A stretch of DNA of 62,926 nt, filler included, from Reticulomyxa filosa (Eukaryota; Protista; Foraminifera): the NCBI GenBank assembly GCA_000512085.1. It is 17 parts of 17 records of this genome, joined end to end, with 100 filler letters (N's around TTAATTAATTAA, not from the genome) between each part and the next. Parts side by side here need not be neighbours in the genome. Positions count along the whole stretch, not along the records: positions 35,586 to 41,496 come from ASPP01005457.1; 16 more parts are not named here. The stretch is one strand, 5' to 3'. The position numbers and the translations under genes were made by a program. The notes below the pieces were generated by a model. It made no database searches. It was not told where the DNA came from and saw only the letters and a list, made by a program, of their open reading frames with translations. This document shows positions 1 to 62,926 of this stretch, piece by piece; the stretch's first letter is position 1, and each line of letters begins with the position of its first letter.

Positions 1-969
1 TAAATAATAAATTATTATTATTTTCATTAATTACTGCATTTAATTTATAATAATCACTTTCATTATTTTCTTTTTTAATACAAATTTTATTCTTTTTATT
101 ATCAAAAAGTGGTAACCATTTATTTTCAATTTTTTTTTCATCATTTTCATCATCCCACACACTTACATAATTCATTATCAATGTATGATTATAATAACCA
201 CCAAATGATAATAATGTAATCGTATCTGAATCTTTATTATTATATTTTACTACACAATGATCATATAACATTATATTTCTTGGATAAGAACAAATCAATT
301 TATATTCATTACGAAGCACATTATAAGAATAACAAGATTTATCCTCTTGGCCACCACAGAGTAGTAGTTCATTTTTGTGAGTTACTACATTTTTGCCATT
401 AGCAAGTAAAAGAGGTAAGGGGGTCAAAGTATCAAACAGAGTATTAGAGAGCATTTTAATGTAGAGAAATTATCAAGTTAGTTTATTAAAACGGGGGTGA
501 AATTTAAAAAAAAAGTTTTTTCAGGGTCAACTTGTTGTCGTCAAGAGAAATCAAATTTGTTTTGTTATGTCTTTTTTACAATAATCAACACTAGTTATAA
601 TATAGTCATGCTCTAATAATAAAATAATTCGATTATGGGATAGTAATAATGAAAATTGTTGCAAACTGAGACTAGTGTGTTCAAAATGGTTTATCAATGG
701 AAAATAGCATTTGGAAGGTTCAAATGGTTACGGAAGATGAACAAAGTTGTTTATAAAATAACGTGGTAGAATTTTTTTGTGTGTAAATAATTTATTGTAA
801 AGTATTCTTGTCGAACAACATTACCAAAAATGATTTTATATTGATACTAAAAAAACAAGTAATTTGTTGATTTCAGTTAATATCGTAATAAACATTTTTT
901 TGATCATAAAAAGTAGTTTATTTTGACAATTGCGTGTGAGGTATTATTTTACAATTCAATCAAAATGTA

Positions 970-2299
970 TTATCCCCAAATATGAATTTGACCCTTACAT
1001 GAGCCATAACACAGGTAAATACCACAGCCACGATTATAATTGACTTTTTTGTTTTTTTTCAACTGTAAAAATTTCAAACATGATATCCCATCATCTTTCT
1101 CGTCTCCTTTAATCACATATAATTCCTTTTTTTCTGATCGAATATCCCAAAAACGAATTGTATTATCCATTGATCCAGAACATATTACATTTGAATAACC
1201 ACTAACTTCAGTATTATTTACTACAAATGATGAATATTCAACGGCTCTAACTGATCCAGTATGTCCATTAAATACTTGAATTTGTTTACCAGATCGAATA
1301 TCCCACAAACGAACACTTTTATCTCTTGATCCAGATAATATTGTATTTCCTAGATCATGTGATCCATATTTTACACTCCTTACATAATCTTTATGTTCTT
1401 TAAATGCAAGAAATTGTTTAGTTGTTTCAATATCCCATATACAAATTGTTTCATCATATGACCCAGAACAAATTGTATATCCATTACCACCAATTATACC
1501 AATGCCATTACTTTTATTATCGTCCCCGTTATTGCTTTGCAGTGGTGAAATATCAACACACCAAACATAATGTGTGTGTCCATTGAAAATATGTAATGAT
1601 TTCGATGTTTCAACATCCCATAAACAAATAGTATTGTTAAATGATCCAAAACACAAATATCGACCACCATTAAATGGTGAAAATTCGATCCCACAAATAC
1701 AATTATTGTGTTCATTAAATATTTCTAATTGTTGATTATTTTTAATATCCCAAAAACGAATAGTTTTGTCATATGATGAAGAACAAATGACATTACGACG
1801 ATTATTATAGTAATGATATTGTGAAAATTTTACACAAATTACTTGAGCTGAATGTTCATTAAATAATTGAATTTGCTTGTTGTTATCAATGTCCCATAAA
1901 CGAACTGTTTTGTCATCTGATCCAGAACAAATAAATTGATTACCAGCAAGTATTGAATAATCAATACTATTCACCCAATTTGTGTGTTCAGTGAATGTTT
2001 TCAGTAATTTCGAAGTTGAATAAAATGATTCAAGCATAACAATAGTTGCCTGTATTTATAAATAATTAAATATTTTGTTTGTAGTTGAATAAAAGATAAC
2101 ATAACATATTTGACAACAAGTTTGTCAAAATTATGAATCCATCCTAATTTAATGTTTAATATTCGAATCCAATATTGAATAACTATTTGAATCTCTTCTT
2201 CTTGTTCTAGTTGCTTCAATCACAGACACTTACAATAAATACAGCTTTTTCAAAAAGCAAAATGAAGCTTACCAATGTCGATCGAGTTGGAGTTGTCAT
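970..2299 (-). CDS. WD40-repeat protein (expanded lineage-specific family), 3 exons
   Basis: About 6-7 WD repeats (H..WV..CSGS.DKTVRLWD, TIRFWD, TICIWD). ATG at 2299 (MTTPTRSTL) with GTAAG donor at 2272. Exon 2 reads EEEIQIVIQYWIRILNIKLGWIHNFDKLVVKY. A GT-AG intron at 2105-2050 restores frame into ATIVMLESF; stop at 970. Confidence 0.92.
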
Positions 2300-3145
2300 C
2301 TTTTAACACTTTTTTCTCTTGAGCTTGTTCTCAGATTGTAAGGGGAAAAAACGTTTGAACTTTGTAACACTACACAAACAAGGGACATTAATATTAATAT
2401 CATGTTATTACCAAAATTTTGTACATACACTTTTTTTTAAAATTAATATAATATAATTTTTTAAAAAATTTAGAATTTAAGAATTTTAATGAAGAAATAA
2501 TATCTTGGTCATTGTTATCTTTTTTGATATTATTATTATTTTGCATTTTTTCCTTTTTATAACGAACATTTGTTCTTATTCGGTATTGTTTTTCTTGATA
2601 TTTACTTTGAATTCAACAAAGCGAACGTAGAAGTTTAACGAATCGATTATCAAAGTTTTCAACTTGCAAATTGTTTTAAAAAATTCAAAACAAAAGAATT
2701 AGCTTCATAATGGCCATCTAAAAAACCTTTGAGTGGAGTATAAAATAGATCAAGCTTCAATGCCATTGTTACTGCACAAAGCAAAGAACAAATACCAACA
2801 AGAAGCAAATGCGATGCTTGCAAGTCCATACAAAGAAATTGTTACAAATTTTGTTGTCAATCCACATACAATGCCGTAATGAAATAATACTTCAATAAAC
2901 TAATTTCAAGAACAAACAAACAGGAAATATGTAGTAAAAATCACAGATTTGAAAATACAATGTGACATAAAATTGTGGCAGTCTCCTCAGTCAAGTTATA
3001 TTTCCTAGCTTGGTTCATGTTTGAAAAAAAAATAATAAAAACAAATAAACAAAAAAAAAAACCAGGATTCAAACAGTCATCCAAACATTTGAAAAAGAAA
3101 AACGGTAAAAGCCTGCGATCTTGTGATTTTGTCAAGATATTGCTT

Positions 3146-4100
3146 CTAATCCAATATTTCAATAATATCTGATGACTTATCTTTCTTTGACTACTTTTTT
3201 TTTCTTTTTCTTTTTGTCATCATCTCCATCTTCTAATCGAACTTTTTTCTTTTTCTTTTTTATTTTGTCATCGCTTTTTAACGAGCTCTAAAAAGAGAGT
3301 GTAGTATAGTAGCATAGTACATGAATCATGAATAAAAAAGCATATAAACATATAAACAACACGTATTTTAGCAAAGATATAACTTCCTCGTTTATGTCTT
3401 AAACAAGAAATAAAGCTAAACTTGTGACTTTGTTTTTTTTTTGATTTTTTGTCCTTTGTCCTTTTTGTGAGTTGTTTTCTCTTTGGTTTTATGCGAATAA
3501 TTTTTTTCAGATTGTTCTAAGTTTGCTTCTTCTTCTTCTTCACTATCTGTCATTGGTTTAATTTTCATTACTTTCTTTGCGCTAATTTTTTGGGGTTTTT
3601 CTTTGCTTTGTTTTTTCGAAGATGCTTTTTCCTTATCGTCGCTTTCATCTGCCTCGACATCATTCTTGTGTTTTCTTTCCTTCTCCTCCTCTTCTTCTTC
3701 TTCTTCTTCTTCTTCTTCCTCTTCCTCATCCTCGTTTTCATTGTCGCTCTTTTCATCGTTGCTGTTTCCCTTTTCGCCAATCTTGTTTTCTTTTTGCCTT
3801 CTTCCCGTGCAGATTGTCCGGGTTCATTTTCGTAAATATTACCATCCCCTTCTCCATTTCGCTTTTCTTTCTCTGACAAAGAGTTGCTGTTGCCTCCAGA
3901 ATTCAAAGGCCTTTTCTGATCATTGGCAGACGCTTTGGGTTCACTTTTGCGTTCTTCGGTGGATATTGGATGTTTGTCTTTGGAAGCAATATATTCCAAC
4001 AGCATAAACATTGGATCGCTACTGGCTTTGTTTTCCGTCGTTGTTGTTGTTGTTGTTGTTGCTGTTGTTGCTGTTGTTGCTGCTGTTGCTGTTGTTGCTG
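3146..4100 (-). CDS. Low-complexity charged (Thr/Glu/Lys-rich) hypothetical protein, 5' truncated, probably frameshifted
   Basis: The ORF from the contig end reads TATT..ENKASSDPMFMLLEY... Near 3790 an alternative frame gives ..GEKGNSNDEKSDNENEDEEEEEEE..KEKASSKKQSKEK. A downstream exon-like block ends ..DKSSDIIEILD*. No family recognised. Confidence 0.45.
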
Positions 4101-4200
4101 NNNNNNNNNNNNNNNNNNNNNNNNNNNNNNNNNNNNNNNNNNNNTTAATTAATTAANNNNNNNNNNNNNNNNNNNNNNNNNNNNNNNNNNNNNNNNNNNN
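4101..4200. other. Artificial contig spacer N44-TTAATTAATTAA-N44; identical spacers start at 7961, 9592, 11638, 14260, 16352, 17500, 19425, 26128, 29113, 32538, 35486, 41497, 43887, 45400, 48352
   Basis: Identical 100-bp N-flanked cassette with stops in all six frames, 16 copies. Confidence 0.99.
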
Positions 4201-4219
4201 TTTTCTTTGCAACCTACTG

Positions 4220-4850
4220 TAGAATATTTTGTATGAAATTTTCATCACATTATTATTATCACAATCATTATATCAAAATTTCACTTGCTCTTCATCAAAT
4301 AACGGTACTATTCGTTTCTAGGACATCAAGAATAATCAACCATTACAATTATTCAATGAACATGCTTGTTATTGAATTCTTATCATTCAACAGTGGTCGA
4401 TATTTATGTTCTGTATTAGTTGACAAAACTGTTTATTTATAAGATATTAAATATCCAAATTATTACATGTTTTCAATGAACATAAGGTGTTATTTGATAT
4501 GTTGATATTTCATCATTGCAAAGTAACACCAAGAATGATAATAATACTGGCTGTAATAGATATACCATTTGTTCTGGATTATTGGATAAAAGCATTCGAA
4601 TATTGAATACTGAAACAACTAAACATACGATTGTATTTAAAGGACATGAAAATGCAGTGAATAATGTAAAATATGAATCAAATGAATTAGGAATTAATGA
4701 TAGTGCAAATATAATATTATCTGGATCATTTGATAAAAGTGTTCATTTTTGGGATATTCGATCAAATATGAATGAATTATATGTTATCAATGAAGATAAA
4801 AAAGACAAGTGAATATACTGTCTTGAATTTCTACAATTAAAAAAGACCGG
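4220..4850 (+). pseudogene. Degenerate WD40-family paralog
   Basis: Fragments collinear with the 970-2299 protein (MKFSSHYY, FNSGRYLCS, YTICSGLLDKSIRI, GHENAVNNVKY, ILSGSFDKSVHFWDIRS), broken by stops, frameshifts and deletions. Confidence 0.85.
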
Positions 4851-6642
4851 TAATGTCGCCAAAGGAACTAACTGGAGTCGACAATATGTTGTCTTTGCTA
4901 AAATACAGCGTTCTGTATTTTCCCGTTTCAGTCATCCACCTTGCAGGCATAAGGATTGGTGTGTCATGTGATACATTTCCGCTTTTGTGATCAAACTTCT
5001 CTCCTACATCCTCTCCAGCTTGAAAGAAAGAGAGCAGTTGCAAAAATAATAAATCGTGTCTGCGTGTATATTTTTTTATGCAAAAAAAAAGTGTTACAAG
5101 ATTTTTTTGTTATTACACATACACTGAATAAAATATAATAACCTTTTTTAGTTGAGCTGCCTTTGACACCAAATATGGGAATTTGTAAGTCAAAAACCAT
5201 TTCATTGCTTGTATTGCTTGCAGTTTTCGATTATAAGAAAGATGATGATTGTGTGGCACCCACAAAAGCAATTCTACCAAATCCATCAGAAATGTTTAGC
5301 GACAGATATTTGAACTTTCAGGATTGAAGTTTAGTTTGTGAGTCACTTTATTCCCGTTACTTGAACGAGCGAAGATAACCTTAAAGTCATTTTCTTTAAA
5401 AATTAATAAATTAAATTTTTCTTTATTATCTTTGTTGGACATTATAATCTACATCATCTTCTGATATGCATAAAAGGTTCTTTTTATTATTATATTAACA
5501 AAACTTAATTCTTTGGAAAAAAATCAGCTATTTTATTTTATTTTTTAAAAATTATTCTTAAAAAATTGATTATTTTGAAACAAACTTTTAGTCTACCAAC
5601 AATATAATATGGCAGACCAAATCATCAAAAAGACTACCACGGAATGTGTATACTTTAAAGCTTTGGATGAGACTGAAGAACTAAACTTGGTTCAAACCAC
5701 CTTCGATTTGGAACACTTGCGAACGCAAATTACATTTGCTGTGTTGATTGGAAAAAAAACTATTCCTCTATTATGACGAAAAGTATTTATTTACAATTAA
5801 ACATTGCTCAGATCACAAAATTTTTAAAAATTGTATAAATAAGCATATCCATAATATCACAAACTAAATTTTTTAAACTAATCTTTTCTTACAATCTAAT
5901 TACATTGTTATAATTTGTAAATATTTATCATCATTCCCAAACAATAAAATGGCACTATGCATTGATCTGAAGAAAATCAAGTATACACTAACATTTTGTT
6001 TGATATGTGCAATATACTTTTACACAGTGGAGCCAAAGACAAATGTCAAGCTGGAGCAATCTCAAGAAATTTCTTCCTTTCTGTGGCAAATTGACAGCAA
6101 AAACTCAAAATTGTGGAATAGTAAAATAAGACTTGCATCTAAGTCTTTTCGTGTTGTCTCAAAAATAAATGCTGAAAGCAGTGTACAATTGACGGTATAT
6201 CTCAGTCAATTGGAGACTCGAAATGACTCAGGAGTTGTGACATTGGAGTGCCAAAATGTATCCAGCCCAACACTCAAGATTGAATAGGTACACTATAAAA
6301 AAATATATACGTTATATGAGGAGATGATAGTTGTGTATTATATGTGAAATCGTTAAAAATTGTGCTACCACCGAAAAATCGTACGGTCACTTCTACTTTT
6401 CCCCTTTTTTTTTTCCCAAGATTTTGGTGAGCTTTTCTGGTGTGTGCATCTGCGTGACAACGAAACTAATTGCAAAAAGCATCGATTTTATTCTTATTGA
6501 TACAGCTTTTTATTATTTTCTAATTGCCTTTTTCTTGCGGGACAACAGTTAAGCGAGCTTTGCGTCCGACCATCAACAAAGGGGAAATTAGAAAAAACAA
6601 AAAATAATTGTCAGACAAAATTTACAACAAAAAACAAAGACA

Positions 6643-6996
6643 ATGGCAAAATCAGAAACACAAGCCAAAGGATTAGATTTACAAGCGGCACAAGAAATCT
6701 TGCGTGAAGAGATTAGTGGTGTGCTTGCAGACAGTCAATTTGATGCTCATAAAGTGCAGCAATGGTGTCAACGCATTGTAACAAATGTACTGAAAAAATT
6801 GGTGGAAGCAAATAAAAATCAAGATATTCAATATAAATATGTCGTGAATACGTTTGTTTTGGAAAAAACAGGAGCCGGTCTTCACAGCACTAGTAGCTGC
6901 TTGTGGGACAAGCTCTCAGATTCGTCGACATCTTATCAATGGAACAATGACCACATGTTTTGTGTGACCAGTGTCTGGGCGCTAAGATGCAATTAG
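6643..6996 (+). CDS. DYNLT1: Dynein light chain, Tctex-1 type
   Basis: 117 aa intronless ORF with Tctex motifs KVQQW..IV..VLKKL, YKYVV, GAGLH..SSCLWD..SD, W.N..MFCV.SVW. Confidence 0.95.
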   Translation: MAKSETQAKGLDLQAAQEILREEISGVLADSQFDAHKVQQWCQRIVTNVLKKLVEANKNQDIQYKYVVNTFVLEKTGAGLHSTSSCLWDKLSDSSTSYQWNNDHMFCVTSVWALRCN

Positions 6997-9110
6997 ATTT
7001 TTTTTTTTTTTGCTGCTTGTGTTTTTTTATCTATGAAAAAAGAAAAAATATACGTGAAAGCCAACACTGTGAAGAAAATACCAACCTCATTCACAAATGC
7101 AACGATGTGATGATAAGATTGTTTCATTCAATATCTTGTCGAGAGGTTTTTTGTCTGGTTGTTTAAATGAACACGTTGGCTAATTTTTGTTTGTTTCTGT
7201 TTCTTTTTGTCAGTGAGTTGTACTGATGAAGGTTAAAAATTACAAACATGAATTTTTTTTTGCATTTTAGGGTATGCGTTAAACAAACGTTATGTTTGTT
7301 GTTTTGTTATTCCCTGAACAAATTCAGGCCTGTCCAAAAAAAATGTGGGAACTGAAAAAAACTCTTTTATCTCCTTGAATTTTTTTTGCAATTTTTGGAA
7401 GATGTGCGATTTTGTCTTTTTCCCACGAACTTGAGACATAAAACTTAACAAATTGTGGAAAGCGCATACATCTTTTTTTATAAAATTATTTGTAATATTT
7501 GCAATAAATTGTATTCAAATTTTTTGCATCTTTTTTAAACAACTTTTCTTTTTGGTTTAAAAAGATCTTTGCAGGAGACTCAATTTTTTAATCGACATTT
7601 GACAAGTATAATTGATTTTAAGATAAAAAAGTTTCAAATTTTTATAAATTATATCTATGCTCGTTTTTAATAAGAATGCTTAGGAGTTCAATTTTTTAAT
7701 AATTGTCCAAAAATTAGTTAAATTTCTTCCTTGTAAGAAATTTGAAATTTTTAATTTCCTAGATTTAAAGTAAATCATTTTCCAGAAGTGACAGATACAA
7801 AGAGAACAGCGTTTTGTGAAAATTTTTTGGTTTTAGAACAGTTTAAATTGTTAGGAATAATATTTTATTAACAGTGATCTTAAAATGTATTTAATAAATT
7901 GTTAAAAAAATTTGACCTCGTAAAAATTTACTGAAAGTTTTGTACACCTTCTGTTGATTTNNNNNNNNNNNNNNNNNNNNNNNNNNNNNNNNNNNNNNNN
8001 NNNNTTAATTAATTAANNNNNNNNNNNNNNNNNNNNNNNNNNNNNNNNNNNNNNNNNNNNTTTTGTTTAAAAAATAAGAAATTAATTTTATCATCGTGTT
8101 CGAACAACTTCAACAAACATTTTCCAAGAGAAGCCAAGAAGTTGTTTTAAAAGCAATTCTATTTTGCAAAAATATATTCGCATATTCTGGATGTACTATA
8201 TCCTTTATCCACTGACTCACGTCCGATTGTGTGACTAAATGCAATTACATTTTAACAAAAGTGTATTGATTTAAAAAGAGAAAGGTTAAACATAAAATAT
8301 TGTAATTGTTTTGTTCAGAAGATTGTTCTTGATTGTGTATAAAATCTTCACTACTATTGAGATATTTGCTGCAATAACAATAATTCCTTGTTGTCCATTC
8401 TTGATCATTTCATCATCAACGACTTTATCTTTGGGACTTTTATATCAATCACATATAGACAATTCTGAAATGTTACTTTATAAAACGATCTCAATTCATT
8501 TCTTCCTATAACATTAGTTTGTTTCAATAAATTTGGATAACCAAAATCTTTACTATCTTTTGTTTGTAACTTGGCCTTTTTTTTTAGAACTCTCGGATTG
8601 TGACCTCAATAATCAACTATGCATCTTTGACAGGATACGTTTTTGTTGCGCTCGAAATCGAGACACATACCCTCTTCTAGGTCGAAGCACAAATGGCCTT
8701 AATGCGTGGTTTAGTAGTACTATTGCTCTTCCAAAAAAGATTGGAAAATACACTGCACACAATCACAATCAGCAAACATTTGACGCACCACACCAACTGA
8801 AGGACGAAAAACATATAATCATATGTCTCATTTTCTGGGAAAGAGTTTTTGCCATCAAAAGTGATGGACATATCACACTTCTCACTCTTCATATGCATTT
8901 GATCAATGACAATAACGACAGTTATAATAACAAGAGTGTTCAAAATGAAATGAGAAAAATAAATATTCAAAAGCAAAATCAATCAATTTACAAATAAAAT
9001 GCTCTATAAAGAGAAATGATTAAAATACGTCATGTTAATTCGTTATGTAAAAAAAATCTATTTCATTTAATTCGCTCAAAAGAAAAAATTAAATTATTCA
9101 AAAAAAGGTG

Positions 9111-9480
9111 TTATCCCCAAATGTGATGTCCTTTAATTGTAAAAATGTAAGGCAATATATTTCACCATCTCCTTTGATAACGTATAATTCTTTCTTTTTT
9201 GATCGCATTTGAATTACCATCAACAACTTCACTAGTATTCCTTATTACAAATGGTGAATATCCCATAAACGAAGTGTTTTGTCACAGGCCCAGGACACAA
9301 ATATATACCACCATTAAATGATGAAAATTCAATTCCACAAACACTACTAGTGTGTCCATTGAAGAACAAATGACATTTTGACAATGATTATGATAATGAT
9401 ATATGCAAATTTTACACGATACACAAAATCTGAATGTCCATTGAATGATTGTATTTGTTTGTTAATATCAAAATCAAATG
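9111..9480 (-). pseudogene. Heavily deleted WD40-family remnant
   Basis: Patches match the 970-2037 gene at DNA level (ttatccccaaat, ccaccattaaatg.tgaaaattc, atcccataaacgaa, gaagaacaaatgacatt). Confidence 0.8.
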
Positions 9481-10219
9481 AATATTAGATTAAAATGAAA
9501 TTGGAATTAATTTTCAATGATGTTGGCAACAACAGCAATAAAGACATTATTTATATTATCATTTTGTTTTGTTTTGTCTTTTACATTGAATNNNNNNNNN
9601 NNNNNNNNNNNNNNNNNNNNNNNNNNNNNNNNNNNTTAATTAATTAANNNNNNNNNNNNNNNNNNNNNNNNNNNNNNNNNNNNNNNNNNNNAACTGTAAT
9701 TCAAATTTCTGCATCATTTGCTCTGATGTTTTTTGTTTGTCAAAACTGTAACCATTCATTCATCCTTTTTTAAAAAAATGCAAATCTACTGACTAATTCG
9801 TTAACATCAATACTCTAACCTTTCAAAGTTTGAAAGATTCTCATTGCCCATTTCACTTTGTGTTCTCAATGCTGCTACACAAACACAAACTATATTACTT
9901 TTTAAGACTGTCACTAGCTAAACCCTTTGTGTATTTTCTTGTTTCTAAAGTTTAAATCGAGAAAAAAAACCAAGACCAAAAAGAAAATAAAAAAATCAAT
10001 GTATCCAGAATTTGTAAGGAGATCTATTTCCAAGAGTGTTTTAGATATGTTTTTTATTTTTATGCGATCATGTAACTGTACTTTGAAATATGCGAACATT
10101 TCATTAACTTTGTAATAAAAAAAAAAATAAATTAAAAAGAAAGCCAACCACTTGGCACATGGCTTTAAAAAAAATATTAATACAATTTCGTTTGCACCAC
10201 TTCACTCACAAACAAAGTT

Positions 10220-11610
10220 TTAATTTTCACCTGCGTTGCCAGCGTTTGCAACTCCCACATCGTCAATTGGTTGTTCATCAACCATCTAATAATCTTTTTC
10301 CAAGAGCTACGTCTTCACGAACTTCAATTCCTTTCCTACGTACCAATTCACCACGCTCTTTGGGAGTACATAATACCATACTTTTAGGCATGCGTTTACT
10401 AAATACTCGCGAAATGCCTGTGTTGTTGGCTATCATCACAACATTTTTATTAAATGCTCCAATACCATTCGATTCTAATGCTGCTGGTACCTCATTTAAG
10501 TCTATCTTGAGGCCAGTTGGGCACCACTCGACCAACATTATTTTATTGTTGGTTTCAACCATTGGACCGTTGCGTTTGCTTCTTTTGATTTTAAATCCAC
10601 GATAATTTAAGGAAATGGCCATATGTTTGTCTTCAGCGGGATCAAATTCCGTGTATTTCACAAAACAGTCGCTGGCTTAAAACAATCCGTAATTTTTTGG
10701 ATATCGTTTGGCGCGGTTGACACATCAACTTTTGGAATAATTGGGCTCATTCCAGTAGTCATAAAATGCAAACTAGGGAAAGGGACTAAGTTCGTTTGCA
10801 ACTCGTTAAGTATACGTCTAATTACCGCTAAATCGCAAAGACGGAGTATGGCGGAGATAACCTTCGAAATTAATTTATTTAAGTTATCTATATCTGGTTT
10901 GGCAATTCGCAATTGCTTTTGGCAGATCCCGTAAATGGCCTCGTTATCCAATAACAAAGAAACTTCCTTGCGGTCCAACAACCAATGCCTCTCCAACAAC
11001 GCATTATAAGGTTCTACTACGCAGGTGAACAAATTTGGTGAAGGGTATACACCAAAGCCAATTTTTGGCTTCTTTCTTATAGTCAACCGCCAAACGTTCC
11101 AAACTTAAGGCGCCCAACCCTGAGCCAGTGCCTCCGCCTGCACTGTGTCCGATTACAAAGCCCGTTCCATTGTCGCAATTATCGACAAGTTTTCTCAATC
11201 GGTCATTTACTTCATCGATAATTTGTTTACCGATTGTATAATGACCTCGGGCAAATTTATTTGCTAAGTCCTCTTTCCCATGGACTAAACACTCAGGGAG
11301 GGATATGGCCACAAAAGGGCCGTTTCTTACATCATCAATTGCGTTCAGTTCCAAATCAACCTATTTTTTCTTGTGAGTTATACGTAACACGGAAAAACGA
11401 CTCGCCAATAGAGTACTTAACTGCAGTGTCATAAGGAAATTGTCCACTACCTGCTTCTTCAAAGAAGACCTTGAAAGGGTCGTCCTTTCCTGCGTTCTCG
11501 TTTCTTTTGCCACCGTTGTCAATTGCGTGCTTTGCGCAATATTGTTCACAGATGGCGTTTTCTAGTTGTATGCCGGCTTGGCCAACTTCAATTGTGAGAA
11601 CTTCTCTCAT
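10220..11610 (-). pseudogene. TUBA: Divergent alpha-tubulin pseudogene
   Basis: Motifs [76 protein letters not shown] are present. Frameshifts near 11078, 10668 and 10385, substitutions at conserved sites and a degraded C-terminus. Confidence 0.9.
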
Positions 11611-13669
11611 TTTATTTTTAACAACTAAATGACACTTNNNNNNNNNNNNNNNNNNNNNNNNNNNNNNNNNNNNNNNNNNNNTTAATTAATTAANNNNNNN
11701 NNNNNNNNNNNNNNNNNNNNNNNNNNNNNNNNNNNNNCATGGCTGAACGCTTATGGAACTGAGGAGCTCCCTTTGGGTTAAACCTCATCAACAAACGACC
11801 TCTTACTTCTTTTGTCTTTGATTTATTCTTTAATGTACTTTTGTTTACTGAAAGTCACTCTCATTGAGAGTAACACTATTTCGTATTACATTTAGTGAAG
11901 CTCTTCACTGTAGACTCCCTACAAAAACATCAATACTGTCAATTTGAAAATGTTTGAAACCAAATTTTTCTCATTCTTCGTAGCTAAAAAAACATCTGCA
12001 TGCTTTAGAATAACTTTGCTCATGATTGAGTTATATCACGATAAGTTATTTTTTTAACAAACGCTTCATTTTTGGATCTTACTATAGTGTTTGTTAAATT
12101 TGTTTTTGAAGTATTTAGATTGTAACGTGTGTTTGCTGTTTGGTGCATGATTTGCTCGCCACCAATTGGTCCACTTCTGCTAATTCATATGACTGAATCA
12201 CATCCAAATATACTTTTGCTGCTTAAATTTGTTGCTTCATTTATATATATATATATAATGTGTTGGTTGTAAGTCTTCACTTAGTGACAAGCTTACACTG
12301 TCATTTTTGTCATGAGTTAGATGTCGATTTCCACTTGAATCAATTGTCACGATATTATGAATGATAACACCACCGCCTCCGCCACACTGGTTGCATCATA
12401 CATATCGTTAGACAAACATTTTTCCTTTGTTCTAAAGAATAGTACAATTTTTCGATCGTAAGCATAAGCTTTTCATTAGCACTTGAGCCAACATCTACAT
12501 TCTTAACTGCTTGAATTTGCGCGTGTCTACATACGTATAAATATCGTTTTGTCCGCACAACTTGATGCTGGTGTGATATAAGATTGATCTACAATCATAC
12601 ATTTTTACTTACTACATTTATCCTGATATTCGATCTCCTTTCATACACTTTCTTGTAAGAATTAACCTAACTTCTATCTTGTTTCTACTACAAAGTAATA
12701 CTGACTCCATCTATTGTTTGTGTTCCACAAACAATTTGCTAGAATATTCGATAATTTGACTTGTGCTAATTATGTTAAAATTATTATATTGTTTCTTTTT
12801 TTGATCTATATTGCTAACTGCTGCTCTGACTATGCATTGTTAATCGTTAAACTATCATTTTTTACTATGCAACATTGAATATTGTAGCTTTTCAATCGTA
12901 AGCATTAGAATATCATTTTCACTCAAGCTTCTATACAAGTACTTAATTAATTGTCCTTTTCACTCGAATTTTGTGCCATCAGTGTCAGTATGTATAAAAA
13001 TTACTTTGTATACACAAACATTGCTGATACAGTGCATATTGCTAACTAACATTCTATATGTTTTTTCATTTTTTTTTTAATATTAACACTTTCACTTATA
13101 TTTTACACTAACAACTATCTTCTGGCGCATTACATTCTTTTTTAACACCATTTTCTTCACAATTTTCTTCATTGCACTTGTAATCTAGAATGAATGCATT
13201 GGACATTCTCCTTTCAAATATGGTTAAGCCAAAGCTTTTCGCAATGGTTACAAGTCTTTTTGTCAGTCCCGCTTGTAGAGACTATGGTATTGCATGTATT
13301 ATTTTCAAGAACTTTAAACGGTAAAAAACACAGCGGAAAATTAAAGTTTGAATATGCCTTTTCCAGTTCACTGGTATGTTTTCGAACGACTAAGTTCGTG
13401 TCCAGACAATAACTGGTTTAACATGTTACTGTTCTCAACACAATGGAAAAATCTCAAGATCCAAAAGAGTATCGGAATTTTTCCTTATTATTAAAAAGAA
13501 AAACTAAATTGATCGACACATAACCGTCAAGTAAGGGCAGAACTTGAAGACGTTTTAATGACACCAATAACTCTTCAGACCTTAAAATTAATTTAGTGAA
13601 TCTTTCGATTATATAAAAGGTGTTACAAAACTATACCAGTTGAAAAAAACCTTGCTCATAGCTCCTACC

Positions 13670-14259
13670 ATGTCTGCAACTAAAAACTCGAATGGGACTT
13701 TGCGGCGACGCCAAGTATCTGCAACACAAGAAGAAAAGGTGGAAATTAAGCAAGTAGAAACATCAAATACGCCGCTTTTTTACCTTGTTTAGCATTGAGC
13801 TTTATTGTTGCGTTGATGTGTTGTTACACTTACTTTATGAGTGAACATCAGTCCTCAACAAACGAGGCGTCGCATGTTCCAACACAAGCCGACAAAGATC
13901 ACGAAGTAAACCAGCAGAACGCCTTGACAAATATTGTTTATCCAACTTGTTGGGAGAAGAAAGCAGGAACGTGATCTTCTCTCCGTTTTCGATTGACTCG
14001 GCGCTGAGTATCGTGTTTGCAGGATCCAGAAAGAACACGTTGGCGCAATATTTAGAAGTTGTCAATCCATCGTTACTGAAATCCACATCATCAGTTCCAA
14101 AAAAAAAAAAAAATTGAGGAGAGAGTTTTTGTATTTAATAACGTTTTCCAAAAAAAAATATATACGTATACAAATAAATGATAGGATTTAGTAAAAGAAG
14201 TGACCGAAAAATGCATCACGTTTTCTGTCATTGGCAAATTGGTACTCGAGGGAGTATTC
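13670..14259 (+). CDS. Serpin (N-terminal part) with a predicted N-terminal transmembrane anchor; 3' truncated
   Basis: Manual translation across two 1-nt T-run shifts (about 13776-13781 and 13937-13939): MSATKNS..TPLFLPCLALSFIVALMCCYTYFM..LLGEESRNVIFSPFSIDSALSIVFAGSRKNTLAQYLEV. NVIFSP.SI..AL..V..G...T..Q is the serpin s6B/hB/hC signature. Not in the ORF track. Confidence 0.8.
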
Positions 14260-14359
14260 NNNNNNNNNNNNNNNNNNNNNNNNNNNNNNNNNNNNNNNNN
14301 NNNTTAATTAATTAANNNNNNNNNNNNNNNNNNNNNNNNNNNNNNNNNNNNNNNNNNNN

Positions 14360-16351
14360 GTCATCGTCAGTGATTGTGTGTAAAGTGTCAATGGTAAGAG
14401 ATGTAATTTATATGCGAGAAGAAAGCTTGTTGGAGTGCTTGGACATATTGCTGACGTTGATCTTGTGCACTGTCTTGTCAGTCAGTGGGAGCGACGATTT
14501 GTGGACACATGTCATACTAGTCATTGTGCCATCCGTGGGACTTTATGGTCTGGTTTTCATCCACTCTTACTGGGTTAATGTGTATGTACATTTTCGTACA
14601 TAGGTGCACTACTATGCATCCGCATATACTATACACATGCTCCTCCTCCTATCTTCGCAAACTCTTTTTATAATAGTGTTGCTTTTTTTTTTTTTTTTTT
14701 CTCCTCTTCCTCCCTCCCCCCTCCTCAATACAATAATTTAATAGATGTTTCATTTTCTTTTTCTTTTTTTTTTTTTTTTAAAAAAAAAAAGGTTTTAATG
14801 GTCATTTCGCGAAGTGATAGCACTTTGCCAAGTACACGCCATGTGACGTCGCTCACTAGCTTTCCTCAAGACAGATTTAATGCCATTCGGATCGCTATTC
14901 AGGCAGCAAAACCAGTCGAACTGGATGCCGCGCAACTCGAACTCGCTGGTAATACTTACGGCCCAATCGATCTTCTGACAGACTATGACGGCTTAAAGCT
15001 ATTCACCGAACATGCCGAAAAGTTTAACACGAAACGTTAGGAGAGGAGAAACATGTCACAATTTTTTTTTTTAATCCCCCTTTGCTTTTGTGGATCTGTG
15101 TACATATTATAATATACACATATACATACATATATAATATATACACATATATGTGTATATACGTATACATATATATATATATATTTATTTTTTTTTTTTT
15201 TTTTGTTAAACATGTCCAATTGAACAGAGAACTAAATACTGAAAATCTACTGTATTTTATCGCAGCTCAACAATTTCTTCAAAACTTGGTCCATGTGTAG
15301 TTTCGTTTCTTCTCCCCTTCAGTATATAAAGACATATATAAGATACGTATATGTTGTGCAACACTTTACGTACGTTGTCATACACACGTAAACATAAACA
15401 CATTTGCAAACAATATATGACAGCCCTGAGATGCGAGACCACGTAAGTGCGATATCGATCCCGGAACAACTGCCCCGGAATCAAATATTGCGTAAGTTTC
15501 CAACGGTGGCGATGCAGTATTTGGGGTTGTTCGAAGCGTACATAGCACAGGACGAGTTTTTCAGTGGCGTGTATAGTATCAATATCGAATCGGCTCGTCG
15601 CAACGTTTGCAGGCAAGTGTATATTCAAGTGGCGGAAATATTGTATATATTTATTGGCACCGAAGGAGGAAATGCCGAAGCTAGAACCGTGATTGGAACA
15701 AGAACAGACATTGGAACTGTGGGTCAAAGCGATCACGAAAGTTCCATTCAATCCAATAAAGGTAAAAGGCAACAACAACAACAACAACAGCAACAAGAAA
15801 CACCTATGACAATAGCCGAAGTCGTTGAAGACGAAAAAGAAGACACACCAAAAGTAAAAAAATCACTGACAACGGAAGACAGCTCTGTTACAAGTGTAAA
15901 AACAAGTAACAAGAATGATAGACACTCTACGTCTTCCTTGTCCCAACAACGAACGACCGAGAAAGTTCGCAAAATTAGTGATACTCTAACTGCCGAAAAA
16001 CGAGGCACCGTCTTGGTCCTCCCTTACACTCGTCCACGATTTCGCGCCAACACACTCAGTCGAAGCGCTTTTTTTGCTGTCTTGAGTGGGAAATTAGAAA
16101 CTATACCTAGTGAACATGCTTTACGTAGCTATCGCATGTTTGGTATGTACTTTTTTTTTTTTTTTTTTTTTTTTAATCTCATTTCATACCCGTTCCGTAA
16201 TGCAGCCATACAAATTGACTATATATGTATGTACATATACATACACATATATAAATATATAAAGGTATCCACAGCGAGGAATCTTTACCCAAGGATATTT
16301 TGAATAATATTGTTGATGCAATTCACGCTACTTTCATAGACATACGTGCCA
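14360..16351 (+). CDS. Transmembrane-RGS protein (7TM-RGS-like), partial, multi-exon
   Basis: RDVIYMREE followed by two hydrophobic helices (about 14440-14572). RGS motifs follow across introns: LLTDYDGLKLFTEHAEK|ELNTENLLYF and LFEAYI..VYSINIES.RR. Low-complexity tail. Confidence 0.8.
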
Positions 16352-16670
16352 NNNNNNNNNNNNNNNNNNNNNNNNNNNNNNNNNNNNNNNNNNNNTTAAT
16401 TAATTAANNNNNNNNNNNNNNNNNNNNNNNNNNNNNNNNNNNNNNNNNNNNAAAAAAAAAATAATTATTGAAGAATGTTACACAAATAATACTTTTAAAT
16501 AAACATAACAAAAAAATCCATCCAATTTAATTTTCTTTTCAAAGTTTGTACTTTCCAGTGATACGTACATATTATGATCCTACCAAAAAGCTGAGAAAAA
16601 AAAAGTCAAATGAAATAATAATTTAAAAAACAGCAATTTATATTTTGTCACATTAAACAAAATATTCATC

Positions 16671-17390
16671 TCAAAGCTCCTCTTTTAGTGTTTCCATTGG
16701 TTGCATGTAATGATATTCTGGTTCATACAGCACAGAATCTTCTTTTTCAGCGTTGCTTGTTATTGACTCAGTTTCAAATTTTCCTTTTCTTGAATATTTG
16801 TTATAAAAACGCGAAAAGATATTTTGTTGTTTCAATATTTGCATTACATGAAAACGTCGTGAAATAATAGCCAGTATAAAACAAACATCAATAATAAAAA
16901 ATCCATAACCAAACGCATTCTTTATCAAATGGGAATGATTGTCACTCAGTGCACCAGAGAATATCCAAATAAATTGCTGTAATAAAAACGACACAAGTAA
17001 TATCGATATTGGAAACGCAGGAACTTCATCAGATAGTTTGTAAATGTTGTTGTTTTCAATAAGACTTTCTTTCAATGGTATCGCAGGTTGGATTTTTTTG
17101 TTTAACAAGTACTGAAAATTCAAGATATTTGATACAGTCACCATAGCACACAACGGTACAATCAATGGACAAAATAACCCCAACAAAATCACTAGTTCTA
17201 CATTAACAAATAATCCTACGGTTTCAAAATTCAATTCATTTGATCCAGCCAAGAATTTTAATGATTCACATTGAAATAAAAGTGCACGAATATTGATCAA
17301 GCGAACCCATGGCAGGAATATGTTAATTGCCATTTTGGTTACCATAATATTTCCCCATTTTTCTAAAATTTCACGAACACATGTACCTAA
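16671..17390 (-). CDS. Multi-pass membrane protein, C-terminal part, unknown family
   Basis: 224-aa ORF with about 4 hydrophobic segments and a charged tail; 5' exons lie beyond the contig end. Confidence 0.6.
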   Translation of the reverse strand, partial: LGTCVREILEKWGNIMVTKMAINIFLPWVRLINIRALLFQCESLKFLAGSNELNFETVGLFVNVELVILLGLFCPLIVPLCAMVTVSNILNFQYLLNKKIQPAIPLKESLIENNNIYKLSDEVPAFPISILLVSFLLQQFIWIFSGALSDNHSHLIKNAFGYGFFIIDVCFILAIISRRFHVMQILKQQNIFSRFYNKYSRKGKFETESITSNAEKEDSVLYEPEYHYMQPMETLKEEL

Positions 17391-17678
17391 AATATATATT
17401 TTTTATAACAAAAAAAAAAAATTGTCACTTATATTATATACTGTTGTTATTGTTGTTTGTAAAATATTTAAATTATAACCAAATTGAAATCCTTGAGATN
17501 NNNNNNNNNNNNNNNNNNNNNNNNNNNNNNNNNNNNNNNNNNNTTAATTAATTAANNNNNNNNNNNNNNNNNNNNNNNNNNNNNNNNNNNNNNNNNNNNA
17601 AAAAAAAAACACTAACTAAAACAATGAATAACAAAGTTTGCTGGAGATTTTATTCAGAAGATGGAAGCACCACATCTC

Positions 17679-18701
17679 TTATTTTTTGTCAGGATGAAAT
17701 CTTCTTCCCACACGTTCCCAGTCAATACAATTCCACCATGCATCGACGTAAGCTGGTCTGTCGCTTTTGTAGTCGATGTAGTACGCATGCTCCCATACGT
17801 CGAGCGTCAAGATTGGAGTCATTTTATGTCTCATTGGGTTATCCGCGTCATGGCCTTCAAAAATCTCTAACTTGCGGTCTGCATTGTTCCATGCCAACCA
17901 AATCCTTTATTTTATTTTATTTTATTTTTATTTTTATTTTTTTTGTAAAGCAAAAGTGCAGATAATTTTTTCTTTTTTTTTAAAAAAAAAAAAAAAAAAT
18001 TGACGTATAAAAAAAAAACAAACAAACTTACCATCCTGAAGCAAAGTGATTATTTGCAGCTGTTGAAAACTGCTTTTTAAAGTCTTCGAAAGAATTGAAA
18101 TCTTTCATAATTTGCTCTGCCAAGTTTCCACAAGGGGTGTTTTTATCACCACTAGACATTCTATTCAAATTTGCCAAAAGTGAACCCCCCCCCAAAAAAA
18201 ATAAACATCTTGCACCTGTGAACAACACACACCCACCAAAAAAAAATAAATAAATTTGCATACCCTTCCCAATAAAAGTTATGGTTCCAAATTTGGGCTG
18301 CTAAGTTGAAAACGAGGCCCTGTTTGATTATTGTGTCGTTATTTTCGGTTCTTTCCTTCTCTCCAAAATGGACACACCCGTCCAAAAAAGAAAAAAACAA
18401 AACAACACGAAACGTCATAATGCAAAATAATATCTTCAAGGGAGCATTTGGCGAGTTTTTGATCGTTAGACGCAATTTGGTTCAATTTTCGAACGTATCC
18501 CAAATGATGCTTACCGTAATGGTACTCAATGGTCTCTTCAGAGATGCCCTTTTTGGACAATTCGTCTTTTGGCCATGGCAACTGCGGTGGAGAAAACTGT
18601 AGTCGGCAGGAGATTAAGTTGAAAACAAACACAACCGATATTATTCCAGTCTAGGGATGAAAATTCAAAAGAGAGTACTTAACAGTTTCAGATGATGACA
18701 T
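17679..18701 (-). CDS. sodB: Iron superoxide dismutase (spliced)
   Basis: Motifs [36 protein letters not shown] (AAQ indicates Fe-type), HFASGW and [14 protein letters not shown] at 18701 (MSSSET) precedes a GTTAAG intron. Confidence 0.95.
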
Positions 18702-19226
18702 TTCTCAAAGAAAAGATACACTCAAAATTTCAACGTCAAAAACAGAAGTAAACAAACGCTTTACACGCTTTTTTTTGAAAAAAGGTTTGGTTCAGGTCAG
18801 TGACCGTTCAATTCAATAAAGTAAAAATAAAATAAACACTTTTTTTGACAGATTCCATTCATTTTGTACAACAAGCTCACTTTTACAATACCATAAATTC
18901 ATGTAATGTTTATTTTTAAAGTAGCATTGGACTCTCACAAAAATTTGGATGGCCTGAAAAATAACATTTATTGAAATCAATTGTTTGGTACGTATGAAAA
19001 GACATTAATCACATTTTTAGATAGTATAAACGCATTGCATCAAAGTTAAAAAGATTATCACAATATCGCTACGATTACAACTGCATAAGAAGAAACAGTA
19101 AAAGCAAAAATTCTTTTCGAAAATTAAAAGGGGCAAGCCACACTGAATTTTTTTCATTAAAAAAAATGTGAAAAATTGAACTGTATTTCCAAAATAGAAG
19201 AGAGAATGTGGAAAAAAAAATGAACA

Positions 19227-19410
19227 CTACAGCTTAGGAATTTCACTATGAGCAACAATTTTTTGAGTTCCTGACCACGTCTTGCCAGGTTCCAAAGTGA
19301 CTGGACTGGTGACGTTGCCTGACTCAATACAAACCATGTGAGTGTAGCCATCAGCGTCAAAGTCAGTCATTTCTTTGGCCTTGTTGATCCACGGGTTCCA
19401 AAGGACTATG
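19227..19410 (-). CDS. D-hexose-6-phosphate mutarotase / aldose 1-epimerase family, last exon
   Basis: VLWNPWINKAKEMTDF..DGYTHMVCIESGNV..PVTLEPG..W is the YeaD/Ymr099c-type C-terminus. Confidence 0.88.
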
Positions 19411-19524
19411 CATTGCAAAAAAAANNNNNNNNNNNNNNNNNNNNNNNNNNNNNNNNNNNNNNNNNNNNTTAATTAATTAANNNNNNNNNNNNNNNNNNNN
19501 NNNNNNNNNNNNNNNNNNNNNNNN

Positions 19525-20532
19525 CTTATCAATTTGGTCATTGGCTACAACACCTCTGGAACTTGTCCTTATTTTATACCAAAGGCGTTCATCTCAACTC
19601 CTTTGCGCTCAATCAAGTCATCTCTAATCGCTTCGTCCAAGCCAATAATACACCTGTTATCTGTTGTGACTTAGTTCAAGAAGAGGATCAATTTTTGGAG
19701 ACTTATGCCAGTTGGGATTTGCTTTATCATATTTCATATTCATTACTATATATATATGCATACATATATGTGCAATTGTGTATATTAATTTGTATTGCGC
19801 ATGGCAAAACCTCCTCTTACCTACCTTTTTTTTTTTTTTTTTTTTTATGTAATAGAGCTCTTTGATTTATTTTCATTTGCTGCGTTGCATCATTTTGGTT
19901 GGATCCGACAAAGGTCTTTGCCACATTTTCATCAATCCAATCACCACTTAACTCCAGACATTCTCTATTTACTTAGTCCTTATTTATTACCGCACAGTTA
20001 CATTTTGGCGCAATTTCGTAACAATAATGTAATTGATTGTATCAACCACATTATTAATGTTTAGTTTTTTTTTTCTTTTTTGCTTGTCTTTGTTTTATTC
20101 AAACCAAAAATAATAATAATTTTGCAAGCAACTTATGACTAAAACAAAGGGCGCTGAACAAAATACCAATTCTCACAAAAAATTCTGGTGGTGTGTAATG
20201 CATTGGGGGTCCGTGACTTGTTGTTGAAACTGACTGGTAAAGAAAAATATGAGCCATTGATTGAAAGCATATCCAACTCTTTTGTCTCAACGAAATTAAA
20301 ATTACCCACGGTTTCTGAACAGTGCTATGACTTTCCTGCTGAAGATAAGCACTGGAAATATGTCCGAAAACTCTTTGGGTATAAAATGGTTCAATTATGT
20401 TTGGATACTATTGAAGGTAGAAAAACTAAAAAATCTGACATAAATGTCCTTAGCGATATTTTACTTACTGAAAACAAACTGCCAAATGATGTAACTCCAA
20501 TTCCAAAAATAAAAGGCAAACTCACTGAGTGA
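19525..20532 (+). CDS. Hypothetical protein, 3' part, multi-exon
   Basis: Exon-like blocks separated by poly-T/AT introns, ending ..PIPKIKGKLTE*. No family recognised. Confidence 0.5.
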
Positions 20533-21367
20533 AATATTATACCTTTCTTATGACTGTTTTGTTTTTTCTTCTGCTTTGATGACCACTAAAATCTATTTCT
20601 TCTGCTTTTGATTTGTATTTATATTCAAGACATCTGAATCGTGTAAAGAAATAAATAGAATTTTCGTCAGTACGAAAATTTTTGCTAAAATAAGTAAGTT
20701 TTCAATTAAAATATTTTTGTTTTCAATTATGTTCATATTTTTATTACACTTAGTTGTAAGTGCAGCCAGTTATTTACTTGTGTAGTGGTACAAAAGACAG
20801 ATAGTACATATTGACTCTTGTAATAACATTCTTTAAAGAATATGACGGACAAGCAGTATAAAAAAAATGCAACTGAGCTCATCTCTGTGGCCCCTTGCTA
20901 AAGTACTAGTTCAATTATGCATCGATCAGCATTTGAGTACTTTTTGTTAAAAGAAAATCACAGAATTTCAAATCACACTTGACGGCGAAACATACAAATT
21001 GGTAGTATTCATCGAATTTCGATTTATCACTTTGTAAGTCAACGTTCTGTGCATCTCAAGACGTTTGGGATCGATGTCTCTTTTGATTACAGACTAACAA
21101 AAATTTCAATATCTTAAAATTGAGTATGCGTAGTGTTCAAATAAAACTTTTAGACAACTAGTTGCTTTAGTTTATTTATACTTGTCTCACATCCAACTTT
21201 TGTACAGTTTTTCCATAAAGTTTCACCAAATTTTTTGATAATAGGTTTTGAAATTATGTTTTCACTAAGGTGAACAAAACTACACATTGAATTTTTCATA
21301 GCTAATATTGAAAAATCCGTTTGAAACAATAATTGAAAACTCAATTTAGAATGGTTGTATCCTATAG

Positions 21368-22567
21368 TCAAGATCCCTCCTTGTTATCAGTTTTATCTTG
21401 TACTTTTTCTGTTTTCTTTTCTTTCTTCGGTAACGGACATGTTACACCAGTCCCTTTTAGGCCACAATATCCATCAGGTTCTTTGCTCAAATATTGTTGA
21501 TGATAATCCTCTATTGTCCCCCCCCCCCCCCCAGATAGAACCAATTTTTTTAAAAAATATTTTATAATATTTTTTCAATTGTTCCTGTCGTCTTTACTAA
21601 AATAAAAAAACAAAAGATTACCAGCGTAATAAAACTCCAATTCGCTCATACTTCTAATTTCGGTGGTAATAGTGTTGTCACTTTTTTTCTTTTTTAGCTC
21701 CTTTTCATAATCCTCTTTGCTCTGACGGGCCAAGGCTAATTGTTCGTCATCATAGCAGTAAATGCAACTGCGGTATTGCGTTCCGTGATCATTTCCTTGG
21801 CGCATTCCTTTTTTTTTTTTTTACAATTCTATAAAAAAGGGAAAGATGTACAGCAATAAAAAAAAAATGGCTATGCTATCCATATAAACTACAAAGATAT
21901 CGAATTACCTTGAGTAGGATCATGGGCTTCCCAAAAGGCTTTCAACAAGGCAGCATAAGAGACTGCAGTTGGGTCGAATATTACACGTACAACCTCGGTA
22001 TGCCCAGTTCTGCCACTGCACACCTCCTTGTAAGTCGGGTTAGGGGTATATCCTTGTGATTTGAACCAAAAAGCGCACCGAAACAAGATGCAACCAGTAA
22101 GATATACAAACAAATAAACAAACACAATGCAAGACTTTTATTGGAATGTTTTTTATTTTACTACTTTTTCCTTGTCCTCTCTTCTGAACTCCTTTCTATT
22201 CCTCTTTTTTTTTTAAATACCTCCGGCATAGCCAACATTAGTTGAATACACTCCTTTGATTTTCCAAAATAGTTTTTCGGCTCCCCAAAAAACAACCCAT
22301 GCCGAAAATTGCAAGTTGCATCTGTTCGGGAAATGGTGGCAATGTTCGGTGATCTTTTTTTGCATGATGTGTTTCGCTTACGTCAAATGATCTTTTGTCT
22401 CGTCCTTTGAGAGCAAGTTCCTTGGCAACAAGTGGGCTGGAATACTGAGACATTTGTCGAAATGCCAGAGAGTTAAATGTTAAAGAGACACGTGGGGATG
22501 ACAAAAACGCTGTTCCACAACCAATTACTCCACAAACACCAAAAATAATCAGACGTCCTCTGCTCAT
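21368..22567 (-). CDS. MSRA: Peptide methionine sulfoxide reductase A with N-terminal targeting/anchor extension
   Basis: AIFGMGCF(W)GAEKLFW needs one T removed from the run at about 22287-22292. Other motifs: [65 protein letters not shown]. Confidence 0.95.
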
Positions 22568-22848
22568 AAATTGAATTTGGTAACACCCTTTGTGCAGAGC
22601 CTTAAAATCAGTTTTTGTAATCGAAAGAAGTACCGGTTTTACAACAAGTTCAGACAGTTTCAAAAAGATCCTTGGGAAATATTTCTTGAAATGTGTTGAT
22701 ATTTTTTTTTCTTTTCATGGGATATGGCCAGAAAAGAGTAGTAACTGGAACTTTGGGGAAAATCAGAGGAACTAGAGTTTCCCTGCGGTGCGATACAATA
22801 ATTATCTCATTAGTCTTTGATCCAAGTATTAGCTAACTAAATTTATAG

Positions 22849-23765
22849 ATGACGACATATGATCTTGAAGAAGACGAAGAGGAGCGCGTGAAAGAACTCG
22901 ACCTTGATTCAGAAGCCGATGAAAAAAGTATTGTAAGAGCAAAACGACGACTGAGGCCGGGGATGAGATCAGAAGAGTTATTTAATTGGCCAATTGAAGA
23001 GTATTGGAAAAAGCAGGGACTATTAGCCAATCAAGAGTACATCCAAGAAATGATTCGAAAAAATCCAAAAAACGTAGTTGATATTTTAGCATTACCAAAA
23101 TATCAGGATAACACTTTCACAGACAAAATGCAATGGCTTTACGAGCACTTTAGACAATTTTTTACTGATATTTCCCAATTTTTGGTGCATTTGCAACACG
23201 TTTTGTGATATTTATTTTGGAAAAAAAATTATGATTATCAATGGATAATAAGGATAAAGGCAATATATATGTTATAAAAATTAATAAAACAATTCAGGTG
23301 TGCAACAAACGCAATTGTCCAAAGATGCAAGCCACAGAAAAGTTTCGCTATCGTTGTGCGGCTCATGCAAAACCAAAAGATTGTAGTGCAATGAGCTATG
23401 CTGTTCATACAATTGATGATTTCTCCAAAAAATTTCAAAACAAAAAAGAGTTTCCTTCGCGTTATGGCAACAAAATCTCTCAGGAATCTATGAAACAATT
23501 CAACGAATGTGCACGACGAGTCTACCGTATATTTGCGCACGCATATCATCATCACGAAGAAGAATTTACAAAATATGAGGACGAATATTGGTTGTGCTCT
23601 CGTTTTATAACTTTTGTTTACATGTATAAACTAATTCCAATATCACATTTAGAAGCGGAAGCTCAAATACCTCCAAAGGCATTGCTGAAACTTTCCACAA
23701 AAGAATGGGCTCATAAAGTGGGTGATGTCGTCACTGCAAAAAATTATAATGATGAAAATACATAA
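22849..23765 (+). CDS. MOB4: MOB4/phocein (STRIPAK component), one intron at about 23200-23298
   Basis: RRLRPGMRSEELFNWP, W.YEH.RQF, C..M.ATE...CAAHAKPKDC.A..Y..HT.D, FPSR, RRVYRIFAHAY.HH, LC.RF: phocein-subfamily motifs. Confidence 0.93.
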
Positions 23766-24381
23766 AGCTTTCAAATGTTTATCATCTTTTTTTTTTCTTT
23801 CCCCCTTTCCTCGTTTGAGTTGAATCAGCCATTGTAATTGTGCTTGAATTGCTACTTTGTTAGTTTTTTTGTTTGAACAAGTATGCCAACTACTTTCCCA
23901 GTTTTCAGCAATCGTTGAAGAATCACTTGTGATATCAATTATGACTTAGCAAGGAATCGCACATTGATTTTTTCCTCTTTGTTTTGTTTTTTTTTACATT
24001 TTTGTTTTTTTTTAGTTTTAAAGCAAAATGGAATTGTTTGTCTTGGTTTTCCAAATTCCTTTGTTCATATTTTTAGTTGACGTTTTAGGTCTTAAGTCGT
24101 TGGATGTTTCTTTGTCTTTTGATAAAAGAATCCATTAGCGGCATAGGGAAGTTATAAAATAACCCCTACACCATTAATTGCAATTTCATTCCATCAAAAA
24201 AATCAGAAAAAAAATACAACAAAGCAACCTTTCAGGAGAAAGATCATACAAAGCTATCTTCAAACAAATTCACACACAAATGACAACTTTAAAAAAAACT
24301 ATCAACAAAGACAACTAAGAACAACAAAGGGAGAAAAAAAAAAGAAGAAAAAAAAACATCAGATAAACTCAACATTTCACA

Positions 24382-26039
24382 TTAATTGCAGTAAGTGTGC
24401 ACTGATGCTAGTATGATTATTTTTTCTGGCAAGTGTAAACGCGGTTTCTCCTGACTACAAAGATCAGAAATAAACAAACGTGCTTGTGTACATGTCAAAA
24501 CCTGTATATGAAAGTAATTACTCAACATTGTTAATAATTCCTGTGTCGGTCTTGTCTTTCAACAATTGTACAATACTTTCATATCCGTGCTCTGCTGCGT
24601 ACATCAAAGCAGTATAACCTTCCTGCACGAGTTGTCACAAAAAAAAACAACAACCAATCAAAGTTGTTTGCCATTTAAACTTAACAAATAATTTTTTTAA
24701 AAAAATGATAAACAAACCTGATTTTGAGCATTGACATCAATACCATGATTCACCAGACATCGTGCAGTGTCAGTAAATCCTTGCATAGTAGCCAGCATTA
24801 GAGCATTGTCGCCAGCACTAGTGACAGCATTCAAATTGGCTTTGCAAGAGAGTAATAACTCAACCACATTCATGCGACCCAGCTCAGAAGCAAGCAACAA
24901 CGCCGTTTTCAAGTGATAGTATGTGGTAGTGATTTCTAGATCGCTTTTGTATTCAAGCAATCTTCGGACCAAAGATATTTCACCAGAAATGCACGCAAAC
25001 ATTAACGCGGTCATACCTTCTTTGTTTTGAAAGTTTACATTGCATCCACCTTTTAGCATCGTGTCCACCACCTCTAGCGTCTCTTCGGATATTTCATTGC
25101 CATCTTCGTTTTCAAAAGAAAAAACCAATTCTTTGGATTGATTTCGTCTGCATCCACAAGCAATCATAAGCCCACTATCGCCATTTTCGTCTTGAAAGTC
25201 CAATAGAGAAGCTTCTTTATCACCAACTAATGCACGACACTATGATTTTTTGCTTTTGATGCTTTATGCATTTTATTTTATTTTATTTTTAAAAATTCCC
25301 CAATCAATCAATCAACCAATCATGGTCAAATTACTTAGTTTAAAGATCGTACATATATACATGCATATGCACCATATACGTATACGCTATGCCATGTTCA
25401 CAAAAAAAAAAAAAACAAAAAAAAAAAAACAGAGAAAAACGAAACCCAATTTTTCAGCGTGTCGTCTCAAGCGCTGATCAATTTCTGGAATCTTTGTCTT
25501 GACAGACTCTTTTTGGGAGTCAACACTCTCGGCGTCTTGCGGTTGTCGTGTTCGGTCTAACTCGCGATACGCTTTGATTTCGGCAAGATTGTCTCTGGCA
25601 ATTTCGAACCACTCTGAGTCGGACTTGGCAACATCTTGAATCGCAACCCCTGCGCAGAATTCAAGTTCACTTTCTTGTAAGGACAAATCATTCAAGATTT
25701 GAGACGCGATTTCTCGTAAACGTCCGTCTTTGCATTCCAAAAAGTACTCCTGCTTGTCTTCCTCACCGACAATCATTTGAGATTCCAACTCGTTTGCGGT
25801 GATTGCCACATCGACAGGTGTAATCACCACAAATTGTCCGTCGCCCATGTAATCCACGTATTGTGTCAACATCCCCAAAGTTTCATCGATCATTTTTTCA
25901 ATGGTTTGAACGAGTACGGCGTGATCAATTGTCGAATACTTGACAATTTCGTTGAAGCCGTCCAATTCGATTAATATCATTCCCCAGCTGATCATGCGAA
26001 TGACATCACCACCAATTGGTTCCTTTCCACTGTTGTCAT
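24382..26039 (-). CDS. Degenerate GGDEF-like domain fused to ankyrin repeats; 5' truncated, at least 5 exons
   Basis: Ankyrin motifs GDSGLMIAC, GMTALMFAC..G, KTALLLASELG, GDNALMLA..G, GYTALMYAAEHG, GETAFTLA. The upstream exon matches the GGDEF pattern (MILIELDGFNEI, YMGDGQFVVI, FCAGVA, EWFEIARDNLAEIK). Confidence 0.85.
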
Positions 26040-26407
26040 CTTTTTTTTTTTTTTTTTTTGCAATAGAAACATATTTCTCGTTCCATGCATAGTATAGTAT
26101 AGATATGTATATGTTGTGTGGAAATTTNNNNNNNNNNNNNNNNNNNNNNNNNNNNNNNNNNNNNNNNNNNNTTAATTAATTAANNNNNNNNNNNNNNNNN
26201 NNNNNNNNNNNNNNNNNNNNNNNNNNNGAGACGTAGTCGCCGAACAAGCAAAAGTGAACAATCAAAAACACAAGAGCAACAGGGAAGTCAACGCAAGAAA
26301 GCAAGTGATGATAATCACACTCCTTTGCGTATTCGTAATGATAATGATATTGACGATAATAATAATATAATAATAATAATAATAATAATAAGTATTATCA
26401 TACTTAT

Positions 26408-26804
26408 GTGGATGACATTGGAATACTCTCTCCGCACAGCATGACAATGATGACCAATGTCAACTCCTCATTTGGTGAAGACAGTCAGTTCCATATGCGA
26501 TGGTTGTCCGAAGAACTCTCCGTCCAGATGAACACGCCGCTAAGTTGCTCGCCCAAAATTGGCATTCGCAACGCAAAGCACTTCCCCGGACACAGTCCAT
26601 ATCACCATCACAACCACAATGACCATAGTGTCAGCGACCCCACCCATCGGACTTGTCCAAAAAAAAAAGGGGGTCCACACGCCAAGGTAACAAAAAGCTG
26701 CGAGCCATTTTCCATAAAAACGCAAAAAAAAACCTTGCAATGACTGTTTACCTGTGAACTTGCAATTTCAATCACACTGCAGTAGTGATCACAGTTGCAA
26801 TGAC

Positions 26805-26852
<48 letters not shown>

Positions 26853-27353
26853 TGTGTATTAATAACCGATGAATTGACCGAAGAAAAGCGAGGAAATGCT
26901 AAAGACAAAATTGTGTTCAGCACACTATCGACGTTGTCAATCTCGTTGGAAGGACAGGCATTGGACAAAGGAAAGAACCACAATGACGACGGGGCTGTAC
27001 TATTGTCACAGCTGTTGTCGTCTCGCCCTTCCAAACTTGGAATGGCGGACGAATGTGTCAAGGCTTTGTGTAACGAGTCGTCTTCGCGTCATGATAAGAA
27101 ACAAATGCCGGTCATGGAGGACAATGAACATGCAAATGAAAAAGAAACCGACATCGGGCTGGCAACACTGGTACGTAAACAACCATTGCACGTGAGTGAC
27201 TACTTTCAATCGCTGGTGACACTTCATTCGTCACAGCCTGCTGCATTTGACTCGCAAACACTATTTGCACAGAAATCAAAGCCGATTCACATTCCCTCTT
27301 CCAATCAAAAAAAATATGACATTTGTTTTAACTCCTCGCTTCACCAAGTTTAA
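26408..27353 (+). CDS. Low-complexity (Asn/His/Ser-rich) hypothetical protein
   Basis: Two adjacent ORFs, probably one frame split at A-runs; poly-N tract; no domain recognised. Confidence 0.45.
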
Positions 27354-30289
27354 TTTTTTTTTTTTTTTTATGTGCAATGTTATTTCATAATCAAATCTAA
27401 TTTTTTTGATCGCTACGTCAATAAAATAACAAACACGTATACAAATAAATAAAACCAAAGAAAAATTTTTTAGATAAGGGCTTGCAAAGTCAACCAGCAC
27501 ACATGGAACATGATGAACTTTTCCAAATGGAAATATGAATAATAATCACCAGGTTATATAATATATATACGTATGATTTTTTTTTTTTTTTTGGTTGTTA
27601 TATTTATGTTCTAAGTTTTTTTAAATCTTTTTTTTTTGGTTGTTTATTTGTCCGATACTTTGGCCTTTGTTTTAATTCAAAATATTTCCAATCTTTTTTT
27701 TTCTCCTTCTTTTTTTGGACTATAATATGATCTGTTTTATGACTTTTTTTTTTAAGTTGTTTCTTTCACGTTCTTTTGTACTCAACTCTGTGAAGTAGGG
27801 TCATTTATATTTGAACCAGTTTGTGTTTTTACTTCATTTGTTTATTTTTTTCCTTTTTCAATGGGTACGCTTTGTCGTTGGTAAAACGTATCCATTGGTA
27901 TACGATTTTGTGATTGATTTTGTTGGATGTCGTCTTGTAGCTGTGCGGTTACTTTTGAACTCGATTAGATCTGGTCATAAGAGCTTTATTCTTTTGGATC
28001 TTTATGCGTTTTTTTTTGCGTATGTTTCGCTTTTTTGCGTATTTGTTCGCTTGCTCGTCATTTTATTTTGGTTTTGATGTATGCTCTGGATATCTTTTCT
28101 CCGATTTCGTATCTTTTTGCGTTTTTGTGTTTTGCTTGTTTGTGATTCGTATTATTTTTTTTAATCCATTATAAAATGACTTAAAGTTCTTTTTACCAAA
28201 AAAGTTGTAGTTTGCATCTCTGATTCAAAAATATCATGCACATTGCAAAAAAGAGATTAGTGTATTTTTGGAATATTCGTCACTGTTTTTCCTTTTTTGT
28301 GTGGTGCTTTATAATCTTTAGAGCTAAATAAGAACATTAGATTAATTATTAAAGTACAGAATAAAGTATTACATTCATTTTTCCACATAATTAACAAGGT
28401 TAGATTGTAATGATACCTTAAAAAAAATAATGTGGAAAGAAATGTGATAATGTGTGTCAGGAATTCACCTGCACACAATTTTCCGTAAAACAAGTGATTT
28501 TAAAAATTATTACATTATTCGGATGCTAAGTCCGATGATATCTTACAACAAGAAACAAAATATCTTTGTCTAAATATTGTCGAACGTGTTGATTTACTGA
28601 CCAGTTATTTCAATTGTAATGTAAATCATATTGTATGAGCCATAATCAACTCTAAAATTGCGCAATACAACACATCATTGTTTTTAACAATTATTTTCAT
28701 TATTTAGTAAATTATTTGTATCTTTCAGTAAAATGAGAATATTGTTAAGTGCATAATTTTTTTAACAAGGGCATAACATTTATTTTAAAGTCATATAAAC
28801 TAAAAATTCATCAAAGAATTAATTAAAGCGAATATTAAAATATGTAAAATAATTTATGTTCATACTGAATTTCAAAAATAAAGTAATTTCATAATAAAAA
28901 TTGTGGACAGTGAAAAAGTTTTAGTAACAAAGCTAAAACACAATATCTTTTAATTGTGGTATGTGATCTCGTTACAACAATAAAAAAATTTTTTAGACAT
29001 ACCGACAAAAGCATTTTTGGTGATCACATATTTATTGACATACTTTTCAGAATGATTATAAAACTGAATACAAATAACAATCTTTTGAATATGTAACACA
29101 TTTTGGATTTACNNNNNNNNNNNNNNNNNNNNNNNNNNNNNNNNNNNNNNNNNNNNTTAATTAATTAANNNNNNNNNNNNNNNNNNNNNNNNNNNNNNNN
29201 NNNNNNNNNNNNGCTGCCCGAAATCCACTGCTGTCTGACAGCGTTGAGTCAGTCACATCGTCTGCTCATCGACGTTAAGATCTTCAGCGCTTTGCATGTT
29301 GCACTGCTCCATCCCGCGCTTGGGGCTAGATTTCAGTTCGCACTTGCCGCAGCTGCTGCAGGCCATCATCTTTGACATCGACGCATTATTGACGGACCCA
29401 ACCATTCAAATTCTAGCTCTGCTATCGCGCATCTTCGCATACGTGCACTTCCTCACCAACTCTTCCTTTACTTCGTCCAAGGATAGTCGTCACAATGTCG
29501 ATGTCGATGTTGTGGTTGAAGATTAGATGAATGATATCAAATACGATATAGCGACAAAGGCAACATTGATTTTCCCAAATTGACAATTAGCGAAAAGAGT
29601 CGATGAAATGTTCGATGCCTTTACGCTGGCATTTGCGGACAAGATCGTGTTGTTCATCCAAGATATTGCCAATATCAACGAGAGCCCCGAGGCGGAGAAG
29701 AAGACAAGTCAAGGTGCGCATTTGTATTAAAGTCCACCACGTCGACAATACTGACAAGTCGCAAGGGAATGAAATACAAAGCCTATTGTTCAGGTATTCC
29801 GATCAGTGTATGACCACCTTTTGGTTTGCGTTAAGTCTGCGACTGTTCAAAGAATGCTCCACAAAGTGATTGACGCACGCTGCAATTTGGGTCGTTTGGT
29901 AGCACCTTATGTGACACCATGACAAGTGCCAATCCACAATTCGCAATATCGCAATGAATCGACAGGTTTGTCAAAAAGTGATTGATACGAAGCAAGGCCA
30001 AAACATTCACAACTCTTGGTTTTCCATTGGCACCAATGGCGCAACGCGCAAATACGAAGCTAGCGAGTTGAAAATGAAAGTCCAAGACCGTGTTGTCGTA
30101 TCACTTGGAAGTGTTGGAAGGACTTGTGTTCAACTGACATCACCAGTTCATCTCTTACATGTCCTTGCTAGGAGTTGTCATCATCTGTATTGTGGAATCG
30201 GGTTATATGCTATATTAGTGATAATAATGGTCAAACGACAAAGTGGAAACATTGGCAGTCATATTGCATGTTTGTGTAAGCTGAAATGA

Positions 30290-30720
30290 AATTGTTTCAA
30301 CGCTTTTGGAAACCCGAATTTAATTGCAATTGATTGGATCCTCGAAACTGCAAAGGACTTGCAATAACTCGTCTACGTATGTGTTGTCCCAACACATTGC
30401 CAAGCTTAATACTTTCATTGACGACAACGACGACGTCTTCACATTGATGTCCTCTCGAAAGTTGTCTTTGTACGTGCGCTTGATCAATTACTTGTGTCAT
30501 TGCTTTGGACACTTGGCCGACTTTGACGTCGATACATATACTCAGCAGCTGCAAGTCGTCAAAATATATCATTTGTTCACTGCCAAGAATGCAACATCAA
30601 ATTTGTTATTGTGGTATCACTTTCCAAAAGATTATAAACATCATGCTATTTGTCGTCACTTGCAGATTAGCAACGTCTTACATATAGATGAAAAATTTGA
30701 CATCCTGATATGCATTAGAG
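30290..30720 (-). pseudogene. Possible decayed RING/TRAF-type zinc-finger gene
   Basis: Broken reading on the minus strand (ICKT..; FDVAFL..EQ; C..K..LGNV..H...C) with many stops; recognised only by resemblance. Confidence 0.3.
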
Positions 30721-31429
30721 CCAATTTGCATTGCAGTATTGCAGTTATCGAATGTCTATTCATTGTACTTTTTTACAATCATTTAGCATTTTTTAAAAAT
30801 CAAAATGATTAAAATAAAATATATAATAAAAAACTAAATTCAAAATTATATTTAAAAACTCTATTCGTAGATATTAAAAAAAATTAAGTCTTGATGTTGT
30901 TTTTCATGAAGAAAATCAATTATATATATAACATAACGTTTTATATGTCAATTTTACTTTGCATTATAATGAATTTCGGTTTAAAAATATGATCAATATT
31001 TGACTGTTATGAAATAAATCATTTCAAGATTTACCTAAATTATGATAATTAATATTTACCTTATTAAAAATATTATAAACTGCGATCAATTTAAAACGTT
31101 GAAAATAATTTATGCTGTCTAAATAGTATCATTTTTTATAACTGATACAACATTACCAGTTTGTTTTGTTTCACCGTTTTCGTAAGGTTTTTAAATATAA
31201 ATAGTAAATTAAAAGCGGACATTGGCCTGTCGATCCAAACAATATCATAAATAAATTTGCATATGAAATTAATAGAAAAGATAACGAAGTAATAAGACCA
31301 GAAGAAGAATTAGCAGAAATATGAAAAGAATTGCTTGGTTAGTGTTATTTAATGTAAAAGAAAATGACAATATTTTAAGCATAATTAGTGACCATACTTG
31401 GAATAGTTGCGGCATATTCAATCATTGTA

Positions 31430-31640
31430 TTATTGAAAATGAAAAACTTTGTGCCATAGACAGATGGAGCATAAATGTAGTGTGTGTTTTTAAAGGGAAA
31501 ATAAAAGATATGATTGAACATTTAAATATCATTAATTAGGCCAATCAACTTACTGAAATTAAACAATTGAAAAAAGAAATTAAATCAAAAAATAATGATT
31601 TAATAGCTCAATTTATGTTTGTGGATGAACACATGTAAAT
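31430..31640 (+). pseudogene. TRAF-zinc-finger/coiled-coil remnant
   Basis: CVFKGKIKDMIEHLN, then a stop, then a coiled-coil-like EIKQLKKEIKSKNNDLIAQ. Confidence 0.35.
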
Positions 31641-32339
31641 AAAGCTTTTTGATTTATCTTTTTTTCCTTCATTAAAAATATCATGTTGCCAAAAACATAA
31701 AGATTGAATGTAAACGGATTCTTAGAATAATACTTTTTCAACGTCTTTGTTTTCAGAGATTTTCGATTATCTCGTTTTTTGTATTTCAAATTAATATTAT
31801 TGTTTAAATTTAATTGAACTTAATTTCATGCACATTGTTTGCATTTAAGAGTTCTGATATAATCGTTTTGTATGTTATTTTATCTATTGAAATAAATTTC
31901 TTATGTCTGTGAATAATTTAATATTTTCATCGTCTCATTTGTTCTCCAAACAGCAATCATTAAATGAAGGTAATGTATACTTATCTAAAATCTCCTCTTT
32001 TTGTGCGCTTGCATTCAATTAAATATGAAAATTGAACTGAAATTACTTTTCTATGAAGATTTTTGCATTGTAGAATTGTTGTTGCTGATTAATGTGATGC
32101 ACAAATATTTTACAAAATGTAAACATTTATCTTCCATTTCAAAATGTTTCTTGCGTTCAGTTTTTCCTTTTGTCAACAAAAGTTCAAGCATTTTTTTCAT
32201 CTTGCATCATCAAAGATTATTTCAAGAGAAAACTAAAAAAATTTACAAAAATGAACTTAAACTTATCAATCAAAGTTAAGTCCAGCCTATCTTTAAGTTT
32301 TTACTCTTTATTTTACTTATCGTTGTAATCTGTAATTGA

Positions 32340-32537
32340 AACAGTCAGAAGAAGAGATCCAAATCATTATTCATCATTGGATTCGAATATTAAACATTAA
32401 ATTAGGATGGATCAAAGATTTTGACAAATTTGTTGTCAATTATGTTAGTCCATTTGTTCTTTTTTTTTAAAGCCAAATCAAAACATTGTAATATTAACAT
32501 AGGTGTATACTGTCTTCATGTTTGACACATTTTGTTC
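32340..32537 (+). CDS. WD40-family paralog, N-terminal exons, truncated at contig end
   Basis: QSEEEIQIIIHHWIRILNIKLGWIKDFDKFVVNY|intron|VYTVFMFDTFC has the same N-terminal domain and intron position as 970-2299. Confidence 0.85.
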
Positions 32538-32637
32538 NNNNNNNNNNNNNNNNNNNNNNNNNNNNNNNNNNNNNNNNNNNNTTAATTAATTAANNNNNNN
32601 NNNNNNNNNNNNNNNNNNNNNNNNNNNNNNNNNNNNN

Positions 32638-32676
<39 letters not shown>

Positions 32677-33711
32677 CATTAGTGTTACGATTAGTGACAG
32701 CCTTTTGAAAGTGATATGTTTTGAGTGGGTTGCAATGAAAGTGAGTGTCAATGACGAGTTTGGAATCAAATGCGATGGATTCATTGGTGGGATTTGTGTG
32801 TGTATGTCGCTGTTCACTGTTGTGTCCATTGTCGTTGCCATGGCCTGTGTCCACGTCGTCGGCGAGGATGGAGTGACCTGGTCGACGCAGCTTCGAGAGG
32901 GTCGTTTGGTGGGATGCAATATCTTGCGGCGATTGAAACGGAATGACCATATATGACTTGGGGTTCGGAGGGGGCTTGCTGTAGTTGTTCTCAAACAACG
33001 GCGTGGGCACCACTCCATACTTTCGCGCTTGCTTCTTTTGTCGCTCTGTACGTTTACTTTTAAACAAAACAAAAAAAAAAATCAACAATAATACATAAAT
33101 AAGTATATGTATATGTACATATATACATATACATATATAACTCCGAAGAAACACGTTTGTAAAAAAAAAAAAAAAAGCTGAGTGTGCAAATTAAACCAAT
33201 ACAAAAAAAAAAAAAAAAAAAAAGAAGGGTGTAAGTAATAAACGCAACTACAAGCTTATGAGAACAGGTTGTTTTGATGATTTGTCGGAAGTATTTTTTG
33301 TTGCACTTGTAGTGACACACTCCAAAGTTTGGTGGGTACTCGTGTTCGTACGTTTGTCCACGTCCTCCAAATTTTTGGGGAGGGGGTTGCTTTTTGCACT
33401 GGCGTTTTTGTCTGAGTGCGCGTCTTTGTTTTTCGTTGGACTTGTCGGCAAAGAACTCGCGTCCACTTGTTGCGCTGCTTCTTCGGAAGGGCTTTCCTGC
33501 TTCTTCTTGCTCGTGGCTAATGCTAGGCTCCATTGCTGTCTTGCCTCTTTTTTATTCGATTCGATCCAAATGACCCACTGATGTCGAAACACTCGGCCTT
33601 GTCAGAACGTTTATTTGTTGTGATTTGCTGTTCTGATGTTACCAAGTCTTTTTTATCTTGTCTTAAATGACTACTACGCAGTTGTACTGGTGCACTTGTG
33701 TCTTGGGCCAT
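32638..33711 (-). CDS. Hypothetical protein, spliced, 3' truncated
   Basis: Exon-like ORFs (MAQDTSAPVQ..; ..KRTERQKKQARKYGVVPTPLFENNY..) separated by a poly-T/AT intron; ends in a poly-N tract. Confidence 0.45.
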
Positions 33712-34583
33712 GAAAAAAATTAGATAATATAGATTAAGTATTTTAACAAAAAAAAACACGTGCGGCTGTTCTCCCGTGATATACATATACTAAATCTATT
33801 TTCTTCTATTTAATGGACTTTAATTGTATTGGAAAAAACATTCCCAAACATTTTTAAAACAGTTATTTTAAAACATATGTAATTTGCACAACTATAAAGA
33901 TGCCTTGTGTTGATACCTTAAAACAAAAGAAATAATACAAGTTCATGCACAATTGTGCATTTTGCACTTTATTACTTGTTTTATTGTTATCAAATGTTTA
34001 TTGTTGTTTATTTACAGTATTTAGCCTGTGTTCAAGAGAATATTGGGTCCTTTTTTTTTTAGATCTTTCTTTTTCACAAACCGAGTGTCTACAACGACAC
34101 ATAAGCATAATTAACACATTTACGAGTTGTCATTAGCATTTTACTTTTTAGATTTCGTTGACAGTGCCTAAGCCAAAGTTCCTTGGCTGCGCTCTTGGGC
34201 TTACACGCATCTACACGAAAAACTGAGAAAGTCACTAAACTTGAAATTCGGAATAGGAATACATCTATTGTCGATAAATTATACCCATTGCTCACGTTAA
34301 GAAAAATAAATTGAAGTTAGTATTTTAAAAGTTTTACAAGAAACTTGTCCTTTGCAACAAAGCATAACTAAATTTACTCGCTGCTGAGCAAGCTGAAATT
34401 TTCTTCAAAGTGATTTTTAACTGTAAGACGCATGACCAAATTTAAAGATAAAGTTGTTAAAACCTGGAAGGAAAAAAAAAAGAAGTCAGTGGTTCTTTGG
34501 AAAGGGAACAGGAAAAAACCATGTTATTGTGATTACCCTTTTTTTTGGAGAAAAAACACGTGCAATCAAATCGTACCAAAAAA

Positions 34584-35443
34584 ATGACTAACGCCATCGA
34601 CTTAACATATGAAACTAAAGAGAAAAAACAAAGTACTAGCGTGAAGCTTTTTGGAAGATGGTATGAATTTGTTAAAAAAAAAAGAGAACTACAACCCATT
34701 CAAAAATTTGTGTACCAAAGAAAAATCGAAAAGTGGAGGAGATAAAGAAGGGTAATGGGAAGAAGGGGGGGGGGGAAAGAGGAAATTGAAGTGATATTGC
34801 AAACGCAAGCCTAAACCTTAAACTGTACAACGAACAAAACATGGTAGGAATATGGATGGTTTGTCGATAAATGACCCAACTTTGCGAGACCAAATGGAAT
34901 TGTCCCCAAAATGGCTTCCTCATACTTTGGGTCGCTATCAAAAGAAGCGTTTCAGAAAAATCCGCTGTCCAATTGTTGAGCGATTTATCAATTGCTTGAT
35001 GATGCACGGCCGAAACAGCGGCAAGAAATTGTTATAATTTTTATTCACAAAAAAATTTAATTTTTTTTTTATAAACGCCAAATGCGCAAAAAAAAAAAAA
35101 AAATTTTTACTGCACGAAATTTCGCCATTTTTTTTAAAATTAAAAAAAGTAATAATAATAAATTATTATTATTTTTATTTTTATTTGTTTATTGTTATAA
35201 ATAATGAAATTGTTTTGTTGCCAAATACAGAAATGCAATGAGCATAATGCGTCAGACATTGGAAATAATTGAAGTGATGGACCCTTTTTCGGGATCAGAG
35301 GACAAGGAAATCCGTAAAAAATTTGCAAACCCTGTCCAAGTGTTGATTCAAGCTTTGGAATTAGGTGGACCTCGAGAAGACTCGACCCGAGTCGGCAGCG
35401 CCGGTGTAGTCAGAAGACAGGCAGTCGATGTAGCCCCACTCAG
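34584..35443 (+). CDS. RPS5: 40S ribosomal protein S5 (uS7), 3' truncated
   Basis: VKLFGRW|..[39 protein letters not shown]|..[32 protein letters not shown]. Confidence 0.96.
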
Positions 35444-35631
35444 GTTTGTGTGAATGCAAGTTGCTTTAAATTTTTTTTTTTTTTTNNNNNNNNNNNNNNN
35501 NNNNNNNNNNNNNNNNNNNNNNNNNNNNNTTAATTAATTAANNNNNNNNNNNNNNNNNNNNNNNNNNNNNNNNNNNNNNNNNNNNAAAAAAAAAAAAAAA
35601 AAAAAAAAAAGGAGGAAAAAAAAAAAAAATA

Positions 35632-36775
35632 AACTTGAGTCCCAGCAAAAAAACAACCTCCTGCCAATCGAAGGACTAGATCGACAATACAACCAGTTCG
35701 GATTTTGCAATCGACAATGGTAAGATTGTCCCTTAATTGCAGTCCAGCAAATACAAGTCTCTGCTGTTCCGGAGGGATGCCTTCTTTGTCTTGGATCAAT
35801 GCTTTGGTTTCGGCAATGGTAGTGTGTGGAAAGACAGAGATGGAAAATCTGTTCCAGTCAATGTTCGAATCCTTAGAATCATTTCATTTTCATTTATGAG
35901 CACCGGCACTTGAACAATCGCAATGACATTCTGTTGTTTTCTTTCATTGTCATCTCGCCCTCGACCTTCTTTTCGTCCGAGCTAGTATCCATCTTGCGAT
36001 AGTCTGTCAATCTTTGTCCCAAAGAACGCAGCTTTTGTCCCATGTTTGTTGAAAAACAATTTTTGATTGCCATGTCGAATGAGCTGTGCTGATGTGCCCT
36101 TGCTTGTGCTTACAATGGTCAGCACCGACGGGGAGCATCGAGACGCCTGATAATTGTAAAGTGATACATTGAAAGGGGCTTCCACATTATCCCCATCTGG
36201 TATTGGCAACATACAACACTGGGCCGACATGATCACATGCGTATCCTCCTTTTCGTTACATAAATTCATTCGTATTATCTTACCGGCTCCATCTTTCAAT
36301 GGATAGGACATGTACTCATGCACGTTTTTCAAGTATTCACTCAGTGTTATTGTCTTAAACGTCGCTTTTTTTTTGTCACTATCCGGCTCTGCCAATTGCT
36401 CATTTCCTATCACCAATGGGATCTTTTCCATTCTTACGTCCCAAGTCTTGTCGCTGAAATTTGAGTAACGAATCACCGGCATTCTGGTCTTATCCACTTG
36501 CAATGTCATGTCTGATATGTTTGGTCCCCCAACACGACTTCTTGTTTCTTGCTGTATCTTCCCATGATACATTCACAATATCCAGGCCGGCTTTCGTCGC
36601 ACATTTCTTTGCTTGTGATGAACCTATTGGAATAAAACATTACGTATACGTATGTGGTACGTGCAACACAGAAAACTGTTTGTGTTCCTACTTTTGTTAT
36701 TTACTCACTTGAGGCCATTTCTTTTACAAGGCTAATAACATCTTGTTGAGATTTATCTTTAGGAACTTGAGTCAT
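35632..36775 (-). CDS. Uncharacterised N-terminal domain + divergent ubiquitin (ends LRLAGG) + start of a Hint/intein-like domain (CFFAGTQ); 3' truncated
   Basis: ATG at 36775, intron 36708-36624, three 1-nt homopolymer shifts (about 36528, 36020, 35853). Ubl spans 35882-35656: MILRIRTLTG..TKALIQDKEGIPPEQQRLVFAGLQL..DLVLRLAGG. It is followed directly by C-F-F-A-G-T-Q, then a probable GT donor and the contig end. Confidence 0.85.
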
Positions 36776-37314
36776 TTCAGCACTTCGAAGGAAATTTTTT
36801 AAAAAATGAAACCAATAAAACAAGTCTTTTTTAACTGTCTGGGACAACCGACTTTTTTTTGCGTGTACACTGAACAATCGTATTAACTACTTCAACTAAT
36901 TGACATCGTTAAGTCACTATCTTCAATTATAACAAATAGCAAAAATGAAATGAAAATAAAATATAATGGTATTGAGACAATTAAATTAATAATTCAACGT
37001 GGCGAATTAAAAAATGCTTTTAAATAAAATACTGATTTTCGTTTCCAATAAAAAATTATGGGTGAACTTGTAGGTTTGCATCAAAGTAATGTCCAATTTT
37101 AATTTACTAGTTAATTTTTGGAGTGAAAATTAATTAGCATATGACTTGGCTTAATACATCGACAACAAGTAATTTGAGTATCATTGTTTGTGAATGACGT
37201 TACATTCTTCAATTGTTTAGTAAAAAAGCGCTTTTTGAAGCCGTTGAAATAAATTGCCGACAAAAGTCCAAAACAAAACAAAAACAAGAAGCGTAATCTA
37301 TTTTCATTCTCAAT

Positions 37315-38301
37315 TTTACGTGTTTTGGTGCAAAGTCTTCAAATGTCGTCTCAAATTGCATTTGTTTGCGAATTTCGAATCACAAAGCTCACAAAAGAAT
37401 ATTTTTCTGGCATGAGTGTCGACTACATGAGTTTTATAATGCATTATTAAGCTCTCTTTTCTATCAAATAAAATAAAAGGAAATTGTTTTTTTTTTTTTG
37501 AATTGATCGATCTATTTCATCTTATCTCACAGATATATCCAATAATAAAAAAGATATACCTGGCAAATTTCTTGGAGCAGCAAACACAAACAAATTGCTT
37601 GACACCAAAATGGCAAGTGTCAATATGCTTACGTAATGCACTGGAATCAACAAACAAGCCATGACAAATTTCGCACTCTTTTTTAAATGATAATGCAATT
37701 CGTTCTGAGACAGTGACGGAGGAAAGTTTTAAGTGGATTGGGTAGTGGTTCATCATGTCCGATCGACTGCCAAATTTTCGTTCGCACCCCGGATACAAAC
37801 ACGAAAACTCTTTTTTGTGCACCCTTTGCTGATGACGTGTGACCGAACCACGAACACGAAAGGTTTTGTCACAAAGATTACAACTGTACTTGCCTTTTGC
37901 GCTATTGCGCTTTTTCAAGTAGTGTGAGCACTCATTCAACTTATGGCACCAGCGTTCTTCTTTTGATAAAAATAATAAGAGACAATGTCGGCATTTTTTT
38001 ACTGTAGTTTTTTTTTTTTTGAGTGCGAAAAATCGTTAGGTTAAACAGAACTACTTTTTTTTTATCTTAACAATCAAACAAACAGGAACCTTGGTGCGAT
38101 TCAATACCACATGCGCTTTTATGAATGATAACGTGACATGCGGGGCATTTAAGTGAAGAATTATATTTGAAACTTGAAGGCTCATCTAAAACACCTCCTT
38201 CTAAAGCAGGGGCTAGGAGGAGAGACGACTGCGCTGAGACATGTCTCTGTTTTCTTCACGCTTGCTGTTATGTCTTTCTGACTCAGAGAGGTTTTTGGCA
38301 T
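37315..38301 (-). CDS. C2H2 zinc-finger protein (multi-exon)
   Basis: Repeated CxxC..F.....L..H...H units (CNLCDKTF..HQQRVH, CLYPGC..HYPIH, CEICHGLF..HIDTCH, CVCCSKKF, CELCDSKF..HLKTLH). The start position is approximate. Confidence 0.88.
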
Positions 38302-38685
38302 CTTTATTATATACTTGATATTTCGAAAAAGAATGAACGAAAAACGGTATTAAATTATTGTTTTTTTAGTTTGTGTTTTTTTGCGTGAGCTGGCGCCCAA
38401 GCTAGTACAAATACATAAATAGACTCGTGGGGTATTAGAAGACAGTAATCGAGAGCCAAATACATTCAAATAAACAAAAACAAACAGTGTGTTCGGTTCA
38501 ACGCTGTTCTTTTCAACTTGATTTTTCAAATCTTTACCGTATGAAACATCAAGTTAACAATTAAATCTGCTTCTCTGACTTCCTAGGATTAGAATTAATT
38601 AGTTTTTTCGGCTCAGATTTTCAAAAAACATTTAGTGCAAGGAAAACCTTTGTAAGTAAACTTGAGCACCTGTTGCGGTATATTC

Positions 38686-38975
38686 ATGCGGAACATACTT
38701 TTCATTTCGATATTGTTGTATTATCTAATTGTAAATATTGATGGAAGCTTTGAGGCAACTCGAAGGCGTTATGAAGCCAGACAAGCGAATGCATTCGAAC
38801 CAACCCGTCCTTCAACGTTAGAATTACTCCCACCTTTGTACAATGGAAGCATGCAATGTTTTACGCAAGACGAAATTGAGACCATTGTGACCAATTTTAA
38901 TCTTTCTCGCCGAATTTCGCAAGTGGGAAGAAAACTCGCAGTGATAAATGTATTGGGCCGATAACTCCCTCATTT
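38686..38975 (+). CDS. Putative secreted protein, first exon (signal peptide), truncated
   Basis: MRNILFISILLYYLIVNIDG hydrophobic leader, then a hydrophilic region that runs into an intron-like AT/poly-T tract. Confidence 0.45.
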
Positions 38976-39091
38976 GTGTTCATTTCGTTTAATATATGCG
39001 TATATATAATTTTTTTTATTATTTTTTTTTTTTTTTTTTTTAAAAAAGGGGGGGGGGAGCGTATGTATTTAAAAAAAAGAAAACGCAACAG

Positions 39092-40318
39092 GTGGCCCCA
39101 TGTAATGGAGTGACTTGACATCCTTGGGATCTCCATTGGACCCGGTGAAGTCGATAGCGACGATGAGGTTGACTTCCATTCCGCCGGTGATATATTCCAA
39201 GAATGAGTACTTTTTCTTAAGATTTTGGCTTTCGATGATGAGCACGCCGTACTTGTGATCGGGCTTCAGGTCGCCTTTTTTATCGCGACGAAACAAAGGC
39301 AACTCTTTGGACTCCAGCAAGGCCGCCAACGTGGTCTCAGCTTCGCCAATAATGGCCGGTTCCGCTTTTTTATTCCAATCCAAACAGCGGATTAAAATGG
39401 GACGCTTCATGTCGCCATTGTTGAGTCTTCGCACAGGGATGTACATTTCTTGCCAGCGAGGCGTATACGTATTCTTAATTACTTCCGACTTATGCACTGA
39501 CATCCATCCACCGTCCTCGGCCTTGCGATACCACTGCAGAAAAGGGTCCGCCTTGCCGAACCAATCCATCTTTGGCAAGTCCTTGGCGCTTAACTTGATT
39601 CGATATTCGTCGTTATTGTTCTTGATCTCCTCGCATCGGATTATTATCGGCACCTGCTGGCTCTTATGCGTTACCACCTTCCCATCTCGTCCCTTCAGCT
39701 TTATCGCCAACTTTTGTCCCTTTGCTGTCATCAGGTCGCCCATCACAAACTCGGCCAATCCTATAAAGTCGTGCTTCGACAAGTCGTTCAAGTGCTTCTT
39801 GTCGTCGCAGTCGTATACTTCCATTCGAAAGATTTGCACTTCTTCGAACATATAATCCAACTTTATCTATTTTTATTAGTTTATACGTACATATATACAT
39901 ATACATATATATATTTATATATTTATATATATATATATACTTATGTATATACACCATATATGTAAATCTAGTTTTTTTTTTTTTTTTAACCTCTTTTGTA
40001 AAGTCCGGATTTGGATTGTCGTCTTGCACTTCTGTCATCCCTATTCTTTCGTAACGGTTGTGCTTTTCATCTTTTCGATAGATCACTACAAACGGGTCGC
40101 TTGGACTTCCTACGTCCATGCTTGGCAGATTGCTTTTTATCATTTGTTTTGTTTTTTAAAAAAAAAAAATTTTTTTTTTTTTTCTTTTGATTTCGCACTT
40201 CCTTTTTTTTTTTTTAAAAAAAAATCAGTATAATCCCGCACCGGCATGAAATGAACACTTCTAGTTGCGTTGACAATGTCACAACTTGAGCTTGCTGTTC
40301 AGGGGGCAGATATGACAT
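39092..40318 (-). CDS. Copine (two C2 domains + start of vWA domain), 3' part missing
   Basis: LEVFISC|.NLPSMDVGSPSDPFVV, TEV.DDNPNPDF, YMFEEVQ..R.EVYD, DLPKMDWFGKADPF, YSFLEYITGG.EVNLIVAIDFTGSNGDP...SLHY. Confidence 0.95.
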
Positions 40319-40674
40319 GCTACCTAATGTATTTTTTTTTCTAGATAATAATGACTAAAGAAAAATTAGAGAGGACCCTGGTCGCGTTTTTGCTACAAAA
40401 ACACTTTCTTTCATCTTTGGCCTTTCTCTTTCTTACTTGATTTGCTCGTCATGCTGATAGTAAAATCCATTCTACTTGCTTGTAAATATAAAAAATAATC
40501 GAAATAGTCCTACTTTTTTTTGTGAATCAGAGAGAAGAAGCTGGCGATTTTAAACTATGTTTCTCCTCCCCCCCCCTGTCTAAAAAAATTCCAATTCCTA
40601 TCATTTGTGTTTTTGAATATAGTATTGGAAAAGAGCATAACGGACAAAACTAGAAAGAAACTCAAAGGTGCTAA

Positions 40675-41496
40675 ATGTTCGACAAAGCGTCAATACGAAA
40701 TGGCAGATGTCAAGTGTACGACAAAGCAATGAAGCTATGTGGAGGAATGGATCAAGAGCCTGTGACCAAAAAGGAAGAAGAAGAAAAAAAAGAAGAGTAC
40801 AAGACTAATGATGGAAAAAGGGAGAGTATGATTGACAAGTATGAAAAAGAATTGAAGATATTGTTATTGTTATGTGGAGATATAATGAGGAGAGAGGAAT
40901 TAGTGGAGGAATTGGAAAGCAGTAATGGGAACGTGCAAAGCATAATTGAAAAGATGGTATCGAGATTGATGGAAAGCGATGACTATGTGCAGATTGAAAT
41001 GCAGCGTGAATCAAAGATAAAAATGCAATTGCAAGCAGAAATGCAAATCCAAATGGAATTGGAGATGGAATTGAGAAGAAAGACAGAAATGGGAATGGGA
41101 ATGGGAATAGAAATGGAAATGGAAAAACAAAAGCAAAAGCAAAGAGAATTAGAAATGATAATGCCTAAGAGATTGAAAAGTACAAAAAGCAAGCCGAACA
41201 ATGATCGAGCGGGTTTGTATAAGGAGGAGGAAAAGACACAGATTGGAGAATTGAAGTCTGGGATTAATTTGCAAGGACTGTGTCGAAATGAGGATTGTTT
41301 GGCAGCAAAGGCACGATTACCAGTGTGGATCAACTTGGGTTTTGATACGATTGTATTGAATAGAATGAGGGGAATGCATTTGTATGTCCCGATTGTAAAG
41401 AGCCGATGATAGAAGCGATTACAAAAGTGTTATTTTATAACTCGGAGCATTGGATCAGAGAGAGGCCAATGACAATGACAATGACAACGACAACGA
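40675..41496 (+). CDS. Hypothetical protein with helical N-terminal segment, Met/Glu repeat and Cys-cluster domain
   Basis: GINLQGLCRNEDCLAAKARLPVWINLGF and, after a frameshift near 41365, FVCPDCKEP..VLFYNSEHWI: putative 4-Cys metal site. Confidence 0.7.
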
Positions 41497-41596
41497 NNNN
41501 NNNNNNNNNNNNNNNNNNNNNNNNNNNNNNNNNNNNNNNNTTAATTAATTAANNNNNNNNNNNNNNNNNNNNNNNNNNNNNNNNNNNNNNNNNNNN

Positions 41597-41855
41597 GAAG
41601 ACGAAGAAAACGAAGAAGAAGACAACGAAGAAATACGTGGCCGTCCACTTCGTCGCTGCAATTTTGAAACCAAAGCAAACAAAAAGTCGCCGAAATGCGC
41701 CGAAATCTACGTCCACAAAGATGATATTGCAGGTCTGTTGGCAAGGGGAAAAAAAAAATGTATCCATCTAACGTTTGTGCATTAAAGACCTTTCAATCAA
41801 TCCTTGGTCCCTCTTTCCTTATTATCTCTTCCTCTCCCTCATCCTTCACTAGTCC

Positions 41856-41888
<33 letters not shown>

Positions 41889-42082
41889 TAAACGTAAAAT
41901 CACTGGCAAAATGGGAGCCCGTGGAATTTTTTTTGCGAACGTCAATTCACAAAGACAAGAAACTGTGCAAAGCGGTAAACGTGACTGGACCAAATGGCCG
42001 AAATGTGAGAGGGTCAAAACAATATCATGAAATATTGAAACATAGCAACAATAGCCATAACAATAACAATAATAATAATAAC

Positions 42083-42120
<38 letters not shown>

Positions 42121-43886
42121 CAATAACAATAACAATAGTAATGATAACAACAACAATAACAGTAAAAATAAATCGAAAATTCAAATAACGTGTTTTGACC
42201 AATCAAAGCTATATTTAAACGAACAAGAGTACCTCGGAATTGTGAAGTGGTACAACTACAAACAAGGATTGGGATTTGTGCGAATAACAGCACCAAACAA
42301 CGTGCTCCACAACGAGGAGTTGTTTTTTAGTCGCAATGATATTGTGATTCCCACCACGGAGTTGATTCTTTCCATGGCGTCCCGAGCGAGAGTGTCGATG
42401 CCACTGCCGCAGATGCAGCCTGGATCAGGAGGGACGGGGTCCTCGTCCGCAGCCGCGTGCACAGGCACAACGATCGTCACGAAAAAAAAAAGAGCAAAAA
42501 GCAGCGTGAGGCGATGCACCAACAAAGGAATGGAAGAGAAAAGAGATGCAAAAGACCTGTATCCATTCAGCGTTGTCAATGACGGCAAGAAATGCTATCG
42601 CGATTTGCCATGCAACGAACGAAAGATTTGGAAAGACTTGAAGCTTGGATTTGAAAGTGACGAAAAAGTAAGTTTTTTCGTGACTTTGGATAAAGATAAT
42701 AAATCCCTAAAGGCCATTTATGTCAAACACTATTTCGATTCGATTACATCATCTTCTTTGGCGGAAAAGGAAAAAGAGATTGTTAAAGATAAAGATAGAC
42801 TAAAAGAAAAAGAAAAGCAAAAGGAAAAAGAAAAAGAAAAGTGTATGCACATAGAAAAAGAAAAAGAGATAACAATGAATCACGGAATGGCGACAACGAC
42901 AATAACGACGATAACAACAACGACAACGACAACACCAACGAATATGACAGAATTGTTTGAAATGTCGCCGAGTCCACCAATGTCGCCGATCTCGTTTGGA
43001 TTGGTCAATTACGACCCGAACAAACACAAGCGTTCCTTGACGGCCTTGGCGGTATCGGGAAGGGAAGAGCACGCGAGATATAATTATAACAGACACAATA
43101 TTCGACCCGTATTGAAGCCCCGCAAGCACTCCAAATCAATCGACGTGTCCAACGAAACGCGTCTCCTTAAGCATCAACTCCATCACGACAATGTCCACGG
43201 TAATAACAATGACAATGACAATGACAATGGCAATGACAACAAGTTGTTATTCGCACGAGACGAGTTTCGTTCGATTGCATTTCCCGTGTTTTCTTCACCT
43301 CTTCATCTTCCTCTTCATCCTTCTCATCCTCCTCCTCATTACTCGCATCACTCTCAATCGCAATCGCAATCGCAATCACAATCACAATCACAATCACAAT
43401 CACAATCGCATTCACATTCACAATCACATTGGATGCCATCACAACAGCAGCAAATATTCTCTTCGATGAAATACCGAGAGCCGACACCGACACTGACACC
43501 ACCATCGACCTCCCATCTGTCGTCCTCTTCGCTTGTGTTTCCACACCCCATGGCGTTGCCTTCGTATTCTGCCTATCCCTCCGGGACGCAGCCTTATGGC
43601 GGCTTGCCTGCCAATGAAGAAATCAGACTCGCGAGGTATGCCAATAGGCGTGCCAAAGTGTCTCGCAAACACCAGTTTGGACATGAGCCACTCCACGCGG
43701 TGGCCAGGCAAAGGAGCCATCATTACTACAATCCTTACCACAATCCTTACCACAAATATGAACACGAAAGAGCTACTGTCATGGCTAACTCGAATGATCA
43801 CAATCATGTACACGAGTATCGTTATGACCATCCCAGTCCTAATCTTAATCCTAATTCTAATTCCAATTCCAATTCCAATTCCAATT
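41597..43886 (+). CDS. Cold-shock-domain (Y-box-like) protein with two CSDs and low-complexity tail; both ends truncated
   Basis: CSD1: EIYVHKDDI|KSLAKWEPVEFF..AVNVTGPNG. CSD2: GIVKWYNYKQGLGFV..ELFFSRNDI...EKVSFFV..KAIYV. Poly-N, KE, T, SQ and NS repeats. Confidence 0.85.
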
Positions 43887-44169
43887 NNNNNNNNNNNNNN
43901 NNNNNNNNNNNNNNNNNNNNNNNNNNNNNNTTAATTAATTAANNNNNNNNNNNNNNNNNNNNNNNNNNNNNNNNNNNNNNNNNNNNATTAACAACGATTT
44001 TCGTCGTCAACAATATTGTGGCGAAAACAGATATATGATATTGCGAGATCAGATATATAGAAGATAACAAACGAAATATCCAAAATGAACAGTCGAAACA
44101 AATATTAACAAGAAAGAATGTCGAAAAAAATTTAGATACTTTTCTATTAAATAAGCCGAAATGGCAATA

Positions 44170-44838
44170 TCAATTGGTCTTGACTCATTCCAAATTTTGT
44201 ATGCCATCACAAGATTATAACCATTGAATCGACCTGATCATCTGATACAACTTTACATCTTCTTATCTTCGTCGAAATTTAAGAGGAGGAAGTTGGGAAA
44301 TAATATCGACTGTGTCATAAGCAGTCTAGTTCATTACACCAAGAATTCTACACATTGCAATCCTTTGTATCGTTTACAATCGTCTCTTATGAGTATCTGC
44401 CGCACCATTCCAAAATGCATAATCTAGACTCAGACAAATGATGGTATTGTATAATAGATTATATATTGATAAACATGGTCTGATACCTTTGTATGAACAT
44501 AAGTATGTCAAATATCCAAGTTTCCTTGCTTTGCTATAGATGTAATTAACATGCTTGGAATAAGTCATGTGTGAGTCAAGAAACAATACAAGATACTTCA
44601 CATGATCGTATTCCTTCAGGTTTCATCTTTGGAAATTTCTTTTTGTTTTGATGTCTGAATGTAATGCATTGCGTCTTATCAGCTGCAAGTAACATCTTCC
44701 TACGTCATCAGCAAACATTCAACATTGAATAGGTTGATGAACGACTGTTGGTAAATCATTAATATACAATAAAAATAATATTGGGGATCCTTGGGGAACT
44801 CCAGTGTTGAATTCCATCCAACCTGAATTTGTTCCAAT
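44170..44838 (-). mobile_element. Decayed non-LTR (LINE-like) retrotransposon reverse transcriptase
   Basis: The minus strand reads ..SGWMEFNTGVPQGSPILFLLYINDLP..C*MFADDV.. and MKYLVLFLDSHMTYSKHVNYI..KARKLGYL..IYNLLYNTII..LDY: RT core and thumb with stops and frameshifts. Confidence 0.9.
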
Positions 44839-44892
44839 TCTCAATGCGATCATGTAAAGTATCGTATTATTTCTTGATTCTCACATGATTTA

Positions 44893-45120
44893 TTCCATAT
44901 TTGACATATTTATCTTCATACAAAGGTCTATCCACGTATAATCTATTTACAAGACCATCATTCGTCAGACATTCATAAGGATTGCAATGTGCAGAATTCT
45001 TGGTGTAATGAAACAGACTGCGCATAACACGGTCAAAGATGTACCACAAATGTGTCATATAGTCAGGTCGATCCAATTGTCATAATCTTGTGTTGGCATA
45101 CAAGACCAAAGACTAATTTA
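44893..45120 (+). mobile_element. Second, inverted, diverged fragment of the same LINE family
   Basis: Reverse-complement similarity to about 44170-44520 (aggattgcaatgtgcagaattcttggtgtaatgaa vs ttcattacaccaagaattctacacattgcaatcct; tcaggtcgat vs atcgacctga). Confidence 0.85.
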
Positions 45121-46649
45121 AATTATATATTATGGATTGTCAAATCGTCGATATTATCCCGTGGATGCGTCCGTGAAGCTGGGGCTGGAGCGCAGGCAGT
45201 TGAACCAAAGTTACATCTAATCACAAATGTTCCACCAATGCAAATTGAAGTGATGTTACAATCAAATAAATCACCATTTATAATCCAACACCATACGAAA
45301 TTTTGTCATCGTTGGACTTTGATTGTAAGTTCAATTTAACCCCCAAAACTTTTGTGATCATCACAAAACTGATTGCCTTGCCTTCGGTGGTCTTTTCTTN
45401 NNNNNNNNNNNNNNNNNNNNNNNNNNNNNNNNNNNNNNNNNNNTTAATTAATTAANNNNNNNNNNNNNNNNNNNNNNNNNNNNNNNNNNNNNNNNNNNNT
45501 AAGAAGAAAATAAAAAAGATTGATAGAAAAAAGAAAAAGAAAATAGAAAAAAATGATAAAAAAAAATGTAAACTTTATTTTATTTTAAGTGTTGGAGCTA
45601 TTACTCCAAAAATGTTGGATCTAGTGGATCTCAACAACAAAAAGTTAAGTAAAATAAATAAGTATTTTTTTTCATATTGACTTGTTTAAAATAAAAAAAT
45701 AGGAATTGAAGCGATGGATCAACAACTATTTGTTATATCTGCGCCAGTCAAGTCACACAACCAAGTGCAGTCTTATGCAATTACATACCAAATCATTTTC
45801 TCGGCATTCAATACAATCATTGTGCTATTTTCCAATATCGGCTCCAACTTTTCTCTCAATCTTCATTCTGTTGTGATGCCAACTTTGGACCGAGTTATCC
45901 ATCATATTCAAGCCAACAAGTTTATTTAAATATCAGTTTTATAGAACATGGCTGCATCGATTAAAGCAAATTACATCGTTCAAAAATTTTTTCGATAATA
46001 TCGTGGAAAATGTGTTATCTATTGCCATGCGAGGAGGAAAAGTTTTTGGTTTGCAGTTATTACTACTATTGTGCTAACTCGATTAGCCCAACGTGGAAGA
46101 TTTATCACAACGTGGAATTTAGTATGTCTTTCCTGGATTCGCTGCGATAGTCCCTTCTACGCTTGCACAAATTCGTTCGATCACTCCCTGGCAATGATAC
46201 CAATCACTCACCATTCATATCCCAATGACAAGAGCCCCAGCTTTGAGCCAATGTAAGACCAAACGATAGCTATCTCAGTATTCTCAACAACATATCATAC
46301 AATGTCTTTCTATACATTTGTACTATAGTTGCGAAGACTGCATATTGCGAGCTGTCAACATGTCGTGGTGATTATGGCTGTTAAAAAGTCATCTTGGAGT
46401 GCGCCGGTCCGTTGTGTTTATCCGATTAAATAGGTCTGTGGATTAATTGTATTGACAGTGAAGACAAGAGCGAACCTGCCGCACAAATGGCTGTAATATT
46501 GAATGCGATAGTACAGCAACAAAGATTCAGCGTTACAAGTTAAATGGAACATTATCAAGCAGATACAACAAGTAACAAAGTAAACTATTTGCGAATTGAA
46601 GTGAATAGTATCTAGATACAATCGCAAACACAAGGCACGGAGTTGTCCA

Positions 46650-48100
46650 ATAGTGGTTATAGTGCGCATATCCGTTAACAATTGTGAGTGGCGCAGAATT
46701 ATTGAAGATGAATTGCGCTGGCAGATGGCTACAAGTTCTCAAGCATGAAGAAAGATGAAGATCTTTATTATCAATGCATAAGCGGGTGAGTCTTTTGCGC
46801 AACAAGAATCGGCACATTACGTTTTACAGTACCAATCGGGTCAGTTTTGAGCGTGGGCTATTCTTTGTTGATATTTGTGTGAATACCAGAGTCAAGCGAA
46901 TGTCGTGTGGCAAGTAGTCTTGAATATTATGTACAAAATTTTTTTGATTTGTTGTCATTCTTTCACGTGCGAATCACACATTGTCGAAGAATGTAATTTT
47001 TTATTTCAATTCAAAGTCAAGTCGTGGTCCACATTATTGTAAAACATTGGTATCGATTTGATTTGAGATATTAAAAATACTTCAAATGGATTGTCGAAAA
47101 GAAGTGCACAATGCAAGGATTTACTGCTTGTAATGCAGTATACAATGCACCATTTTCGCTATGTGCGTTTAATTTAATTACTGCCCCATTGCCACTACAC
47201 TTTTTTTATCGACGCCAACTATTGGGTATAAATGCATCGGGAGTATATGAATATTGGTTAATTATACTTCCGGACTAACTTCCAATTTGATGACCAATCA
47301 TACAATATCGCGCAAAGATTTGGCTGTATCTATTCTCGATCAAGCAAGCAATATCAAAGTTTACCAGCAGCTCAAGCACGTATTAAAGAAGAAGTCGCAC
47401 TCGATCAAAAGAACACACTCATCTATATTTGCAATCAGTGGTCTCAATTGTCGCATCTCCTTAATATCTCTATATGTTCAAACATCGCCTTCAAGATATC
47501 GTGCTAAGATACCTGTGGATAGTCGTTGTCATATCTGGAAGACAATCAATCTTATTTCAAACAAATAATCCTCCAGACAACGGCATAAATTCAAATTTCA
47601 CATGATCCAATATTGCCTTCGAATAGAAATGCGTACGCAATCTCACTTGATGCAAACATAGTGGGACGACAATAGGTCAATGGCTGTCATTTTCATGTAG
47701 CATCCATGCAATGCGCACAATCAAGTCATTTGAGCCAGTGGTGAACTGTGCAATATGACAACATAATTCAAAGCATTGAATATGGACTATTTTGTCTATC
47801 AGTGCAATGGTGGATCATTGACATGTACGGAAAAGTAATTGATGTGTCATTGTTTGGCTCTTCTCCTGCAGCTGTATATTCCAATAACAAGACAAAAGAC
47901 AGCAACCCGAAAGATTGTATCCAATTGAGATATTGGGACACAGATGAAAGCGTCAGATATTGTGAACAAGTGGTTCAAAGCAGCTCACCAGGCATATGTA
48001 ATAAGTATTCTATTGGATATTGCGTTTTTGGTTGTTGTGCAGGAATTGAATACCTTATTCTCGATTACATATGGTATTGAGTGCTTTTCGCAGACACTTG
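46650..48100 (-). pseudogene. Possible decayed NACHT/STAND NTPase gene
   Basis: Coding-like GC content without open frames. Minus-strand fragments occur in NACHT order: QYPIEY.Y..L, LIVF (Walker-B-like), IH.TP..L, FLL..LHLS..E. Resemblance only. Confidence 0.3.
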
Positions 48101-49689
48101 GGCACCTCTAACAATGGCGCTACTCGAATGTACTACATCTAAATTCATGTTATCACATGGAGAAAGCCATGATCATATTAACGACCATAAATGTAACCGT
48201 TTACGGGTCATCGAGAATAAAGAAGGCGATGTGAATCAGTATCCATTAATTGAATACGTTTGTGACAGTACGATTGCCTAATTCTGGTAAATATCGTAAT
48301 TATATCACAAAAAATGGATTGCTTCGTGGTGAATCCACAAATCAATCCATANNNNNNNNNNNNNNNNNNNNNNNNNNNNNNNNNNNNNNNNNNNNTTAAT
48401 TAATTAANNNNNNNNNNNNNNNNNNNNNNNNNNNNNNNNNNNNNNNNNNNNGTATAATAGGGCTTTACCCTACAATACTTTTGTCCTTTTTTTATCCTGT
48501 TTGGAAGAAAGAGATTTTAATTGCGTGATAGATAAATAAATGCCTTTCTATTACATTAACATTAAAATGTTGAACTGTCTTTGAAAATTGTAATAAATAA
48601 AAGAAAAAAGATTGTTTACACTCAGCATGACATACAAATTAACAACCAGACTAGTGATAATTATTTTAATACAAAAAACAAAAATAATCGAACTGAACAA
48701 AACAAAAGACTTTCTATTTTTTACTGTTCACATACCACTCCCATCCCGATCGCTCCCCATCACACCCACAATACCACTCACATATCCCACTGCCACTGAC
48801 ATGAAGGCCAGTGTCACACCAATCTGAAAGGTTGGTGCCATCACACACTACCACACTTCACCAAGTCACCAACATCACACCAATAGTACTTTCATTGACA
48901 TCGTCGATACTAGTACCACTACAGTCACCAGTGCATTGCGTACATAAATACTGGCACAAATATCAATAAACATACTAGCTGACACCACACTAACATCAAA
49001 GCTGTCGCCACTAATGTTGGTACCAACTGATATTGACACTTACGCTAATGTCAATACTGACACTGGCGCCGACACAATATATTGTCTTTATTATTCCAAT
49101 AACAAGAGTATAAATATTCACATTATCGGCATCCCAATCACGATATGATTATGACGTTGTCAGTATATAAACTGACAACATCAGAAATATGATAACAACT
49201 TGTATATAATATAACATGTATTAGTGTGTTGTCAAAATAATAAAAAAAAACTGTTAGTATTTCGTGTCGCAAATTAGCATATACAGTATAATGCAAAATA
49301 AAGTTGACACATAAAACGGCAACTAATATAGATAATTGATTTTCTAATTGAAAAACAACGTACATAATTTTTTAAAAATATCTACTAATATTTCATATTT
49401 TGTACTTTATTTTTCTTTTCTTTTTTTAGCTAATATTTGAATTTTTTAATCATTTTTTTTAAAAAATAGAAAGTAGTTTCGAGTTTTAACAAAGAACGTA
49501 CTGTAGTTTGCGCAAAGTTGCAAAAAAATTTAGTTTAAGTCATGAATGTGGTAAATGGAAGATGAAGTTCAAGACTGAAAAACTTATCAATAAGAAACTA
49601 ATAAAATGACGTTCGTTAAAAGTACTATAACGAATTCAACGTCTTATTTAGAGTGTTAGTGCATTGTTATAAATATAAAATTAATTGAT

Positions 49690-49995
49690 GTGTCAATAGA
49701 TTATTTACAAAGAAATTCTAGTTGACGAAATGCTCAAAAGCATTGATCGGTGTTTAGAATATAATGAATATTGAATATTCCATCAAGATAATGCTAACAG
49801 CCATACAACAATTACAGTAAAAGAATAGTTTAAACAAAATGCTATCAAATTATTGAATTTCACTATAAATTTTACATATCTGAACACAATCGAAAATATG
49901 TGGTGAAAAGTGAAAATAAAAATATATAAAAATGTACAATTCAGATCAAAAGAACAACCTTGGAAACAATTTGAATTAGAATTGGAAAAGAAACA
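49690..49995 (+). mobile_element. Decayed Tc1/IS630-family DDE transposase
   Basis: YKEILVDEMLKSID....*IFHQDNANSHTTITVKE*FKQNAIKLLNFTINFTYLNTIENMW*KVKIKIYK matches the QDNA..H / DLNPIENLW pattern, with in-frame stops. Confidence 0.85.
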
Positions 49996-50398
49996 TGAAT
50001 AAACTTAATAAAATCATAAACTATACTTTCATTCTAAGATTTTTTATTTTAGTGATCAATTTACTCAATACTATTCTTGCATATTTTATTTTTTTTAATC
50101 TATGTTTTGTTTTGTTATTTTATGCGTTCATTTATAAACACACAAAATGTAAATAAATATGTTGGATGTTTGTTTGTGTATAAGTCAACTAAACGATCGT
50201 TCCTTTCACAAGCAGTTTCCACTTGCAGATTTGTGGGCTGATGCCGCTGGCCTTTTTTTTGCCATTTTATATCTTAATATTGGTTTCAGTCGGATTTTGT
50301 TCAGCAGTGGTATGTAAAAATCCACCGTAGCAGTGAACTACAAAAAAGGAGTCGGGCGTTGAAGAAGCTTTAAACAAAACCTAAAATTGAATTTGTAA

Positions 50399-51283
50399 AT
50401 GGCTTCTTTTCACTCCATGATTATTCATTCTCGTCAATTCAAAGTGTCTCGCTCTGTTTCTTCACCTTCATTTCCTTACGTGTTTTCTCTTCGGCACAAT
50501 AATCAACATGTCAAAGCCCTTCCGCGTCCTCCGCGAAAGCTTCCTCCTATTTTTCGAAAAATTCCAATGATGCTTGTATTTACATTTGTGGGATTGCAGA
50601 CATTTTACCTTGCTCGTCCTTATTTGGTATTGAACGTGTATTTTCATGTATTGGATAATAAATGATTACATATGAATATATACATATATATTTCAAAAAT
50701 GTACATATAAAAAGTTTCCAAAAGCTATTGAAAAGGAGGCAGTTGGTCAATTGGAACGACAGCGTTATCAACGAGAAAAGTTTTTGGAATGGAATAGTAC
50801 AAGAGAAGGAGTTGTGGTATTAAAAAGTGGTTTACAATATAAAATAATTCAAAATGCAGAGAATCAAAATAATGATTTATTATCACAACGCACTCCAACT
50901 CTTAATGACAAAGTTGTCTTGCATTTTGAAGGACAATTTATGAACGGTCTTACATTTGCAAGCAGTACCGAATTGAATAGACCTATTGTTAAATAAATTT
51001 TTTTTTTTTTTTTTTTTTGTATAGTGTAATACATATCTATATAAAATAATAATAGCTGGTAAAAGTATCAAATCTGATTGATGGACTCAGTGAAGGAATA
51101 CAATTTATGCACAAAGGAGATACTTTTGAGTTTTATGTTCCTTGGTATTTAGGATATGGAACACAGCCTGTAGAAATAACAGGGGATGTTAAAATACCCG
51201 CTGAAAGTATATTGATTTATTGTGTTAAATTATTGGATATTACATCTGATTCTAAACTTCCGTCTCATCCGCACATCTCGTAA
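50399..51283 (+). CDS. FKBP-type peptidyl-prolyl isomerase (Mip/FklB-like) with organellar-like leader and TM segment, 3 exons
   Basis: FLEWNSTREGVVVLKSGLQYKII..P...DKVVLHFEGQFMNG.TF|..LIDGLSEGIQFMHKGD..EFYVPWYLGYG..IPAESILIYCVKLL. Confidence 0.9.
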
Positions 51284-52328
51284 TATACAAAACACAATCT
51301 TATCTTACGTGACAAAATAAGGCTCTTCTTTGTGTCTTTACTATACATATAACGGCATTTGCAAAAGTCCAGCACCAAGCAAATGTCCAGTCGCAAAATA
51401 ATATAAGATATAAAACAATATCCAACTTTTAAAAATATTTTAAACCATTTAGCCTTGAAAATAATATGTTTTTGTTTGAAATCTCAAAAGTCCTAATTGA
51501 ATAAAAATGGATCAAATCAAAACTTGAATTTTTTTTAGATCTTGAATCTCTAACATCATTTCTCGTTTTCTGACCGATGCTTGCCATAATCATGTTTCCA
51601 AGGTCATTTTGCCATTTTATTTTTATCATGATCTCGCTTGCATAGTTTTGGCTTTATGAAATGTCTATTAGCACAATCGAATATTCAGTACCGAAAACAT
51701 TTTTTTTTTTTTCTAATACAAAAATAATAATGCTTAAACAGAAAGTTATAACATGTATTTATATCTTTGTATAAGTTCTTTTTTTGTTTGGGAATAATTG
51801 TTAACGTTCATGCTGTATAGCGTTAAGTACGAACAAGACAAGAATAATATTGCTAATTCAGCTTATGATCATTTATCTGTAAACGACACTTTGCGTCCAC
51901 GTACTAAAACTTTAATATCAGTTTCTTTTCTAACAAACACCTAAATTTTTAAAAAAAAAAAAAATTATGGGGATGCCCCGTTGTGGTAATTAATTTTTCG
52001 ACATTCAATTATCAGTTTGCAGTATTCTTTTTTTCTTTAATGGAAGACTAAACATATTTATTTTCTCTTTTTTCGTGTCCCAAGTTTTTCCAAAAGGGTA
52101 AATGATATTGTGAAAATCATTCTGATGCTCCTGAGAGAAATGGAAAATTAGAGACGAAACTGAATATAATTGTGCTATAAATAATGTGCGATATTCAAAT
52201 CGTACAAACTCCGCTAAAGAGAGCACAAAAAGTATTTATCATTTTACAAAAGCTTTGATGAAAAGAAAGGGTATCTCCCTCCACTTTTTATATTAAGTTC
52301 ACTCCAATCCATAAAAATTGAACCTTTG

Positions 52329-53681
52329 CTATAACTTGGATGATTGGTCTTGTTTATAAACTAGACCGATTTGTTTTTTGATTTCATCACTTATTGTGGC
52401 CGCAATTAACATTTCCTTCCAATTGTACTTAGAACTCTGAAGCAAGCCCTTGTCCAGGTCTTCAATTACTCCACACACCTCATAGAACAACCCTTCCGAG
52501 TTAACAAAGTTAAAGGGGCGAATAGTGTTTAAGTTTTTCGGGAGTTCAAATTCTTTGACAGTATGGTTCATCACTTTTCGATGAGTTTTTTCTTTTCGAG
52601 TCCCAAAGAGTTTCAACTCGCATTTGGTCGGTGAGTGTCCATAAATTCTTATTTCCCCTTTCGTTCCGCTAATCACATACTCATTGCTAGTGTTTCCATA
52701 AAAGTTTACATGGATCACACCGTACTGTTTTTCACCATAAAAGACTGTCGCCGTCGTCATTGTGTCAACATTATAATCTTTGTCTTTCCTCTCCCAACAT
52801 CAGCATCACATAAACAAGACAAGCAAACAAATCAATCAATTTTTGCAAAGTGACAGAAATCTTGTGAATTTTTTTTTTTTTTTTTTGAAAAAAAGGTGTG
52901 TTTCCCGCAAATTCGGAAAATTTTAATTTTTTTTTTTTTTTTACCAACAAGTCCAGCTGCTACGATTCGGGTGGGATATCTTTCCCCAAACCATAATGGC
53001 AAATGATGCAAGGTGTAGATCCCCAAGTCGAGCAAAGCACCGCCCCCCAAATGGTTGGTCCATAGTCTCGAAGTGGCACTAGGCGATTCCATTTGAACGC
53101 CAAAGTTTCCTTCGAAACAGACCAACTCACCGATCACACCTTCATTGAACCACTCTCGACTTTGCTGCACTGCCGGAAAAAAGCGTGTCCACACCCCTTC
53201 CAATAAGTAACGCTTATTCTCACGAGCTGCTGCTATGCACTCTTTCATCTCTTTGCTGTTCATTCCCAATTGGTTTCTTTTTTTTTTTTTTTTGTATTTA
53301 TTTAATATCGATTCTTTGTCACATTCTTTTTCCTTTTGTTATTTGCTTTTTGTCTTTGTTTAAAAAAATAATAATAACTTCGACCACCACATGCTTGCCT
53401 GCCTTTAGGGCCTTGATCACATTTTCTTTGTGGGTTGGATGAATGGTGCCCACGTACACACAATCAATTTCTTCATCAGCAAACAGGTTTTCATAGCCTC
53501 TATATGCCTTCTTTACACCCAACTTCTTGGCAAACTCCTCCGCAGATTGGTCTCTGGAGGCGCAGGCCACTAACCGACATTGATCATGCTTCAAAAGGTT
53601 CAAAGCAAAATCGTTGGAAATTTTTCCACAGCCGATAATGCCCCACCGATAGATTTTCTTTTGTCCTTGTGAAGCAGACAT
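52329..53681 (-). CDS. DHDH: Gfo/Idh/MocA oxidoreductase (dihydrodiol/D-xylose dehydrogenase-like), ends in SKL
   Basis: RWGIIGCGKISNDF, VYVGTIHPTH, GKHVVVE|KP, LEGVWTRFFPA, LGGGALLDLGIY, FNFVNSEGL.YE; C-terminus DQSSKL*. Confidence 0.92.
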
Positions 53682-54159
53682 TAAAGGGGCTTTCTGGGTC
53701 TTTGTCAAAACACCTGCATTACCAGAGTAATTTTAATATTGGAGTTATCTTGGCAAGTAAATAGTCAGTAGGCATGTTTTGCTCTTAATACTACCAAATA
53801 AACATTCATCTTTCAATTCCCATTTTACATTGCTGGTTATCGTGTCTAATTATTTTATTGCGTATTGTCTTCGATTGGCGTTTTTATTTTATTCTTTTTT
53901 TGTAGTTTTTTCACGGTAAATAGTGGCAACATTTTAACAAAATTCTGATAGTGTTATACTCGTAAATAATCGATAGCTACAGTTAATAATTTTCGTCAAA
54001 GTTAAAATGAAAAAAAAGAATGGCTGTTGATGCACATTGTGTTGTGTGTAATCAAAAAATTGAATTATTTGATCTCTCGGGATTGTTTAGCCGAACTTGG
54101 ACAAGGGGGAAAGAGATTGGAGTGGTTGTTTTTATACTTGCAAATAATTCAAGTGGATA

Positions 54160-56587
54160 ATGGCAGACTCAGCTTTTATTTCATTAACACCTTTGACTGA
54201 TTTGATTAAGTCAACGCCAAAATCAATAGATATTTCATGTTCGTGTATATAGCAACATAAGAAAACAGTGAAGAAACAAGCAACAACAAAAAAACTCACA
54301 AAAAAAGGTGAAATGAACAAGGAGCATTACATTCTCTTATCAAACACATGTACTGACACTGTGGCATGGAAATTGAAGACAAATCGGCCTGGTCGATATA
54401 TGGTAAGGTACTAAATGAAGAAAAAGAGATAAAAAAGAGAGGAGAGAAAAAAAAAGGGGCACAAAAAAAAAAAAAAGGATTGTTATGTATGCATCTCTAA
54501 CTTTATGCATTTTTTATTTTATTTTGGTTAAAAAAAAAAAAAAAAAAAGGGAATTAAATTTTCTTAGAGAAACAATCCCAGTACATGCAATGTGACGAAT
54601 AGGCCAAAGGAAGGAATATTGCTGCCTCTGCAAAGCACGAAAATAACAGTGGTACTGAACAAGTTGGTCCAACTTCCAGATAAAAAGGCAAATTTTTGAT
54701 TCAAGCGACGAAGATAAAAGATGGGACTACTGAGCAGATGCTCCCTGCCATTGTTGAGTTTCTTTTTTATGTTGTCATGGTTTGAACATGGAGAGAGATT
54801 TGTGTGATGCTGAAACATACTCTGCAAACGTTTCCAAGTGGAAACAACATGAGTCTCTGCACGACGCCAAGCGAGGGAGTTATACTTTACAAGAAATTTT
54901 GGTGAAATGTTCGATCCATACCAATGTTCCAGTTTTGCATTTCTATTTATAACATACACAATATAATACACATATAAAATGAAAAAAAAAAAAAAGTGTG
55001 ATGAATGTGCAATAATCGACACGTCATCACTTTGATTGAAATTTGGATTTGTGTGTGTGTGTGTAAAAGAAACCTTACAAAATTCAAACCCAAAATTTTT
55101 ACATTTTATATATACATATATATGTATGTATATATGTATATGTATGTATATAATGTTCATATAACATACAAATATTATATACTCATCATATGTAATTGAC
55201 GTCTAGACAGCGACTGGCCAGCAATACACGACAGCGACGGGACCTCAAAAAGGGCAAGGCGTTGCGTCAAGTACAGTGGAAGAGGAAAGCAATCCCTTCG
55301 AAATTGCGCTTGAACAAGAAAAGAACAAAGATCGAGAAAAAGAAAGAGAGGGAACTATATCGAGCAAAGATCCCGACAGATCCCCACCTGGTTATGAGTT
55401 TGTGTTGCATGATAACAAGCCATTGGATATTTTGGACAACTACTATGGTGGGGATACAACTAGTAATGCCATCGTATCCAGCACCAGCACTAACGCTAAT
55501 ACCAATACCAATACCAATACCAATACCAATACCAATATCAATACCAATACTAATACTAATACTAATACTAATACTAATGCCAACACCAACACGGACGCCA
55601 CAACCAACAGCTCGAATAGTAACGCCAACACAAATGCGAACGCAAGTATGAGTGCGAATGCAAATGCAAACTCCAGTGCCGCAGTCGGTGACAGCCATAG
55701 CGGCGGAGCACACACGGCGATGGAGCGGGAGCATCACAGCACTTATCGAGAGGCGGCGACAGAGACACAAAAGGACGTTGTTGACCTCGACAGCGTAGCT
55801 TTGGACAAGACAGACAAGGACAGCAACAGAACCGCCGATAACTCAAACGAAAAAAAATATATTAAGGAACAAGCCAAAGACAAAAAAAACGATGAAAAAG
55901 TCACTTTCGAAACGACTAACACATTCACAAAACATCCACATCAAGAACACAAAGTCTCTCCATATGACATTGTTAATATATACATATACATATATATTTT
56001 TTTTTTTTTAGAAACTAATGTCTCATTACAAAGTGGAGGGGGGGGGATAAGCCTCACATTTAACAACAACAACAACCAAATGGAGAAAATGATTGAAAAC
56101 ACAGAAAGCGGTGGAGGAGTGGAAACAAAAAGCAGATGAATATGACAGCTTGCTTGAATTAGCTCGGAAAACGTTAGCGCAAAAGGACCAGCTGTCGGCG
56201 GAGTTAAATGCGTCGCAAGAGCTGGTGCGATCGCTGAAAAAACAATGCGCGGATTTGCAACAGGAAAAACGACTGTTGTTGGCCGCACAAACAGAGTGGA
56301 TGCAAAAAAAGGACTTGTCACAACAACATGGTAATGACCAGAGTAAAGAACACAAAGAGAAGGAATCGTCTGCTCATACCAATGCTTTTTCCACTCTTGC
56401 AAACGATAATAGCAAATCTTTGCAGTCAAACAAAACCAATCCCTCTGATACTGCTGCTACGTCTACTGGTACTTTCACTAAGTCATACCTGTTCATGTCT
56501 TTAGTTCAGATTCTTATCGCTGTGCTTATTGCTTTGGTCGCTTTCCGATTTGGCCAACATAAAAGTCTCAACGATCGAAGTTTTTAA
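54160..56587 (+). CDS. VAP-like protein: MSP domain, long Asn/Thr linker, coiled coil, C-terminal TM anchor
   Basis: LSNTCTDTVAWKLKTNRPGRYMV|RPKEGILLPLQS..KFLIQ is an MSP domain. Coiled coil at about 56100-56310; tail anchor YLFMSLVQILIAVLIALVAF. Confidence 0.85.
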
Positions 56588-57266
56588 ATATTGAGACCCA
56601 TTTTTTATTGTTGTTGTTGTTGTTGTTGTTGTTGCTCGGACAGAGATAGAGAAGGGAAGGGGGAAGAAAAGGGTAACGGAATTACGTATGCGTATATGCG
56701 TTTTTGTGCCTGTGAGGTTTGGTGGTTTTCTTAATTGTGCAAGATTTTAAAAGAAACTATTGTTAACCAAACTTTTTAACAATTGTGTTTGTTTCACAAC
56801 AACCATTTATGTTTAATCAATTGTTATTTCCAACTTTCAAAGCTACTTGGTTTCGTCATTGGGACACTTTTTTTTTTTTGCACTGTTCGCATATCCTTCA
56901 CTTTTTTTTACACTTCTCTTAGATTTTGATTTCAAACCAAAAACTTTGTTATGTCCAACACGTACTTAACTTCAAAGGAAGTTGTAAAATGGTTTTATTA
57001 AAGATAAGCGCTCTTTTCACATCAATGTTGCAATTTTATCTCAAGAGAAAAAGAAAAACATGTAAGAATTTGCTCTAGACAAGAGTAAAGCCAAAAAGCA
57101 TGAAATTTGGCCACATTTTTTATTATTGTTTGATTGCAAGTATGGACGTGAAAAACGGCTGTTTAAAAAAAACAATTAACATTTTATTCAAAATTCTTTT
57201 TTACTTTAGTTGATGTAGTCATTATTTACTTTATTTATTTTTCTCTATCTCCCCTCCTTTTTCGTA

Positions 57267-58691
57267 TTAAGAAAGCACATTGGTATCTGCTTGCTCACAA
57301 TCAATGGAGTGTGCATGATCAGATTTGTCTGCTTGCACTTGCGCAGCTGAATAGGTGTCTAATCCGTCCTCTCTCCTTTCTCCCCCTTCGTCCTTTTTTA
57401 CAATAGTCTCTAGACTGTTGAGACAAGTTGCTTGATCGGCACTTCCCAAAGGTACAGTATCTTCGTTCATTTTTTCATCACTTTTGAAAGAATCAGAACA
57501 TGATCTAAGTCCCAATTTATTTTTTTTAAAAAATAACTGTATAAAATAAATTTAGCTTAATTTAAATCTGAAAAAAAAAAAGGTTGGAAAAGCAAACATC
57601 ACAAAGCTGCAAAATGGACAGCCAAGTGGATTGGTAATGATCACCGACAACATCGGCATATAATTGGACAGCAAAGCGTTTGTTGTGATCGAAAGTGAGA
57701 TGTGGCTGAGCAAGCTCTTGGGACCACCTTTTAACAAATGAGGCAACATTGTCAATGGTTTTAAAAAATCTGACCGGTTTAATGCCAAACTCATCGTTTA
57801 CTAACAACATTTTGCTTTGGCCAGCGTTGTAATTTTTTCAAACTCCGTTCCAATATTATGCAACATTGAGATAGCTCGATATGTATGTGTTATTTCACGT
57901 AACAATTGCCCTATCTTGAAACGCTTCTCTTTCTTTTGCTTTTTTTTATTCCGATTGTTTTGCTGGCTTATTCCGTAAAATGCTGGAGTCACTTGTGCTG
58001 CTATTGTCACGCCATTCAAAAACGAGTCCAAATTGCTATAACTCGAATCATTCTTTTTGTTGTTGTTATTTGTTGTTGTTGTTGTTGTTGTTGTTATTAT
58101 ATAATACACTCTTTTTTTTTAATAATAAAAAAAAAGACTCCAAAACGATCAAATGTTAGACTGTGACGCATGCGTGTAATGCAGTACAAGGTAAGCCCTT
58201 TTTTTTTAATGTACCATTTCCAATGTAAATTTGGCTTGGTCTTGTTCTACAATAAAATTTATTTCCACGAGACAATCTCCGCAGTGCATTTTTACGCTCC
58301 AATCACTTGGCTGTGCTTTGCTTATAAGCCAGCAAGCGAGTATGTAGCGACTCTTTTTCTCACGCAAAGCTGATAGTACCACTTTCAAGTGGTCTTTTGC
58401 GATGTTATATTGCAGTTGAGAGGATTTAGATTCATAATCTTCTTCAACACGCTCTGAAGTCGCATCATCGTTTTCCATTGTATTGTTTTCTTCCCATCCG
58501 TTGTTATCGCTCATCTCTTGGGATGTTATCCTGCTTTCTGGCCCTATTACGTTTTGGTTGTCATTCAGAACTTTAACTTGTTCTTGGTTTGTTAATATTT
58601 TTCGCTCTTTTGGAATAGGAGCTGGAGGTCTTCGAGGTGGTCTCGGTTTTTTTAAGCCTTGTTTTTGAGGATGACTGCTAGAAATCCCCAT
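57267..58691 (-). CDS. Hypothetical protein, 3-4 exons, possible N-myristoylation (MGISSS)
   Basis: Consecutive exon-like ORFs separated by AT/poly-A introns; MGxxxS start; Pro/Arg-rich N-terminus. Confidence 0.55.
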
Positions 58692-59809
58692 CCTCACTTT
58701 TTATAGTAGTTTTTTTTTGTTTTGATTTGGCGCTTTTGTAAAACAAGCAAAACTACCAGTAACACAAAATTTGAGAAATATTTACTTAAGATTCCTTATA
58801 TGCTATACTTTTTTCTTCCTCTCAACAGATTCTGTGTTTCGTTTTTGATAATAAAAATGTAAACAGAAGAAGCTCCTATTGGAAAATCTTAACAACATGA
58901 GTCAATGTCTAGGCAATCAAAGAAAAGATAAAAATAACTTTGAACAAAAGCAGAAAAACTGCAACTTGGGTTGATATTGAAGAATAAAACTAGAACTTAT
59001 TGGTGAACTAAACACAGGTATTAGGCGTTGTAGTTCTAACTGATTTTTAAGAAGAACGTCTGTTCTACGTTTAATGAAAGCGTAGAATCAGGGCTGCTTC
59101 AATGCTAATAATAATAATAATGGCGGCAGAGTGTTGATTGTTTTGCAAGACATTTTGACTTTCTAATGTGGACAGTAAAGACTCTGTGACTTAAACGTGA
59201 TTGTTTGGACAAATCATTGACTTTTGTTGGAGAGATTTCGGTTCTTTTTCAAATGCAGTTCAAAAAACAAGCCATCCTTAATTTGTGTGTTCACAATAGA
59301 AGAATTGAGATTATTTACAAAAAATCTTTAATTGTGGGTCCAGAAACTATGTTTAAACTAATTTTAATTGAAAATCTTGTACAACTAGTTGAATGCTTAA
59401 AGTTTTGGCATGGCCTGAGTCAGGAGTAATGACAAAAATAAAATTCCCCAAATAACCAAAATTATGCAAACAGTACCAAACAAAAACAAAAAAAAAGATT
59501 AAAAAAAAAATTAAAAATAAAAAAATTATATCCAGTTTAATGTAAGGTTTACCCAAATACTCAACTAAAAAAAATGATATTCAATTGCAACTAAGAGAGA
59601 GACCAAGCTTGTTGGTAGTAATGTAAGTCATAATTGAAGGGACTATGATTTCGAAAGATATGTCAATTTTTGTAGGATTGATCTTGCAGAGCAAAATCAA
59701 ACATTAGGAAAGTAATGCAAACACCACACACACACATAAAAGACCTCTCCTTTTCTCTCTTCTCTTCTCCTCTTCGAAACCCAATGGAAAAATATGGAAA
59801 GAAACCATA

Positions 59810-61491
59810 ATCAAGGATTTTTGGCCCCTTGCAAATCTTGTAAGTACGCCTAGACATTTGTGATTGCATCCGTGTTCCCACCCCGCCAGTGTCGACAGAG
59901 ATTATTTCATAATGGCAATTGCCCCGTTCAAACAAGGTCCAAACAGATGAGCCAACAATTCAAAAAAAAAAAAAAAAAAAAAAGAAAACGTAACGTGATA
60001 TTGCTTGAGCATATTTGAAAAATAGTTTTTGCTTTGTACAAAATCTTTTTGTATAATTTCACGATATGCATCCGCAATGAACTGTGCACATCCCATTACA
60101 TGAGGCCGTATAACTTTTTCTTTGACGTTTGTCTTTGACCGAACCTTTTTTTTTATTCAAACAAGCAAAAAAAAAAAAAAAAAAAGTGGGGAGGAAGATA
60201 CCATTATTTATATACATATACACATATATGTATACATTCATTATATCCATATGTCGTATATATGCATATTGTAACATATACGTCACAATATGCAAAGAGA
60301 AAAACAAAAAGGGGGGGGGGAGAAAAACAAACAAACAAAACAAAAAAAAAACTTTGAGATAAACCATCACCATAGCCGAAATGAGCTTGGTAATGTCATT
60401 AATAGCAGAAATCTGGGCGAGAGTGTTATCTTGCCTAGTGAAGCATTTTTTCCAAATGGCAGTTCTTCAAATTGGTATTGCATTTGCTGACAAAGGCGCC
60501 CAAAGAATTGAAAAACGCATTGTCTTTTTCAAGCCACTGCGGCTTTTCAACGTCGTCCGGGACGATATATTTCTCCGAAGGCTTTGTCACCACGTTCGAC
60601 GTACCGCCATTGTCGGAGCTGCTATCATTCGGATCCGTGGATTCCTTGATCTTCCTACCCTTCTTTGACGGCAGCTCCACTGCCTCTCCAGGAGGGCCAG
60701 TCAATATTATCGTCAAGCCTATCGAGCCAAAGTTCAATGTTTAAAAGTTCAGTTCTCAACGTACATTGAATCCTCTCCCTCCCCCCCCCTCCTCCATATT
60801 AATACGATTTTATTTATTTAAAAAAAAAAAAAAAGGGGAGGAAAAAAAAAAGAGGATACACAAAAAAAAAAAAAAAAAGGGGAGGATACACCCAAAAAAA
60901 AAAAATTTTTTTTTATATGTTATAGATATGATTAACCGTCTCCTTTGGTTAAAGTAATATCAAATGTTTTTAGACTGTCTGTGCTCGTATTTGTTGTGTT
61001 GGTAGTATTGTTGGCATTTATCGATGACTCCTTTATGCTCTCCTCATTGTTATTGTTATTGTCATTGCCATTGACTTGTTTTGCTTTCTTCGATTTCTTA
61101 CCCTCCGAGTCGGCCGAATCCTCACTTGAACTTGATGAACCGCTCGACGAAGATCCGCTGGTGTCGCTCGACATTGCATTTGGAATCGGCCCACTTGTAT
61201 ACGTCTCTTTATCGTCCTCTTTGTCTGCTTTCTTCTTACTAGCGACCTTCTTCTTTTTTCCACCTTTTTTTTCGTGTCTTCTGCTGCTGTTGTTGTCGGT
61301 GCCGTACCTGTTGAACTCGCGTCTTCTGGCTTCTCTTCGTCCGTTCTACTCTTTGCTATTACTTTCTCGTCCTTTTGCGCCTTCTCTTTGTCTTCGTTTG
61401 CTACTTTTTCCACTTTGCTTTGTGGTGGATCCACATTCCGAAGTAATGAACTTGATTCTAATGTATTTGTTGTGCAACACGTTCCTCCCAT
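59810..61491 (-). CDS. Hypothetical protein with MGGTCC N-terminus (myristoylation/palmitoylation), multi-exon
   Basis: Charged low-complexity N-terminal exon, then several globular-looking exons separated by poly-T/poly-A introns. The 3' end is uncertain. Confidence 0.55.
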
Positions 61492-62128
61492 TTTCGTTTT
61501 CTTTGAGCAATTTTATCAATCGATATTATATACGATCAGAAACATGGGGGGGAGGAGTCATGTTTTTCTCCCTATCTTACTCTATTTTCAATTTGTGCTT
61601 TGTTGAAATCTAATTCTCACAGATTTGCATTTGCTCCAGCAAAAGAAATAAAAAGCAAAAAAGTAATAATATTTAAAAAAATAAAGTCAAAGAAATGCCA
61701 GAGTTTCTCCAAAAAACTCTGTTTTTTCAAGCGTATCTTTTTTTTCAGATTTTTTATTGTAAAATATCAGACAAATTTCCTTTCCAAAAGATAAAAGATA
61801 TGAGAAAAATTGGCAACTAAAACTTTTCTTCGAGGATTTGTATCATTGAGGTCGATCCAAACAACTTTTTTTTCCCCAGCCAAATACAAACATCCAAAAA
61901 AAAAAAAAAGAAAAAGCGAAACAACACACCAAGCTTTGCAAAAGAAAGAACCATGCATATCTTCGCTTGGTTTGATGTGTGTAGATATTCATTAATGGCG
62001 TCAGCCAAAAAATGTTGTTGACTCTCCCTTTGCCCAGTTCCTTCTTCCCCTCCTTCCCCATTGTTACAATAGTGTTTTTCACTCAATATATTTATTTTCC
62101 CTTTTAGTAATATTTATGACGGTGCTGA

Positions 62129-62839
62129 TTACCAAATGTTGTTGGTGATCTTTTGGAACATGTCATATTGAACAGTTCTCCAATTATTCAAACTCTCTCC
62201 AATCAATCGATAAATGTGTTTTACACATTTCTATGAGCGATAATAAAAATAATAAATACGAGAACAACTTATACATATAAATAAATGCACATGTAAACAT
62301 ATTTATATAACACATACTTCATTAGACAAATTCTCAGCAAATCTATTTTTGAAATCAGTGAGAGCCGATTGTCCACCAACAAAGCAGGGCATAGGGGCAC
62401 CCTCGAACATGATTTTGGCTAAAAGCAAAAATTTTCGACTGTGTTTGCGGACCTCCAAAAAGCCACGGACAATTAAAATTTGGAAGTAGTCAAACATTTC
62501 GCTTTTGTGTTCTCCGCCCATGACTTGGACAAACTCTTCAGTCAGTTTGAAAGGTGCACTTTCAAAGCCAAAGTTCCCTCCGGGTGAGTTACTCATGATG
62601 AACCCAAAGTCAATGTGAATAACTCTCCCTTCGCTATCAATGAGTACGTTTCCATTATGGCGATCTTTTACCTGCAAAAAGTAGCATACCAACGAATACG
62701 CCGCCAAAGACTCCACAAAGTTCTTCTGAGCTTTTTCAAATGCTGGACTTCCCGGAGGTCCATAATATTGCTCAAAAAATTTTTGCAACGTGGAAAAGTT
62801 TTTTACACGATGCTTTAGCGTGGATATGCTACATGCATT
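62129..62839 (-). CDS. PI4KB: Phosphatidylinositol 4-kinase type III (beta-like), C-terminal catalytic region; 5' outside window
   Basis: NFVESLAAYSLVCYFLQVKDRHNGNVLIDSEGRVIHIDFGFIMSNSPGGNFGFESAPFKLT; last exon ..SLNNWRTVQYDMFQKITNNIW*. Confidence 0.95.
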
Positions 62840-62926
62840 CTTTTTTTTTTTTAATAAAAAAAAATAAAACATTATATATATGTATGTATATGTATATGCA
62901 TATATATATTGTATGGTATATCAGAA

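Follow-up and report, generated by a model that had tools for sequence, protein, structure and literature searches.

A ubiquitin-like domain followed by a probable Hint domain start in a gene of the foraminifer Reticulomyxa filosa

In a gene of the foraminifer Reticulomyxa filosa, the terminal Gly-Gly of a ubiquitin-like domain (Ubl) is followed directly and in frame by the residues CFFAGTQ, which raises the question of whether the Ubl is fused here to a Hint domain. To our knowledge, Ubl-Hint (BUBL) fusions represent the only known route of Ubl conjugation that proceeds without ATP and E1/E2/E3, and we know of such fusions being described and tested so far only in ciliates. The gene is encoded on the minus strand of positions 35586-41496 of the window, i.e., the whole stretch of 62,926 nucleotides that was analysed; these positions comprise the entire 5911-bp contig ASPP01005457.1 (assembly GCA_000512085.1). 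The close paralogs of the window gene carry the NCBI organism name Reticulomyxa filosa (foraminifer). The sequence comparisons described below suggest that the gene is a probable new Ubl/intein-like fusion of the sort first described in ciliates, and that the window is likely to contain two-thirds of the gene from its 5′ end, the multidomain product of which would consist, in this order, of a cargo domain, a Ubl and a BIL-type Hint.

The gene layout was obtained from nucleotide alignments with two paralogs, RFI_14112 (locus L003) and RFI_04247 (locus L001). Searches were run with separate pieces of the window gene or, instead of a joined translation, with the intact database proteins of the paralogs. 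Exon 1 (36709..36775, minus strand) starts with the ATG at 36775 and ends with ...KEMAS and a split Ser codon, as aligned with both L003 and L001. Intron 1 (36624..36708, minus strand), which runs from GTGAGTAAAT to CCAATAG, is a GT-AG intron at the same position as the 110-nt GT-AG intron of RFI_14112, whose borders were placed exactly using the database protein of L003. The NCBI model of RFI_04247 additionally removes a 48-nt in-frame “intron” (L001:905-952) that encodes the conserved ...PSVLTIVSTSK and is probably mis-called. The long exon 2 of the window gene extends on the minus strand from 36623 down to at least 35635. Its cargo part (35883..36623), which reads WEDTAR...WGPNISDMTLQV...IQVPVL, corresponds to the N-terminal domain of an unnamed family, and it is followed by the 76 codons of the Ubl (35656..35882), which end in LRLAGG. 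The two Gly codons (35661-35656) are followed in frame by the Cys codon TGT (35655-35653), the first residue of the CFFAGTQ tail (35655-35635), a candidate Hint block A that would begin at Cys1. The next triplet, GTT (35634-35632), is either a Val codon or an intron donor, and the remaining positions (35631-35586), consisting of TAT, T14, CCTCC and a T run that reaches the contig edge, are the probable beginning of an intron.

Other features are present on the same contig. A copine-like gene (39069-40143, minus strand) has two exons with C2 domains (Pfam C2, E 1e-14) and an intron that starts with GTTAAAAAAA... and contains an AT microsatellite; its second exon ends with IVAIDFTGSNG, which we take to be the start of a copine/vWA-type domain, and the ORF then enters C and A homopolymers. 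Fragments of a C2H2 zinc-finger gene (Pfam zf-C2H2, E 3e-8), annotated by NCBI as a 308-aa product, are located at 37316-37939 (minus strand). On the plus strand, a 244-aa ORF (40675-41409) contains E/K/M repeats, has no Pfam match and may not be a gene.

The preliminary description of this DNA had reported a complete Ubl. The domain is real and lies at 35882-35656 of the minus strand; nevertheless, it is not whole in one frame, as its residues 1-13 are shifted because of a 1-nt deletion at about 35845. The frame-1 piece matches the Pfam ubiquitin profile PF00240 (profile positions 8-71) with an E of 9.7e-19 and 67.3 bits (cutoff 25.4), and the Ubl shares 57% identity with a near-canonical ubiquitin repeat over 63 ungapped residues. 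In this alignment, LRLAGG is placed on LRLRGG, so that the C-terminal Gly-Gly at positions 75-76 is present, and K27 and K33 are kept. Following the established residue numbering of canonical ubiquitin, the substitutions K6R, K11T, K29L, K48L, K63T and R74A noted earlier are correct. From the lost lysines and R74A, it had been proposed that the domain was uncoupled from the canonical ubiquitin pathway. This proposal is weakened, because RFI_14112, a paralog with the same junction, has neither R74A nor most of the lysine losses: it keeps LRLRGG together with K6, K11, K27, K29 and K33. The window copy is, moreover, frameshifted. The Ubls of the two copies are about half identical, with a dN of 0.37.

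The in-frame CFFAGTQ after Gly-Gly was borne out, on the minus strand, exactly where it had been read. RFI_14112, an old paralog on a separate contig and intact over all of its visible sequence, has a protein C-terminus reading ...LRLRGGCFFAGTQ and retains the same GGCFFAGTQV. The DNA that encodes this stretch is GGG GGA TGC TTT TTT GCG GGA ACT CAA GTT in RFI_14112 and GGA GGT TGT TTT TTT GCT GGG ACT CAA GTT in the window, so that the ten codons differ by 5 synonymous and 0 non-synonymous changes. The probability that all 5 differences fall by chance on the approximately 7 synonymous sites among the 30 is about 1.5e-4 (hypergeometric). The synonymous sites of the two paralogs are saturated (dS about 1.3), and no other stretch of the C-terminal region is as well conserved in this comparison as the tail. 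Since only synonymous differences are found across the ten codons, the CFFAGTQ tail is coding and under purifying selection.

From the Gly-Gly to the contig edge, no stop codon occurs in any frame, either in the window copy or in RFI_14112. Both copies continue with CAAGTTT and then with poly-T, where their contigs terminate; the model annotated by NCBI for RFI_14112, marked as partial, stops exactly at the Gln. The probable intron that had been proposed after the tail is therefore plausible. In the window, CAA/GT is the only GT available, with no further GT downstream, and the gene probably has here a phase-0 intron beginning with GTTT and an extended stretch of T, inside which the assembly broke. 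The triplet read as Val at the end of the motif may thus represent the donor and not a codon. The alternative of a donor at the Gly-Gly codons (GGAG/GTTG) was considered and excluded, as RFI_14112 has GGGGGATGC at this place, without a GT.

A Pfam search with the 99-aa tail piece returned only ubiquitin families, the seven putative Hint residues being too short for any threshold. Since these residues are too few for HMM scoring, the junction was sought in other proteins, using the last 45 residues of RFI_14112 as the query. This search recovered seven Ubl-Hint proteins among 10 candidates, all seven with the junction LRLRGG-CF[VL]xG[TS]x[IV]. The residues that follow LRLRGG in these proteins are CFVNGTKI, CFVAGTKV, CFVHGTRV, CFLKGTMI (twice), CFVAGSIV and CFVAGTNI. 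Every protein of this search with GGCF after a Ubl has a Hint, complete in six cases and truncated, in the same way as in R. filosa, in one. The Pfam models Vint, Hom_end_hint and Hint_2 begin at the junction Cys of the seven proteins, which are also matched by the Intein_splicing, PT-HINT and Hint models.

All six complete relatives have Cys1, a T-x-x-H-P block B and a C-terminal [HK]N, and their residue +1 after the terminal Asn is Ala, Gly or Gln. As this residue is not Cys, Ser or Thr, the complete relatives are expected to be unable to splice canonically and to perform cleavage or aminolysis, which, judging from these motifs, would make them BIL-like proteins rather than splicing-competent inteins. 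Three of the seven proteins match the solved Tetrahymena BUBL BIL2; the Hint of P0299 aligns with Tetrahymena thermophila BUBL1 BIL2 (PDB 6Y75 and 6TMM) from the Gly-Gly on, with an E of 6e-19. Two of the seven, P0303 and P0304, are transcripts of the foraminifer Bolivina argentea (EukProt EP01084), and P0303 can be aligned with the R. filosa paralog without gaps and with 52% identity from the first Ubl residue through GGCF.xGT.

In P0305 and P0306 (JGI, Logan contigs), the Ubl-Hint is followed by a weak match to the PARP catalytic domain (E 2.6e-5, below the Pfam cutoff), which recalls the ADP-ribosyltransferase name given to the Tetrahymena BUBL1 protein in PDB. In P0299, P0300 and P0302, the Hint is followed by a second Ubl that ends in GG and then by a conserved unnamed domain (GGRMKQKIY...INIANG..W..IT...YPWF.YDD).

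Based on these comparisons, which support it well although indirectly, we regard it as likely that CFFAGTQ is the start of a Hint whose body lies beyond the contig edge. In both the window gene and RFI_14112, a nucleophile Cys is residue 1 directly after the Gly-Gly, and CFFAGTQ(V), whose Val codon may be an intron donor, agrees with the block A consensus C-F-hydrophobic-x-G-T/S-x-V/I. The Hint start claimed earlier thus holds as a coding tail with a GG-CF.xG[TS] junction like that of the seven Ubl-Hint proteins, while the Hint body that the claim implied is off the contig. Searches did not recover the downstream exons. A profile of the C-terminal domain of the cargo family (A1), a domain that would be encoded past the contig edge, gave 36 matches in the protein collection, none of them from R. 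filosa, including among proteins of 83-262 aa; the NCBI candidate P0284 belongs to another assembly. The back-translated GGCFFAGTQ gave 4 matches in JGI metagenome contigs, all in stop-filled frames, which is the number expected by chance.

Other readings of the tail have to be weighed against this one. That CFF... results from the translation of a T-rich 3′ UTR or intron is most improbable: TGT TTT TTT is indeed T-rich and runs into poly-T, but GCT GGG ACT CAA is not, the differences from the paralog over ten codons are exclusively synonymous, and the lack of a GT at the Gly-Gly codons of RFI_14112 means that there is no donor ahead of the motif. It is less far-fetched, although still unlikely, that CFFAGTQ is a short conserved tail or linker, e.g., a propeptide that a deubiquitinase cleaves off or a linker that leads past the intron to the C-terminal domain of the cargo family. 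Just seven residues are visible, and three members of the cargo family, P0023, P0034 and P0061, carry a Ubl in the same position but continue from it into a linker and the C-domain and lack a Hint, which counts against the Hint reading. Nevertheless, linkers are not conserved across the cargo family, whereas the CFFAGTQ tail is strongly conserved; neither paralog has a stop in any frame after the tail; and in the junction search GGCF after a Ubl was always accompanied by a Hint, six times complete and once truncated. A third reading, in which the Ubl is followed by a Hint-derived, non-catalytic, AXH-like binding module without thioester chemistry, has very little probability in our view. It draws on the post-GG domain of the Bolivina protein (P0303:298-440), which scores 35.9 bits with the Pfam AXH model (cutoff 33) and agrees with the HBP1 AXH structure at CFLKGT and HPFYVKNKG; a Cys placed directly after the Gly-Gly, and the retention of Cys1, TxxH and the terminal Asn in six of six complete relatives, argue against it. 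The AXH match of P0303:298-440 suggests that the animal AXH module is itself a Hint derivative.

A different question is whether the window copy is functional. It carries four 1-nt frameshifts (+1, +1, -1 and -1) within about 700 nt, while L003 and L001 are both intact at the four sites in the nucleotide alignment. On the minus strand, these are one extra G in a G run compared with both paralogs (36534-36523), one extra base beside a T run (36032-36014), one base missing after an A run (35944-35931) and one base missing beside a T run at residue 13 of the Ubl (35852-35839). Once the frameshifts were placed by paralog alignment, an upstream TAG that is in frame in the unrepaired reading proved to be out of frame, and a ciliate-type genetic code was accordingly discarded. 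It is possible, if rather doubtful, that the window copy is a recently inactivated pseudogene, with the junction as a relic and Hint chemistry only in intact paralogs such as RFI_14112. In addition to the four frameshifts against two intact paralogs, this possibility is favored by the NCBI annotation, which includes only a 196-aa ORF between two of the frameshifts, and by the copine-like neighbour, which has a clean ORF of 263 aa (790 nt) without frameshifts. On the other hand, all four indels are in or beside homopolymer runs, as fits assembly or sequencing error, and the assembly GCA_000512085.1 was presumably built from pyrosequencing reads. The repaired reading of the window copy is without a stop, and the changes unique to its branch (31 synonymous and 14 non-synonymous) have a ratio similar to those on the branch of the sister paralog (19 and 9), so there is no sign of a long period of relaxed constraint. 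The overall dN/dS of the window copy against L003 is 0.14, and that of the cargo part against the paralog is 0.10. Judging from these substitutions, the window copy was under purifying selection until recently; it may be damaged, with the frameshifts as very recent decay, or the frameshifts may be assembly errors. The pseudogene reading is in any case compatible with the Ubl-Hint explanation for the gene family.

The N-domain of a large unnamed family, with the motifs WED.AR, GP.ISDMT and QVPL, is encoded by the approximately 740 nt that precede the Ubl. The 196-aa ORF piece has 547 relatives at E<=0.001 and 355 at E<=1e-10, the best outside R. filosa having an E of 1e-44. Its members are found across numerous eukaryotes, and bacteria such as Kofleriaceae, Planctomycetota and cyanobacteria have them as well. 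A typical member consists of the N-domain, a variable linker and a conserved C-domain with ERD.RFP.RVT.Q.YK...GSLV...RPTE; some members carry extra CUE, ZZ, SAM or FH2 domains, and in P0023, P0034 and P0061 the Ubl lies in the linker and ends in RGG. Neither Pfam nor NCBIfam has a match for the family, and a sequence-profile comparison with the PDB gave no relative. The typical member P0153 nevertheless yielded a confident AlphaFold2 model, with a pLDDT of 87.8 and a pTM of 0.80. Foldseek found no PDB structure for this model at E<=0.001, and the best VIA-align hit (Z 4.8) covers a helical tail only. In the ESM Atlas, the nearest shapes are uncharacterised, mostly viral proteins with a TM of up to 0.63, which align across residues 64-360; a feature search of the Atlas for the family gave no usable match. 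As the aligned region covers the N-domain as well as the initial strands of the C-domain, it suggests the linker to be a loop inside a single fold. No gene was shared between the two bacterial neighbourhoods of the family that were compared. In this family, which includes P0153, P0014 and the bacterial members P0184 and P0220, the fusions to CUE, ZZ, SAM, FH2 and Ubl domains point to a possible connection with ubiquitin signalling.

With respect to mechanism, the preliminary description had proposed an E1-independent conjugation module. For such a Hint, Tetrahymena BUBL BIL2, this activity is already published, so that the novelty was overstated. According to PMC8616854, which cites Chiarini 2021 and Dassa 2004, Cys1 of BIL2 becomes joined by a thioester to the final Gly of the Ubl ahead of it, and BIL2 passes the Ubl to a lysine through an isopeptide bond without ATP or E1/E2/E3. 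In R. filosa, no more than seven residues of the putative Hint, corresponding to block A, would precede the T-rich intron where the assembly broke, and it is by analogy with BUBL that we infer the rest of the Hint, its activity and the route by which the thioester would be resolved. Cys1 would attack the carbonyl of Gly76 (N-S acyl shift) to give a cargo-Ubl-Gly76 thioester. Hydrolysis of this thioester would represent self-maturation, leaving a free GG end without a deubiquitinase, while attack by a lysine amine would result in an ATP- and E1-independent isopeptide conjugation. The N-Ubl-C relatives would arrive at the same free GG end via a deubiquitinase, in a parallel to polyubiquitin versus BUBL.

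A more speculative proposal, to which we give only slender credence, takes the organization of the cargo family into account. A Ubl-Hint cassette may have been inserted in the inter-domain loop of a conserved two-part protein, the N and C parts of which are predicted to form a single compact fold. In this arrangement, the Hint would work as a switch, which either frees the whole N-domain-Ubl as a thioester that attaches itself to target lysines without E1/E2/E3 or cuts the fold in two. If this were the case, the self-conjugated unit would be a complete functional domain and more than a ubiquitin tag, and an uncharacterised and widespread family would be tied to ubiquitin-like signalling.

The Ubl-Hint reading, which we prefer, extends the BUBL-type junction, under purifying selection, to Foraminifera, with two R. 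filosa paralogs and two Bolivina transcripts; a third R. filosa paralog is cut off within the Ubl. The R. filosa junction follows a large cargo domain whose family, unstudied and unnamed, occurs in eukaryotes and bacteria and is recurrently associated with ubiquitin modules. With an active Hint, an entire domain would attach itself to targets.

Several known systems share parts of this arrangement. Canonical inteins and bacterial BIL domains have a block A with Cys1, and the Ubl-Hint relatives match a BIL (2LWY) and mini-inteins by sequence; the Ala, Gly or Gln at +1 of the complete relatives nevertheless argues against canonical splicing in the group. Hedgehog/Hog proteins have a comparable Gly-Cys-Phe junction. 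In Hedgehog, the N-S acyl shift of the Hint places a thioester on the last cargo residue, which is passed to a nucleophile; the cargo is the Hedge domain, and cholesterol, which a sterol-recognition region recruits, serves as the nucleophile. Unlike Hedgehog, nothing in the R. filosa sequence points to a sterol region or a Hedge cargo. The N-Ubl-C members P0023, P0034 and P0061 have the same cargo N-domain and a Ubl at the same place that ends in RGG, but in these proteins the GG leads into a linker and the C-domain, with no Hint, and a deubiquitinase would be required to liberate the GG end.

The ciliate BUBL (BIL-ubiquitin-like) proteins, which were reportedly described by Dassa, Yanai and Pietrokovski in 2004, and Tetrahymena BIL2, a domain activated by Zn, have, as in R. 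filosa, a Ubl whose Gly-Gly is followed by the Cys-Phe of a BIL-type Hint, with the junction CF.x(G/N)T.(I/V). They differ in that the R. filosa host is a foraminifer (Rhizaria), that its module follows a large non-Ubl cargo domain rather than a poly-Ubl array, and that, of the putative Hint, the R. filosa sequence contains block A, with no Hint body, block B, C-terminal Asn or +1 residue. The Bolivina proteins P0303 and P0304 differ from R. filosa in their upstream region, which consists of further Ubl-like domains in a BUBL-like array rather than the R. filosa cargo family; they likewise come from a foraminifer, they have the same LRLRGG-CF.xGT junction, and this junction opens a complete Hint with TLEHPF and VLVHN-G.
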